Virus record (IMG/VR): IMGVR_UViG_3300022719_000284
Span: 154,827-210,369 of that record
Origin: a virus
Lineage: Duplodnaviria > Heunggongvirae > Uroviricota > Caudoviricetes
Reading direction: 5' to 3' (one strand)
DNA: 55,543 bases
The notes under the pieces: generated by a model
Told to the model about the DNA's origin: nothing
What the model saw: the letters and a program-made list of their open reading frames with translations, nothing else
Databases searched by the model: none
Part shown: piece by piece, positions 1 through 55,543 of the stretch
How the letters are laid out: each line of letters starts with the position of its first letter
How positions within the stretch are numbered: the stretch's first letter is position 1
Position numbers and translations under genes: made by a program

Positions 1-609
1 CAGTAGATCCTGTAGAACCTACAGTTGCACCAGTAGGACCTGTATTACCTTTGATACCTTGAGCACCAGGGACACCCGTAACTCCTGTTGTACCGGGTTG
101 ACCTGTTGGGCCTACGGAACCTATAAGTCCAGTACCAGTAGCACCAGTAGCACCTGTGAATCCAGCAATACCCTGAGAACCAGCGGGCCCTCCCGGTCCT
201 TGAGGCCCTGTAGGGCCTGTTTCTCCTGTAGGGGCACCAGGGGGTCCAATAGGGCCAGTTGGTCCTACAATTCCGCCAAAATCAACTGGAGTCCAAACAC
301 CGCCATTTGGTGCGGGAATTTGATTTGACCCGAAAGAAACATCACTAGATTGTTTGTCAAAGGAATATATTAAACCAGTTTCTTCAACAAATATTAGAGT
401 TCTATCCTTAGCATTTTCAATGCTAGATAACTCGTTAAGCGTACCAACAGCAAGAAGAACCCGATCATCCACCTCCTTGCCAACAAATTTCTTTAAAGCT
501 CCCGTAGGACCTACACTTGCACTAGTGCCTTGACCAGAGCTTGGATTATTTTCATCAAGTGCTCTTTGATCGGTATCAAACTGTGGTGGTAATGTTGATC
601 CAGTTGACA

Positions 610-610
<1 letters not shown>
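1..610 (-). CDS. Collagen-like fibre protein (partial, runs off window start; missing from ORF track)
   Basis: ATG at 610 overlaps the upstream TAA (TAATG). The frame stays open to position 1 with G-X-T/G-P-T triplets. The N-terminal domain ([12 protein letters not shown]...[11 protein letters not shown]...APNGGVW) is paralogous to the next two genes. Confidence 0.85.
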
Positions 611-2259
<1,649 letters not shown>

Positions 2260-2279
2260 TTAGAATGTCAATGTCCTAT

Positions 2280-3293
<1,014 letters not shown>

Positions 3294-3320
3294 CTAAAAG
3301 TCTCCCGATATAGGCAGCCC

Positions 3321-3647
3321 TTAGCTGGCAACGCGCTTAATGGACTGTGCAATTTTGGTGTATCCGGCTTTATGAGCTTTTTCAGCTATAGTCAATAGCT
3401 GTTTTGCTCCCTCTTGTGTAAAGATACTACCTTCACTAGAAGCTTCAGCTTTTCTAAGAATATTTTCTGCTTGACGTACTTTACTAGTAATCTCGTCAGC
3501 AACCTCTGTAGTGGAATTGATTTCTTCAAAAAGCGAGGCAGCGTCTTCCTGAGCGAATGCCATAGTGGCGATACGTGCAGCAATCTCTTTTTCACCTCGC
3601 TGATTTGCCCTATAAGCCAGGGTAAGCAATCTACGTGCCCGAGTCAT
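3321..3647 (-). CDS. Hypothetical helical protein, possibly virion-associated
   Basis: 108-aa ORF co-oriented in the head operon. Confidence 0.6.
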   Translation of the reverse strand: MTRARRLLTLAYRANQRGEKEIAARIATMAFAQEDAASLFEEINSTTEVADEITSKVRQAENILRKAEASSEGSIFTQEGAKQLLTIAEKAHKAGYTKIAQSIKRVAS

Positions 3648-3660
3648 TGTGGGTCTTCTC

Positions 3661-3897
3661 CTAAAGGTTTCTCAGATCTTTACTCACTTTACGTAATTTA
3701 TCTGTAACAGTGCTAAGATCTGTAAGAATTATATCAAGCTCTTCGCCTGAAGGTTCAGGAATATCTCCTGATTTAATCTGTTTTACCAACATAGTAGCTT
3801 CGTTAACCTTATCTTCCGCTTCAGATATTAGAACCCTATGTGCTTTGCGAGGCTGATCCGAAAAGTCAAAGGCTAATATTTCCCAATTAAACTTCAT
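3661..3897 (-). CDS. Hypothetical protein (likely start MKFNWEIL at 3897)
   Basis: ORF track 3661..3936; the upstream part lies close to the terminator hairpin. Confidence 0.55.
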   Translation of the reverse strand: MKFNWEILAFDFSDQPRKAHRVLISEAEDKVNEATMLVKQIKSGDIPEPSGEELDIILTDLSTVTDKLRKVSKDLRNL

Positions 3898-3925
3898 CTT
3901 GGTTTGTCTTTCGGGCAGAACAGAA

Positions 3926-3958
3926 CGGGGGGACACGACATAGTGCCATGTCCCCCCG
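3926..3958 (-). terminator. GC-rich hairpin after the major capsid gene
   Basis: 10-bp inverted repeat cggggggaca/tgtccccccg; weak U tract. Confidence 0.5.
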
Positions 3959-4000
3959 CCCTTACCGTTCAGGCCCGATAGGGGCCAAGGGGAAGGTCAA

Positions 4001-5137
4001 TTAGACCCGGTTACCTCTGGTTACCGCACGGCTGTTCACTATGGACATACCCTCGATAGTCTCCATGAACCAACCGCGCTCCGGCTTGCCCTGGTTGTAC
4101 TTGTTGATGGACTCAGTAGCGAGTTCCTTACGCTGAGTGATACCACCGAGGGTCTGAGGAGCACCTACGAAGTAAACTTCGCCTGGCTGTAGAACCTGCA
4201 AGGTATCGTGGCGGAAGGCGTCCGTGATGAGGTTAACACCAAGTATGCTACCAAGAGAACCCTCAAGTACGATCTCGTGCTTGGATACTGGGTCGAACCA
4301 AGTGCTGAACTCAGTGTCAGCAATGATGTCGTCCCAGAGATCGAACGCGATGATCGCACCAGTTACCGGAATACCCCACCGAGCGATCTGCGTTCGCATG
4401 GTGGAGAACACCGTGGGGGTAAAGGTGTTGAACAAGAACAGATCGTTAGAAGCACCAGCAGCAGCGTTGACGAGATTCCGCCAAACGTTGTCCTCTCGGA
4501 CCATGATCTGCTCCAAACCGTCCTGATACTTGTCGTCCAGAAGGTCACCCGAAGCCTGCTCGATTTCCTTGTCCTCTATCGTAATGTGCGCGATTAGATA
4601 GAATTCGGGTGGGTAGATGTAGAACTGGCGAACCTGAGATGCGATGACGTTCGGGTCACTCGTTACGAAGAACGAAATGACATCCTTGCGTCGGACGCGC
4701 AATCGACCAGTCTCACCCTTGCCAAGAGGCTTGATAAGAAGGGTCTTTCGAGCGAAACCTTCACGACCTAGGGTCTCCCAGATCTCTTCACCGATAACCT
4801 CGCCCAGAACTTGCCAACCTTCACCGTTTTTATCGGCGTAAGCTGCCTCTACTAGTTCTCGACGTGCGCTAACAACATCACCGTACTGCTCCTGGGGAGA
4901 AGCCTGACGAACATCGCCAGCTTGCACCATTCTCTGAAGGGATGAGATCGCCTGCATAAGCTCGCGCTTGGAACCTGCATTAAACTCTCCGTTACCTGCA
5001 ACTAAAGACTCAGTGTTGGACTGAATCATGGTGCCGGAGCGCGGATTAACGCGGGTAGCCTTAACGCCACCATCTTTAAGCGCATCCCCATTGCGGCCGA
5101 CATAAGCCGGACGCGCTACGTAAGGATTCTTAGCCAT
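4001..5137 (-). CDS. Major capsid protein (HK97 fold, predicted)
   Basis: 378 aa, follows protease-scaffold-decoration genes; C-terminal GSLGSILGVNLITD...GEVYFVG pattern; strong RBS (GGAG). Confidence 0.75.
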   Translation of the reverse strand: MAKNPYVARPAYVGRNGDALKDGGVKATRVNPRSGTMIQSNTESLVAGNGEFNAGSKRELMQAISSLQRMVQAGDVRQASPQEQYGDVVSARRELVEAAYADKNGEGWQVLGEVIGEEIWETLGREGFARKTLLIKPLGKGETGRLRVRRKDVISFFVTSDPNVIASQVRQFYIYPPEFYLIAHITIEDKEIEQASGDLLDDKYQDGLEQIMVREDNVWRNLVNAAAGASNDLFLFNTFTPTVFSTMRTQIARWGIPVTGAIIAFDLWDDIIADTEFSTWFDPVSKHEIVLEGSLGSILGVNLITDAFRHDTLQVLQPGEVYFVGAPQTLGGITQRKELATESINKYNQGKPERGWFMETIEGMSIVNSRAVTRGNRV

Positions 5138-5241
5138 TTTCTATTTCTCCTATATGGAAGCTAAGAGTTAATTAATTACTGTTTGACACCATGAGCGTTG
5201 AGGTAATCCGAGATAAAGCGGCCTAGCTGCTCTCGCTAGGT

Positions 5242-5270
5242 GATAAACCAGGGCGGGCCTCCCGCCCTGG
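5242..5270 (-). terminator. Hairpin/terminator between decoration and capsid genes
   Basis: 10-bp stem ccagggcggg/cccgccctgg followed by UUUAU on the minus strand. Confidence 0.5.
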
Positions 5271-5286
5271 ACTAGCTCACGCTAGA

Positions 5287-6009
5287 TTATGTAGTACCAC
5301 CTAGGTCAAACGCTACACCCAACAGAGGATTGTTAACGTTTGGCACGCTAATGACGCGAGCGTCAAGAGCAACACCAGAACCACCGGTGGTAAGCTGACC
5401 ATTTGCACCCGACGTAATAGACGGATTGCTTGCCCAGTTTACGGAAGCATCGAACTGGTCAGTAAAGATCTCTCCATGACCATGACCAACACCAACCTGA
5501 CCAAACAGAGTTCCTGCCTCGTTGTTGATGTTTCTCTGGAAGAACTTCAACCTAGCTTCAGCAACCGTTAGGTTGTAGCGGTAAGTAACAACAATGTCCT
5601 CACCTTCCTGAGCGGAGTTGAAGGTCATTAGACCCGTGGAGTCTGAAACAGAGAACTCACCAGGGTTAGCAGGGTTGCCCTCAGTCAAAGCACCAGTAGT
5701 GGAAGCAACCACACGAATCTGACCAGCAACCAGATTGTTATTGGAAAGCTGAACCGTTAGTGGGTTTGGGGAAGTAGGAATAGTGGATTCTTCCACAGAA
5801 GAAGTAGTAGAGTTATCTGCGTTATCGCGAATTGCGAAACCAGCAACAACGTCAGTACCAGCTCCTGCGGAAAGCTGTACTTTCTCCGTTCCTGTAGCTG
5901 CGTCAAGGGCAGCTACTAGAAGTACACCTTCTTCCGTGATAACTTCTCCGGGAAGAACTTCCTTCTCCAAGATCAAGGAGAAATGACTTCGTTTTAGATC
6001 ATAGGACAT
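5287..6009 (-). CDS. Putative capsid decoration/cement protein
   Basis: 240 aa, beta-rich, between scaffold and capsid genes; positional inference. Confidence 0.5.
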   Translation of the reverse strand: MSYDLKRSHFSLILEKEVLPGEVITEEGVLLVAALDAATGTEKVQLSAGAGTDVVAGFAIRDNADNSTTSSVEESTIPTSPNPLTVQLSNNNLVAGQIRVVASTTGALTEGNPANPGEFSVSDSTGLMTFNSAQEGEDIVVTYRYNLTVAEARLKFFQRNINNEAGTLFGQVGVGHGHGEIFTDQFDASVNWASNPSITSGANGQLTTGGSGVALDARVISVPNVNNPLLGVAFDLGGTT

Positions 6010-6043
6010 CTTGTCCTCCTTCTTTTACCTTTGTGGCCAGTTA

Positions 6044-8323
6044 CTAGCTGGACCGATATGTTGATAGTCGAATCCGGGCACGCAAATCGCCTCGAACATC
6101 ATCACGAGAAGCATGGACCGAGTTACCACCAAGGGTGGTGAACGGGACATTTCCTCGCTCAAGAGCCGAAGCAAGAGTCTCATGCTCGGGAAGTTCGCCC
6201 TCGTTTTCGGCACTTGCCGCTACAAGGGCATTGCTCTGAGGGATCGCCTTAGCGATAGCATCTCGTGCTTCGTCTGGCAGGTCCATCAGTTCTTCAGCCT
6301 TAGCCAAAACTCCTTCAAAGAATGGCACTGCACCTTCTTCGAAGGAAGCTTCAATGACACCGGCGGCGTCACGAATGCCAAGTCGCTTCAACTCGCTCCA
6401 GAGAGCAGCCTTAAGCTGATTATCTTCACCGCGGAAGAAGTTGCTATTGTAACCAGCCAAAGCAATTCTGGCAGCCGTTAGGAATCGCTCACGAAGCTCG
6501 CCCACGGCTTGAGCGTACTTAGCAGCGTGCTCTTCTTCTACTTTAGCGCGAATCTTCTCAGCTAGTTTACCGGTTTCTACCCGGGCTGCGTAGGGCTTAG
6601 CATTTATGGCCTGAAGAACTTCTGTCACCCCTACCTTAGCCATTGCCTGAGCAATATTCTCTGCGTAAGGAGCCGATAGGAAAGTGCTTCGAACTTCTTC
6701 TGGCTTAGGTTGATCAGAAAGATCAACACGAGCTACTGGGCGACCCTTGATGTCGATATTCCAGTGAGGGTTTTCTTGATCCTCACCATAAAGAGCCATT
6801 ACTACATCATCCGGGGTTATCGGACCAATTTCATCGAAATTGGATAGCATTTCAACGTGAGCAGATTCAGCAGGATCCGTATGCTCTGGTTCCATAAGCT
6901 CCTCCTGAAGCCACTCCTCAAGGGACTGCCCCATTCCACCAAGGTCTGGGCCATTTCCACCCAGGTCATAGTGATCTCCTCCCTCAGAAGGAAGTTGTAG
7001 GTTTTGATCGGGGATTTCCTCAGGATTGAATCCTGCACCCTCTTGTGGAAGGTCAACAGCTCCATCTGGCAGAACAGGTGGGATTCCTCCCATCTCTTCT
7101 GGATTAGGGGGCAAACCCGGTACCGGAGGCTCTTGAACCTCCTCAGGCCCCCCTAGTCCAGGCATTTGGGGCATCCCCATACCAGCAGCTTGAGTCTTCT
7201 TAGCCTTAGCAGTAGGTACGTTGGATTCTTTAGCCCGATCATGGCCCTTAGCATCAAAGGAGTCCGAATCTACAGATTCTGAGTCCTGAGCAGGTGTTCC
7301 GGTTTGCTTGTCCACCTCAGAACCTGCCTCAGCAGGATGCCTTTGTGGGTCCTTGAATGGAACATCTTCCAAGCTAACAACCTTAGGCTCGGTAAATCCA
7401 TCATTCTCTTTGCCGGGTCGATGATCTGGAGAGCTATTCTGAGGACCGTAAAGAGTAATGTCTTCGACTCCTACGTCCTCTTTGTTCTCTCTAACCTGAT
7501 CGACTGCTGTCACAAGCCAAGCATTGATCTGCTTAGCTAGCTCCGGATTCTTATTTGCTTCTTCGGAAGAAAGAAAATTCTTAGCAATGCTAATTTTCTT
7601 AGCAGTTAGAAACTTTTTCAACCATGACATTACTTTTACTGTTTTTTCAGAGTTCTGGGGAGAAGCAGCAGCCTCAGTATGAAGGAAAGAAAAACCATAT
7701 CTAGCTTGAGCTTCATTGGCTTGAGCTGTGGTTGGCTTCCATCTATCAATACCTGCCTGAACCTGACCGCGCTTAGCGTGATTAGAATTCCTATCTAGCC
7801 ACTGTAGCGCATTAACTGCTCTCTTTACATTTTCTTCAGCAGGTTCTGCCATTATTTTGCGAAGGTCGGAAATGTCGTCTGTCGTTAGAGCGACGGCTGC
7901 GGTATGAGGGTCCTTGGGGTCCACGGATAGATCATCCTCCAAAGTATCGGGAAGCTGAACCACCGGTCCACCGCCACCCTTGTTTTTCTGTTGCTCACCA
8001 GCGTCGCAATCCTCGCGAGCTGTAGTTTTAGTGTTAGCCATTGTATCCGGAATGTTAGGAATTCCGTCAACGCTGGACTCTCCATCATACGGAGGTCCAA
8101 TTTCATCTTTATCGCCGGCGTTTTCGGTGCCGCTCTCGTAGGCGCGGGTCTCTAAATCCGGAGTATCCGGAGAGTTGGTATCTACCAATTTTACAACGTC
8201 ATCGGCGATTTCTACATCAGTGTCATGAGTTCCGCCGTGGGGACCAACGGCGGGATCAAGTTCTCCTGGCTCCCCGGCTGTGACGGATTGACCAAGAGCT
8301 TTTCGTATCTTGTTGAGATCCAT
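6044..8323 (-). CDS. Putative prohead scaffolding/core protein
   Basis: 759 aa, acidic, Pro-rich disordered segments, coiled-coil C-terminus with a basic tail; lies between protease and capsid. Confidence 0.6.
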   Translation of the reverse strand: MDLNKIRKALGQSVTAGEPGELDPAVGPHGGTHDTDVEIADDVVKLVDTNSPDTPDLETRAYESGTENAGDKDEIGPPYDGESSVDGIPNIPDTMANTKTTAREDCDAGEQQKNKGGGGPVVQLPDTLEDDLSVDPKDPHTAAVALTTDDISDLRKIMAEPAEENVKRAVNALQWLDRNSNHAKRGQVQAGIDRWKPTTAQANEAQARYGFSFLHTEAAASPQNSEKTVKVMSWLKKFLTAKKISIAKNFLSSEEANKNPELAKQINAWLVTAVDQVRENKEDVGVEDITLYGPQNSSPDHRPGKENDGFTEPKVVSLEDVPFKDPQRHPAEAGSEVDKQTGTPAQDSESVDSDSFDAKGHDRAKESNVPTAKAKKTQAAGMGMPQMPGLGGPEEVQEPPVPGLPPNPEEMGGIPPVLPDGAVDLPQEGAGFNPEEIPDQNLQLPSEGGDHYDLGGNGPDLGGMGQSLEEWLQEELMEPEHTDPAESAHVEMLSNFDEIGPITPDDVVMALYGEDQENPHWNIDIKGRPVARVDLSDQPKPEEVRSTFLSAPYAENIAQAMAKVGVTEVLQAINAKPYAARVETGKLAEKIRAKVEEEHAAKYAQAVGELRERFLTAARIALAGYNSNFFRGEDNQLKAALWSELKRLGIRDAAGVIEASFEEGAVPFFEGVLAKAEELMDLPDEARDAIAKAIPQSNALVAASAENEGELPEHETLASALERGNVPFTTLGGNSVHASRDDVRGDLRARIRLSTYRSS

Positions 8324-8471
8324 TGTTTATTGTCCTCTTATGAACTAGTTCTATGGGCTCAGGACCGCTAATTGTTCAAAAATAAGACTGCGTAATGGAC
8401 CCACACCTGAGCCTGGGTTTGCAGGCGGGTTGTGCTGCATGATTTAGATATAACCACCTAAACAAGTAATT

Positions 8472-8678
8472 TTAAGCCCTACTTTTTCTTCCTCGCATCA
8501 AAGCGGAACCATATTCACTAGGGGTACCACAAGCCATACATGCCATGGATCCTGCGTAATCACAAGATGTGACGTAAGAGGATCCACAAGCAGAGCAAGA
8601 ATGTAGTAATTTCGCGAACTTAGAACCAGAAAGTGTTTTTTTTATGTCATCTACGGACGCAGGGCCTACATATTGCAT
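8472..8678 (-). CDS. Zn-ribbon protein; reading frame stays open upstream to 8870 with no ATG/GTG/TTG
   Basis: CSAC...CMAC motifs; 64 additional stop-free codons checked by hand. Confidence 0.55.
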   Translation of the reverse strand: MQYVGPASVDDIKKTLSGSKFAKLLHSCSACGSSYVTSCDYAGSMACMACGTPSEYGSALMRGRKSRA

Positions 8679-8872
8679 TTTCTTGCCATTTAATGGGCTA
8701 AAAACTTCTTGAGCCTTAGGGCAAGAAATTGTAGTTTCACCATCGCTATAGAAACCGTAAGATCCTCCGTAATCTGGAGGCGGGCCGAAATAATGATATC
8801 CGCCCTCTTCACCAATAGGTTCTAGAGCAACGGGCTTAGATACATGAGGGTTATAGTGATAACCGAATGTTC

Positions 8873-8908
8873 AGGTAGGCCCCTGTGACGAATCACAGGG
8901 GCCTACCT
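8873..8908 (-). other. Perfect 16-bp hairpin with UUCG loop
   Basis: aggtaggcccctgtga-cgaa-tcacaggggcctacct on the plus strand. Confidence 0.85.
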
Positions 8909-9001
8909 ACCTCCATGACCGTACCCAACGACTTTGGAACCACTTTCTCGGTTCCTACGTCGAGGCACAGACCAATTTAGAGTCTTTGCTATGTCAGACA
9001 T
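8903..9001 (-). CDS. 32-aa ORF MSDIAKTLNWSVPRRRNRESGSKVVGYGHGGR
   Basis: RBS-like AAGGACGAG upstream; the TAG stop lies inside a 16-bp hairpin. Confidence 0.5.
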   Translation of the reverse strand: MSDIAKTLNWSVPRRRNRESGSKVVGYGHGGR

Positions 9002-9031
9002 TATATTCTCGTCCTTGTTTACTTTCAGGAA

Positions 9032-9856
9032 CTAGTCCCAGTATAAGACGTGAGAAAAAGATTTGAAATTTTTTCTTTTAACTATACGTTTCTGGGTCTG
9101 AGTATTGGGGTGAATTTTCTTGTCTCCGTTAGATTTTTCATGAGGTTTAATTCCCCTATCTATGATAGATTTTAACCCCCAAGCAGGGAAATCTCCCTTT
9201 TCCCCAGTATCTTCAAATGTTTCAGATTTATGAGTAGACCAACTTAAATCGGCAACAATTTTGCTACTATGTAGCTGAGTTCTATCGTAAAAATCATCCA
9301 TACCTTTATCTCTTTCCCATCCACGGCCAGACGGGTGAGTCCATTCACTTGGACTCTCTATAATATCAATAAGATTCTCGTTAGGAACATATTCCTCATC
9401 TAACAAAATTTCTTCTTGATCCGATTCAGGTGGAATACTAGGATTGCAATGACCTATTCTTGGGTCTTCTCCTTCCCCACATGGTCTAGCCTCTGTAAAA
9501 TCGGATACAGGGAAGTTCAAATTTCTATAGGTTTCATCGATTGGGGTAAGTTCTTCCCCCTCGCTTAGATCCTTATGTTTTTGTTTCCTAGTGTAACCCT
9601 TTTTACCTTTTTTAGTCCCGTGGGGGCCACCAGTGGGCATTCCCTTATGTTGTTCTCTGCTTATACGCTTTAATTGTTTTACAGTATCTGGAACTTTTTT
9701 ACCTGGGCCTTGTGTTCTAGCGGGACCCTTTCCTGCGCTTGCTTCTTCTGGGAGATCCTTCCCCTCGCTCTCCTCGTCCCACTTTTCAGTATCCAGAGCT
9801 TCACGGCCTTCCTTAGTATGAGCCCATCTTCTTTGCTTTTCTGATTTATATGGCAT
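9032..9856 (-). CDS. Low-complexity putative internal virion protein (likely start MPYKSEKQRRW at 9856)
   Basis: Charged, disordered sequence in the head operon. Confidence 0.55.
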   Translation of the reverse strand: MPYKSEKQRRWAHTKEGREALDTEKWDEESEGKDLPEEASAGKGPARTQGPGKKVPDTVKQLKRISREQHKGMPTGGPHGTKKGKKGYTRKQKHKDLSEGEELTPIDETYRNLNFPVSDFTEARPCGEGEDPRIGHCNPSIPPESDQEEILLDEEYVPNENLIDIIESPSEWTHPSGRGWERDKGMDDFYDRTQLHSSKIVADLSWSTHKSETFEDTGEKGDFPAWGLKSIIDRGIKPHEKSNGDKKIHPNTQTQKRIVKRKNFKSFSHVLYWD

Positions 9857-9860
9857 TTTA

Positions 9861-10604
9861 CTACCTAATAGAATTAGAAAGGGCTGTTGGATCTGCTGGA
9901 TCATCTACTGAGCTTTGCTCAAAGTATTGAACACCAGCACAAAGCTGATATACTAATCTCCCGTCAACTATAGAACCCTTACCCATAGCCATGCATCTGC
10001 ATGGCATTTTAACAGTCTCTACTTTTCCGCAATTAGAGCAGACAAAGTTCTGAACTAAAGCGCCCATAGAATACCCATTGCGACGACCGCTTAGGATATC
10101 ATCTACTAATTTAGCATCTTTAGTTCTATCAAAACCTGCTAGAGTACGAATTTTCCACACATTATAGCCTGGAACAAACTGTAAAGCAGAATCGAAATGA
10201 ACGCCCTTAGCTTCTATTGGATTAGCATTTTTATGATCTATGTGAGTAGGGCGACCTATAAATGTTTGATATACAAGACTTCCTTGCATGTTATCAAAGT
10301 AAGAAACTTCTTCATAGGGAAACGCCTGAAGATTACGGTTGGGGATATCGATAGTGACTGATGGAATGTCAACTATTACATAATCGTTGATATCTGCTGA
10401 TATATGATAAGTATCAGCAGCAGCAGCTAGCCAAGAAACATCAATGTCTCGCTTAAATGCCCCGGAAGCTGAGGTCTTCTTACCTTCAAGGATGCTTGCG
10501 GTTACGCCCTGGCCCTTATCGTAGTTGTACATATTTTTGTAAGCCTCAATAGTAGAGGCAGCAACAACTACTTCGCCGAGAACAACATGTGGGTCATTAG
10601 ACAC
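9861..10604 (-). CDS. Prohead maturation protease
   Basis: IPNRN...FP, HIDH (catalytic His) and GYSMG (catalytic Ser) motifs, followed by a Cys cluster. Confidence 0.75.
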   Translation of the reverse strand: MSNDPHVVLGEVVVAASTIEAYKNMYNYDKGQGVTASILEGKKTSASGAFKRDIDVSWLAAAADTYHISADINDYVIVDIPSVTIDIPNRNLQAFPYEEVSYFDNMQGSLVYQTFIGRPTHIDHKNANPIEAKGVHFDSALQFVPGYNVWKIRTLAGFDRTKDAKLVDDILSGRRNGYSMGALVQNFVCSNCGKVETVKMPCRCMAMGKGSIVDGRLVYQLCAGVQYFEQSSVDDPADPTALSNSIR

Positions 10605-10639
10605 TTTTTCCTCCGAGTCAGCCTACTTAAAGATAAGAG

Positions 10640-11587
10640 CTATGAATTCAAATAAACCCACAGCTCACTAGAGCAAATACTTTTGCCCACTTGAGCAGAA
10701 ATAGCTCTCTTTAATACGGCCTCATCGACAGGAATAGCTTCAACGGTTCTATCGTAAGATACTTTTGTAATTGGTAAAACGGGGTTAGGAAGTTGATTCA
10801 AACCTAATTTCATGAATGCATAAGCTTGCTCATAATTATCCCATTCTCCTATAATCTCCCCATTTCTAAGAAGAGAAATTTTCCCCCCAAGGGCTTCAAA
10901 TTTCAACACACCAGTAGGATCTGTATCTTTAAAATTCTCTGTATAGCTAAGAACTTGATTTATTTTACTAGATAAAAAATCAACCCATTTAGAAATATGA
11001 GCTTGAGCTACAGCAAATTGTATTTCACAATTTGCTCTTAATTTCGAATGTAGGCGCTCAGCTACAGCGGTAGAAACTTTAGTTTTTGGTTCAATTGTAA
11101 CAGGAAGTTCAGGAATAGCTGTATCTACCTTAGACAATCTAGCCATAATTCCCCCTGCTTGATTAATATACTGCTCTTCCATTGCCTTAGCTCTATCCTT
11201 CATCTGCTGTTCCCTAGCATCATCCGGATAAAGCTTTTCAAATAAGTTACATTTTCTACAAAACTGCTTTATAAGTCCAGTTTGCTCTTTAGCCTGAGTG
11301 GCAATGTTTTCCAAAGTTGACATATATGCTTTTTCTTCTCCGAGAATACGAGCAGCTATGTCACCTCCAACGTGGTAACGATTACCATCCCTTTTTACAA
11401 CCTCAAAATGGCATCCATTGATAGGCGTTTCCAGCATATAAATAGCAGCAATTTTGGGGTGCCTTAAATTGAATCTTAAATCAAATGCAACAACCTCATT
11501 TAATCGGACAATCTCATCAGAGAATCCTGCTACAATAGCCTGACCCGCGAATTGAGTAATTCTTTGAATATCTTTTGAAGTGCTCAT
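10640..11587 (-). CDS. Hypothetical protein in head operon
   Basis: 315-aa ORF with TAATG coupling to the SOD gene. Confidence 0.7.
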   Translation of the reverse strand: MSTSKDIQRITQFAGQAIVAGFSDEIVRLNEVVAFDLRFNLRHPKIAAIYMLETPINGCHFEVVKRDGNRYHVGGDIAARILGEEKAYMSTLENIATQAKEQTGLIKQFCRKCNLFEKLYPDDAREQQMKDRAKAMEEQYINQAGGIMARLSKVDTAIPELPVTIEPKTKVSTAVAERLHSKLRANCEIQFAVAQAHISKWVDFLSSKINQVLSYTENFKDTDPTGVLKFEALGGKISLLRNGEIIGEWDNYEQAYAFMKLGLNQLPNPVLPITKVSYDRTVEAIPVDEAVLKRAISAQVGKSICSSELWVYLNS

Positions 11588-12564
11588 TACTCTTCGTCCT
11601 CATGAAGCCGGGCCCATAAAGCTTCTCTAAATTCACTGCCCTTACCTTTAACTTCTTTATCAAATAAGTCCTCGAATGTTGCAGAAAAAGTTACCTTGCT
11701 AAGTAACTTAATCCTATCATAAGCTTTTTCCAAATCTGCCTTAGTCACAGAAACAGAACTCTGCACACGGGGATTCTGTCGAACCATATCATCTTTGCGA
11801 TTATCCAAAGTAGAGCTTGGAGGAGTTCCAGGGTCTTCAAAATAATCTTCTCCCGGGAATCCAAAATCAGAATCTTCTCTATTCTGATGCTGAAGTTCTC
11901 TAATATAATCCTCAGCTTGCTCTGGAATAGCCGTTCTCATCATTTCCGAAGCACTATGAATAGTCGCCACTCTATGCTCAACTACATTCCAATTAATACT
12001 TCTTTGTAGATGATCTAAATAAGTTCCCTTATCAATGCCATACTGCTGTGTATAAGCATGCTCCCACACATCTATAACCAATAAAGGATACAACCCAATC
12101 ATCAAATTAATGTTATGACCATCAATCATACAGGTAGTAAGTTCGGCTTGAAGAGTATCCCACCCTAAAATAAACCACCCTCGTGCCGATTTACACATAG
12201 GTTTAACTGCATGGCTCCAAAAATCTTTTTGGGCTAAGTTAGGAAAATTTTGCTGTAGTAGTGAAGATAACATTGGCCCCATAAGCATAGGGGCACTATT
12301 AGGTGGAAGTATCACATTCTCAAAAAATAATTCATGTAAAAGAACCGCATTTGTTAAATACATGCGATCTTCTTGCATTCCTCTAAACTCTCCCCCTGAG
12401 GTAGATGCTGATCTCACTAATTCAGGATCATAAGGATTAGAAAGACTTTTCAATGTATCATTAAGGCGTTCTACATAACCCTCATACAAACGAGCATGAT
12501 CTTCAAACATCTTAACTGACAACTCAGGAGCTATATTTCCAAATTGATATTTTTTAGGATGCAT
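11587..12564 (-). CDS. sod: Fe/Mn superoxide dismutase family protein with acidic C-terminal extension
   Basis: HARLYEGYVERLN, LHELFFEN, GWFILGWD and PLLVIDVWEHAY motifs. Confidence 0.85.
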   Translation of the reverse strand: MHPKKYQFGNIAPELSVKMFEDHARLYEGYVERLNDTLKSLSNPYDPELVRSASTSGGEFRGMQEDRMYLTNAVLLHELFFENVILPPNSAPMLMGPMLSSLLQQNFPNLAQKDFWSHAVKPMCKSARGWFILGWDTLQAELTTCMIDGHNINLMIGLYPLLVIDVWEHAYTQQYGIDKGTYLDHLQRSINWNVVEHRVATIHSASEMMRTAIPEQAEDYIRELQHQNREDSDFGFPGEDYFEDPGTPPSSTLDNRKDDMVRQNPRVQSSVSVTKADLEKAYDRIKLLSKVTFSATFEDLFDKEVKGKGSEFREALWARLHEDEE

Positions 12565-15500
12565 TATTATCTACCCCTGTCACTGCTTTGGGAGAGAACG
12601 GAGTCATATCTTGGCGATTAGACATACCTTTCAAAAGAGAGAGCTTACGTTCTTGAGGTATATCCTTAGACATAACTCTAGCTAATATCTGAAATTCCGA
12701 ATGAATTGCTTTTTTAACAACAGGAGAATCTGATGCAGTTCCTATCTTATACAAATGCTCCCCAATAGCCTCTATTGTTCTATTTTCAATTGGCAAATCA
12801 GTGTTAACTCCTAATCTTTTCAGCAAGTAAGCCATTAATTCCGTCTTCATAGCATGCCCATCAACCATGCTACTAATGGTTCTCATAGTTTCTCCGGGAC
12901 TAGTTAATTTAAGCATATTCTGCCTACTTCCAAGGAAATGCTCTAAAATGTCCAAAGCTTCGTTAGACGAAAGAACAACAAAATCATTCTGAGAGTCCCA
13001 AACGGGGATAGATTTTAAACCTTCCCCAGACATGACCTCTTGTTCCATCGCTTGATCGCCTGTAAATTGTTTCCGCCATTCAGCAATTTTCTTTCTATAT
13101 TTAGAATCCTCGTTCAACTCTTCCATAGTTTCTTCTAGGTTCAATCCCGCGGCCGAGGACCATTGCTTAAGAGTTACAGGAACTCCAGCTTCATCAGCAG
13201 TCTTAAGCATATCAAGGAAATTCATGTCCCCTTCTGGCTGGAGCTTCTTATCCCATGCAATCTTGGGTATAAGAAGGTCTTCCTTGGGTATCTTCATTGC
13301 TTTCTTGTAGTCCATTGTAGGTCTTAACGACATGGGACCCTTACGAGCGTCCTTCTTTACAAAGCCGTGAACTCTAGCCAAGGTGGCGAAGATTTTTTCA
13401 TAAAAAACTCGGCGGTCCATGTAGGACCGTAAAGTCCTGAGGGACTCCATAAATACCGACAGGGCGGTCTCCATGTTATTGTAGGTATTCGAAACCATTA
13501 TAGAGTTTCCGACAAACAAATGCTCAGATTTGTCATTGAGAGTTAAGCAATAGGTGTTCTTTTCGCCAACATCCTCAATAGACTCAATAGGTGTGAAGAA
13601 ATATCGGTTATCTGAGAAAATTTTATTATCGTCCGTATTTTCTAGATCTTCGTAACTGACAGCAGCATAGTTGAATTTCTTACGAGTGGACACGTTATAG
13701 TAGCCCTCTACGGCGTATGAGGGCACTCCGAAACCAGACACTTTACCTTCAACTATATTTAAGGCTGCACGCAACTTTTCAAAACCGCGATAAGTATATT
13801 CAGTTTTAGAGACCAATTCGGAAACATCTCTTGAGCCGAGCACAAGCTTATGACAACCTCTTCCGTGAGACTGGATAACCCCAAAAGGAATACCGTTGGA
13901 GGCCAAAAGCGACTTCAATTGAATGAGAAGCTTTTTGCTAGACGAAATAAAAGATATTGACTTCCGAGATAGATTCACATTGCCATCACCTTCTAAAAAG
14001 GCCGCGGCAAAGGCTATTTGGCTCTTAGAATCAGCCTGTAATACGCTCCAAGGGACAACCTTATGATGAGAAGCCGACTTACCTTCCTTGTCTCCGTCTG
14101 TGTAGCATCCAAGCTCATCCAACCATTCAACCAAAGTTTTGCTACAAACTACCGAATCGTAGCACGTATTATATTTCCCAGGAATAGCAGTAGGGTGAAG
14201 CTTTGTACCTAATCCGAATATCTTGTACACAAGATTTTCGTATTGCTGTAGCAATTCAGGATCGCTGTTAGAAAAACGTACTTGACTTGCTTTCTTCAGA
14301 ATTGACCCCTCGCTAACCAATAGACCCAACAAATAAGCCAAATCGGGGGTCATTGTTGAAGGCTTAGTTACAACTTTTCTTTGTCCTCCGTGTATTACAT
14401 TGGATGGATTAGATAGGTTCAACTCAAGAACACCACTCCTAGTGTACGCCTTAGTGGTAGAACTCAAAAGATCTCCTATCTCCAGACTATCTGCGCGCAC
14501 CTGTTCAAACACACCATCTCTAAGGACTAAGAATGGGTGATTGCCTGTGGCTTCAATACTGTTGCCAACGGCGTCGGTAATTCTAAGAACGGGCTTTACT
14601 CCATTATCGAGCCATTTAACGATTTGGGCTTGTTTATTGTGGGAACTAACATTAAGTCCTTTCACATCTTTCCAAGTTCCCCATCTATCCTGCGTTTCGT
14701 TAGTCCCCATTTCTCCGATAGCGGCTATTTCGAGCAAACCTCTGTCAGTCTGAACCAATGTGTCTCCAACCACACAAGCATCGCCACTGTTATGCGTCAG
14801 GATGCCAGAAGCTACGAAGGATCTGTCACAATTTGAATTCATCATGAGGTCGTAAGTGTCTACATAATTCTCTGTATCTTCAACCAGAGACACTTGGTCC
14901 AAGAAATACTCTTCCTCAAGGAGGTCCATGGCTTGACCATAGGTGTTGGGGTCTACACGTCTTAGCATGCTTAGCCACTTATCGTACTCGCCTCTCTTGT
15001 AGGCGTCGTAGTGCATAATCTTAGGAGGCAATGAGGCCACCCAACCCTCAATGAATATATCTCCACCGCCCTCAGTTTTGAATTGAACTCCGCTATTAGT
15101 TATCTTGATTATCTTCTTTTCCGCCTTTGAGACAAACTGCTCCGCGGGCAGTCCATAGCGGTTATGGTTTAGTTCGACACCATCAAACTTAACATACTTG
15201 TCAACCAAATGGGGCTTCAGTTTTTCCATTAGCTTGATAGCAAAGGTTCCATGCACATCTACGGACTTATCTCTACAGTTTGATACTATCCCATGAGTAG
15301 ACAGCATGATATGAAGCTGCTTGCGGATTTTATCGGAATAAGAAATGAAACTAATAGTTCTCTTGGAGAAGTCTACAGTACCGTCCCCTTCCAAGTAGGC
15401 TGCCAAAAAGGATAGCTGTGATTGTGCGTCTGCTTCAAGTATAGACCAAGGAACTTCCTTAAAGTAAGAATTATTCTTACCAAGACCCTCTTCGCTTGCT

Positions 15501-17308
15501 TTGACCCCCAACTCGTACAACACAGCGGACAACTGCTTACTATTGGTGTTAACATCCATGCACACCTTAGTGCTAGTTGTGTCAATACCCGCTATAGTGA
15601 TTTCTCCTTGGGCTTGCTTGCTGTAAACAAACGAGTCCAATCCAAAAACCTTCTTCATTTTACTCACGTAAGAATCAACTAAACTGTTGGATGAGTTGCA
15701 GAAACGTGTACGATAAGTGTCCACACAGCCTTCAGAAACTATACTCCCGAGAAGGAAAGCCAAATCGGGGGTCATTCGTTTCGGGAAAAGAACCTTGTTC
15801 TTGGAAGGGATCTTAGATATATCGTTTCGGGAAATCTTCCTATCGAGAGATAGCGTCTTAGATCTGGTGCATTCATTCACAGGAACGATCACAAAGTCTT
15901 CCTTAGTAACACCGTCTAATTCAGTCCACAATACTTCTCCATCCCGAAGAATTGCAATCTTGTGTTCCTTTGTGGCTTCGAGTTCGTAGCCACTGAATGT
16001 GATCAATTTGGAAACATTCTTCTTTCCGCTATACACCCATGAATCTACAGTGCCGTGACCATATTGAGAGTTGACAGTTATGCTCCTGCCATCATAGGGT
16101 GTATTTGATTGGAAGTTAGGAATTCGTCCCTTATCCAGAAAGTCTTCTATTTTAACAATGCCGCGCTCTACAGTGGGTATGTAGGTATCTCCAGCCAGAC
16201 ACAAGAACGCATCTGAAATACCAAGTGCTCTCATCTTGCCTTCAGTCAAAAAGGCCCATTCATCACTTAATTTCCAAAAATCTGCTCCACCTCTTACTTC
16301 GCTTGTTTCTACACCAGTTCTGGTCGTAACTACAGCCCCTATGGGATCCTCATCCGCTTGTATGAAAAGCCCAGAAATAGCTTCAAGCTCTTCTTCTGTC
16401 GGCTCCCACATATTCTCCAAACCTGCTGTCACATGCAAAATAGACCTAGTGCGTCTCCTAGCATTAGTAACTGTACTCTCTATTAGAGATTTTTCTAAAG
16501 CCCAAAAACTTACGATCCTAGTCAAAAAACTAGTACCGACATAATCATAAGGACTAGAGCGCCTTGGAACAAAAATGGTACTAAGTGGATTTAATTGATA
16601 CGTACCTTGTTTTTCGAATTGAGCAAAGTATTCATCCGGAAGTTGATCCCTAACAGCTACATCTCTTTCATCCATAGAGTGTAGGAAATTCTTCATGGCA
16701 GGAGAAGCTACCAAATCTATTTTAGGATCAAATCCTCTTACCGGTATAGGTTCAATTCTCAGAAAGTCGGGGTCATGATGAGTCCAGTCAACAAAAACAC
16801 CTTTCCGACTATCAAAAATCAAAGAGCTACAAAACTTACCTATAGTCAAAAACTCTTTAACAAGCTCAGGCATCATTGTAACAATGTCTAAACGTTCCAT
16901 AGTATCCTGATACACTCTAAGTATTGCAGGATCATCAATACCTGTTAATCTGCATTCGCTGTAAGGAAGGTTGCTATACAAATCAATTGCAGGGCCTACG
17001 ATAGCATCTCTCAAATATATTAAACGCCACATCTGATGCAGACCGGACGCATCACGGGGCATCCAATCTTCTATAAGGGAACCAATTTCGAGATGGTCAT
17101 GTACAGGATTGTAACGAGAAACGTCATACTGACCGCCAGAAGTCAAATTTCTTCCAGTACCACTTCCTGGGAATCCGAAACCACCTCCCCCTCCAGATCC
17201 GCCTCCAGATCCCCCTACGTTGGAAGTTACAGTCTTACCTAAACTCGCACTAGAATCTCTAGATGAGTGGGCGCTTCGACTTTTTTTACCGTCAAAATTA
17301 AAGTTCAT
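12554..17308 (-). CDS. Portal protein interrupted by two inteins (spliced about 683 aa)
   Basis: Lies between terminase and protease; two HINT/LAGLIDADG insertions; extein reads GISDAFL-SGDA-TYNNMETAL. Confidence 0.8.
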   Translation of the reverse strand: MNFNFDGKKSRSAHSSRDSSASLGKTVTSNVGGSGGGSGGGGGFGFPGSGTGRNLTSGGQYDVSRYNPVHDHLEIGSLIEDWMPRDASGLHQMWRLIYLRDAIVGPAIDLYSNLPYSECRLTGIDDPAILRVYQDTMERLDIVTMMPELVKEFLTIGKFCSSLIFDSRKGVFVDWTHHDPDFLRIEPIPVRGFDPKIDLVASPAMKNFLHSMDERDVAVRDQLPDEYFAQFEKQGTYQLNPLSTIFVPRRSSPYDYVGTSFLTRIVSFWALEKSLIESTVTNARRRTRSILHVTAGLENMWEPTEEELEAISGLFIQADEDPIGAVVTTRTGVETSEVRGGADFWKLSDEWAFLTEGKMRALGISDAFLCLAGDTYIPTVERGIVKIEDFLDKGRIPNFQSNTPYDGRSITVNSQYGHGTVDSWVYSGKKNVSKLITFSGYELEATKEHKIAILRDGEVLWTELDGVTKEDFVIVPVNECTRSKTLSLDRKISRNDISKIPSKNKVLFPKRMTPDLAFLLGSIVSEGCVDTYRTRFCNSSNSLVDSYVSKMKKVFGLDSFVYSKQAQGEITIAGIDTTSTKVCMDVNTNSKQLSAVLYELGVKASEEGLGKNNSYFKEVPWSILEADAQSQLSFLAAYLEGDGTVDFSKRTISFISYSDKIRKQLHIMLSTHGIVSNCRDKSVDVHGTFAIKLMEKLKPHLVDKYVKFDGVELNHNRYGLPAEQFVSKAEKKIIKITNSGVQFKTEGGGDIFIEGWVASLPPKIMHYDAYKRGEYDKWLSMLRRVDPNTYGQAMDLLEEEYFLDQVSLVEDTENYVDTYDLMMNSNCDRSFVASGILTHNSGDACVVGDTLVQTDRGLLEIAAIGEMGTNETQDRWGTWKDVKGLNVSSHNKQAQIVKWLDNGVKPVLRITDAVGNSIEATGNHPFLVLRDGVFEQVRADSLEIGDLLSSTTKAYTRSGVLELNLSNPSNVIHGGQRKVVTKPSTMTPDLAYLLGLLVSEGSILKKASQVRFSNSDPELLQQYENLVYKIFGLGTKLHPTAIPGKYNTCYDSVVCSKTLVEWLDELGCYTDGDKEGKSASHHKVVPWSVLQADSKSQIAFAAAFLEGDGNVNLSRKSISFISSSKKLLIQLKSLLASNGIPFGVIQSHGRGCHKLVLGSRDVSELVSKTEYTYRGFEKLRAALNIVEGKVSGFGVPSYAVEGYYNVSTRKKFNYAAVSYEDLENTDDNKIFSDNRYFFTPIESIEDVGEKNTYCLTLNDKSEHLFVGNSIMVSNTYNNMETALSVFMESLRTLRSYMDRRVFYEKIFATLARVHGFVKKDARKGPMSLRPTMDYKKAMKIPKEDLLIPKIAWDKKLQPEGDMNFLDMLKTADEAGVPVTLKQWSSAAGLNLEETMEELNEDSKYRKKIAEWRKQFTGDQAMEQEVMSGEGLKSIPVWDSQNDFVVLSSNEALDILEHFLGSRQNMLKLTSPGETMRTISSMVDGHAMKTELMAYLLKRLGVNTDLPIENRTIEAIGEHLYKIGTASDSPVVKKAIHSEFQILARVMSKDIPQERKLSLLKGMSNRQDMTPFSPKAVTGVDNNAS
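13487..14776 (-). mobile_element. Intein 2 of portal (430 aa, LAGLIDADG)
   Basis: Starts CVVGDT, ends IMVSN/T; LAYLLGLLVSEG and FAAAFLEGDG motifs. Confidence 0.9.
14789..16201 (-). mobile_element. Intein 1 of portal (471 aa, LAGLIDADG)
   Basis: Starts CLAGDT, ends ILTHN/S; LAFLLGSIVSEG and FLAAYLEGDG motifs. Confidence 0.9.
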
Positions 17309-17311
17309 TTA

Positions 17312-17617
17312 TTACTCAGCCGGCATGCAAACGTTATGAATAGGGCAAAAGTAGGCAGCCCTACTGGTCGCCAAGGTAACAGGTTGCATATGGGCAAAGC
17401 AGATAGGGCATTCATCTACCCTCTGGGGATATTCCACAGGACGCCTAAGGGAAAAATTAGCTAACGCCGTACTCTTTTCCCCTGACTGGAGCCCCGATAA
17501 AACAGCAACAACTTTACCCTCAGTATCTGCTTTAGCAACCCGTGCGGTAGTACGTAATTTCTTGGCCATCTCTTCGGATAACTTTAGTCTTTCTGCGACT
17601 TTTGCTACTATGTCCAT
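17312..17617 (-). CDS. Small Zn-ribbon protein
   Basis: CPIC...CPIH motif, between terminase and portal. Confidence 0.6.
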   Translation of the reverse strand: MDIVAKVAERLKLSEEMAKKLRTTARVAKADTEGKVVAVLSGLQSGEKSTALANFSLRRPVEYPQRVDECPICFAHMQPVTLATSRAAYFCPIHNVCMPAE

Positions 17618-17627
17618 AGTAATTCCC

Positions 17628-20600
17628 TTAGTGCCTATTTCTATAATTTCTTTTAGTTGCTAATTTGGCCCCAGAAGTAGTCTTTTTAGGATCTACCATG
17701 CCTGAACCTGCGCTCTTAGATAACATAACCCCAATATTCCCTCCGGCCCCTCCAGCAGCGTCCACAGCGTACACTCGTTTGTATTGGGGCTGAACTATGT
17801 GATACATACCTAGACACAAAGCTCTAAACATGTCATCATCCCCACTTACTGGTTTTGTGACCCTTCTACCTACTTGCCGTACAGTTAACATTTGAAGTAT
17901 CAATGTTAGTATAGGTTTTCCTGCAACAAATTCTAGAGGATTTTCGTAAGTCAACCTAAGCTCTTCTGGTGTACGTTCTGGTTTTGGCAAAATCAGCTCT
18001 CCAGAAGCCAAACGGGCTGCAATTTCAATAAAATCCTGAAATTTCATGGAATATTGTTCAGATAAAACCTTATGCTGTCTTAATTTTTGTACCAAATCCG
18101 TACTGTTCCACGTGTCAGAAAACATATGCTTGATAAGAAGATTTTGAACTATAGGCTGAAAACAATACTCCCACATTAAATGAAAATTAATAGGAATGCC
18201 TTCCTCCGGGGTAACATCAAAAACGGCGTCAACTCGCGGGCGATCTCTTTTTGAGTCCCATGTCATTAACATTACAGCAAAATGGTTTCTCTTTTCCCCT
18301 GCGTCTACTAACAGCATTCTTGGTTTTCTTTTATCAACGAGAGGGACATTAACTGAAGCATATTTTGTTTTATTACCAAAGTCATCCACATGGTACTGTG
18401 TTTTAATTCGCAACAAATTATGCTTATGGTTTGGATCTATCATAAGATCTACACAATTGGGATTATCAATAAAAGGATCATTTGCCAATGGAGGGACTGC
18501 ACCAAAGTCTCTCTCGGCAACCATTTTACTTTTATTGAATTCCGGTTGAAGACTCTCTCTAGAGATGTTTGGGTTAGCTTCCCAGGTAGGGTAATGATAA
18601 GCATAAATCTTGGGATTATCCCTGGATTCTCTGACTGAGCGCATAATCCTATCGTCTTTTGCGGAAGGGCTGGAAATATTACAGGCGTAAGCATCTATAG
18701 TATTGTACAGCCCCTGTAGTCTCTTTTTTTCCGCCATACTTCGAACGGTTCTTAGAGAGTTATCTAGAGCTGCCGAAATCTCGTCAGCAGATAAGGTGAC
18801 AGATTGCTTAGCAGCATCCGCTTCCATCCACCCCACCTCGTCGATGGCAGTGTTGTTATTTAACAAGCAATTTGCATAAAAACGATGTGAAGGCTCGACA
18901 GTAAAATCGTATACATCAATGTTACCAACATTCTCCTTAGAAACAATTTTTGAAAAACACAACTCATCGTTTCTAGCCCTGTTAAGTGTAGAGTACAGAT
19001 CCTCATCAACTATTTTCAAGTTATTCATAAACACTGTGGACAAACGTCTCGGATTAACCAATTTAAGTTCTCTACCTTGTATGTTTCCACAATCTCGCAT
19101 CAACGTATGAGACTCAACAAGAGACCCAATTGGTAATGAGACCTCTCTACCGTCTAAAGTTTTCCACACACTACGATGATTATTGATGTTACTTGTACTT
19201 AAATGAGTAACATCAATAGGCATCATTTCATGGGAAGAACGAGAATCATCAGCAACAGAGGATTCAAAGCTATGTTTTCTTTCCAAACCAAAACCTACTA
19301 TATCAAAAAACCTTTTTCTGTCGCTACCATACATCGATACTTTATAATAGTTTCTACCCCGCCTCTCGTATCTCTTAATATGTGACAATATTCCCAAATT
19401 AAAAAGCAAGAGTCTTATTCCCTCTGCCAATTTTGGGGCACTAATATAATAACTAACTTGAGTATCGGTTGCCATTCCATCGCCGTCAAAAAAACCACGA
19501 AGAAACAATACCACTAAGTCTTTGGGAGCTTTTCGTATGGGCCAAGGTACATCCTTAATGGTACAGCCTTCATATTCGTAACCAAGATAATGGATAAACT
19601 GGCCCACAAAAGCACTTTGATTATCCATATTCCAGGCTTTTCCTGAGGATTTTGACTTTCGAGGCTCAAGTCCAAAGCAAGATAAAAATAGTTTTCTATA
19701 TCTTTCTAGACAGTAGGGATCACCGGATGTAAAACGAATCCTATAAGCTGTAGATTTTTTGCCCTTCCTACACGTTTTTACAAGTGAACCCCCCGCCCAG
19801 AGAAATCCCATCAGCTCTGCGAGTTCTGGTGTTAGGGCATCCGGAACCACGGAATGCATTCTTTTATCCATAACAGAAAGCTGTTTATCAGAACGCTTTC
19901 CACCAAATCTATCTCTTTTATAATCAAAATCAAAAGAAGGCGGTGTGGACGGAAACACATCGAATTTCGGAGTCTGGAGAACAAAGTAATCTTGCTCCGG
20001 TATAATATCTCCCAGTTTCTTCATCTGATATCCGTTTATTGGGTTATACACATAAACAGGATGCACAGAAGTACCTGTGATTTGAGTTCCGTCCTTACTC
20101 TCAATTCTGATCCCTGGAACGTTTTTGTATTGGAACATGTGAGTGGCATCTTCAAACTTAGATAGGGCAGCAACTTTCAAATTGTCAACTTTATCAACTC
20201 TATCAGAATTTGATAAGACAGGAATAAACAAGTTAGCTATATCAAATGTTCCAAAATTTGTCGTAACCTGGGTGTCTCCAGCAACACAAAATATTCGAGT
20301 CTTACCACGAAGGCGTCTTTTATTAGGAGCTTCATACATGCAAGCAATACGTTTATGTTTGTACACTAGAAAGGTTCTTGGTCGGTGAAGCAACTCAGTT
20401 CCTAGCTTCTCCCCAGTATCAGAGAGAAGTTGATGATATTCCTTAAACCAAGGGGCTTCATCAACATACTCTTTAAAAGGGGTCCAAAGAGATGCCTCTG
20501 CCTGACCGGCAGAAATTGCTGTCATACTCATGTAAAGTTGAGACGAAGAGAGTAATCCAAGGTAATTTATCGGATCCGGAATAACTAAATATCTGTGCAG

Positions 20601-23600
20601 AACATAAGCAGCTATCATAGCTACCAGAGCCGATTTACCGCTATTGCTGGAAGTTATTCCGTTAGACCAGAAAGAATGGTCCCCTGGAACAGTAAAGTCA
20701 TAAGTTCTAGAAATGGGACCTTCTTCTATATTACTGACCATAACAAAATAGTCGGAAGAACTAGCAGACACTAGGAAAGAATTTATACGTTCACAAAGTT
20801 CCTTAGAAAGAAATCTGTGCCATTCTTCTGTGAACGGGGTCAAAATATCAAACACTTTCTTTTTAGATAGCGCAACATTATCTGCTTTCCGCATTCGATT
20901 ATAAACATCTGTCTTCTTAACACCCAATACAGATTGTATACCTAATTTTCTAGACTTCTTATTAAAAGGGTGTGGTTGGGAATTCAAATGATCCTTCAAA
21001 TCTTTCATTAGATGAAGAAATTTTTCTTTGTCCGCCACAGAATATTTTTGATACCAAAAGGGCATGTTTAATTTACGAGAGTCAAGACCCGCTATTGCCT
21101 TTTGTACTCTTTTCTCTTTGTACTCTAAACCAAAAGATATGATTTCATGGAACAATGCCATGGCAGGCCCTTCCACAACAACAGTGTAACATCTAACAGG
21201 GTTCTGCGTAGCGGAACCATTAGTAGCTTTTGACATCTTAGAACATATCTTACTTGGAATACCTAAGTTTTGCAGCATAAGAGCAACATGCTGACAAAGC
21301 TTTTCGGAAATCGATGTATATTCGATAGATCGATTACTTACGTACCCATCACCATCATATAGTCCAGATAAAAAAGCACACACATAATCCTTAGGTGCTT
21401 TTCGTATACATTTTGGTATTTCTTTATTTACGCTTTGACTGAATGCCCCAGAACCTAACAATTTCTCTGCAAACAAAGATGCTTTTTGGGTTCTAATACC
21501 CACACTTTTATTTGTTCGATTACACTCCCCAAACCATCTAACAAGTATACTCTCACAAAAATCTAAAACATTTTCATCTAGGTTGGATACTCTTAACCCA
21601 TTTCCTATGGTTCCTTCTGACACTAAATAACCTAAAAAGCGTGCGTCATCAAGAGACATGAATCCTGTTGGAATTCTATGATCTTTTACATTATGTTTGG
21701 CGTTCCTGGGTACTGTATCTAGCCATCTTGAAAAATCTTCATTTATATCATAATAAAAATTATTATAGTTTACAACAGTAGTACCAAAAATATTCTGCCC
21801 ACATGAGACAGGTAAAACACTTCCAATAGATAGATCACGTATTTTAACAAAACCTTTGTCTGTTAACAAAGGGTGATCCGAAGTACCTGTAATACTTAAT
21901 CCGTTAGAAAACCGCACAACATAGGTTTTTTCAGGCTGACTAACAAAAAAACGAGTGGCTTCTCCAACATTCTTCCCTGTGTGCAGTTTCTTAGAAAAAT
22001 GACTAAAACCTTCTGGTAAAGATCTTGCAAAATCGCCAATTTCCACGAGGCCATCAGATGTTAATACATTGGTATCTGCTGTTACACACCGCTGGCCAGC
22101 ACAATTGTGTACCACAATCCCATTACACACAAATTTGTGCTCATTTACCACTTCTATATCGTATACGCGCTCAACGCCAGACTTCTCAATAGAAGATACT
22201 GTATCAAACAGTAAACCAGAAGATAGCAAAGAAAACAGCTTATCGTATAAATCTTCTGATACTTTCCTAAGTTCTTGTAAAACAGGTTTTCCTCTAAAGT
22301 AAAGCTCTCTTCCATCAAAATTGCTGTAGTATATGTTATTACCGTATACAGAGTTATTAGAACCCACCAAGGACACTAATCCCTTAACGGTTACTTCTGT
22401 TCCATAGTCCGTTAGAAATGAAGACCCTCTACATGAGTACCCAGTTCTTCTAAAGATTAATTTCTTTTGCAGAAGATACCTGGGTATGCCGTAGCCGTTA
22501 TCTGCCACATGTTTTTTGGGATAATACTCATTTAACTTACTCACCAAAAACGTATGGATTAAATTGTATAGTTTGTATTTAAAGTTTCCACTAACGTCTA
22601 ATCGATTGTGTTTCCCTGCATCAAAAAATCTATTTGATACAATACCTAGCTGAAGAAACAAGATTTGCATATCTTTGAGGAGAGTATTAGAGCTGCTCCA
22701 AACGGTTATTCTATTATCCCTAATAGACCCATCACCTTCTAAATACCCAGCCACAAAAGCACACTGGGAATCGAAGTCGGATTCCCATATACACGCAGGT
22801 ATATGCGTATCTTTAGAATTTTGACTAATACCAAGCTCTTCAAACCATTTTAGAACTTGTTTGATACTTATTTGAACATGATAATAATCTTTTGTTGAAT
22901 ATGTTTTTACTTCTTCTCCAAAAGCAGATTTAAATGTTCTGGCAGACCCAACGCGGTCCCTTACAGAAACACAGGTATTTAAGCCAAACAAGCTGTTTAA
23001 ATTATCACTGACTTTAGTTAGAAACGACTTATCTGTTCCGTAAATAGCCCCATAATTTCCTTTAGAGGATCCGTCAGAAAGGAGAGCACCTATAACAAAA
23101 GCAAGCTCTGGGGTCATATACTTAGGTGCTTTTATATTAAGTTTTGTTCTACTATTCACTGAAAAACGAAGATCTAAACTATTCCTGTTCTTTACTGCTA
23201 CAGGCATCGGACTAATAGCTACTTGATCGTTCTCATTTAATTTTGAAAGTTCCTTCCACCCTAAGGTCAAATCATCCTGCAATACCTGTACACGATGATC
23301 GGCAGTGCCTTTCACAGTGTAACCCCGAGAAGTTGTTAATGTAAAGACCTCTTTTTTGCCTTGATCCCACCAATTAACTATTTCTGATGTTCCTGATCCA
23401 GTGTTAACAAAATCTCCTACCTTATGCTGCATGTCCTTAAGTCTAAATATTCCAGTACCAGTTTGAACTAAAGCATCACCAGTTATGCAGCCAGCTAGTT
23501 CGTATGGGTTATGAAATATGCCCTCCTTAACAAAATCGTTTCGATTTTTATTGCACTTGGGGCACTTACCGAATTCCAAAAGTTTAATATTATCTAAAAT

Positions 23601-23879
23601 CTCTGAAGTTGGTTGATCAAAAAGATCTAACTCCTTACTATCTCCTTTAAGCCAATCAGGGTTGCTGCAATGGGGACAGTAATCCTCAAAAAAAGACAAA
23701 CCAGCTTCCATCTGTCTTGGGTATGGAAGAACATTGAGAAATTTTTTGCTTAAACAAAAATCCAAAAAATTTGGAGCTTTTAGAATATCTGCCTCATTAA
23801 GTACAGAAAAAACCCCAGGGTCAAGATTAGACTTGAGAGCTTGTTGAACTAGACTCGATGGGCTCCATTCCTCAGCCAT
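17628..23879 (-). CDS. terL: Terminase large subunit with three inteins (spliced about 660 aa)
   Basis: After removing inteins: Walker A CAGQRSGKS, Walker B RIFTAIDE, and RNase H-like nuclease motifs (LLVDAG, DDDMF). Confidence 0.9.
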   Translation of the reverse strand: MAEEWSPSSLVQQALKSNLDPGVFSVLNEADILKAPNFLDFCLSKKFLNVLPYPRQMEAGLSFFEDYCPHCSNPDWLKGDSKELDLFDQPTSEILDNIKLLEFGKCPKCNKNRNDFVKEGIFHNPYELAGCITGDALVQTGTGIFRLKDMQHKVGDFVNTGSGTSEIVNWWDQGKKEVFTLTTSRGYTVKGTADHRVQVLQDDLTLGWKELSKLNENDQVAISPMPVAVKNRNSLDLRFSVNSRTKLNIKAPKYMTPELAFVIGALLSDGSSKGNYGAIYGTDKSFLTKVSDNLNSLFGLNTCVSVRDRVGSARTFKSAFGEEVKTYSTKDYYHVQISIKQVLKWFEELGISQNSKDTHIPACIWESDFDSQCAFVAGYLEGDGSIRDNRITVWSSSNTLLKDMQILFLQLGIVSNRFFDAGKHNRLDVSGNFKYKLYNLIHTFLVSKLNEYYPKKHVADNGYGIPRYLLQKKLIFRRTGYSCRGSSFLTDYGTEVTVKGLVSLVGSNNSVYGNNIYYSNFDGRELYFRGKPVLQELRKVSEDLYDKLFSLLSSGLLFDTVSSIEKSGVERVYDIEVVNEHKFVCNGIVVHNCAGQRCVTADTNVLTSDGLVEIGDFARSLPEGFSHFSKKLHTGKNVGEATRFFVSQPEKTYVVRFSNGLSITGTSDHPLLTDKGFVKIRDLSIGSVLPVSCGQNIFGTTVVNYNNFYYDINEDFSRWLDTVPRNAKHNVKDHRIPTGFMSLDDARFLGYLVSEGTIGNGLRVSNLDENVLDFCESILVRWFGECNRTNKSVGIRTQKASLFAEKLLGSGAFSQSVNKEIPKCIRKAPKDYVCAFLSGLYDGDGYVSNRSIEYTSISEKLCQHVALMLQNLGIPSKICSKMSKATNGSATQNPVRCYTVVVEGPAMALFHEIISFGLEYKEKRVQKAIAGLDSRKLNMPFWYQKYSVADKEKFLHLMKDLKDHLNSQPHPFNKKSRKLGIQSVLGVKKTDVYNRMRKADNVALSKKKVFDILTPFTEEWHRFLSKELCERINSFLVSASSSDYFVMVSNIEEGPISRTYDFTVPGDHSFWSNGITSSNSGKSALVAMIAAYVLHRYLVIPDPINYLGLLSSSQLYMSMTAISAGQAEASLWTPFKEYVDEAPWFKEYHQLLSDTGEKLGTELLHRPRTFLVYKHKRIACMYEAPNKRRLRGKTRIFCVAGDTQVTTNFGTFDIANLFIPVLSNSDRVDKVDNLKVAALSKFEDATHMFQYKNVPGIRIESKDGTQITGTSVHPVYVYNPINGYQMKKLGDIIPEQDYFVLQTPKFDVFPSTPPSFDFDYKRDRFGGKRSDKQLSVMDKRMHSVVPDALTPELAELMGFLWAGGSLVKTCRKGKKSTAYRIRFTSGDPYCLERYRKLFLSCFGLEPRKSKSSGKAWNMDNQSAFVGQFIHYLGYEYEGCTIKDVPWPIRKAPKDLVVLFLRGFFDGDGMATDTQVSYYISAPKLAEGIRLLLFNLGILSHIKRYERRGRNYYKVSMYGSDRKRFFDIVGFGLERKHSFESSVADDSRSSHEMMPIDVTHLSTSNINNHRSVWKTLDGREVSLPIGSLVESHTLMRDCGNIQGRELKLVNPRRLSTVFMNNLKIVDEDLYSTLNRARNDELCFSKIVSKENVGNIDVYDFTVEPSHRFYANCLLNNNTAIDEVGWMEADAAKQSVTLSADEISAALDNSLRTVRSMAEKKRLQGLYNTIDAYACNISSPSAKDDRIMRSVRESRDNPKIYAYHYPTWEANPNISRESLQPEFNKSKMVAERDFGAVPPLANDPFIDNPNCVDLMIDPNHKHNLLRIKTQYHVDDFGNKTKYASVNVPLVDKRKPRMLLVDAGEKRNHFAVMLMTWDSKRDRPRVDAVFDVTPEEGIPINFHLMWEYCFQPIVQNLLIKHMFSDTWNSTDLVQKLRQHKVLSEQYSMKFQDFIEIAARLASGELILPKPERTPEELRLTYENPLEFVAGKPILTLILQMLTVRQVGRRVTKPVSGDDDMFRALCLGMYHIVQPQYKRVYAVDAAGGAGGNIGVMLSKSAGSGMVDPKKTTSGAKLATKRNYRNRH
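18852..20288 (-). mobile_element. Intein 3 of terminase (479 aa), at Walker B
   Basis: CVAGDT...LLNNN/T; FLRGFFDGDG motif. Confidence 0.9.
20643..22088 (-). mobile_element. Intein 2 of terminase (482 aa), inside Walker A
   Basis: CVTADT...ITSSN/S; FLSGLYDGDG motif. Confidence 0.9.
22104..23489 (-). mobile_element. Intein 1 of terminase (462 aa)
   Basis: CITGDA...IVVHN/C; FVAGYLEGDG motif. Confidence 0.9.
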
Positions 23880-24505
23880 TATTTCTTCTTCTTATCGCCT
23901 TTTCCAGATAGAACATCCAAAAGTATTCTCTTAGCTTCTTCATAGCCCTCATCTAAACCTTTAGAGGTACCATCAAGAAGATCAGATAATTCATGTCTAA
24001 TAACTCCTGAACTCTCCACAGGCACTATAGACATTAGAGAGGATCTCTTCTTATCAAGTTCAGTAGTTAGAGACTTGACAAAAGCCATACACATTGGCTT
24101 GAGAATTACGTCTGCTATCTCATCAGCAAGAGCCTCAGGGTCCTGATGATCTTCAAGCGATTTCATAAGCTCTCTAGCCATGTTTTGCATTTGTGTTAAA
24201 GCAGTTGCTGTCCCCTGCTTAGGCATAGCATGATAAGCTAATTCAGCCATTTCAATAGCCCTTAAAGTGATTCTCAAGTTTCGGCGAAGAATCTCCACAG
24301 TAGGTATAAGAGCACTTTTTTGATCAATTAATTCCGATAAACTCTCTAGAGTGGGAACGACCTTTAAATCTCCGTCCTCGTCAATAAATGGACTGTCATT
24401 ACTATGATCACGTTCCTCGTTTTCATTACCCTTTTTTGTAAGTTCATATAGAAGAGTCTTAGAAGCATCGTCTAAATTATCCTGGTTTTTCTTAGGTATT
24501 GGCAT
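23879..24505 (-). CDS. Putative terminase small subunit
   Basis: Helical 208 aa directly upstream of terL and coupled by TAATG; positional inference only. Confidence 0.4.
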   Translation of the reverse strand: MPIPKKNQDNLDDASKTLLYELTKKGNENEERDHSNDSPFIDEDGDLKVVPTLESLSELIDQKSALIPTVEILRRNLRITLRAIEMAELAYHAMPKQGTATALTQMQNMARELMKSLEDHQDPEALADEIADVILKPMCMAFVKSLTTELDKKRSSLMSIVPVESSGVIRHELSDLLDGTSKGLDEGYEEAKRILLDVLSGKGDKKKK

Positions 24506-24852
24506 TACATTACCCTCGTGCCTTCCGAGTCATATACAAATAACTCTAAACCGTGCTCTGTTGAATAAGCTAAGCCAACCCTGGTGTTGTCATCTAAAAC
24601 AAATTCAAACCCTTTTCCTTGGGCTTTAGCTGTAACAATAGGTTTTCCAGAAACCAGTTCTGCCATCTTAGCAATTTCAGATTCGTGAAATTGCTCGTTG
24701 GTCAAAGGTCGTAAAGATAAATGAGGATACCACTTTCCATCCTCAGCTATCTTTATCTGGTCACCCATCATATCAACAGGTGATACGATTCTACCTTTTA
24801 GAAGAACCTTACGACCAGCTCTAATGTCATTCATCGTCAGGAAGTAGCTCAT
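24505..24852 (-). CDS. Hypothetical protein
   Basis: Co-oriented, overlap-coupled ORF. Confidence 0.6.
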   Translation of the reverse strand: MSYFLTMNDIRAGRKVLLKGRIVSPVDMMGDQIKIAEDGKWYPHLSLRPLTNEQFHESEIAKMAELVSGKPIVTAKAQGKGFEFVLDDNTRVGLAYSTEHGLELFVYDSEGTRVM

Positions 24853-25351
24853 TTCCTTCTTCTGAAACGCTGAACTGATTTTGGAATAAATTATGTAGGG
24901 GAGAATACTCGTAAAAGCCGTCTAAGTTACCGCTCCAGGGAGCTTGCTCCATGTTGCGCAGATCAGCGATAATTGATTGAACTGTTTCTTCTACGTGACG
25001 GTTTACGTTGTAAGGATTTATTCGAGTATCACGATTTCTTATCTCGTTAATTCTCTCGTCAATTTTACGTCTTTGCTCTTTTAACTCTTGAATTTCCCTA
25101 AGTTGCTCAGAATCCTCCCTCCCCTGCCTGGAGGGATCCTGCCTCTGACGATGCATGTACGGAGAAATAAACTCGCCTCCAGGCTGTCCTCGTAAAGAGT
25201 CATCCTTTTTGGGGCGGTCGCCAATATTCTGGTCGCCTCTATCGACCCTCTTAATAGGATCGACTTCCTCAGTGGGGTTTAGCTGAATAGGCTCCTCTAT
25301 CGGGGGAATTCGAGGTATTCTTGGGGCCTGCGGTAGAGCGCGCTTAGGCAT
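24827..25351 (-). CDS. Hypothetical charged/coiled-coil protein
   Basis: ORF track. Confidence 0.6.
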   Translation of the reverse strand: MPKRALPQAPRIPRIPPIEEPIQLNPTEEVDPIKRVDRGDQNIGDRPKKDDSLRGQPGGEFISPYMHRQRQDPSRQGREDSEQLREIQELKEQRRKIDERINEIRNRDTRINPYNVNRHVEETVQSIIADLRNMEQAPWSGNLDGFYEYSPLHNLFQNQFSVSEEGNELLPDDE

Positions 25352-25371
25352 TGCAGTGCTCCAAGAGCAAT

Positions 25372-26193
25372 TTAGCGGAATTTACCGTTGAGATCTCTAG
25401 CGATTTGTTCCCCGTAATCCTCAAATCCATAAGCTTCACTAAAATACTGGCTGAGAGAGTTCTTTAGATTGCTCTCAGTCTTGTCACTCCAGCGAAGAAC
25501 TTCAGTTACAGCTTCGCGAGGTACCGTAAAGGAACCGCCATCTTCAGCGTTAATTCTTACCCCAGATTCCTGAACCTGAGTAACTTCTCCCTGAAGAACA
25601 GTTCCATTCCAGTAAAAACGAACCAGAGCGCCTTGATCTACTTGATTTATACCCGCAGAAAGAGCATTGGCAAGTGTCACGTTTCCAGAAAATTGAGATT
25701 GCATTCTATTGCGACGTTCCTGTAAAATAGCAGAGATATCATCTTTCATAACTCTGGCTAGATACTTAGTATCATCGTCACCCATTACTTCCCAAGTTTC
25801 GCCCATGTCCTTATCAACATACAAGGTAGAAGCAACTGCTACCATGCTTTGAGAATCTTCCATTCTGCGAGTCGGTCTATATATTTCAGATACAATAGAA
25901 ACAGCTTCTATATCCTTGTGTACTTTAGCAGTTGCCATTTGAGGTACAACTTGTCCAGAAAAACTCTTAACCATGAAATCTGATATTTCATTTCCAGATG
26001 GAACGCCGAATCTATTATCGTACCCAATCAGTATCTGTGCAGTAACGTTATTGATGGCCCTATAATCACCAAGATACAAATCAGCACGGTGACCCACCTT
26101 GCTCTGCATCTTGCCTCTAAGTCGAGCAAGCATTCTATGCTCTCGACTTTGGCCAGATTCAGGATTTAAACCCATAGTTTTCTCCCCCCGCAA
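25372..26193 (-). CDS. Hypothetical protein, possibly structural (start may be 26175)
   Basis: ORF track; C-terminal SH3/KOW-like beta pattern. Confidence 0.6.
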   Translation of the reverse strand: MRGEKTMGLNPESGQSREHRMLARLRGKMQSKVGHRADLYLGDYRAINNVTAQILIGYDNRFGVPSGNEISDFMVKSFSGQVVPQMATAKVHKDIEAVSIVSEIYRPTRRMEDSQSMVAVASTLYVDKDMGETWEVMGDDDTKYLARVMKDDISAILQERRNRMQSQFSGNVTLANALSAGINQVDQGALVRFYWNGTVLQGEVTQVQESGVRINAEDGGSFTVPREAVTEVLRWSDKTESNLKNSLSQYFSEAYGFEDYGEQIARDLNGKFR

Positions 26194-26234
26194 ATGCGCG
26201 TTGGACTCCTATACATGTAGATAATACATGATTT

Positions 26235-26834
26235 TCACTCAAGTTCGCTGATAATTGAATCTAATACTCCTAGCAGCTTAACTGAGGGGTGTTTTAACAC
26301 CAATTCATCAGAAACAAATGATTTTAATGCTCTATTAAGATCCCCTAAAAACGGCGGAGATAAGGTAGAAGAGGTGATATTTATTTCATCGGAAGAGTCT
26401 ATAGATACCTTAAACTTTTTAGGTTCCAACTTTTTAAAATCACCCTCAATACCAACTGTTTCTTCAGAATTTTCACGGAGTTGGCTCATAGCCCCTTCAA
26501 TAACATTGTTAACTTTTTCGGTCGTAGTTTGATACAAAAAAGCAATTTCTTCGGAAGCTAGGGACTCAGAGTTCTGATTGTCTAAATATTGAAGAAGACA
26601 ATTCTTAGCCCATTCGTTTTCAACATGAAATTTACATTTACTGAGGCTGCAAGGACTTATTACTTGCATGTCTGTAAAAGGGCAAGTAATACCCGGTCTA
26701 TATAACGGCCCCTCTGGGGAAGTTATTCCCTCTTCACTTAAACGACTTAATGCTGCCTCCAATTCCTCAGAGGTCATATGAGGCAAATTATCCAATATCT
26801 CTTGAAGTTCAAAACTCTTAGATTTTCCTGGCAT
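26235..26834 (-). CDS. Cys-cluster plus sigma-region-4-like HTH protein
   Basis: CPF...C...C...C followed by LASEEIAFLYQTTTEKVNNVIEGAMSQL, which resembles a sigma r4 HTH. Confidence 0.4.
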   Translation of the reverse strand: MPGKSKSFELQEILDNLPHMTSEELEAALSRLSEEGITSPEGPLYRPGITCPFTDMQVISPCSLSKCKFHVENEWAKNCLLQYLDNQNSESLASEEIAFLYQTTTEKVNNVIEGAMSQLRENSEETVGIEGDFKKLEPKKFKVSIDSSDEINITSSTLSPPFLGDLNRALKSFVSDELVLKHPSVKLLGVLDSIISELE

Positions 26835-26873
26835 TACAACTTATCTCTCCTAAGTACCCCAGGACTTTAGTCT

Positions 26874-27413
26874 ATGAAGATCATCGCCTTAGATCCAGGC
26901 AAAAACAATTTCGCCGCCGCTGTAATGGAGGACTATAAAGTTCTGGAAACTAGGTATATCGACACGATAAAATCCCTTAAGAAAGACGATTTTGACGAAG
27001 AATCTAGAGCCTTTAGGGAAAATTATTTTGAATTTTTATCTAAAATAAACCCAGATTTTGTTTTAGCTGAACGATTTATGGCGCGTCCGGGGGCTCAACA
27101 GGGGTCCGTAGGAGAATATATCAACATAATGCTAGGAATAGTTTCAACTATAAATTCATCTAAGGGTATCCCAACTCACTTGGTTACCAGTTCTCAATGG
27201 AAAAATTACATGACAGCTAGATACGGAGCTGTTAAAGACATGAAAGAACATTTTAAGCACCTAAGCGTTCATGAAGCGGATGCTTTAGCAATTGCAGTTT
27301 ATTTTATGGAAAACGAATTCGACGAAAAAGGGAAAATACTAAAAAAGGTACGCCGTCTTAGAAGATATCCCCATGTTGGAAAAACACCCAAAATTTCTAG
27401 AAAGAGAAAATAG
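26874..27413 (+). CDS. ruvC: RuvC-like Holliday junction resolvase
   Basis: IIALDPG, VLAERF and HEADALAIA acidic catalytic motifs. Confidence 0.8.
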   Translation: MKIIALDPGKNNFAAAVMEDYKVLETRYIDTIKSLKKDDFDEESRAFRENYFEFLSKINPDFVLAERFMARPGAQQGSVGEYINIMLGIVSTINSSKGIPTHLVTSSQWKNYMTARYGAVKDMKEHFKHLSVHEADALAIAVYFMENEFDEKGKILKKVRRLRRYPHVGKTPKISRKRK

Positions 27414-27417
27414 TGTA

Positions 27418-27921
27418 CTATAGGATTCCATGAGAAGCAATGCTTATCGCTTTAGCTAAAGCAAACCTACCTAATACAGACACTTTATGGCTTAAATCAT
27501 TAACCATATCTCTCTTAGCTTGAACACGTCTTCTAATTTTAACAGCTTCGTCAGCATTAGATTCTATTGCAGCTACCAGGGCTTCATCATTCAAAGATTT
27601 TAGAATTTCTCTATATTGAGGCTCATTAAATTCCCCGTCTCGGTCAAATACCTTTCCCCAAATAAAAGACATTTCTTCTTTTGTCATGCTAAAAATGGTG
27701 TGTTTATGAGTTTTAGCAAAATCCAAAGCGTCCCCAACAGCAGCCCCTCCGAGCTCAATTCCCAAATTAGCTAAAGCTCTCTCTACGCCCTCTAGGTTTA
27801 CAGCCTTATCTCCTAAAAAGTTGGTAAAATCCTCAACAATAGTGTCTTTGTTTCTATTTTCTACGGAAAAGTAAGATATTACTAGCTTTATAGCCTCAAG
27901 TATCCAATTTACCCATTTCAT
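27418..27921 (-). CDS. Hypothetical protein
   Basis: ORF track. Confidence 0.6.
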   Translation of the reverse strand: MKWVNWILEAIKLVISYFSVENRNKDTIVEDFTNFLGDKAVNLEGVERALANLGIELGGAAVGDALDFAKTHKHTIFSMTKEEMSFIWGKVFDRDGEFNEPQYREILKSLNDEALVAAIESNADEAVKIRRRVQAKRDMVNDLSHKVSVLGRFALAKAISIASHGIL

Positions 27922-28268
27922 TTAGTAATTTCCTCTGCTTCCTCCCAGGTCATTTTGAAGGCGTCTAACGCTCTATGTTCTAGATCGCTACTAAAATCCC
28001 TAGATTCCGCTTCATAACATGCAGCGCCTTGTTTTCTCATAATCACGTTCATATCTTCAATTTCTCTAGCTTTTCCAAGCCAAGGCCATGCTTTTTCTGG
28101 CCCTTCTTTTAAAGCAACAGCTCCTTGATAAAAATCTTCACACAGCTCTTCAGTTATCTCAGAATCGTATTGATGCTTCTTAGAAAGCGCTTCAATCATA
28201 ATTGGATTATAATTGACGCACCCAATAGTAATAAAACAAACAAAAATAACTAAAACTCTGCGTACCAT
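27918..28268 (-). CDS. Putative lipoprotein
   Basis: Basic N-terminus, hydrophobic stretch, ITIG-C lipobox-like site. Confidence 0.5.
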   Translation of the reverse strand: MVRRVLVIFVCFITIGCVNYNPIMIEALSKKHQYDSEITEELCEDFYQGAVALKEGPEKAWPWLGKAREIEDMNVIMRKQGAACYEAESRDFSSDLEHRALDAFKMTWEEAEEITK

Positions 28269-28657
28269 TATTCCTCCGAGCAGATTATTTCACATATATT
28301 TTCGCATTCCGCAGCAAGATCAATATGACCCATAGCTTCAAAAACCTCAGCAGAGTTTTCTAGAACATATATCAATCCTCTGGGATCGTTATCCATATCT
28401 CTAAATTTTATAGCTTCATGCTTCTTTTCGGCAGGAAGAAGAGGATTCCACAAAGGATCACGAATGTGCCCATGAAACCAATCTCTCCAGTTAGAGCTTT
28501 TATCGTTTTCAGGAAGCTCTTCTGAAAAGGTAGGGGATTTAGTTCTAAACTTGCTACGACCGACGCCAAACCACTCGTTAGGGCTTGGACTGTGGTTCTT
28601 GTTTCTAGGCTCGTCATCCTCGTTCTCGAAGTATGTAGCATTCTTAGGCATAAACAC
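28268..28657 (-). CDS. Hypothetical protein
   Basis: ORF track. Confidence 0.55.
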   Translation of the reverse strand: MFMPKNATYFENEDDEPRNKNHSPSPNEWFGVGRSKFRTKSPTFSEELPENDKSSNWRDWFHGHIRDPLWNPLLPAEKKHEAIKFRDMDNDPRGLIYVLENSAEVFEAMGHIDLAAECENICEIICSEE

Positions 28658-28708
28658 ACTCCCCCTACTATAAGATAAGGATCCTTATCTTTTAGGAGAG
28701 GAAATAAA

Positions 28709-29689
28709 ATGTCTCTAAGAAAAGCTAACAGTGTTCGAGGCACAGCTTCTCAGCAAGTTAATCGAGATAATTGGGTTTTTGATAAAACCCAACACAAAGA
28801 AGACTTTCCTCACGAAGTAGCTTTAAGAGATTTAGTCCCAAGAATTCAATCTAGAGCAAGAGATGCGTTAGCAGTAGATAGAGTCGATACTTTATTTTTT
28901 CAAAGAAAAACTAACGGAAGACGTTGTTCCTGCTTCATAGTAGAATCATCCCCAGATGGGCAATGTCAGATTTGCTATGGAACTGGCATTGTCGGGGGAT
29001 ACACAAAGTTTGGTACAGTAGATTTTACAATAGACGTAACGCACCCGAGTCTTAGATCTTTAAATGTCAGACCACTATACGAGCTTCAAGCAAGGCCAGT
29101 GCTTCTGGGACTAGAAAGCAACTCTACCTTCGGTTTTGTCGAGGTGGACATAGAAATAAGACAGTCCCTCGGGGTAACAGATGTTTTCCAGCTAGTTACT
29201 AGAACAACAAGTATAACACAAAACAACAGTATATCAGCATTCATAAAAACTGAATTGGAATCAAATTTTGTTCCTGTGTCTTACGATACACTTAATTCTA
29301 GGGTTGGTTATCAAAAAATGACCTTAAGATTCGAGTTTCGGAGAAAAACTCTAAGCGACGCTAATCCTATTTTCTCGCATTTCTTCGCTAGAATAAAATT
29401 GGTAAATGATCTCAAAGTAAGAGTTGATATACCAAGAGACAGGGAGAGTATAACGTTAGCAGAATTTGGTATTTATGATAGTTGGCAAACTATTACTGCT
29501 TATTTTGATAATACCGTACCAAAAGTGGGTGTAGAAGACTTTGTATTCCGATGTAGAGATCAAGAGAGATGGAAAGTAGTAGATTCTAGCCCAAATCGTC
29601 CTCTAAACATTTTAACCAGCCACGATACGACCTTGAGATTGGTACAAGGTTTTGAACCATATGTAAAAGTTCCTATAGGAAGAACATAG
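28709..29689 (+). CDS. Putative neck/head-closure protein
   Basis: RRCSC...CQICYGTG...GGY Zn motif plus beta barrel, seen in large-phage neck proteins; structural gene context. Confidence 0.5.
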   Translation: MSLRKANSVRGTASQQVNRDNWVFDKTQHKEDFPHEVALRDLVPRIQSRARDALAVDRVDTLFFQRKTNGRRCSCFIVESSPDGQCQICYGTGIVGGYTKFGTVDFTIDVTHPSLRSLNVRPLYELQARPVLLGLESNSTFGFVEVDIEIRQSLGVTDVFQLVTRTTSITQNNSISAFIKTELESNFVPVSYDTLNSRVGYQKMTLRFEFRRKTLSDANPIFSHFFARIKLVNDLKVRVDIPRDRESITLAEFGIYDSWQTITAYFDNTVPKVGVEDFVFRCRDQERWKVVDSSPNRPLNILTSHDTTLRLVQGFEPYVKVPIGRT

Positions 29690-29799
29690 TTATCTATAAC
29701 TTAGAAGGCCGAGGTCCGCCCAGATTTGGTTTGTTGCTGACTATTTGGCCATAGAACGACGCTGCTGGCGATGGTCCAGAATGCGTTCTAGGAGAAAAA

Positions 29800-30927
29800 A
29801 TGGCAACTAGAACTATCAATGCTCGCACAGATCTCACATATGAAGAGATTTATGATGGGCACGCAAACGGGAAGTCTAGACTTCCAAAAATTCTTAAAGA
29901 TATCGTAGAAGACAGAGACCCATTTGCTTCACTAGCAGAGGGCTCTGGAATAGATATCAAGCGCCGAAGAACTAGTGGCGGAAATTCACAAAATGCCTCA
30001 AATGTAGGAGTCACAGTTACAGATTCTGATATAGTTGCAAAGTTAATTAGCTGGACAAGATTTAATTCCCTTCTTAGTAACTACGACGGAATAAACCCGG
30101 TTTACAATACACCACCAAGCCAAAATTTCACTGATATCGATGTAAGAGGGTTGATCAAAGAACCTTTTGATCTACTAGATCAAGTATCAGGTGTGAATCG
30201 CGCTTATCAGACCAAAAATGCTGGTGATGGTTTAGTCGGTCGGGCTGCTAAGCTTAAGGAAGACGGAAGTAGATCCTCGGTAAGGGACATAACACAAATT
30301 ATCGTATCTGATACCCAAAATTTCAATGTTCGTGAATTCAACAACGATCGCATAGGAAGCGGAGGAATTACAGGAGAAGTTCACGGTGTAGATGTGGGAA
30401 TTCAAGACTTAGTTGATGTTAAATCAGAAGCTCTCGTAATCGGTAATACTGGAGAGAGTTTCGATTTCTCAAGCGATGAAGAACTAGCTGCTGATATTGA
30501 CAATCAAGGGGGAGCTACCGCAGAATTTGGCGATGGAACACTATCTGTAGAAAGAACACTTCTACAAGGTAATGCTCAATTCGATCTGGATAGAAGTAAA
30601 AGGAGTGCTCTTTATCAAAGATTTTCTCAAGTCGCTCTTAGATCTCAAGACCTTGGAGGAGAAGTTGACATTACAGACGGTAATACCCCGCTTGGACTAG
30701 GTGCTACAGTAGTAGTCGGTGCTACAGTAGGAAGTGCATCGATTGCAGCTACTGGGCAGGAAGTAATCAATCTTGGAGCTGCTTCAGTCGATAGGTTGAC
30801 AAACATTAGATATGGAACTTTCCAATTTGGTACTGTTCGAGTATTCAATTCTATCAATGACTCTAATCCTGTTGCCGTAGTGGTTCATCCTGACCTATTG
30901 GCTGATTTAATCAGAAACCAGCCGTAA
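29800..30927 (+). CDS. Putative virion structural protein
   Basis: 375 aa, G/S/T/D-rich, in the structural cluster. Confidence 0.45.
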   Translation: MATRTINARTDLTYEEIYDGHANGKSRLPKILKDIVEDRDPFASLAEGSGIDIKRRRTSGGNSQNASNVGVTVTDSDIVAKLISWTRFNSLLSNYDGINPVYNTPPSQNFTDIDVRGLIKEPFDLLDQVSGVNRAYQTKNAGDGLVGRAAKLKEDGSRSSVRDITQIIVSDTQNFNVREFNNDRIGSGGITGEVHGVDVGIQDLVDVKSEALVIGNTGESFDFSSDEELAADIDNQGGATAEFGDGTLSVERTLLQGNAQFDLDRSKRSALYQRFSQVALRSQDLGGEVDITDGNTPLGLGATVVVGATVGSASIAATGQEVINLGAASVDRLTNIRYGTFQFGTVRVFNSINDSNPVAVVVHPDLLADLIRNQP

Positions 30928-30946
30928 GACCTAGGGAACTAGGTTT

Positions 30947-31621
30947 ATGGATGCTGCTCATATTGTACAAAGAATAGGGGTGACTCTAGCTCATACCTTA
31001 TTGTCGGAAGCTAGAGAGCCCATAGGTGTGTCGTATGAGTCGGACCAAGGTGTAGACATGGACTACACCTTGTGTTCGGCTTTTTACATCCACATGGAAA
31101 ATCTACAAAATTTGGTGAATATGAAAGTAGATTTATGGGTAGCCGTTGTCTATAAACTGGATGAGCACGGAAACCAAGATTTAGGTTTTACCGTTACTCA
31201 TAATAAAATACCAGCTTGTGACCTAACAATTTACCCATTACCGTCCATAAACTATGCTGCCGAAGTGGTAAAAAGGTTCATGTCCTTCAGCCTACTACCT
31301 TATTTTGATTTGGACGGTCTGGCCCCTAAAACCAATCTTAACTTCCTAAAAGGAAAGTACGGAAATGCAGATGCATGGGGTGATACTGTAACTATCACCA
31401 TTCAATCTGAAGATTTCCCTTACGATGTAGATTTCCGGGGAGGAACTTTCCAAGGATTTTCCGATAGACTTCTTGAGGAAATGAAAAAAGATGTATCTCT
31501 TGCTATGGGAACTAGTGATGAGTTAAGACATAGAGTATTTTCTGACGGCAATAAAATAGGTGTCATATTTATGCCAGAAAGTACATACTTAGCCTCTAGA
31601 TCCGTACCCAAGGAATTATAA
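30947..31621 (+). CDS. Hypothetical protein, possibly tail completion
   Basis: ORF coupled (TAATG) to the next gene. Confidence 0.5.
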   Translation: MDAAHIVQRIGVTLAHTLLSEAREPIGVSYESDQGVDMDYTLCSAFYIHMENLQNLVNMKVDLWVAVVYKLDEHGNQDLGFTVTHNKIPACDLTIYPLPSINYAAEVVKRFMSFSLLPYFDLDGLAPKTNLNFLKGKYGNADAWGDTVTITIQSEDFPYDVDFRGGTFQGFSDRLLEEMKKDVSLAMGTSDELRHRVFSDGNKIGVIFMPESTYLASRSVPKEL

Positions 31622-32853
31622 TGGCTTTTCTTACCGAATCGGATGACATCCCACGAATACTAACTCGCGGAACTACACAAGTCTTTCGCGTGGGGTTCTT
31701 TACTGACGGTTCCAAAACCACCCCGTTGATTCCAAAAGATCCACTTCAATACCCATCCTATGAAATCAGAGACCCTAACGGAGTAACTGTTCAAAATGGG
31801 GTCCTGCAACCAGACGGGGGGATTGGAGAGTATGCTACTAGCTGGACTGTACCCAATGATGCTATGCTTTCTAATCCAAACAACAGATACCAGTTCAACG
31901 CCTTCATCATAACTAACACAAACGAACAATCAGAAATTACTCACGAATTTGATGTTCAAGATGATGTAGTCACCGCTACCGAAGATAGAAGCCAAAGTCA
32001 TATAACCTTAGCGGGTTGCGAATACAGAGCAATGATCAGATGCACCGAGAGGATAGATCTAGACAATCATGGTTCCCTCAAACTTCAAGTCATATTAGGT
32101 AACACAGCTAACGCAAATGGATATGTGCCGATAGGACCACAAGGAACCACAACTACAGTAACACTAGAAAATGGGCAAATTACAGAAGTGGCCAACGGAG
32201 ATAGCTTCATTTACTATTACGATATTCCAGAAGGAGTTTTGAATACATCTAACTGTCAATACATAGCTCTTTGGACCATAAGACAGAATATTGCCTCTGC
32301 CGAAGAAAAACAATTTACTCTTATACGAACTGTAGACGGTCAAATATTAAACATGACCGTTCAACTTAGACAATTAATTGATAAATTCCAAAAACAAAGA
32401 GGAAGGGTTCAAGCCTATGAAGATTCTGATTTAGTTGAATATCTAGACAGAGGGCTTGAAATAATTAATATCGCTCATCCTATTACAAATTGGACTATGC
32501 CATTTATTGCAGGTTCACAGTTCTCAGCTTTTGTGTTGCTGGGAGCAGCATGGTACGGTCTAAATGCTCAATATCTCATGGAAGTCGATCTTGGATTTGC
32601 ATTCTCTGGACAGACTGTTACTCTAGATTATGACCATGCTCCAATGCTGGCAGAAGCTATAAATAGATTCCGAGATTATTTGGATGAGGCCGTAACTCCT
32701 GCCAAAGTAGGCTTTATCCGGGCTACCAGCTCTGTCGGAACTTTTGCAGGAAAACCAATGGGCTTTAGAGCTTTACATAGATTCACCTTCCCAATTCAAA
32801 GCTTCCAGTCAGGTGATATAATTCAAACCCTCAGTAATATTGGAATATTGTAA
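31621..32853 (+). CDS. Putative head-tail adaptor with N-terminal Ig-like domains
   Basis: Ig-like N-terminus; helical C-terminus (DSDLVEYLDRGLEIIN...GQTVTLD) resembles adaptor proteins. Confidence 0.5.
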   Translation: MAFLTESDDIPRILTRGTTQVFRVGFFTDGSKTTPLIPKDPLQYPSYEIRDPNGVTVQNGVLQPDGGIGEYATSWTVPNDAMLSNPNNRYQFNAFIITNTNEQSEITHEFDVQDDVVTATEDRSQSHITLAGCEYRAMIRCTERIDLDNHGSLKLQVILGNTANANGYVPIGPQGTTTTVTLENGQITEVANGDSFIYYYDIPEGVLNTSNCQYIALWTIRQNIASAEEKQFTLIRTVDGQILNMTVQLRQLIDKFQKQRGRVQAYEDSDLVEYLDRGLEIINIAHPITNWTMPFIAGSQFSAFVLLGAAWYGLNAQYLMEVDLGFAFSGQTVTLDYDHAPMLAEAINRFRDYLDEAVTPAKVGFIRATSSVGTFAGKPMGFRALHRFTFPIQSFQSGDIIQTLSNIGIL

Positions 32854-32917
32854 ACTACCTTATCTCTCTTATGTGGCCTCAGTCTAGGTTACATCTCACT
32901 TCGAAGGAGACAACAAA

Positions 32918-33127
32918 ATGGAATGGCTTGCTAGCAATGCAGAGACCATTACTCTTATCTGGGCAGCCGTAGTTTCTGTACTAGAGGTAGTAAAGAGAGT
33001 GGTCCCTGGAACCAAAGATGATAACATCATAGTGAAAATTACAGATCTTGGAGGTAAGATTCTAACTCTCGGTATATCCAGCCTGCTCCCAAATCAGGAT
33101 GGGGTCAAGAAAACCACCGAGCAGTAG
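32918..33127 (+). CDS. Small membrane protein, possible holin
   Basis: 69 aa with a hydrophobic helix; strong RBS. Confidence 0.4.
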   Translation: MEWLASNAETITLIWAAVVSVLEVVKRVVPGTKDDNIIVKITDLGGKILTLGISSLLPNQDGVKKTTEQ

Positions 33128-33147
33128 AGTTTTTCTTTCCCCAATTC

Positions 33148-33184
33148 GAGCCAGTCAGAGGATACTCTTCTGGCTGGCTCTTTT
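33148..33184 (+). terminator. Rho-independent terminator
   Basis: gagccagtcaga...tctggctggctc followed by TTTT. Confidence 0.7.
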
Positions 33185-33199
33185 GCTCTGGAGCTGATA

Positions 33200-34957
33200 A
33201 TGGCGAGAGAAATTACTCTAGCAGCGCATTATAACGTAGATTCTAATACAATTAGAGTTAAACTCTATGTTACTGATCCATGCGATGAATTTTTTCACCC
33301 TAAAGACGTTTCTTCAGGGGTGTTACAACTATTCAACGTGTTCAACATGCCACAATCTGGTCTGCAAGAGATACCACTTGAAAAAGTATTATTTAACAAA
33401 GAACACGCAAATCAAGATGGATTTTTTAATATATTCTTTGTAAATCCTTCAATTAACACCAACTTAGAAGTTAGAGCAATTTTAGAAATATCAGGACAAG
33501 GAACCACTACTGCTTCCACTGTTGTTCTCCCAGAAGCCGGTACCTACAGCGATACTCCTCAGCATTCTGTAATTGGTAACGCTAAAAATCGCTCCTGGCA
33601 TTTGGATCCTGAGAAAGAGAGAGATGAGCCCTACCAAGATATAGCCCCCCACACTCCGATAGAGTTAGGTGAAAACCAAACAGTAACTATTGATGAGGTG
33701 GTAAATTCTATAAACGTAGACATTAAGTTTGAAGAACTAGCAGAAAAGAAATCCTCAGATATCTTAGACGGTCAATTGATATACATTGGTGGAGGGGGTA
33801 GATTACTTCCAAGAACTGGAGTGTTAATCTTTCAAAACGTAGATGTTCCCGCCTGGGAGCTAGGTGCATCAACTTTTACAGAAAAAGGATCTACACAAGT
33901 TTTACCAAATAACACTTACGAGAATAATAGTCCTGTAAGCTGTGGTGCTGGAAACTTTCCCGTAGGGTACACTATGGATTCTCCGGGAATAAAAATAGTA
34001 AAAAGTACCATGCTTAAACTTCAAGGGGAAGGATTTGACGCAAAAGCATGGGAACTTCAAGTCAACGGGTCCAGCCCACCTGATATATCCCCGTTTACAG
34101 TAGCTTCTATAGGTCTAGAGAGCCCAATACCGTTCGACACTACTAAGCCCATCGCTTTGTCTCTTCTAGCTGGGCTAGAAAAGAATGACCCAGAATCAGA
34201 TATTACCGAAGCTAAACTAGTTATACAATTCTTCGACTATGCTGACAGAGAACTTCCATCCATCACTAAAATTCTTGACCCTATAGATTTATTTAACGCT
34301 AGACCATTACGACCATTCAGTGTACAAGCACAACCTTCACAATACCCGGCAACTACAGAAAAATTTACTTGGAGGCTCGAAATAGGGTCACTGGAACGAG
34401 GAGACTATATAACAGTTAAAACTGCTCTACCCAGTGTAACTTATACCCCCTTTGCCACTAGCCAAGTTATAACAGGAAAAACTAGAGTATCTGACAATCT
34501 AAGTTATTCCCCAGATACACCATTCAACTTAGTCGAGGGAGCAGCATTTTTCAACATAGCTATTGGATTTGAAGACTCTCCTACAGAAACCAAGTACATA
34601 TTCGACACCAGGGATTCCATTACCTTAGACAAAGGGGTTGCACTTAGAGTAAACGCAAACGGAACACTTACCCTTCTAGTTTCCGATCAAAACACAACAG
34701 AAGAAGCTACAACATCGACACCATTTTCATGGACTTCTGGAAAGGTTTCAGAAATTGTTGCCGAATGGAGTAGCTTAACTCCACTATTGCGAATAACTGT
34801 AGATGGTGATACTCTTGTGGAAGATACAACAACCGCTCTTCCGTCAAATTTAGATGAGCTAGAAATATCTAATATACAATTGGGATCAGATGCACAGATC
34901 CAAGGAAGCTTAGATTCTGAATTTATACGTGCTATATTCATGAAAAGGCCCAGATGA
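33200..34957 (+). CDS. Putative structural protein with C-terminal LamG-like beta sandwich
   Basis: Beta-rich 585 aa; C-terminal pattern (IFDT...ALRV...LTLLV...RITVDG...IQLGS). Confidence 0.5.
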   Translation: MAREITLAAHYNVDSNTIRVKLYVTDPCDEFFHPKDVSSGVLQLFNVFNMPQSGLQEIPLEKVLFNKEHANQDGFFNIFFVNPSINTNLEVRAILEISGQGTTTASTVVLPEAGTYSDTPQHSVIGNAKNRSWHLDPEKERDEPYQDIAPHTPIELGENQTVTIDEVVNSINVDIKFEELAEKKSSDILDGQLIYIGGGGRLLPRTGVLIFQNVDVPAWELGASTFTEKGSTQVLPNNTYENNSPVSCGAGNFPVGYTMDSPGIKIVKSTMLKLQGEGFDAKAWELQVNGSSPPDISPFTVASIGLESPIPFDTTKPIALSLLAGLEKNDPESDITEAKLVIQFFDYADRELPSITKILDPIDLFNARPLRPFSVQAQPSQYPATTEKFTWRLEIGSLERGDYITVKTALPSVTYTPFATSQVITGKTRVSDNLSYSPDTPFNLVEGAAFFNIAIGFEDSPTETKYIFDTRDSITLDKGVALRVNANGTLTLLVSDQNTTEEATTSTPFSWTSGKVSEIVAEWSSLTPLLRITVDGDTLVEDTTTALPSNLDELEISNIQLGSDAQIQGSLDSEFIRAIFMKRPR

Positions 34958-37900
34958 AAGTAGAGGCAACTAAAGATGCTATGGTGCAGGCATTTGCACG
35001 AGCCGTAGAGCAAGAGGGCGGAAAAGCTCTACTTGTGGGTGGACTAGTGCGAGATGAGCTTCTTGGGCTGCCTTCTAAAGATTACGATTTCGAGGTTTTT
35101 GGATTAGATCAAGAAAAATTGAAAGAAATCCTATCTCGTTTTGGAAACGTAAAAGAGGTAGGTAAGCAATTCGGAGTTCTACATATTCAAGAATTAGACT
35201 GGGATATTGCTCTTCCTAGAAGAGAAAAGAAAGTGAGAGAAGGGCACAAAGGTTTTGATGTGGTGCCAGACCCGTCCATGACGATAGAAGAAGCCGCTAA
35301 GCGTAGAGATCTTACAATAAACGCTTTAAGCAAGGATCCGCTAACTGGGGAAATAATTGATCCCCTTGGGGGAATAGCAGATCTTAAACAAGGTATTTTA
35401 CGGATGGCAGATCCCAACACGTTCGGGGACGACCCGTTACGAGCCCTCAGGACGGCCCAGTTCGCCGCCCGTTTCAATTTCGATGTGGACCCCGAAACCC
35501 TAGAGGTTGTAGCAGCACAGCCTATTGAGGAGCTTCCTGGGGAGAGAATTTTACCTGAATTCTCTAAAATGCTACTTAAAGGTAAAAAACCATCCAAAGG
35601 TATAGAAGTTCTACGAAGGGCCAATTTGTTACGATATTTTCCGGAAATAGAAAATCTACAAGGAGTCCCACAAGATCCGGAGCACCACCCCGAGGGGGAT
35701 GTGTATGTTCACACATTAATGGTGATAGATGAAGCAGCTAAACAAAAAAGAGGGAACCCAGACTTTGATTTGCCACTCATGTTTGGGGCTCTAGCACACG
35801 ACTTCGGAAAACCAGATAATACTCAAGAAGAAAATGGAAGAATTCGCGCCCTAGGGCATGAAGAAGGGGGTTGGGAGCCAACTGTAAATTTCTTGAAAAG
35901 GATGAAAGCCCCTAATGATCTGATAAAACAGGTAGCTACATTAGTAGTAACTCACCTAAGACCCCAGCTTATGCCAGAAAGGGCAGGAAGAAAAGGGTAC
36001 AGAAAACTAGGGCGCTTACTTGAATCAGCTAATGTCAGTCCCGAACTTTTGGCCTCGGTGTCGAAAGCAGATACTCTAGGTAGAACTACAGAAAAAGCTA
36101 TACGAAAAGACACCAGATTAGCTGATAAATTTCTAATAGAGTTTCATGAGCATGTAACTAATACAATAGAGCCGGGACAAAAAAAATTAACTGATGTAGT
36201 AACAGGAAAGGACCTAATTGCTAGAGGGATGAAACCTGGGCCTGACATGGGTAAGTTTTTAAAGCTTACTCGTGCCATTGAAGACGAAACAGGTCTAAAA
36301 GATCCAGACAAGATAATAGATTTGGCTACTCGTTTTTTAGATAGCCGCCAGGAGGGGGGCGGTTCTCCTAAGAAAGATGAACTAGAGTGTGGGGATTCCC
36401 ATATTAGACCAGGGGAAGAATGTTATGACGGGGAATACAGAGAAGCAAGAAATAAGGGCTTAACAAAAAGCAGCCAGGGGCCCAGCGAATTCCGCACACA
36501 CCCGAATCCTAATGAGCCCGATTGGGTTCTATGGCACGAGTTTGATTGGCCATGGAAGGATGATATGAAGGTAAAACACCCAGGTCTTGCTACAGCAGAA
36601 CCACAAAGGCAACATGAAAGATCTATAACATATCAACCAAGATGGTTTAACGCGGGTACTCCAAGATCTAAGAGGTCAGAGCGTGGCAAAGGAAGTAGAG
36701 ACGGATTCAGTGGACTGTTTCCATACATACCAGAAGAACATGAACATGCTGGACCTCCCACTATACCAGAAGATATTACTAATTGGGAAAGTGTAATTCC
36801 AGAACCTCCGAACCCTCTTCTATCTTTTAACTGGGATTCAGAACCTACAGTACAAGACATAGGACCGGAATGGAGGGATGAATTCCCAAATGCTGACCAG
36901 TTTCCAGCTACACATTACCCTGCTGATAAAGGTGCCGGTTTTCTACCAGTTGAGTTACCTATTCCTCAGGTTCTAGAGGGGCCTAGTATCGACCCTCACC
37001 CATCCCCTATGAGGGCAACGGATAGCCCACCACAATCTAGCCACCCTGGTCAGTTTACTAGATACCCAGGAGGAGGCGGATTAGACCGCGCTCCAATGAT
37101 TCGCCCCCAAGGAAAGAAAAAACCTAGTGGATTTCTTCCTGTGCAAAACATGCCAAACCCATCTAGAAATATGTTCAAAGCCGCAATTGATATACCTGAT
37201 TCAGATTTTGATCAATACGACCTAAAAAGAGGGATAACCGATGAACAGGAAGAAAACGGACTAGAACCTAAAGATGCTAAAGAAATAGTAAAGGAAAAGA
37301 TCAAAACAGACCCAGACTTCTATGAGAGAAAACCTAGAAATGAATTGGATAACATGCCTTGGAAAAACAAAGGACAGGAGCCAGCCCCAGGAACTGAAAC
37401 CGTAGAAGGGACACCAAAATACGGAAGAGGCGGTGGTGGTAACGGAGGATATATAACCAAAGAAAAACATGGCCCCGGAGGTGGTGATGACAATAGTCGG
37501 GAATATTGGGATATGGACTTCACTGGCAAAAAACCTGGATTTATGTCAATAGACCCCCCTAAAGAAAACGTATACAAAGCAGAGGCAGCCAGAACAAGGG
37601 AAGACCTTGATGACCTTGATGTCATTTTCCCCAAAGATTATAATCCTGATTGGGGAATTAAAAACAAACCCGAAGTGGGGCCAAATACAAAGCACAGAAA
37701 TGAAAGACATGTCGCCCCAGACCCCATACAAGCAGACGACGACATACATCAAAAACAAACTCAGACTCTAGTTCCTAACCAAAAGCTTTCTATAGCTGTT
37801 AACCCAAGGGGTAAAGCGGGAGAACGAATAATAATGATGTCTCCATTATTTGAAGAAGTTTCCCCAGCTATACAAGCTTTGCGAAGTCAAAGATTTGAAG

Positions 37901-38076
37901 ATCACGGGGCTGTAGTTGTTGATGGGCCCCCTATGTGGCTTTTGGGCTTAGGACCTAAGTTGGAGGCCCTTGATAAAAGCCACTCCTCAAGCTCAGAGGA
38001 TCTTTGGCAAGAAATATTAAAGCTTGTAGGAAAATCCGGTCTGACCGTAGATTACACACAGAAGCCCAGAATTTAG
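34954..38076 (+). CDS. cca: CCA tRNA nucleotidyltransferase/HD phosphohydrolase fused to about 580 aa low-complexity tail
   Basis: VGGLVRD, DYDFEV, RRDLTINA, DDPLRALR, HHPEGDV and HDFGKP motifs. Confidence 0.9.
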   Translation: MKVEATKDAMVQAFARAVEQEGGKALLVGGLVRDELLGLPSKDYDFEVFGLDQEKLKEILSRFGNVKEVGKQFGVLHIQELDWDIALPRREKKVREGHKGFDVVPDPSMTIEEAAKRRDLTINALSKDPLTGEIIDPLGGIADLKQGILRMADPNTFGDDPLRALRTAQFAARFNFDVDPETLEVVAAQPIEELPGERILPEFSKMLLKGKKPSKGIEVLRRANLLRYFPEIENLQGVPQDPEHHPEGDVYVHTLMVIDEAAKQKRGNPDFDLPLMFGALAHDFGKPDNTQEENGRIRALGHEEGGWEPTVNFLKRMKAPNDLIKQVATLVVTHLRPQLMPERAGRKGYRKLGRLLESANVSPELLASVSKADTLGRTTEKAIRKDTRLADKFLIEFHEHVTNTIEPGQKKLTDVVTGKDLIARGMKPGPDMGKFLKLTRAIEDETGLKDPDKIIDLATRFLDSRQEGGGSPKKDELECGDSHIRPGEECYDGEYREARNKGLTKSSQGPSEFRTHPNPNEPDWVLWHEFDWPWKDDMKVKHPGLATAEPQRQHERSITYQPRWFNAGTPRSKRSERGKGSRDGFSGLFPYIPEEHEHAGPPTIPEDITNWESVIPEPPNPLLSFNWDSEPTVQDIGPEWRDEFPNADQFPATHYPADKGAGFLPVELPIPQVLEGPSIDPHPSPMRATDSPPQSSHPGQFTRYPGGGGLDRAPMIRPQGKKKPSGFLPVQNMPNPSRNMFKAAIDIPDSDFDQYDLKRGITDEQEENGLEPKDAKEIVKEKIKTDPDFYERKPRNELDNMPWKNKGQEPAPGTETVEGTPKYGRGGGGNGGYITKEKHGPGGGDDNSREYWDMDFTGKKPGFMSIDPPKENVYKAEAARTREDLDDLDVIFPKDYNPDWGIKNKPEVGPNTKHRNERHVAPDPIQADDDIHQKQTQTLVPNQKLSIAVNPRGKAGERIIMMSPLFEEVSPAIQALRSQRFEDHGAVVVDGPPMWLLGLGPKLEALDKSHSSSSEDLWQEILKLVGKSGLTVDYTQKPRI

Positions 38077-38096
38077 TTTCCCATTATCTCATTTAC

Positions 38097-38690
38097 ATGA
38101 GATTTCTTAATTGGCTATTCAGATTCTTAACCAAGAGAGAAGAACCACCAGCTCCTAATATAGAGGAAAATAGTCAAAAGGAACCCAAGATGGATAAATT
38201 TGACAGAGCTATGAAATTTGTATTTCGTTGGGAAGGCGGCTACGTAAATCACAAGTCCGACCCAGGAGGCGAGACTAATTTCGGAATATCGAAGAGGTCT
38301 CACCCGAACGTAGACATCAAAAACCTCACCGAAGAGGGAGCGAAAGAAATATATCGAGATAGATATTGGAACAAGATAAAAGGAAACGAACTTCCCGAAC
38401 TAATATCTATAGCCGTTATGGACTACGCAGTAAATTCAGGAGTGGAAAGAAGCTCAATAGCTCTACAAAATATTGTAGGCTCCAAAGCAGATGGAGCAAT
38501 TGGACCAAATACTATAAAAAAAGTGAAAGAAGCTGTATCGAAAAAAAGCGATAAGAAAATTGCTCAAGAAATAGTTCTAGCTAGATCTGATTTTCTTTCA
38601 GATATAGTCAAACGAAGTCCAGATATGTCTGCGTTTCTAAAAGGGTGGATGAGACGAACTCATTCATGTTTAATAGAAATTAGTTCATAA
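38097..38690 (+). CDS. Glycoside hydrolase family 108 lysozyme (start 38097 or 38190)
   Basis: EGGYVNH..DPGGETNFGIS motif, DYAVNSG and GW.RR peptidoglycan-binding tail. Confidence 0.9.
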   Translation: MRFLNWLFRFLTKREEPPAPNIEENSQKEPKMDKFDRAMKFVFRWEGGYVNHKSDPGGETNFGISKRSHPNVDIKNLTEEGAKEIYRDRYWNKIKGNELPELISIAVMDYAVNSGVERSSIALQNIVGSKADGAIGPNTIKKVKEAVSKKSDKKIAQEIVLARSDFLSDIVKRSPDMSAFLKGWMRRTHSCLIEISS

Positions 38691-39093
38691 TATCAGCTAT
38701 TCGTCTCATGATATCGGAAGTGTGTACTTTAGAGCCACTACTTATTACCATAGTTTTTTTCACTAGATCCCTTCCGATAATGTTCTTAACGTCGTAATCG
38801 CCACCTTTTACCAGTATATCAGGTCCTATTTCTTTTATTAGCTCATAAGGTGTATCTTCGTCAAAGATTTGAACCTCATCCACACTCCTCAGGGCCATTA
38901 GCTGCTCATATCTCCATTGCTCGTTATTGATAGGGCATCTTCCTTTGATCCTTTGAAAACTCTTATCAGAGTTAAGTCCGACAATAAGTATGTCACCCTT
39001 AGCTTTCGCTGAGGCTAAGTATCTTATGTGACCGACATGTAATATATCAAAACACCCATTAGTGAATACTATTCGTTCTTTTTTTCGTGACAT
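38680..39093 (-). CDS. RfaE-domain-II/HldC-like heptose-1-phosphate adenylyltransferase
   Basis: VFTNGCFDILHVGH, VGLNSD.S and LVKGGDY motifs. Confidence 0.88.
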   Translation of the reverse strand: MSRKKERIVFTNGCFDILHVGHIRYLASAKAKGDILIVGLNSDKSFQRIKGRCPINNEQWRYEQLMALRSVDEVQIFDEDTPYELIKEIGPDILVKGGDYDVKNIIGRDLVKKTMVISSGSKVHTSDIMRRIADIMN

Positions 39094-39114
39094 AATCTTA
39101 TATAGATACTGTCT

Positions 39115-39510
39115 CTATATCCCATATTGAGAAAAACCATTGAGTCTTTTCGTAAATTTTGTACGCTCTCTTCTAAGAAACTGATACATAACAAGAAACC
39201 CTACAAGTAAAAGAAGTATCCCACTTGGCTCGGGGACGGGAGCAATTCCGTAATTGTTATCAGTATTAAAGGAGTAACCTACCGAAACATCGGTGTTCAA
39301 GTCAAGATTGGTTTCCTCATTTTCGCCGTTTCTCTTAGTGTTCAACCAGTAAGACCAAAAAGAAGGAAAAGAAAAATGATTAAACCCACCATCAAAAACA
39401 ATATCTAAATCATTGCCTTCAGTATTCTTACCAAAATTAAAAAAGCTGGACATAACATGAATCCTTTCAATGGGTAAAGTGTAAGACCTACTGGTTTTAC
39501 CTTTAGTCAA
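39115..39510 (-). CDS. PEP-CTERM sorting-domain protein lacking an evident signal peptide
   Basis: APVPEPSGILLLLVGFLVMYQFLRRER C-terminus. Confidence 0.7.
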   Translation of the reverse strand: MTKGKTSRSYTLPIERIHVMSSFFNFGKNTEGNDLDIVFDGGFNHFSFPSFWSYWLNTKRNGENEETNLDLNTDVSVGYSFNTDNNYGIAPVPEPSGILLLLVGFLVMYQFLRRERTKFTKRLNGFSQYGI

Positions 39511-39756
39511 CCTAATTAAGGTAGACTAAAGCTATCAAAGAACATAATCATTACCTTTGAAGGAAAGCCTCAAAACACAAAAATTAACACGGAAAACAAA
39601 AAGAAAGGAGCTGAAATTCTAGTCCCGGAAAACAATCACAATATTGCCATCAAGAAGGGCAAGAAAAAGGCACTGCACCCAACAGCCTATCTAGATTTAG
39701 AGTGCTCTCTATGCACCTCGCGTTTCCAGAGAACAGAACGCTCGCATCGTAAATCC

Positions 39757-40785
39757 ATGAAGTTACAGGGTCAGATTTTGTGCAGGAGGTGCTCTAGTTC
39801 CCTGGCAGTTAAAAAGAGGTGGGAGGCAAAATCAGAAGATGTTTCAATTGATTGTTCCTTTTGCCTGAAAACATTCAAGGTCAAGTATGCAGACAGGGAT
39901 AGAGAATTTTGTTCAAAAAGTTGCTCTAGTCGAGGGGCCATTAAAGCGAGCCCCAGAAAGAATACGTCTACATGCGTAGTGTGCAATACAGAGTTTGAGC
40001 ATTACGGTAGTCGCATTTTATGCGGACGAAAATGTCAGGCGAAGTATATGTCCAAGACTAGGATAGGCGAAGGCAACCCAGACTTTATAGAGAACAAGGA
40101 AATAGTGTCCTGTGAAAACTGCGGCAAAAAGACTTCTTTATCTCGCTGTGGGGTGGCAAAGGGACACAAAGAGATATTCTGCTCTCGCTCTTGTTGTTCT
40201 AAATTTTTTGTCAAAAATAAGGTAGAATTTCGCAAGACAAGAAACCTTGTGCTGGAAAGAGATTCATACACTTGTTGCCTGTGTGGAAAACAAAAAACAG
40301 AACTTGAGCACTCTTTAGAGGTTCACCACATTGACTACAACAGGCATAACAACCACGATGACAATCTAATATCTTTGTGCAATCGCTGCCACCTACTAAC
40401 TAATTACGAACGCACCATGTGGCAAATATTGTTTGGGGCTGTTCTCTCCGGCTCTAAACTGGTTTCCAAGGGGTGGGGTATAGAAGTATGGATAACCAAT
40501 ACACCAGAATACTGCTTGAAATACTTGATATTCTTCGCAGGTAAGAAGTTTTCCATACACAGCCACAAATTGAAAAAAGAGCTTTGGCATTGCTTGCTAG
40601 GTAAGTTCGACTGCACTGTAAGTGCAGGCGGTGTAACAGAAAAGTTCACCTTATCTTCCGGTGATAAAATAGAGCTAGACAGGGGAACAATTCACCAACT
40701 GTCTGCCGTCAAAAATTCCTTCCTAGTTGAAGTATCTACCAGACATTACGACGAAGACTCGTACCGAATCCAGAAGGGAGACTGA
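39757..40785 (+). CDS. Zn-finger/HNH endonuclease fused in frame to a cupin; true start probably upstream (ATT at 39616?)
   Basis: Repeated CxxC...FCSxxC units, HHIDYN...NLISLC..CH, then KGWG.E.W...EYC.K.L...S.H.H cupin motif. Confidence 0.75.
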   Translation: MKLQGQILCRRCSSSLAVKKRWEAKSEDVSIDCSFCLKTFKVKYADRDREFCSKSCSSRGAIKASPRKNTSTCVVCNTEFEHYGSRILCGRKCQAKYMSKTRIGEGNPDFIENKEIVSCENCGKKTSLSRCGVAKGHKEIFCSRSCCSKFFVKNKVEFRKTRNLVLERDSYTCCLCGKQKTELEHSLEVHHIDYNRHNNHDDNLISLCNRCHLLTNYERTMWQILFGAVLSGSKLVSKGWGIEVWITNTPEYCLKYLIFFAGKKFSIHSHKLKKELWHCLLGKFDCTVSAGGVTEKFTLSSGDKIELDRGTIHQLSAVKNSFLVEVSTRHYDEDSYRIQKGD

Positions 40786-41153
40786 TGAATAACCGCTACA
40801 CAGACTGCCCCGAATGCGGGCACCACAGGAGCACCCACAGCGAAGAAGAGGTTCCCTTCCCTTGTAATTACGTGTTTATACAGGGCCCTATGTCGGGTAA
40901 AGAAGTCTGCCAATGCCAAATGACGCAGGTGCAGATCGACAAACACATTGCCTCGTTTGATGATCGAACGTGTATTTTGTGTGGTCTGGGGGGTGTGAAG
41001 ATACAGAACGGCAGCGGTTGGTCACACAAAAATATGCACGAATGTCTTCGTGTCATGGGCGAGAAAATCAAAAATATGGAACGAGAGATGTTTTCACGCA
41101 TAGCTGCCATAAGATACCAGAAGGAGCGAAAAATGGCTGACACCAATAAATAG
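40785..41153 (+). CDS. Small Cys/His-rich protein
   Basis: CPECGH...H...C...CQC motif. Confidence 0.6.
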   Translation: MNNRYTDCPECGHHRSTHSEEEVPFPCNYVFIQGPMSGKEVCQCQMTQVQIDKHIASFDDRTCILCGLGGVKIQNGSGWSHKNMHECLRVMGEKIKNMEREMFSRIAAIRYQKERKMADTNK

Positions 41154-41214
41154 AAAGACTACTTCCGGCTAGCAAAGGCAAGAATTTTCAATCTCTTCTA
41201 ACCTACCCAATCTC

Positions 41215-41496
41215 CTATTCAGACGGGTGCTCCCACTCATGATCGAATATACTTGCACAGTGGATAGCACTGCACTTGGCCCCATCCTCTAGTGTCAGAG
41301 ACTTGTCTACAACATAAGTAGGCCAACGATCAGACACGAAGTCATGCAACTTCATGGGAAGCCACCACCCCAGAAACCAAAAAAAGCTACGTGTCGGAAC
41401 TCTGTCTTCTTCGATCTCAGTAACCCGAAGATGCTTGAAACGACAATCGCAAATCACATCTCCAACCTTCAACTGTAGCATTTCTTCATGAGTCAT
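41215..41496 (-). CDS. Hypothetical protein
   Basis: ORF with RBS AAGGAG. Confidence 0.6.
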   Translation of the reverse strand: MTHEEMLQLKVGDVICDCRFKHLRVTEIEEDRVPTRSFFWFLGWWLPMKLHDFVSDRWPTYVVDKSLTLEDGAKCSAIHCASIFDHEWEHPSE

Positions 41497-41647
41497 CGTG
41501 TGATCTCCTTATTGCACTGAGTGTGGTTTTGCTTCGCCCATTGATGTGCCTTAAAAGAATCCTCTGGCGCTGCCTACCAGCGTTGCAGTGGCAAAATCAG
41601 CCTTCCGATTTTTCCGTAAGAATCTTCGTACAAGAGCACACCCCTGT

Positions 41648-43882
41648 TCAGCCTTTGATACACAAGATCTGCTTCAGTGTGTGCTTGATATCCACCAAAG
41701 ACGCCTGCGCTGCCATAACAGCGTCGATATCCTTGTAAGCTCTCGGAGTCTCGTCAATGACGCCTTCATCCTTGCGACACTCGACGCCGGACGTAGCCTC
41801 GATATGGTCATCCAAAGTGAACGTCTTCTTAGCTTTCGAACGGCTCATAACACGACCAGCGCCGTGGCTACACGAATGAAAGCTCTCCGGGTTACCCTTA
41901 CCTTCAACAATGAAGGACTTAGCGCCCATTGAGCCTGGAATAATTGACATTACCCCCTTTCGGGCACACACTGCCCCCTTTCTAGTGAGCCACACATTTT
42001 CTCCATAGTGAGACTCTTTACGAGTAAAATTATGATGTACATTAACTGCTATATCATGCGTCATGAGCTTTTTATGTGGAACTCCGCCTTCCCTATTCAA
42101 GGCTTCGAATACGTTCTCCACCATTAGGTTACGGTTATAGAATGCAAAATTTCCAGCCCATTCCATAGCCTCAATGTAATCATTGAAATATTCCGTTCCT
42201 TCTGGGAAGTAAGCCAAATCCTTATCTGGAAGATTGATAAAATACTTTCTCATATCCTCCTTCGCAAGCTCAGTGAAATATCTTCCAATAGAGTTACCGG
42301 GGCCACGGCTACCCGAATGAAGCATTAACCATACACGATCCGTCTCGTCCAAGCAAATCTCAATAAAATGATTTCCACTACCCAGTGTGCCAAGCTGGGA
42401 AGCTGCCTTCTTATGTAAAATGAGTGGATGCTTACTATGAATAGTAGCATAGCTCTTTTCTAGCTTGTTCTTCCACAGACGAGCATTGTTCTTCGGAACA
42501 TCATCCTGAGCATACCCTCCCTTATCGTGGGAAGCCCCCTTGACTGCACCTACAGGAATCGCCTTTTCTATGGCGTTACGCCATGGTTTTAGACTCGTAG
42601 GCAGATCGTGAGAAACTAACCCTGTTCTAACAGCAACCATACCGCACGATAAATCTACACCAACAGCAGCAGGAATAATGGCTCCCTTGGTTGGGATAAC
42701 CGACCCAACAGTAGCACCGCGACCATAATGACAATTACCTGTAACAAAGGGGACACCATCCCGGCGAGCCAGGAAGAATGTAGTAGGGCACGATAAACAC
42801 ACCACCGTTCCAGTGTAGGGTACTGTATTTCTCTTAACTTTTCGTGCGTGAAGGCCCGAGCGACAATGAACGAATCTATCAGATGCTATCAGCCCAGTAT
42901 AATGAGATTCCACTTTCCCAGTGAAACCTTCAACGACCCGGGACGTGGTGCTGCTACCAAAACCGTATACAGCAGCTATTGCCGAAAAGAACCCTACTTC
43001 CTCCTTTACAGAGGAATTAAATCGCATACTGCCATTCTTTAGGAAAATTTCGTAATCCCCGTTCACCTGAACAGATTCCAATAAAAAAGCTTCGGCCTTC
43101 TTTTTTCCCATACCCAATAGGTACCAAGGATAAGTCTTAGACTCACCCACTATATCCAAATATTTAGAACTGCTTTTGGTATTAATGTAAATCTCTGTTT
43201 GCTTGAAGGATACAAATTCACTATATTCAAGATCTAATCTTGAAAGTAGTTCCTTCAACCTAAGAATTTTTCTTTCCTTCTTGAAACCAAATCTAATCCT
43301 ACGATTAGTGCTTTTAGCGTTGTGCGTTGTTTTTATGTTTCCATCGCCTACAATCCAAGCCAACAAACAAATTTCATCTACACTGAGATCTTGTGAAGGT
43401 CCCCACTCTTCTTTAATTCCGACACAAAACCACATGTAATCCATCAACATGGAAGTTTCTGGTAGGTTTTTAGCCAAATCTCCAGGATTATTCATCCACC
43501 CCATACGATGATTTTCAGTTACAATTATTTCTCGCTTCTGGGAAGAAGAAAATCCATATTCAAAAGAATAAACCTTCTCACCAGGGCGAAGGTGTCGTTC
43601 TACAACGCCTGATACCGGCAAGAACTCCATTTCTTTCGTGAGAGGATAGACATTTGCAACAAGATCTCCAACCCTCAAATCCGAAATTAAACGCCATCCA
43701 GAAGGTGTCAAAGCTTCTGTATCGGAGGACAAGCAATCTGGCATCACGGCAATATGCTTGTGAATAAACGGTAAAGAAGCAACGTTCTTTAGCTGAGTCA
43801 AAGCCTCTGACTCAACCTGAACGCCCTTTGTCCACGCCTTGATAGGGACACTCGATCCCTGATATACGTTGTAATCACTCAT
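41648..43882 (-). CDS. rtcB: RtcB RNA ligase with one intein (spliced about 410 aa)
   Basis: MPD|CHYGRG, VGVDLSCG, LGTLGSGNHFIE, HSGSRG, HHNF, IPGSMG and SCSHGAGR motifs. Confidence 0.95.
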   Translation of the reverse strand: MSDYNVYQGSSVPIKAWTKGVQVESEALTQLKNVASLPFIHKHIAVMPDCLSSDTEALTPSGWRLISDLRVGDLVANVYPLTKEMEFLPVSGVVERHLRPGEKVYSFEYGFSSSQKREIIVTENHRMGWMNNPGDLAKNLPETSMLMDYMWFCVGIKEEWGPSQDLSVDEICLLAWIVGDGNIKTTHNAKSTNRRIRFGFKKERKILRLKELLSRLDLEYSEFVSFKQTEIYINTKSSSKYLDIVGESKTYPWYLLGMGKKKAEAFLLESVQVNGDYEIFLKNGSMRFNSSVKEEVGFFSAIAAVYGFGSSTTSRVVEGFTGKVESHYTGLIASDRFVHCRSGLHARKVKRNTVPYTGTVVCLSCPTTFFLARRDGVPFVTGNCHYGRGATVGSVIPTKGAIIPAAVGVDLSCGMVAVRTGLVSHDLPTSLKPWRNAIEKAIPVGAVKGASHDKGGYAQDDVPKNNARLWKNKLEKSYATIHSKHPLILHKKAASQLGTLGSGNHFIEICLDETDRVWLMLHSGSRGPGNSIGRYFTELAKEDMRKYFINLPDKDLAYFPEGTEYFNDYIEAMEWAGNFAFYNRNLMVENVFEALNREGGVPHKKLMTHDIAVNVHHNFTRKESHYGENVWLTRKGAVCARKGVMSIIPGSMGAKSFIVEGKGNPESFHSCSHGAGRVMSRSKAKKTFTLDDHIEATSGVECRKDEGVIDETPRAYKDIDAVMAAQASLVDIKHTLKQILCIKG
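42734..43735 (-). mobile_element. Intein in RtcB (334 aa, LAGLIDADG-like)
   Basis: CLSSDT...FVTGN/C; LLAWIVGDG motif. Confidence 0.9.
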
Positions 43883-43892
43883 TTCCTATTCC

Positions 43893-43919
43893 TTGTCGGA
43901 AGATCCCTTCGAAACTTTA
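43893..43919 (-). promoter_or_regulatory. sigma28-type promoter upstream of rtcB
   Basis: TAAAGTTT-N11-TCCGACAA. Confidence 0.65.
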
Positions 43920-43927
43920 GGATATTC

Positions 43928-44116
43928 TCATACCATTCTCTCAAGATCGAAAACCATGTATTCAGCCATTACGGCTGACCATTCAATATGCTTCTTCTCA
44001 ATCGAGGCTATATCGAAATGCTCTATAGTTATCTGAATGGCTTCTTCCGTCATAGTCCTACCGTAACTTCTAGCACAGCGATGTACGTTCGAAAGAACCT
44101 TATACAAAATCTTCAT
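43928..44116 (-). CDS. Hypothetical protein
   Basis: ORF track. Confidence 0.5.
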   Translation of the reverse strand: MKILYKVLSNVHRCARSYGRTMTEEAIQITIEHFDIASIEKKHIEWSAVMAEYMVFDLERMV

Positions 44117-44132
44117 TCTCTTATCTCTTTGC

Positions 44133-44585
44133 TCATAACTTACCTATACGTCTCTGGGCCAGAATAGCTTTTCTTCTTCTAGGAACTGGCCTAGTCCTGT
44201 ACTTAAACTCACTAAGGGATATTTGCTCACCGTTTAGGTGCCATTCTTTAGTTCCGTCCGCCCACTCAACAGCAGGACCATCTTCACGGTGACGTTTACC
44301 GTTTAGGTACCACATTTTAGAGCCGTCCGCCCACTCAACAGCAGGACCGTCTTCACGGTGAAATTTACCGTTTAGGTACCACATTTTAGAGCCGTCCGCC
44401 CACTCAACAGCAGGACCATCTTCACGGTGACGTTTACCGTTTAGGTACCATTCTTTAGAACCGTTCGCACACTCAACAGCAGGACCATCTTCACGGTGAA
44501 GTTTACCGTTTAGGTACCATGCTTTAGAGCCGTCCTTCGAAACTATTAGTTTGGGATCTGATTCTTCCTCTTCGTTTTCGAACAT
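44133..44585 (-). CDS. 23-aa repeat protein (K.WYLNGK.HREDGPAVE; MORN-variant/YwqK-like)
   Basis: Four full repeats plus a partial. Confidence 0.85.
   Translation of the reverse strand: MFENEEEESDPKLIVSKDGSKAWYLNGKLHREDGPAVECANGSKEWYLNGKRHREDGPAVEWADGSKMWYLNGKFHREDGPAVEWADGSKMWYLNGKRHREDGPAVEWADGTKEWHLNGEQISLSEFKYRTRPVPRRRKAILAQRRIGKL
44230..44537. repeat. 69-bp tandem repeat (about 4.5 copies), coding
   Basis: gtttaccgtttaggtacca...ccactcaacagcaggaccatcttcacggtga repeated. Confidence 0.9.
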
Positions 44586-44586
44586 T

Positions 44587-45363
44587 CTATACTTCTACCT
44601 GAAAAAACGGGTCATAGTTTCGGTTTTCAGCCACATCACCATAACCTCTGGGGTTCATGCGAACCTTGCATCCATTTACCTCGTATTCCACAGTGGAATG
44701 GGTATGCCCATGAAACCAATAATCTATATTATAGAAATTCATTAAATACTCAAGATTAGAGTAAAATGCCACATTTAGTAGCTCAGATGAGTTCCCAAGA
44801 TATCTAGGATGAGCACTTTTGTAGCTAGGTCCATGATGGGTAGCGATCACATTTGGACCATCAAATTTATCTTCTAAGGATGATTCTATAAATCTAACAG
44901 ATTTTTCATGTCTGTCAATGGTATCTTCTACTTTCAAACCATAGCCATTGTTCTTAATGTAGTCGTAATCTCTCATAGCTCTTCGCACAAGCTGAATGTC
45001 TATAGGATTTCTATTATTAACGTCAGTCCAAAGAGTTGATCCAATAAACCTTACCCCGTGCAAAACAACACTACTGTCGTCTAAAAGACTAATATTTGAA
45101 AAACTATCAAGTTTTTCACGAACTAGGTCAGCCACCTCCGCCATATCATAACCGTAAAATTCATGATTCCCAAGAACATAAATTACGTGACAAAATCTAT
45201 CTCCCATTCTTGGGAGAAAATCATCACATGCTTTAGACCCTACATGAATATCCCCAGGCACTACTAGAACGGTATCTATATCAGAAGAGGTGGAAGGAAT
45301 CATTTTTTCATAATTATCTCGCCCAAACTCCAGATGTAAATCTGAAGCTAACCTAACTAACAT
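44587..45363 (-). CDS. Calcineurin-like metallophosphoesterase
   Basis: SDLH, GDI, GNHE, HHGP and HGHTH motifs. Confidence 0.9.
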   Translation of the reverse strand: MLVRLASDLHLEFGRDNYEKMIPSTSSDIDTVLVVPGDIHVGSKACDDFLPRMGDRFCHVIYVLGNHEFYGYDMAEVADLVREKLDSFSNISLLDDSSVVLHGVRFIGSTLWTDVNNRNPIDIQLVRRAMRDYDYIKNNGYGLKVEDTIDRHEKSVRFIESSLEDKFDGPNVIATHHGPSYKSAHPRYLGNSSELLNVAFYSNLEYLMNFYNIDYWFHGHTHSTVEYEVNGCKVRMNPRGYGDVAENRNYDPFFQVEV

Positions 45364-45701
45364 GGGATCCCCCTTCTCGCCTTCTGCTCTTCAATAGCAG
45401 CCCTTCTAGTGTTGCTTCTATCTACCGCGTCAACTGATTCTTTTTCAATGATGCCAGCTCTTAGGGCGCAGGCAATGTGAAATCTATCCTTCGTAAAAGG
45501 AAATGATGCTTCATCTGTGCAATCTACGTATACTTCATCGTATTCAATTTTCCCGATGGAACAGAAATAAGACCCGCAATCGTGAGTCATTCTAGATCTT
45601 CTGGCAAAAACTAAGAAGTTATCTCTGCTCTGATAATTTTCAGACACACGATACCCACGTCTTTTTAGCTGGTCTACTTTAGGCGCACGAGAACTTTGCA
45701 T
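45357..45701 (-). CDS. Hypothetical protein
   Basis: ORF track. Confidence 0.55.
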   Translation of the reverse strand: MQSSRAPKVDQLKRRGYRVSENYQSRDNFLVFARRSRMTHDCGSYFCSIGKIEYDEVYVDCTDEASFPFTKDRFHIACALRAGIIEKESVDAVDRSNTRRAAIEEQKARRGIPC

Positions 45702-45731
45702 TACAGAACCCCCTAAAACAAGTTACTAAAT

Positions 45732-45759
45732 GTATCGTCACCAAAGAAGTGAAACTTTA
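45732..45759 (-). promoter_or_regulatory. sigma28-type promoter
   Basis: TAAAGTTT-N12-GACGATAC. Confidence 0.55.
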
Positions 45760-45924
45760 GTCTAGAAAATATTCAATAAAGTCAGCAGGAGGTAAAAAAG
45801 TTGTAACTAAGGCTCTATTGGCATTAAAAACTACCAATACTACTACACAGAACCATAAATTCTGTACATAGCTCCCAATCGTGTATACCGAACAAACACC
45901 TCCAACTCCATCTTCTCTCCCTAG

Positions 45925-46989
45925 TCATGGTGACTTCCTAGATTTGTGCCTACAGAGAACAACTAGTCCAATAATAGAATAATATAGGCCCAAAAGAGGA
46001 GCAGGCTCAGGAACTTTCACAGTCGCTTCCACTGGGTAGTGGTCTGAGCTGTACCGTACATCGCTAGACCCTTCTCCATTGTCTTCAATCACCAAAAATC
46101 TATAAATGCTTGACGACATAACGTCTACATCAGGGTGATCTCGAAAGAAAAGGTAATCTATTTTATCAGAAGAAGTCTGAGATATAATGGAAGATATAAT
46201 TTGATGAAACCCATTCCAAGTTCCCTGGAACTCGGAATCAGGATTAAAATCTCGAAAAGAATCTATGAAATTTTGATCCTTTACATCTAGAACTTCTACG
46301 GAGTCTTCACTGTTGTTAAAGTCACCAGCAACAAAAGTGGGTAAAGATGGATAAGTTTGAGAATTAATTCTATCTATCAAGAAATCAACATGTAATTCCC
46401 TAACAGATTGCTGAGAAGGGCATAAATGTACATTATACACATAAAAACGTTCACCAGTACCTTTTTCCTCAAATAAAACTCTGCTAACATACCTGAAAAA
46501 ATTGAATGTAACTTGTTGAACTGTAATCTGACAAATTATAGGAAAACCAAAATCAGTTACAATAGCTGTATCGCTAGATACAACATCAAATCTATCAGGG
46601 CGATATATGATTTCCTCGTTATGTATATCGGGACTAGACAGTGGGACTCTAGTAAAATCACTGAAATTATACAGAATATCGTTAAGAATAGTATCAACAT
46701 CTGGATTTTCTGGATCGTAAAGACTTCCACTAGTATCGTGTGGGGTTTCTTGAAACGCTACTATATCGGGCTTATAATCTTCCAATGTCTGAAACAGCAA
46801 ATCTCTACGAAGAGAGTAATGATGAAGACCGCTTCCTCCCATAAAAGCATTAAAGCTCATTATTCTCATTTCATTTTGACCAACAGCTAAATAAGATAAA
46901 TTTGGCTCTGGGTTGAATACGGGGGATTGGGCGTTAGTAATATTAACAAAACAAAATAATGCAATAAAAACAACGCAAAAAAATCTCAT
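45925..46989 (-). CDS. Secreted EEP-family endonuclease/exonuclease/phosphatase with PEP-CTERM anchor
   Basis: AAGGAG RBS plus signal peptide MRFFCVVFIALFCF; SFNA, FQE, NVHL, AGDFN, IDY, SDHYPV; VPEP-TM-basic tail. Confidence 0.88.
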   Translation of the reverse strand: MRFFCVVFIALFCFVNITNAQSPVFNPEPNLSYLAVGQNEMRIMSFNAFMGGSGLHHYSLRRDLLFQTLEDYKPDIVAFQETPHDTSGSLYDPENPDVDTILNDILYNFSDFTRVPLSSPDIHNEEIIYRPDRFDVVSSDTAIVTDFGFPIICQITVQQVTFNFFRYVSRVLFEEKGTGERFYVYNVHLCPSQQSVRELHVDFLIDRINSQTYPSLPTFVAGDFNNSEDSVEVLDVKDQNFIDSFRDFNPDSEFQGTWNGFHQIISSIISQTSSDKIDYLFFRDHPDVDVMSSSIYRFLVIEDNGEGSSDVRYSSDHYPVEATVKVPEPAPLLGLYYSIIGLVVLCRHKSRKSP

Positions 46990-47038
46990 TTCAACTCCTT
47001 TACATAATTTGGCTTCCGCATCCAGACACGGAAATAAA

Positions 47039-47113
47039 TGGTCGAGCTGGTCGGAATCGAACCGACGTGATCTTCGCCCCAAACGAAGTGGGTGGCCTCT
47101 ACCCTACAGCTCG
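47039..47113 (-). tRNA. tRNA-Pro(UGG) #1, CCA encoded
   Basis: Anticodon arm CUUCG-UUUGGGG-CGAAG; T-loop UUCGAUU. Confidence 0.85.
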
Positions 47114-47123
47114 TTTAATCTTC

Positions 47124-47199
47124 CCGGAAGAGGAGGGAATCGAACCCCCGACCCTTCGCCCCCAAAGCGAATACTCTAGCCAAGCTGAGCTACATCCCG
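47124..47199 (-). tRNA. tRNA-Pro(UGG) #2, no encoded CCA, imperfect acceptor stem
   Basis: UUCGC-UUUGGGG-GCGAA; standard D and T arms. Confidence 0.75.
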
Positions 47200-47216
47200 A
47201 TAATAAATTCGCGTTG

Positions 47217-47474
47217 CTATTCCTCAGTTATGTCACTCATAAAATCTTCGTCACAAGGGTCTTCTGGGGAATACTCATAAGGCGCACCATGCCAAAAATA
47301 GTAATCGTCTACTAAGCGAACATGGTAGACACGAAACTTGCTACCTTCCTTCTCTACAATCGAGCCTTCTCGAACCGGGGCAGAAGACATCCCCTGCTCT
47401 ACACTAATACCTTTCTTAGTGATAGCTTCCGTTTTCTGCAACCAGTCCAAACGATCTTGACTTATTTCATCCAT
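47217..47474 (-). CDS. Hypothetical protein
   Basis: ORF track. Confidence 0.55.
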   Translation of the reverse strand: MDEISQDRLDWLQKTEAITKKGISVEQGMSSAPVREGSIVEKEGSKFRVYHVRLVDDYYFWHGAPYEYSPEDPCDEDFMSDITEE

Positions 47475-47803
47475 CTACTACTACTTCCTCTTCTCTTGGC
47501 TCTTTCCATATTCCCTTTAGCTGTATTAGCACTTTTAGTGAGCCATTGACAATTACTGGGTTTATAGTCCTTATCGGGGTTCTTCCTATCCAAAGTCATC
47601 CCTAATTTCCAATCATCCCCCATGTCTTTGCGAAAGTTCTCAAATCTATCCCACCTTTTACAGATTTTTATCCCTCGACCGCCATAGTGGTGAAATCTCT
47701 TGTTCCTAGGGTTGTAACATCTATGCCTCATATCCTTCCATGTTTTATATAACCCATGAAGTTCATGATCGGGGTTTGATAATCCATGTTTAGTAATAGG
47801 CAT
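47462..47803 (-). CDS. HNH-family homing endonuclease
   Basis: W..M..RC.NP....YGGRGI.IC.RW..FE.F..DM...TLDR.N....Y.P.NC.W motif. Confidence 0.85.
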   Translation of the reverse strand: MPITKHGLSNPDHELHGLYKTWKDMRHRCYNPRNKRFHHYGGRGIKICKRWDRFENFRKDMGDDWKLGMTLDRKNPDKDYKPSNCQWLTKSANTAKGNMERAKRRGSSSRWMK

Positions 47804-47850
47804 AATAAATGACGAAGAGTGGGTGACAGATTGCCCTTTAGTGTTCTTCC

Positions 47851-47913
47851 CCGGAAGAGGGAGGATTCAAACCTCCTCTGAACTCTCGCCCAGGCTACCG
47901 TTTTCGAAACGGA
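47851..47913 (-). pseudogene. 3' two-thirds fragment of tRNA-Ser(CGA)
   Basis: Near-identical to the 3' part of the tRNA-Ser(CGA) at 48205-48292; lacks the 5' acceptor strand and D arm. Confidence 0.8.
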
Positions 47914-47921
47914 GGTAAATA

Positions 47922-48010
47922 TGGCGGAAGATATAGGATTCGAACCTATGTGGGGTTTTACCCCGCATCCCTTTCCAAGGGAGCCCGTTTGGCCTCTCCG
48001 GCAATCTTCC
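47922..48010 (-). tRNA. tRNA-Ser(GGA)
   Basis: Long variable arm, anticodon GGA, G73-CCA. Confidence 0.92.
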
Positions 48011-48204
48011 TTAGTTTAGTCCTCTTTAATCACAACCTCGTCAATAACAACGCCCTCTTCGGACAGCGATTTTTGCCGTCGTTTATCGGATCAGGTCCGA
48101 TCAGGAAACTTGCCTCCTCGTTGCACTCGTCGCACATAAAGTCTCCCTCGTGTGCTATGAGGTTAATGTCAGGCACCGTCTGCATGGTTACCCTCTAGTC
48201 TACC

Positions 48205-48292
48205 CGGAAGGTGGAGGATTCAAACCCCCGCTGGACTCTCGCCCAGGCTACCGTTTTCGAAACGGACACATTAATCGCTCTGTCAACCTTCC
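48205..48292 (-). tRNA. tRNA-Ser(CGA), no encoded CCA, T-loop UUUGAAU
   Basis: Long variable arm; UCCGU-UUCGAAA-ACGGU. Confidence 0.85.
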
Positions 48293-48301
48293 AGGGTTAT
48301 A

Positions 48302-48391
48302 TGGCGGAAAAGGAAGGAGTCGAACCCTCGCTGAACTTTCATTCAGATCTCTGTTTTCAAAACAGGTGCATTACCACTCTGCCACTTTTCC
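48302..48391 (-). tRNA. tRNA-Ser(UGA)
   Basis: Long variable arm, anticodon UGA, GCCA end. Confidence 0.92.
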
Positions 48392-48502
48392 TTTACAGTG
48401 TAAGAAACGGCTGCTTTGCTTATCCCATATTTTTCTCGCAATTTCTTATTGGTAAACCCCTTAAATTGCAGTAGTCTAAGTTCTTGTGCTTCCTCAGTGT
48501 AG

Positions 48503-48579
48503 TGGATGGGGAACTGGGACTCGAACCCAGAACCACCGGTTTCAAAGACCGGTGCTCTAACCAATTGAGCTATTCCCCA
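48503..48579 (-). tRNA. tRNA-Gln(UUG)
   Basis: CCGGU-CUUUGAA-ACCGG; U1-A72; U73. Confidence 0.9.
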
Positions 48580-48584
48580 ATACG

Positions 48585-48674
48585 TGGCGGAAGAGGTGAG
48601 ACTCGAACTCACACACAGCGCAAGCTGTGAAAGCCTTAGCAGGGCTCTCCAGTACCAATTATGGTTACTCTTCC
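48585..48674 (-). tRNA. tRNA-Ser(GCU)
   Basis: Long variable arm, anticodon GCU. Confidence 0.92.
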
Positions 48675-48801
48675 GTAGCGGAAAGAAGCATATCCCCCGC
48701 CATGTATTTACCGGCCCCCGACACAAGTGGCTAAAATGAACACAGGCTCAAATTAGGGTAATTCTAAGACGGGATTCTAACCCGTATACCACCGGATATA
48801 T

Positions 48802-48877
48802 TGGTGAACCCCCAGGGAATCGAACCCTGAACCTACGGATTAAGAGTCCGTTGCTCTACCTATTGAGCTAGAGGTCC
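48802..48877 (-). tRNA. tRNA-Lys(CUU) copy A
   Basis: ACGGA-CUCUUAA-UCCGU. Confidence 0.93.
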
Positions 48878-48882
48878 GTATG

Positions 48883-48958
48883 TGGTGAGCCGCCTCGGAT
48901 TCGAACCGAGAACCTAGAGGTTAAAAGCCTCTTGCACTACCAATTGTGCTAACGGCCC
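48883..48958 (-). tRNA. tRNA-Lys(UUU)
   Basis: AGAGG-CUUUUAA-CCUCU. Confidence 0.93.
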
Positions 48959-48991
48959 ATTTCTCTACACCCCGTATATTCTCTCCTTTTC

Positions 48992-49018
48992 CTATCGGCT
49001 AAAATGCCTCAATCTTTA
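48992..49018 (-). promoter_or_regulatory. sigma28-type promoter internal to the tRNA array
   Basis: TAAAGATT-N11-GCCGATAG, close to the FliA consensus. Confidence 0.7.
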
Positions 49019-49025
49019 GCCTAAA

Positions 49026-49102
49026 TGGAAGCCGGAACGAGAGTCGAACTCGTAATCGCCTGATTCAGAGTCAGGTGCATTACCCAATTATGCTATCCGG
49101 CT
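49026..49102 (-). tRNA. tRNA-Gln(CUG) copy A
   Basis: CCUGA-CUCUGAA-UCAGG; A1-U72; U73. Confidence 0.92.
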
Positions 49103-49228
49103 ATTATGTCATGCGCCGCCCGGCCCCCGCCAAGTCAATTCTCCTGCCCCTTGCCAGTATCTCCCTGGCTACGCCCGTTCAGGATAACGCGATAAGTTAT
49201 ATGCCTTCCTTCGTACGTCTGTATAAGC

Positions 49229-49390
49229 CTACTCCAGTAATTCTGCATAAACCCCAACAGGGTAATAGCAAAAAGTAATCTTACTAGGATCGTCGCATCC
49301 CAATCGATGCATAACTTCTTTCATAGATTCTCCACCTAGAATCAATTCTCTTTTCACTAAGAAAACAGGATCTTTATATTTTTCTTCCAT
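49229..49390 (-). CDS. 53-aa hypothetical protein (MEEKYKDPVF...), below ORF-track cutoff
   Basis: ATG at 49390 to TAG, translated by hand. Confidence 0.45.
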   Translation of the reverse strand: MEEKYKDPVFLVKRELILGGESMKEVMHRLGCDDPSKITFCYYPVGVYAELLE

Positions 49391-49473
49391 AATACACCAC
49401 TACCCAGTTATGCTTCCTTTGTGTTGTACGGGTTTTCAACCCGTGCCAACATGTTCTACCTCTCCTAAATTTG

Positions 49474-49800
49474 CAGACGAGCTATAAGCGGGATTCTATT
49501 ATCGACAATCATTCATCTTGCTCTGGTGTTACCACCAGAATCTTTGCCCGATACCCGAGGACTCCTGGCACAATCAATGCCCTCTGCTTTCGGTTGCTGC
49601 ACCTGCGCTGTCGCCCGTTTCACCCTTAATACACTAGGCCGCTGTTTCTGCCGCTGTTTAATCCCAGGCTCCAGGGAACCTAGTGTATCAAGATTCGTCT
49701 CTGTTGCCGTCACTCACCTCACGGTGGGAGGGTGTTACCCTCCAGGCTGTGCCATGCAGTCCCGACTTTCTTCTCCTTAGAGCGATTGTCCGCTCGTCTG
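49474..49800 (-). ncRNA. rnpB: RNase P RNA (bacterial type A-like)
   Basis: P1 CAGACGAGC/GCUCGUCUG; CR-I GAAGAAAGUCGGGA; CR-V AUAGAAUCCCGCUUA forming P4; GUGA-capped hairpin; GGUGAAACGG; GUAA-capped P18. Confidence 0.9.
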
Positions 49801-49808
49801 TAATCAAA

Positions 49809-49878
49809 GGGGCCAGGGAGCGCATGCCGCCCTGCGGATTAAAAGTCCGCTGCATTCAGCAGATTTTGCTACCTGCCC
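49809..49878 (-). pseudogene. Degenerate tRNA-Lys(UUU) with non-canonical T arm and no CCA
   Basis: Intact D arm and GCGGA-CUUUUAA-UCCGC, but T-loop replaced by GCAUG. Confidence 0.7.
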
Positions 49879-49883
49879 ATATA

Positions 49884-49960
49884 TGGTCCGGGTGGAGGGA
49901 TTCGAACCCCCGACATCATGCTCCCAAAGCATGCGCGCTACCAAACTGCGCTACACCCGG
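49884..49960 (-). tRNA. tRNA-Pro(UGG) #3
   Basis: CAUGC-UUUGGGA-GCAUG; C1-G72, A73-CCA. Confidence 0.93.
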
Positions 49961-49966
49961 ATATGT

Positions 49967-50042
49967 TGGTGAACCCCCAGGGAATCGAACCCTGAACCTA
50001 CTGGTTAAGAGCCAGTTGCTCTACCTATTGAGCTAGAGGTCC
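49967..50042 (-). tRNA. tRNA-Lys(CUU) copy B
   Basis: ACUGG-CUCUUAA-CCAGU. Confidence 0.93.
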
Positions 50043-50048
50043 AAAATA

Positions 50049-50125
50049 TGGAAGCCGGATCGGGGTTCGAACCCGAAATCGCCTGATTCAGAGTCAGGTG
50101 CATTATCCAGTTATGCTATCCGGCT
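50049..50125 (-). tRNA. tRNA-Gln(CUG) copy B
   Basis: Same anticodon arm as copy A. Confidence 0.92.
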
Positions 50126-50252
50126 ATATGTCTTGCGCCGCACGACCCCCTGACACCCTTTAACGCGGGTCCACAAACTTTAGCCTACTTTATCGCCTGT
50201 CGCGATGCTCAGCCCCATAGCCTGCGCTCATGGCTTCGTTTGTCTTAAATTG

Positions 50253-50336
50253 TGGCTCCCCAGGCTGGACTCGAACCAGCATTGCCCGAAGGCACGACTT
50301 AACAGGCCGCTGCATTGCCAATTATGCTACCGGGGA
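50253..50336 (-). tRNA. tRNA-Asn(GUU) with long UUCG-capped variable arm
   Basis: U1-A72, G73, GCGGC-CUGUUAA-GUCGU, extra arm GCC-UUCG-GGC. Confidence 0.88.
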
Positions 50337-50747
50337 ACAGTATTCGTACTCCTTCGCCCATCTCATTCTCTTCGAAGATGGGCATTTAGGCTCTTCTACT
50401 CGCAGAGTGATTTGTCTTTTTGGTGCCTCGTCTACAGGTACTACGTACACTTTATCCGTATCCGGGCACCAAACTGCAAACCAATCTGCACTACCTGTGT
50501 AATCCTTCGATCCGTTTCCTCTATGGGCATACGAGCTACATGTAGCAGCTTCGACTACTCCGTTTCTAAGTCTGCCAGTCTTGCATTGCACTCGAATGAA
50601 ATCTTCACCGCGATGGAGAACCATATCGTACCTCTGGTTATCCCCGAAAGGAAGTAGCACTGTTTCTCCTCCACGCACAAAAGCGGCTAAGCACATTGCT
50701 TCAGTTAACTCACCGGCACCCTTAGGGTTTTGCTTTTTATCATCCAT
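50322..50747 (-). CDS. Group I intron-type PD-(D/E)XK homing endonuclease (I-Ssp6803I-like), free-standing; start likely MDDKK at 50747
   Basis: KG..GE..E...........V..PFGDNQRYD.V.......R.QCKTG...Y....D.FAV.CP motif. Confidence 0.85.
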   Translation of the reverse strand: MDDKKQNPKGAGELTEAMCLAAFVRGGETVLLPFGDNQRYDMVLHRGEDFIRVQCKTGRLRNGVVEAATCSSYAHRGNGSKDYTGSADWFAVWCPDTDKVYVVPVDEAPKRQITLRVEEPKCPSSKRMRWAKEYEYCSPVA

Positions 50748-50771
50748 GCGGTTTCTTTTACCATAAAACGC

Positions 50772-50802
50772 AAAAACCCCGGTTTCCTTTTGGAGACCGG
50801 GG
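50772..50802 (-). terminator. Intrinsic terminator of the attenuator (3:4 helix)
   Basis: CCCCGGUCUCC-AAAA-GGAAACCGGGG-UUUUU. Confidence 0.9.
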
Positions 50803-50830
50803 CGCAAAATGTTGCTCTGTCAGTCAGAGC

Positions 50831-50917
50831 TTACAGCGCACCAGCCTCCTGCCCAGGATTACTGGGCTGGTTCGGCTTTGATTGCCATGAGGATGGTTTG
50901 CGGTTGAAAGTCATCAT
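50831..50917 (-). CDS. 28-aa leader peptide MMTFNRKPSSWQSKPNQPSNPGQEAGAL
   Basis: Translated by hand; ends 25 nt before the antiterminator partner strand. Confidence 0.8.
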   Translation of the reverse strand: MMTFNRKPSSWQSKPNQPSNPGQEAGAL

Positions 50918-50950
50918 TGTATCCAATATATAAGCACCAAAAAGTTTGAC

Positions 50951-50978
50951 GCTGGAGGGATTCGAACCCATATCCAGC
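50951..50978 (-). other. T-loop-capped hairpin (tRNA 3'-end relic) in the 5' leader
   Basis: GCUGGA-UAU-GGG-UUCGAAU-CCC-UCCAGC. Confidence 0.6.
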
Positions 50979-51031
50979 CGAAACCGAATATACCCTAGCC
51001 ACCGTTGGTTTTGTATCTAACATCCTTTAGA

Positions 51032-51059
51032 CTATCGACCAATACCGAGTGAAACTTTA
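51032..51059 (-). promoter_or_regulatory. sigma28-type promoter upstream of the attenuator
   Basis: TAAAGTTT-N12-GTCGATAG. Confidence 0.6.
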
Positions 51060-51423
51060 GCTTCTTCGTCTTTTAAAGGATAGATCAATGCCGCTAAGCC
51101 GTCAACCTTCCTCTTCTTCATACCCCGGGGAATGCTCCAAAGCTAGATCCCTAATATCTAGTAAAACTTCTAAGATCAAATCCAAAGTTAAATTTGAATT
51201 TTCCGACTTAGAGTTATCCTCTTTGATTTCAAATCTACGACGCATTCCAAAACTCACAGGTTATTTTCCCAACAAATGATTATACAACCAATAATAAAAA
51301 CCAATAAAGTAACATAAAATGGAGTATCAAAATAGTTTAATAAAAAACCGGAAACCACCCCTACTGAGATAATCCATCCTCCCTTTCTACTTTCTCTTTC
51401 TGTTTGGTGTTTATTAGTTTTTA

Positions 51424-51690
51424 TTATTTATAAATATCTATTAGCTCTAGCTTTTTACTTCTGGCCATTTTCTTTATTTGCATCTCTCTTTTCATCGCTA
51501 ATTTTTTAGTACCCATGTTCTCACTATAAACTATTTGCACTGGAAGTCTGCTGCGAGTATATTTTGCCCCCATTCCCCTATTGTGCTTATCAAGTCTACA
51601 TTGAAGATCATTAGTGCAACCTGTATACAAGGTTCCATCGGAACATCGTAAGATATACGTTACCCAATTTTTTACTTCAGAGCTAACCAA
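51424..51690 (-). CDS. GIY-YIG nuclease (YhbQ/UPF0213-like)
   Basis: YILRCSDGTLYTGCTNDL..RL..HN.G.GAKYTR.R.PV motif. Confidence 0.9.
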   Translation of the reverse strand: MVSSEVKNWVTYILRCSDGTLYTGCTNDLQCRLDKHNRGMGAKYTRSRLPVQIVYSENMGTKKLAMKREMQIKKMARSKKLELIDIYK

Positions 51691-51991
51691 TTTACTTTAT
51701 TTACTAGCAAGCGGTAATGGAGATTAGTCATATTCTTCTTCTTCTAAGCGATCCAGTGGGCAATGGCGACCGGAATCTTCCGGCTCACCATCACGCAACT
51801 GCGGACAGCCACTCCAATAGCAATCTCCGTCCATCTTAGAGCGGCATCTAACGACTTTTAAAGGTTGATCACGCATCTAAGTCCTCTTCAAACTGGATAC
51901 AATCACACCCCACTACAGAACATCCATGATGCCTAAGATCATGATCCTCCCATGTATGGCCGCATGAGCATGTTATGCAATCATCTAGCAC

Positions 51992-52504
51992 TTATTCGTC
52001 ATCGCCAATAGCAAACTCGGCTTGGGTAATACCCTGAGATTTGAGAAAATCTACAATCTCATCACCCATGCCGTCGCTCGTAGCATTTCCGGCTTCTCTA
52101 AGTTCCTCTAGATTAGAGGGTATAGCTTGCTCGCCAGGAATGACCTCTTCTGAAACATGTGGATCGTTTCCATCATATAGGTATTCTTCAGTTCTAACTC
52201 TGTAAGGCTTTCCAGCCTCTACAAACTTGTAAAAATCAAACCCCCAGTCGTCTCCACGAGATATTTCGGTTAGAGCTTCTACAAACACACGTCCATCAGA
52301 AAACTTAACCTTTTGAGGTGAAAAGCTATCGTACAAACCCTCAGAAAGATTTCTAGATGTGTCTTCTTCTATCTCGTAGGTAAGACCTTGTTCGGAAAGC
52401 CTATCTTCTATAACTTGTTTCAACAAAGCTTTTACGTCTATTCCTAGAAATCGAAGGAGAAAATCATAAATACCTTCTCTACCTGTTTCTTGGTCCCATC
52501 CCAT
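51992..52504 (-). CDS. Hypothetical acidic protein
   Basis: ORF with RBS GGAG. Confidence 0.65.
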   Translation of the reverse strand: MGWDQETGREGIYDFLLRFLGIDVKALLKQVIEDRLSEQGLTYEIEEDTSRNLSEGLYDSFSPQKVKFSDGRVFVEALTEISRGDDWGFDFYKFVEAGKPYRVRTEEYLYDGNDPHVSEEVIPGEQAIPSNLEELREAGNATSDGMGDEIVDFLKSQGITQAEFAIGDDE

Positions 52505-52614
52505 TTCAACTATCTCCTAGACACAAAATATTTCAATTCTAAGAATATAAATACGAATAACTACTTAAATGAACATACTGAATAAAACCCGCATGGTGGG
52601 CAAATATTTCTAAC

Positions 52615-52641
52615 CTAGCGGTAAAACAGTTATAAACTTTA
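52615..52641 (-). promoter_or_regulatory. sigma28-type promoter
   Basis: TAAAGTTT-N11-ACCGCTAG. Confidence 0.5.
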
Positions 52642-52857
52642 GCTAATTCTGTAGGTAATGAAACCTTTAGTAATGTCCGCCTCAGACACTTCAACACGAA
52701 CTTTATCACCCGGTAAAACCTTAATTCTAAATTGTCGTAATTTACCACTCAATTTAGCTTGAACATGTCTTCCATTATCAAGATTAATGTCGTAAAACCC
52801 CCCGCCGGGAATTTTATCTACAACCCCTTCTGCCTCAATCATACCTTTTCTAGCCAT
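52639..52857 (-). CDS. infA: Translation initiation factor IF-1
   Basis: IEAEGVV...F.I.LDNG..V.AKLSGK.RQ.RI.VLPGDKV.VE.S..DITKG.ITYR. Confidence 0.92.
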   Translation of the reverse strand: MARKGMIEAEGVVDKIPGGGFYDINLDNGRHVQAKLSGKLRQFRIKVLPGDKVRVEVSEADITKGFITYRIS

Positions 52858-53114
52858 TTTCCCTCACTTAATCCCCTAGGCTGCCCGAGTTCTTCGTGCA
52901 ATTCAATGTCCTCTTCAATATGTTGGTGAAGTTCTTCGTGAACGTGCTTTAACTCTTCTTTTACCATGTCTTTCATGGTCCGACGATTGCGAAGCAAAGT
53001 AAACCCAAGAATGCCCATAATAATCCATTGGACAAAATCATGAAAAGTAACCCATATAAACCACACAACTTGTAGCCAGGGATAATCTTCGATTAAATTT
53101 GCCAAAAACTCCAT
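52839..53114 (-). CDS. Small membrane protein with His-rich C-terminus
   Basis: N-terminal hydrophobic helices. Confidence 0.55.
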   Translation of the reverse strand: MEFLANLIEDYPWLQVVWFIWVTFHDFVQWIIMGILGFTLLRNRRTMKDMVKEELKHVHEELHQHIEEDIELHEELGQPRGLSEGKWLEKV

Positions 53115-53648
53115 TTAATCCAAAGCCATGTTTTCTTTTTGTTCTTGTTGCTTTTTATAATTTTTTTCAACAAGGTTAGATTGTTCCCACTCATCTCCAA
53201 GATCCTTTAACTTGGAAACAAAAACATCAAAATCATCGTCAAACGAAATGACAACTTCCGTTGTCTTAGGAATATCATCTCCAAAGAAATTAACTATTCT
53301 TTGAAGATTGGCCAAAATAGACTCAGCAACTTTGAGGGCTCTCTTCTCTGTTTTTATTAGAGGACTCAAAAGAATGTACCTGCTTCCTATTCCGTCAATA
53401 GCTTCATCCTTAACAATCCCAATCTCCCTGAAACGCCTATTAACTGGATCATAGTTAAACTCAACTCTCACTTCCTTGAAGGGAGCATTTTCAAACTTAT
53501 CGGCAAAACCCTTCTCAGGAACAACTTTTCCTCTATATCTGCATCTGGGACAGTAAAAATGATTACCATGATTAAGGAGAAAAACACCTTTAGCGTAATC
53601 CTCACAGTCTACATTTTCGCAGTAGCCTACTGCTCTACTGAATGTCAT
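53115..53648 (-). CDS. Zn-finger hypothetical protein
   Basis: C...DC and CPRC motifs. Confidence 0.65.
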   Translation of the reverse strand: MTFSRAVGYCENVDCEDYAKGVFLLNHGNHFYCPRCRYRGKVVPEKGFADKFENAPFKEVRVEFNYDPVNRRFREIGIVKDEAIDGIGSRYILLSPLIKTEKRALKVAESILANLQRIVNFFGDDIPKTTEVVISFDDDFDVFVSKLKDLGDEWEQSNLVEKNYKKQQEQKENMALD

Positions 53649-53678
53649 GACATTTCCTCAATAGCTTGACCGACAAAT

Positions 53679-53706
53679 ACATCGGAAAGTAAGCTTCAAA
53701 ACTTTA
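53679..53706 (-). promoter_or_regulatory. sigma28-type promoter
   Basis: TAAAGTTT-N12-TCCGATGT. Confidence 0.55.
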
Positions 53707-53881
53707 GCTCACCCAAAGCTCTAGCAACAGCTTTTTTAGCTATATCTTCAGGAATGTCGAACTCATCTCTAAGAGATTCAAAACTTTGCTGAATATACTC
53801 AATAGAAACTTCAGGAATAGAATCTATTTCTCTAATCCATTCATCAATTGCTACTACAATTTCCAGGGCTTTTTTTTTCAT
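53696..53881 (-). CDS. Hypothetical protein
   Basis: ORF track. Confidence 0.55.
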   Translation of the reverse strand: MKKKALEIVVAIDEWIREIDSIPEVSIEYIQQSFESLRDEFDIPEDIAKKAVARALGELKF

Positions 53882-53912
53882 TTTCCCTCAATATCAATAA
53901 TTACAATTACAA

Positions 53913-53950
53913 AGGTAAGAAACCCCCAGCTCGGTAAAGCCGGGGGTTTC
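53913..53950 (-). terminator. Intrinsic terminator after tRNA-fMet
   Basis: GAAACCCCCGGC...GCUGGGGGUUUC followed by UUACCUUU. Confidence 0.7.
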
Positions 53951-54058
53951 ATTCTATCAAACAGCAAATAAATATAATCATAAAGTAAGCCGCTAATCGC
54001 GGCTCGTGCGCCACAATGTAAAATCGCTAATCGCGATTACTTCTCATAACAAATTATT

Positions 54059-54135
54059 TGGTAGCGGGGGAGGGATTCGAACCCACGACCTCCGGATTAT
54101 GAGCCCGGCGAGCTACCTGACTGCTCCACCCCGCG
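54059..54135 (-). tRNA. Initiator tRNA-fMet(CAU)
   Basis: C1:A72 mismatch; anticodon stem CCGGG/UCCGG with G31-U39. Confidence 0.92.
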
Positions 54136-54188
54136 ACATTTTATGACTAAATATAAGATACCAAAACTTCTTTAGTCTTTGGTAAAAA

Positions 54189-54380
54189 TTAACGAAGTTC
54201 TGTATCTTCTGTACGTACTACTTTAAAGTCATTTCCATTCTTAACCGCCCAAACAAAACGCCTTTTTCCATTTTCCACGTTGAGAACTCGAACCACTTTC
54301 TCATCTGTTCCACTAAGAAAACGCTCCCTAGGGGAACCTCTTACCCCAGCATTCTTGTTAGCAGTTTTACTTCCAGCCAT
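54189..54380 (-). CDS. Small basic hypothetical protein
   Basis: 63 aa between tmRNA and tRNA-fMet, RBS GGAG. Confidence 0.6.
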   Translation of the reverse strand: MAGSKTANKNAGVRGSPRERFLSGTDEKVVRVLNVENGKRRFVWAVKNGNDFKVVRTEDTELR

Positions 54381-54396
54381 TTAATTCTCCAATTTA

Positions 54397-54759
54397 TGGT
54401 GGAGCCGCTGGGCATCGAATCCCAGGTCCGCATAGTGTCCAACATCACTTTCTACGTGCGTAGTCCCTGGTTTATTTTCAGTCAATTCGGAGCCAGGGAC
54501 GGTATCCCCCGAGTGACCTACACCGCTAAAATCTTACTAGGAACCCTGCGGCCTAAATTTACCTAGCCAGTCCTGTTACGACCCCTCCCCGGTACTAGGA
54601 CACCTCCCGGATCAAGGGCTGCTTATTTTTAAGCAGCTAGAGCATAATTATTGTCGGCAGTTGTAGCTACCAGTCTCAACCATATATTTACGACCTAGGT
54701 CAACTCGGTCGGCACGCTTGCTCTGCCTTTCTACTACCCGTCGAAACCAATTCGGCCCC
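54397..54759 (-). ncRNA. ssrA: tmRNA, tag (A)ADNNYALAA*
   Basis: 5' GGGGCCGAAUUGGUUUCGAC; 3' GCGGCUCCACCA with G3-U; tag ORF 54629-54658. Confidence 0.95.
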
Positions 54760-54799
54760 GTATTGAGGAAATAAGATATCTTTTCCTCGTTACACCTCT

Positions 54800-54827
54800 T
54801 TCTCGGTTAAGTCAATGTCAAACTTTA
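54800..54827 (-). promoter_or_regulatory. sigma28-type promoter upstream of tmRNA
   Basis: TAAAGTTT-N12-ACCGAGAA. Confidence 0.55.
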
Positions 54828-54852
54828 ACCAAGTCTATTCTAATTTAAGAAT

Positions 54853-54928
54853 TGGTGGAGCTAGGGGGACTTGAACCCCCGGCCTCTTCGATGCCACCGA
54901 AGCACTCTCCCAACTGAGCTATAGCCCC
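54853..54928 (-). tRNA. tRNA-Ala(GGC)
   Basis: G3-U70; CUUCG-GUGGCAU-CGAAG. Confidence 0.93.
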
Positions 54929-55001
54929 ATTACTTTAACCCATCAAAATATTTTCCGATCTGATAGGGCGATAAAACAATAAATCTAATCGTTCAAACAT
55001 T

Positions 55002-55199
55002 TCATTCCTTATGATCAGTATCTTCTACGCTAATGCTTTCCATAAAATCACTATCACAGGGGTCTTCTACAACTAAACCCAAATCTTCGCATATCGGCTT
55101 TACCCATTCTTCGCCGTATGCCAACTTAATATACTCCTCAATCCTTCCCGATTCCAGTAAATAGGAAAGAGAAGGTCTTTTAAATAGTTTTTCAGACAT
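55002..55199 (-). CDS. Hypothetical protein
   Basis: ORF track. Confidence 0.55.
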   Translation of the reverse strand: MSEKLFKRPSLSYLLESGRIEEYIKLAYGEEWVKPICEDLGLVVEDPCDSDFMESISVEDTDHKE

Positions 55200-55543
55200 C
55201 GCACACTACGAAGTTAAATCGAATATTCTTCTCTATCTCTAACAAAACCGGAACCACATCCCCCTCCCAATCTAACCCACCGAGACCACAACCAATTCGG
55301 GGAATGTAAACCTTGTCTAAACCTCTATTCAGAGCCTCGTAAGCTGCTTCCGCCAGAGAATTCTTGATAGCTTGTGGGGAGGCGTAGCGCTGACCGTCTC
55401 GCCCATAACCGGATTGGGTGAAGCAATTAGCCACTACCAAGTCTTCCCCGACCTCTACAAACTGACAGTCACCTAGCTGCATTGACCCTTCTCTGTGGTA
55501 CATGGCCTTTACTGTAGGCCACTTCATGTAGATGGCACGGGCG
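55192..55543 (-). CDS. Macrodomain ADP-ribose hydrolase-like protein (5'-truncated by window end)
   Basis: Frame open to the window edge (ARAIYMKWP); VANCFTQ..YG and IPRIGCGLGGLDW motifs. Confidence 0.85.
   Translation of the reverse strand, partial: ARAIYMKWPTVKAMYHREGSMQLGDCQFVEVGEDLVVANCFTQSGYGRDGQRYASPQAIKNSLAEAAYEALNRGLDKVYIPRIGCGLGGLDWEGDVVPVLLEIEKNIRFNFVVCDV

Follow-up and report, generated by a model that had tools for sequence, protein, structure and literature searches.

A candidate multivalent leader-peptide attenuator at the head of a tRNA operon in a tailed phage

Transcription attenuation by a leader peptide is a textbook mechanism and is known for operons of amino-acid biosynthesis and for a few aminoacyl-tRNA synthetase genes. 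The trpL leader (RF00513) and the his, leu and phe leaders each sense one amino acid through tandem identical codons, and share a geometry of four regions (pairings 1:2, 2:3 and 3:4) as well as a dependence on the coupling of transcription with translation. In the multivalent attenuators of enterobacteria the leader spells out more than one amino acid, with Ile, Leu and Val codons in the ilvGMEDA leader and Thr and Ile codons in the thr leader. Components of the decoding apparatus are also regulated by the charging state of tRNA in the pheST and other synthetase attenuators, and by T-box riboswitches (RF00230), which bind uncharged tRNA directly and need no ORF. Full-text literature searches found no publication on leader-peptide attenuation of tRNA genes.

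Here we describe an element in the genome of a tailed phage that is probably a ribosome-mediated, multivalent transcription attenuator heading a tRNA operon. Its likeness to the ilvGMEDA and thr leaders lies in a short leader, predicted to be translated, in which codons for several amino acids would set the position of the ribosome; in a region 2 with two predicted alternative partners, one upstream and the other the 5' arm of the terminator; in an intrinsic terminator right ahead of the genes to be controlled; and in the position of the stop codon, at which a ribosome completing the leader would mask region 2. The predicted four-region geometry is that of trpL and of the his, leu and phe leaders, and the dependence on transcription-translation coupling is presumably shared with them as well. 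Unlike any of these, the phage element precedes tRNAs, an RNase P RNA and a homing endonuclease gene rather than biosynthetic enzymes, and samples five amino acids by scattered instead of repeated codons. Its product would be the decoder itself, so that the regulatory loop would close on the supply of tRNA and not on that of amino acids. The predicted state without a ribosome does not always favour the terminator as it does in trpL and its kin, and neither sequence nor covariance models place this phage element in an Rfam leader family. As with pheST and the T-boxes, decoding components would be regulated by tRNA charging, but the pheST attenuator controls a synthetase and not tRNA genes, and the phage element has an ORF and no T-box match. 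The genes under control lie outside the range known for the class (amino-acid biosynthesis and aminoacyl-tRNA synthetases), and this is the respect in which the phage element departs from it.

The DNA analysed, referred to below as the window, is the final 55.5 kb (55,543 nucleotides) of a 210-kb phage contig from IMG/VR with an estimated completeness of 77%. Its right end carries translation-related genes on the minus strand, in the order tRNA-Ala, tmRNA, tRNA-Met; small proteins; the leader and terminator element; tRNA-Asn, Gln, Lys, Pro; RNase P RNA; and tRNA-Gln, Lys, Lys, Ser, Gln, Ser, Ser, Ser, Pro, Pro. A gene for the RNA ligase RtcB, 7 kb beyond the tRNA region, is compatible with a tRNA-repair setting. 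The phage also encodes a sigma-70-family protein, which suggests that a bacterial-type RNA polymerase, obeying intrinsic terminators, is probably used. The 14 tRNAs detected by ARAGORN from 50336 to 47039 are without exception Asn, Gln, Lys, Pro or Ser, as had been stated in an initial annotation made from the sequence of this locus; an additional weak Rfam tRNA at 49878-49810 has an anticodon loop of the Lys(UUU) type. The features of the locus are given below in the direction of transcription.

51033-51059, minus strand: sigma-28/FliA-like box (TAAAG, spacer, GTCGATA) upstream of the leader, a regular-expression match and putative promoter
50947-51039, minus strand: degenerate tRNA-like remnant (T-loop GGGTTCGAATCCC) between promoter box and leader, reported by ARAGORN at a relaxed threshold only
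50918-50946, minus strand: A/U-rich conserved 5' leader with a Shine-Dalgarno (SD)-like GGA/AAGG box 5-8 nt upstream of the ATG
50831-50917, minus strand: leader ORF, 28 codons plus TAA (ATG at 50917, TAA at 50833-50831)
50889-50902, minus strand: region 1' (codons 6-10), 5' strand of the anti-antiterminator, paired with region 2 in minimum-energy folds
50851-50867, minus strand: invariant hairpin within the ORF, 6-bp stem and loop UAAUC
50836-50849, minus strand: region 2, the last five sense codons, partner of either region 1' or region 3
50814-50830, minus strand: hairpin P2, between stop codon and terminator, inside the antiterminator loop
50792-50805, minus strand: region 3, 5' arm of the terminator, common to the antiterminator
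50772-50802, minus strand: predicted intrinsic terminator, a G+C-rich 10-bp stem with one C-A mismatch, an AAAA loop and T5 (hairpin 50802-50777; T5 50776-50772)
50322-50747, minus strand: PD-(D/E)XK homing endonuclease gene between terminator and tRNA-Asn (Pfam PF11645, E 8.7e-35)
49026-50336, minus strand: proximal block of tRNA-Asn, Gln(CUG), Lys(CUU), Pro(UGG), a Lys(UUU)-like tRNA, RNase P RNA (49801-49469) and Gln(CUG) (ARAGORN, Rfam)
48993-49018, minus strand: internal sigma-28-like box, a putative promoter ahead of the distal half of the array
48958-47039, minus strand: distal half of the array, Lys, Lys, Ser, Gln, three Ser and two Pro

Two relatives, L005/G002 and L007/G001, were found via neighbouring proteins; L005/G002 has a neighbouring 170-aa protein with 55% identity and an RtcB with 77%, and the RtcB of L007/G001 is 78% identical. 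A 21-nt invariant core led to nine metagenome contigs (L088-L096). Altogether 10 further distinct copies were obtained from related phages and metagenome contigs, which makes 11 distinct sequences, 8 of them complete. Pattern scans of viral contigs with a 32-mer and a 25-mer, and of metagenome contigs with a 20-mer from hairpin P2, returned nothing new; the 21-mer matched only the two known relatives among viral contigs, and blastn over 80 RtcB-bearing viral loci likewise found the element only in these two close relatives. Identity to L005 and L007 is 95.7% and 80.7%, respectively, for the block 50947-50764, and 95.5% and about 90% for the RNase P RNA; it is 72-92% for the tRNAs and 69-73% at the DNA level for the RtcB gene. 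Block identity tracks that of the RNase P RNA and exceeds that of the RtcB gene, and the block is thus constrained in the manner of a functional RNA.

The 28-codon ORF and its peptide are present at 50917-50831 exactly as initially annotated, and the composition claimed for them can be read directly from the sequence: residues 5-23 include 16 of 19 from the set Asn, Lys, Pro, Ser and Gln (N/K/P/S/Q), and the codons comprise all four for Pro, both for Lys, both for Gln, both for Asn, and TCC, TCA and AGT for Ser. In the 8 complete copies the ORF is 25-28 codons long and always retains its ATG (as ATGATG or ATGACAATG), its frame and its stop position; the frame is also kept in 3 partial copies. 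Indels within the ORF measure -3 and -6 nt, and those past the stop 1, 2 and 4 nt. An SD-like box stands ahead of the start in all 8 complete copies, and the 27 nt that end with the ATGATG start are invariant among the window, L005 and L007. In L089 the start region reads CTAAAGG-N6-ATG, and the same box lies 7-10 nt ahead of many long ORFs or real genes of the phage; AGGA-type motifs were counted in 46 of 145 upstream regions vs 10 expected. The 5' leader of the putative operon thus holds a short ORF with a start codon and a likely ribosome-binding signal, and we predict that it is translated. The initial proposal had been tied to the condition that homologous leaders keep frame and N/K/P/S/Q content, and both are kept in all 8 complete copies.

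The substitutions in the ORF say little in favour of the peptide as such. Variable columns are distributed over the three codon positions as 8/13/11, with no excess of third-position change, and no selection on the peptide itself is visible, which suits a leader peptide and equally suits a non-coding RNA. The 3' half of the ORF is invariant, synonymous sites included, so that the constraint there acts on RNA and not on coding; the C-terminal half of the peptide (QPSNPGQE.G.L) is nearly invariant. These data, together with the conservation shared with the RNase P RNA, would also be expected if the stretch were a conserved structured non-coding RNA ending at its own terminator, be it a small RNA or an element for the processing or stability of tRNA precursors, in which translation is irrelevant and the frame is open only because the 5' arm of a long helix is rich in A and C. 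Stop-free frames do arise in 31-67% of shuffles, and the fold, a three-way junction plus two hairpins, is of the kind such an RNA would have. Against it stand both in-frame indels, which are multiples of three where the indels past the stop are not, the retention of the ATG with its SD-like box, and the absence of any Rfam match, and we consider this explanation unlikely. A related candidate, a separate gene for a small RNA transcribed from a promoter in the conserved TATATATT box, was dropped, since the box recurs nowhere in the genome and the conservation of the frame left it only a minor rival.

A real small-protein gene followed by an ordinary, partly leaky terminator would account for the conserved frame, start and SD-like box and for the near-invariant C-terminal half; the peptide of 25-28 residues would then be functional and its codon match coincidental. 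A composition rich in S, P, Q, N and K is also typical for disordered small proteins, which counts against the attenuator reading. Yet synonymous sites share in the invariance, which falls on RNA helices, the N-terminal half varies freely while staying within the tRNA set, and both the conserved alternative pairing with the terminator arm and the existence of a second unit, with another peptide and the same logic, are left unexplained. We regard such a gene as very improbable.

For an attenuator, the codons that regulate should be those of the genes under control, and in every copy that extends far enough the downstream block consists of Asn, Pro, Lys, Gln and Ser tRNAs, joined here and there by one for His or Phe. 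Of the 23-26 residues past the start, 15-17 belong to N/K/P/S/Q in the 8 copies, where dinucleotide shuffles give a mean of about 9-10, and the enrichment reaches P = 0.0012 or less in 8/8; in the window they are 16/26 of the residues after the two start codons (shuffle mean 10.0, P = 0.0012). Such residues number just 6-10 in either of the other frames, a restriction to one frame that also speaks against a non-coding RNA, and relative to the baseline of the phage proteome (0.27) the binomial P is 1e-4 to 4e-4. Replacements between copies fall mostly within the set (N/S, P/Q, R to S). Codons for the amino acids of the tRNA genes that would be controlled are thus over-represented in the predicted regulatory frame. 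The leader shows no run of identical codons of the trpL, hisL or pheL kind; the sensor would need to respond to the codons of five amino acids in scattered positions. All copies of this leader (leader 1) are homologous, so that the codon match amounts to one evolutionary observation, plus one from a second leader described below.

The terminator hairpin at 50802-50777 with its T5, and the antiterminator in which 50849-50836 (region 2) pairs with 50805-50792 (region 3) at 13/14 positions, two of them G-U, are present in the sequence as the initial annotation had drawn them. A simple consensus scan for promoters and terminators did not list the terminator, owing to its internal mismatch, and its promoter counts were at chance level. 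In the alignment of 11 sequences the terminator is paired in 96.6% of cells and supported by two compensatory double changes; hairpin P2 is paired in 90.9%, with compensatory double changes at two pairs. The 13 pairs of the antiterminator are formed in 98.6% of 143 cells, against 36-57% in controls with a slid partner, and show one C-G to U-A double change, in L096, which is synonymous in the ORF. The hairpin at 50867-50851 is 100% paired, an invariance that is partly due to ascertainment, as the metagenome copies were retrieved with this stretch as the query. A terminator is therefore predicted between the leader ORF and the tRNA genes, together with an antiterminator that excludes it. A cmscan of 50100-51400 with E up to 10 gave no match to the Rfam leaders RF00513 (Trp_leader), RF00514 (His_leader), RF00506 (Thr_leader) and RF00512 (Leu_leader) or to the T-box (RF00230); its only matches were the tRNA-Asn, a T-loop fragment and a chance snoRNA match, and a known RNA family was rejected on this ground.

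Folding of the locus, which the initial annotation had put forward as a check, supported the proposal in that the predicted structure switches with ribosome position. The 171-nt stretch folds better than 200/200 shuffles (z = -4.17), a value that a structured non-coding RNA would likewise predict. To simulate the switch, a ribosome was stepped codon by codon along the ORF of 8 copies, and the RNA was folded each time with about 30 nt around the ribosome masked. When the A site lies at codons ~3-16, the antiterminator is favoured and the probability of the terminator is mostly 0.0-0.3; this probability is mostly 0.9-0.99 once the ribosome stands between codon ~20 and the stop, and 0.97-0.99 at the stop codon itself. 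As a control, the leader was shuffled with the terminator kept native (120 shuffles per copy). At codons 9/12/15 the native mean terminator probability is 0.31, 0.00 and 0.15 in three copies, while shuffled leaders give means of 0.95-0.97 and only 0-1 in 120 is as low as the native sequence.

The least certain part concerns the pairing that would release the terminator. In the minimum-energy folds of all 8 copies, codons 6-10 (50902-50889) pair with region 2 and close a three-way junction. Since subgroups differ in the register of this helix, pairing in fixed columns reaches only 76.5% of cells, and this anti-antiterminator is the weakest part of the switch. Initially, region 1 had been placed at 50871-50865 (ACCAGCC); this heptamer does form 7/7 pairs with region 2 in the window, but only 5/7 in L005 and 6/7 in L007, and it overlaps the invariant hairpin at 50867-50851, so that it does not qualify as a conserved element. 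When no ribosome is present, the copies differ widely, with terminator probabilities from 0.11 to 0.98: in L007 (0.11) and L095 (0.19) the antiterminator prevails at equilibrium, and L090 and L096 are undecided. The classical branch in which lack of translation gives termination is thus not general here.

Put together, the leader-peptide attenuator proposed in the initial annotation finds support in the frame, the start signals, the terminator, the antiterminator, the position-dependent switch and the architecture, all as predicted at the level of sequence. According to this model, transcription would start at the sigma-28-like promoter, possibly with the phage's own sigma factor, and yield an RNA carrying the 28-codon ORF, codons 5-23 of which are almost all Asn, Lys, Pro, Ser or Gln. 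A ribosome that reaches the stop codon would cover region 2, the terminator would form, and RNA polymerase would halt at about 50772. When no ribosome is loaded, region 2 could pair with codons 6-10 and the terminator could again form, in some copies only. If charged tRNAs ran short, the ribosome would linger in codons ~3-16 and leave region 2 free to pair with the 5' arm of the terminator; with the antiterminator formed, the polymerase would continue into the endonuclease gene, tRNA-Asn, Gln, Lys, Pro, the RNase P RNA and the remaining N/K/P/S/Q tRNAs. The new tRNAs would relieve the stall, which would constitute a negative feedback loop. The shortage might be caused by the codon demand of the phage, by decay of host tRNAs or by host anticodon nucleases; the choice of the last as trigger is speculation, and the design is accounted for just as well by a general lack of these tRNAs in charged form.

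The first gene after the terminator in the window is not a tRNA but the PD-(D/E)XK homing endonuclease, which begins 25 nt past the U tract; the tRNA-Asn is found 436 nt downstream. L007 carries an Endonuclease VII gene in the gap (PF02945, E 1e-24), and terminators ahead of phage homing endonuclease genes are known, for example at mobE of phage Aeh1. With this precedent, the terminator might merely insulate the endonuclease gene from upstream transcription, or mark a plain operon boundary with a chance ORF in front of it. No endonuclease gene is found at the equivalent place in L005, L088, L089, L090 and L095, all of which have the full element, and there the tRNA-Asn begins about 20 nt past the U tract. 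Being of different families and absent from these five copies, the endonucleases are secondary insertions at a hot spot and lie outside the unit. The leader, moreover, is conserved as strongly as the terminator, and the switch is lost when the leader is shuffled; we give hardly any credence to a mere boundary or insulating terminator. A tRNA gene split by a group I intron carrying the PD-(D/E)XK endonuclease was also rejected, as the tRNA-Asn is complete on its own, no group I intron was matched, and relatives lack the endonuclease.

The same interval bears on how the array could be transcribed. About 20 nt between U tract and tRNA-Asn leave no room for a promoter, and a sigma-70-type promoter between terminator and tRNA-Asn was rejected for the endonuclease-free copies. 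Transcription of the array from the upstream promoter then needs read-through of the terminator, which argues against an RNA that simply ends there and is as the attenuator reading would have it.

The relatives G001 and G002 have an almost complete set of tRNAs in two blocks, an upstream one for Met/Ala/Gly/Glu/Ile/Thr/Arg/Val and the N/P/K/Q/S block. In both, a second leader-plus-terminator unit of the same layout and with a similar 5' box stands ahead of the upstream block. A search of viral contigs with the leader-2 box matched only G001 and G002, and the contig of the window stops short of the place where its own second leader would lie.

L097 4716-4859: leader 2 of G001, 47 codons, with a predicted terminator at 4886-4909 plus T6
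L098 15159-15040, minus strand: leader 2 of G002, 39 codons, with a predicted 12-bp terminator and tRNA-Met within a few bases

The amino acids of the block that follows supply 34/47 (G001) and 32/39 (G002) of the residues of leader 2, or 72-82%, and N/K/P/S/Q supply just 8 (G001) and 3 (G002). The initial annotation had suggested asking whether leader codons vary with the tRNAs of their array, and they do: when leaders and tRNA sets of the same phage are compared, Fisher's test yields p = 4e-4 (G001) and p = 3e-6 (G002), the second unit mirroring the other block. Between G001 and G002, one base pair has been lost in a coordinated way in region 2, region 3 and the 3' arm of the terminator of leader 2. 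Leader 2 of G001 switches in the ribosome-masking simulation; that of G002 shows no switching at equilibrium, with a terminator probability of 1.00 throughout, its terminator being too strong. A second, unrelated ORF with complementary bias ahead of the other tRNA block is not what a non-coding RNA with an incidental frame would lead one to expect.

The paired units allow a wider proposal, towards which we lean slightly. Large phages may split their tRNA genes into blocks by amino acid, each with an RNase P RNA or tmRNA and each behind a multi-amino-acid attenuator spelled in the codons of the block. A block would be made when those codons are read slowly, which would provide a demand-driven feedback on the decoder and also an automatic response to host defences that cleave tRNA. 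If this is true, phage tRNA arrays are not constitutive but regulated by the very shortage that they correct, and the partition of the arrays by amino acid is accounted for. It would also bear on what phage tRNAs are for, be it the matching of codon usage, the replacement of decaying host tRNAs or the evasion of anticodon nucleases. The units, being short, self-contained and portable, would further represent compact natural sensors of decoding speed for defined sets of codons.

The extent of control by leader 1 depends on the promoters. A box equivalent to that at 51059-51033, T[AC]AAG-N14-17-[GTA]CCGA[TA], lies upstream of each leader-1 copy that reaches far enough, and a similar sigma-28-like box precedes leader 2 in both relatives; shuffling gives an expectation of about 0.44 matches per strand of the window. 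The internal box at 49018-48993 is matched by a similar one at the corresponding position of L005 (11498), and the distal half of the array, with all four Ser tRNAs, could be transcribed from it. Control by the attenuator alone would then be limited to the endonuclease gene, tRNA-Asn, Gln, Lys, Pro, the RNase P RNA and Gln. The control initially envisaged for the whole array would thus apply to the proximal block behind the terminator, but the distal half may be served by the internal box as well.

The layout suggested by the copies is that of a promoter, an optional tRNA-like RNA, the leader, the terminator and the tRNAs. A tRNA-like sequence is absent from the equivalent place in L005, L007 and L090. 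At the position of the degenerate remnant of the window, L089, L094 and L095 carry an intact-looking, five-armed tRNA-like RNA of about 105 nt.

Two related phages (G001 and G002) each carry a second unit composed of a leader ORF and a terminator, which precedes their block of tRNAs for Met, Ala, Gly, Glu, Ile, Thr, Arg and Val. These eight amino acids make up 72-82% of the residues of the second-unit peptides in the two phages. The contig of the window stops short of the equivalent position.

Second leader-ORF and terminator units:
L097:4716-4909, G001
L098:14974-15221, minus strand, G002

The tRNA arrays of the window and of two G001 loci (L007 and L097) have been invaded by homing endonuclease genes from different families, and one spot, between the leader terminator and tRNA-Asn, is occupied in both the window and L007. 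The PD-(D/E)XK ORF at this spot in the window overlaps tRNA-Asn by 15 nt.

Homing endonuclease genes:
Window 50322-50747, PD-(D/E)XK gene between leader terminator and tRNA-Asn
L007:1455-1865, Endonuclease VII gene between leader terminator and tRNA-Asn
L097:5159-5548, further PD-(D/E)XK gene between tRNA-Met and tRNA-Ala, G001

The tRNA-Asn(GUU) itself (window 50253-50336) and its homologues, 83-88 nt in most relatives, have a long variable arm, a feature that is uncommon in tRNA-Asn. Relatives further carry tRNA-Lys genes of 87-92 nt, most of them with the anticodon UUU, and the UUU-type copy of the window (49878-49810) scored only 33 bits.

A tRNA-like RNA lies between the sigma-28-like promoter box and the leader on one metagenome contig, with equivalents on two others (L094 and L095) and a degenerate version in the window (50947-51039). 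The RNA combines an acceptor stem of 7 bp and a canonical T arm with an additional hairpin and an 'anticodon' stem of 6 bp with the loop UUCGACU, and was called neither by ARAGORN nor by the Rfam tRNA model.

tRNA-like RNA:
L089:412-516, approximately 105 nt

The phage also encodes a sigma-70-family protein outside the window (G000:C1:24916-25116; PF04542, 46 bits, 404-aa frame), a possible candidate for recognising the sigma-28-like boxes in this tRNA region. Across the whole phage genome, CTAAAG occurs 199 times against approximately 103 expected. As many of these sites read (C)CTAAAGG and lie 7-10 nt 5' of the ATG of a long ORF (e.g. G000 9147, 22372, 42011, 52620 and 106740), the motif may serve this phage as its own ribosome-binding or promoter box.

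The window further encodes two very long ORFs with intein splicing and LAGLIDADG endonuclease domains, a collagen repeat protein and an RtcB RNA ligase. The N-terminal extension of RtcB (approximately 380 residues) is without a Pfam match; the full-length protein is common to two close relatives at 77-78% identity.

Other genes of the window:
613-2247, minus strand, collagen triple-helix repeat protein with a weak BclA C-terminal domain match
12557-17308, minus strand, intein/LAGLIDADG ORF, 1584 aa
17631-23879, minus strand, intein/LAGLIDADG ORF, 2083 aa
41651-43882, minus strand, RtcB RNA ligase (PF01139, E 1.5e-119)
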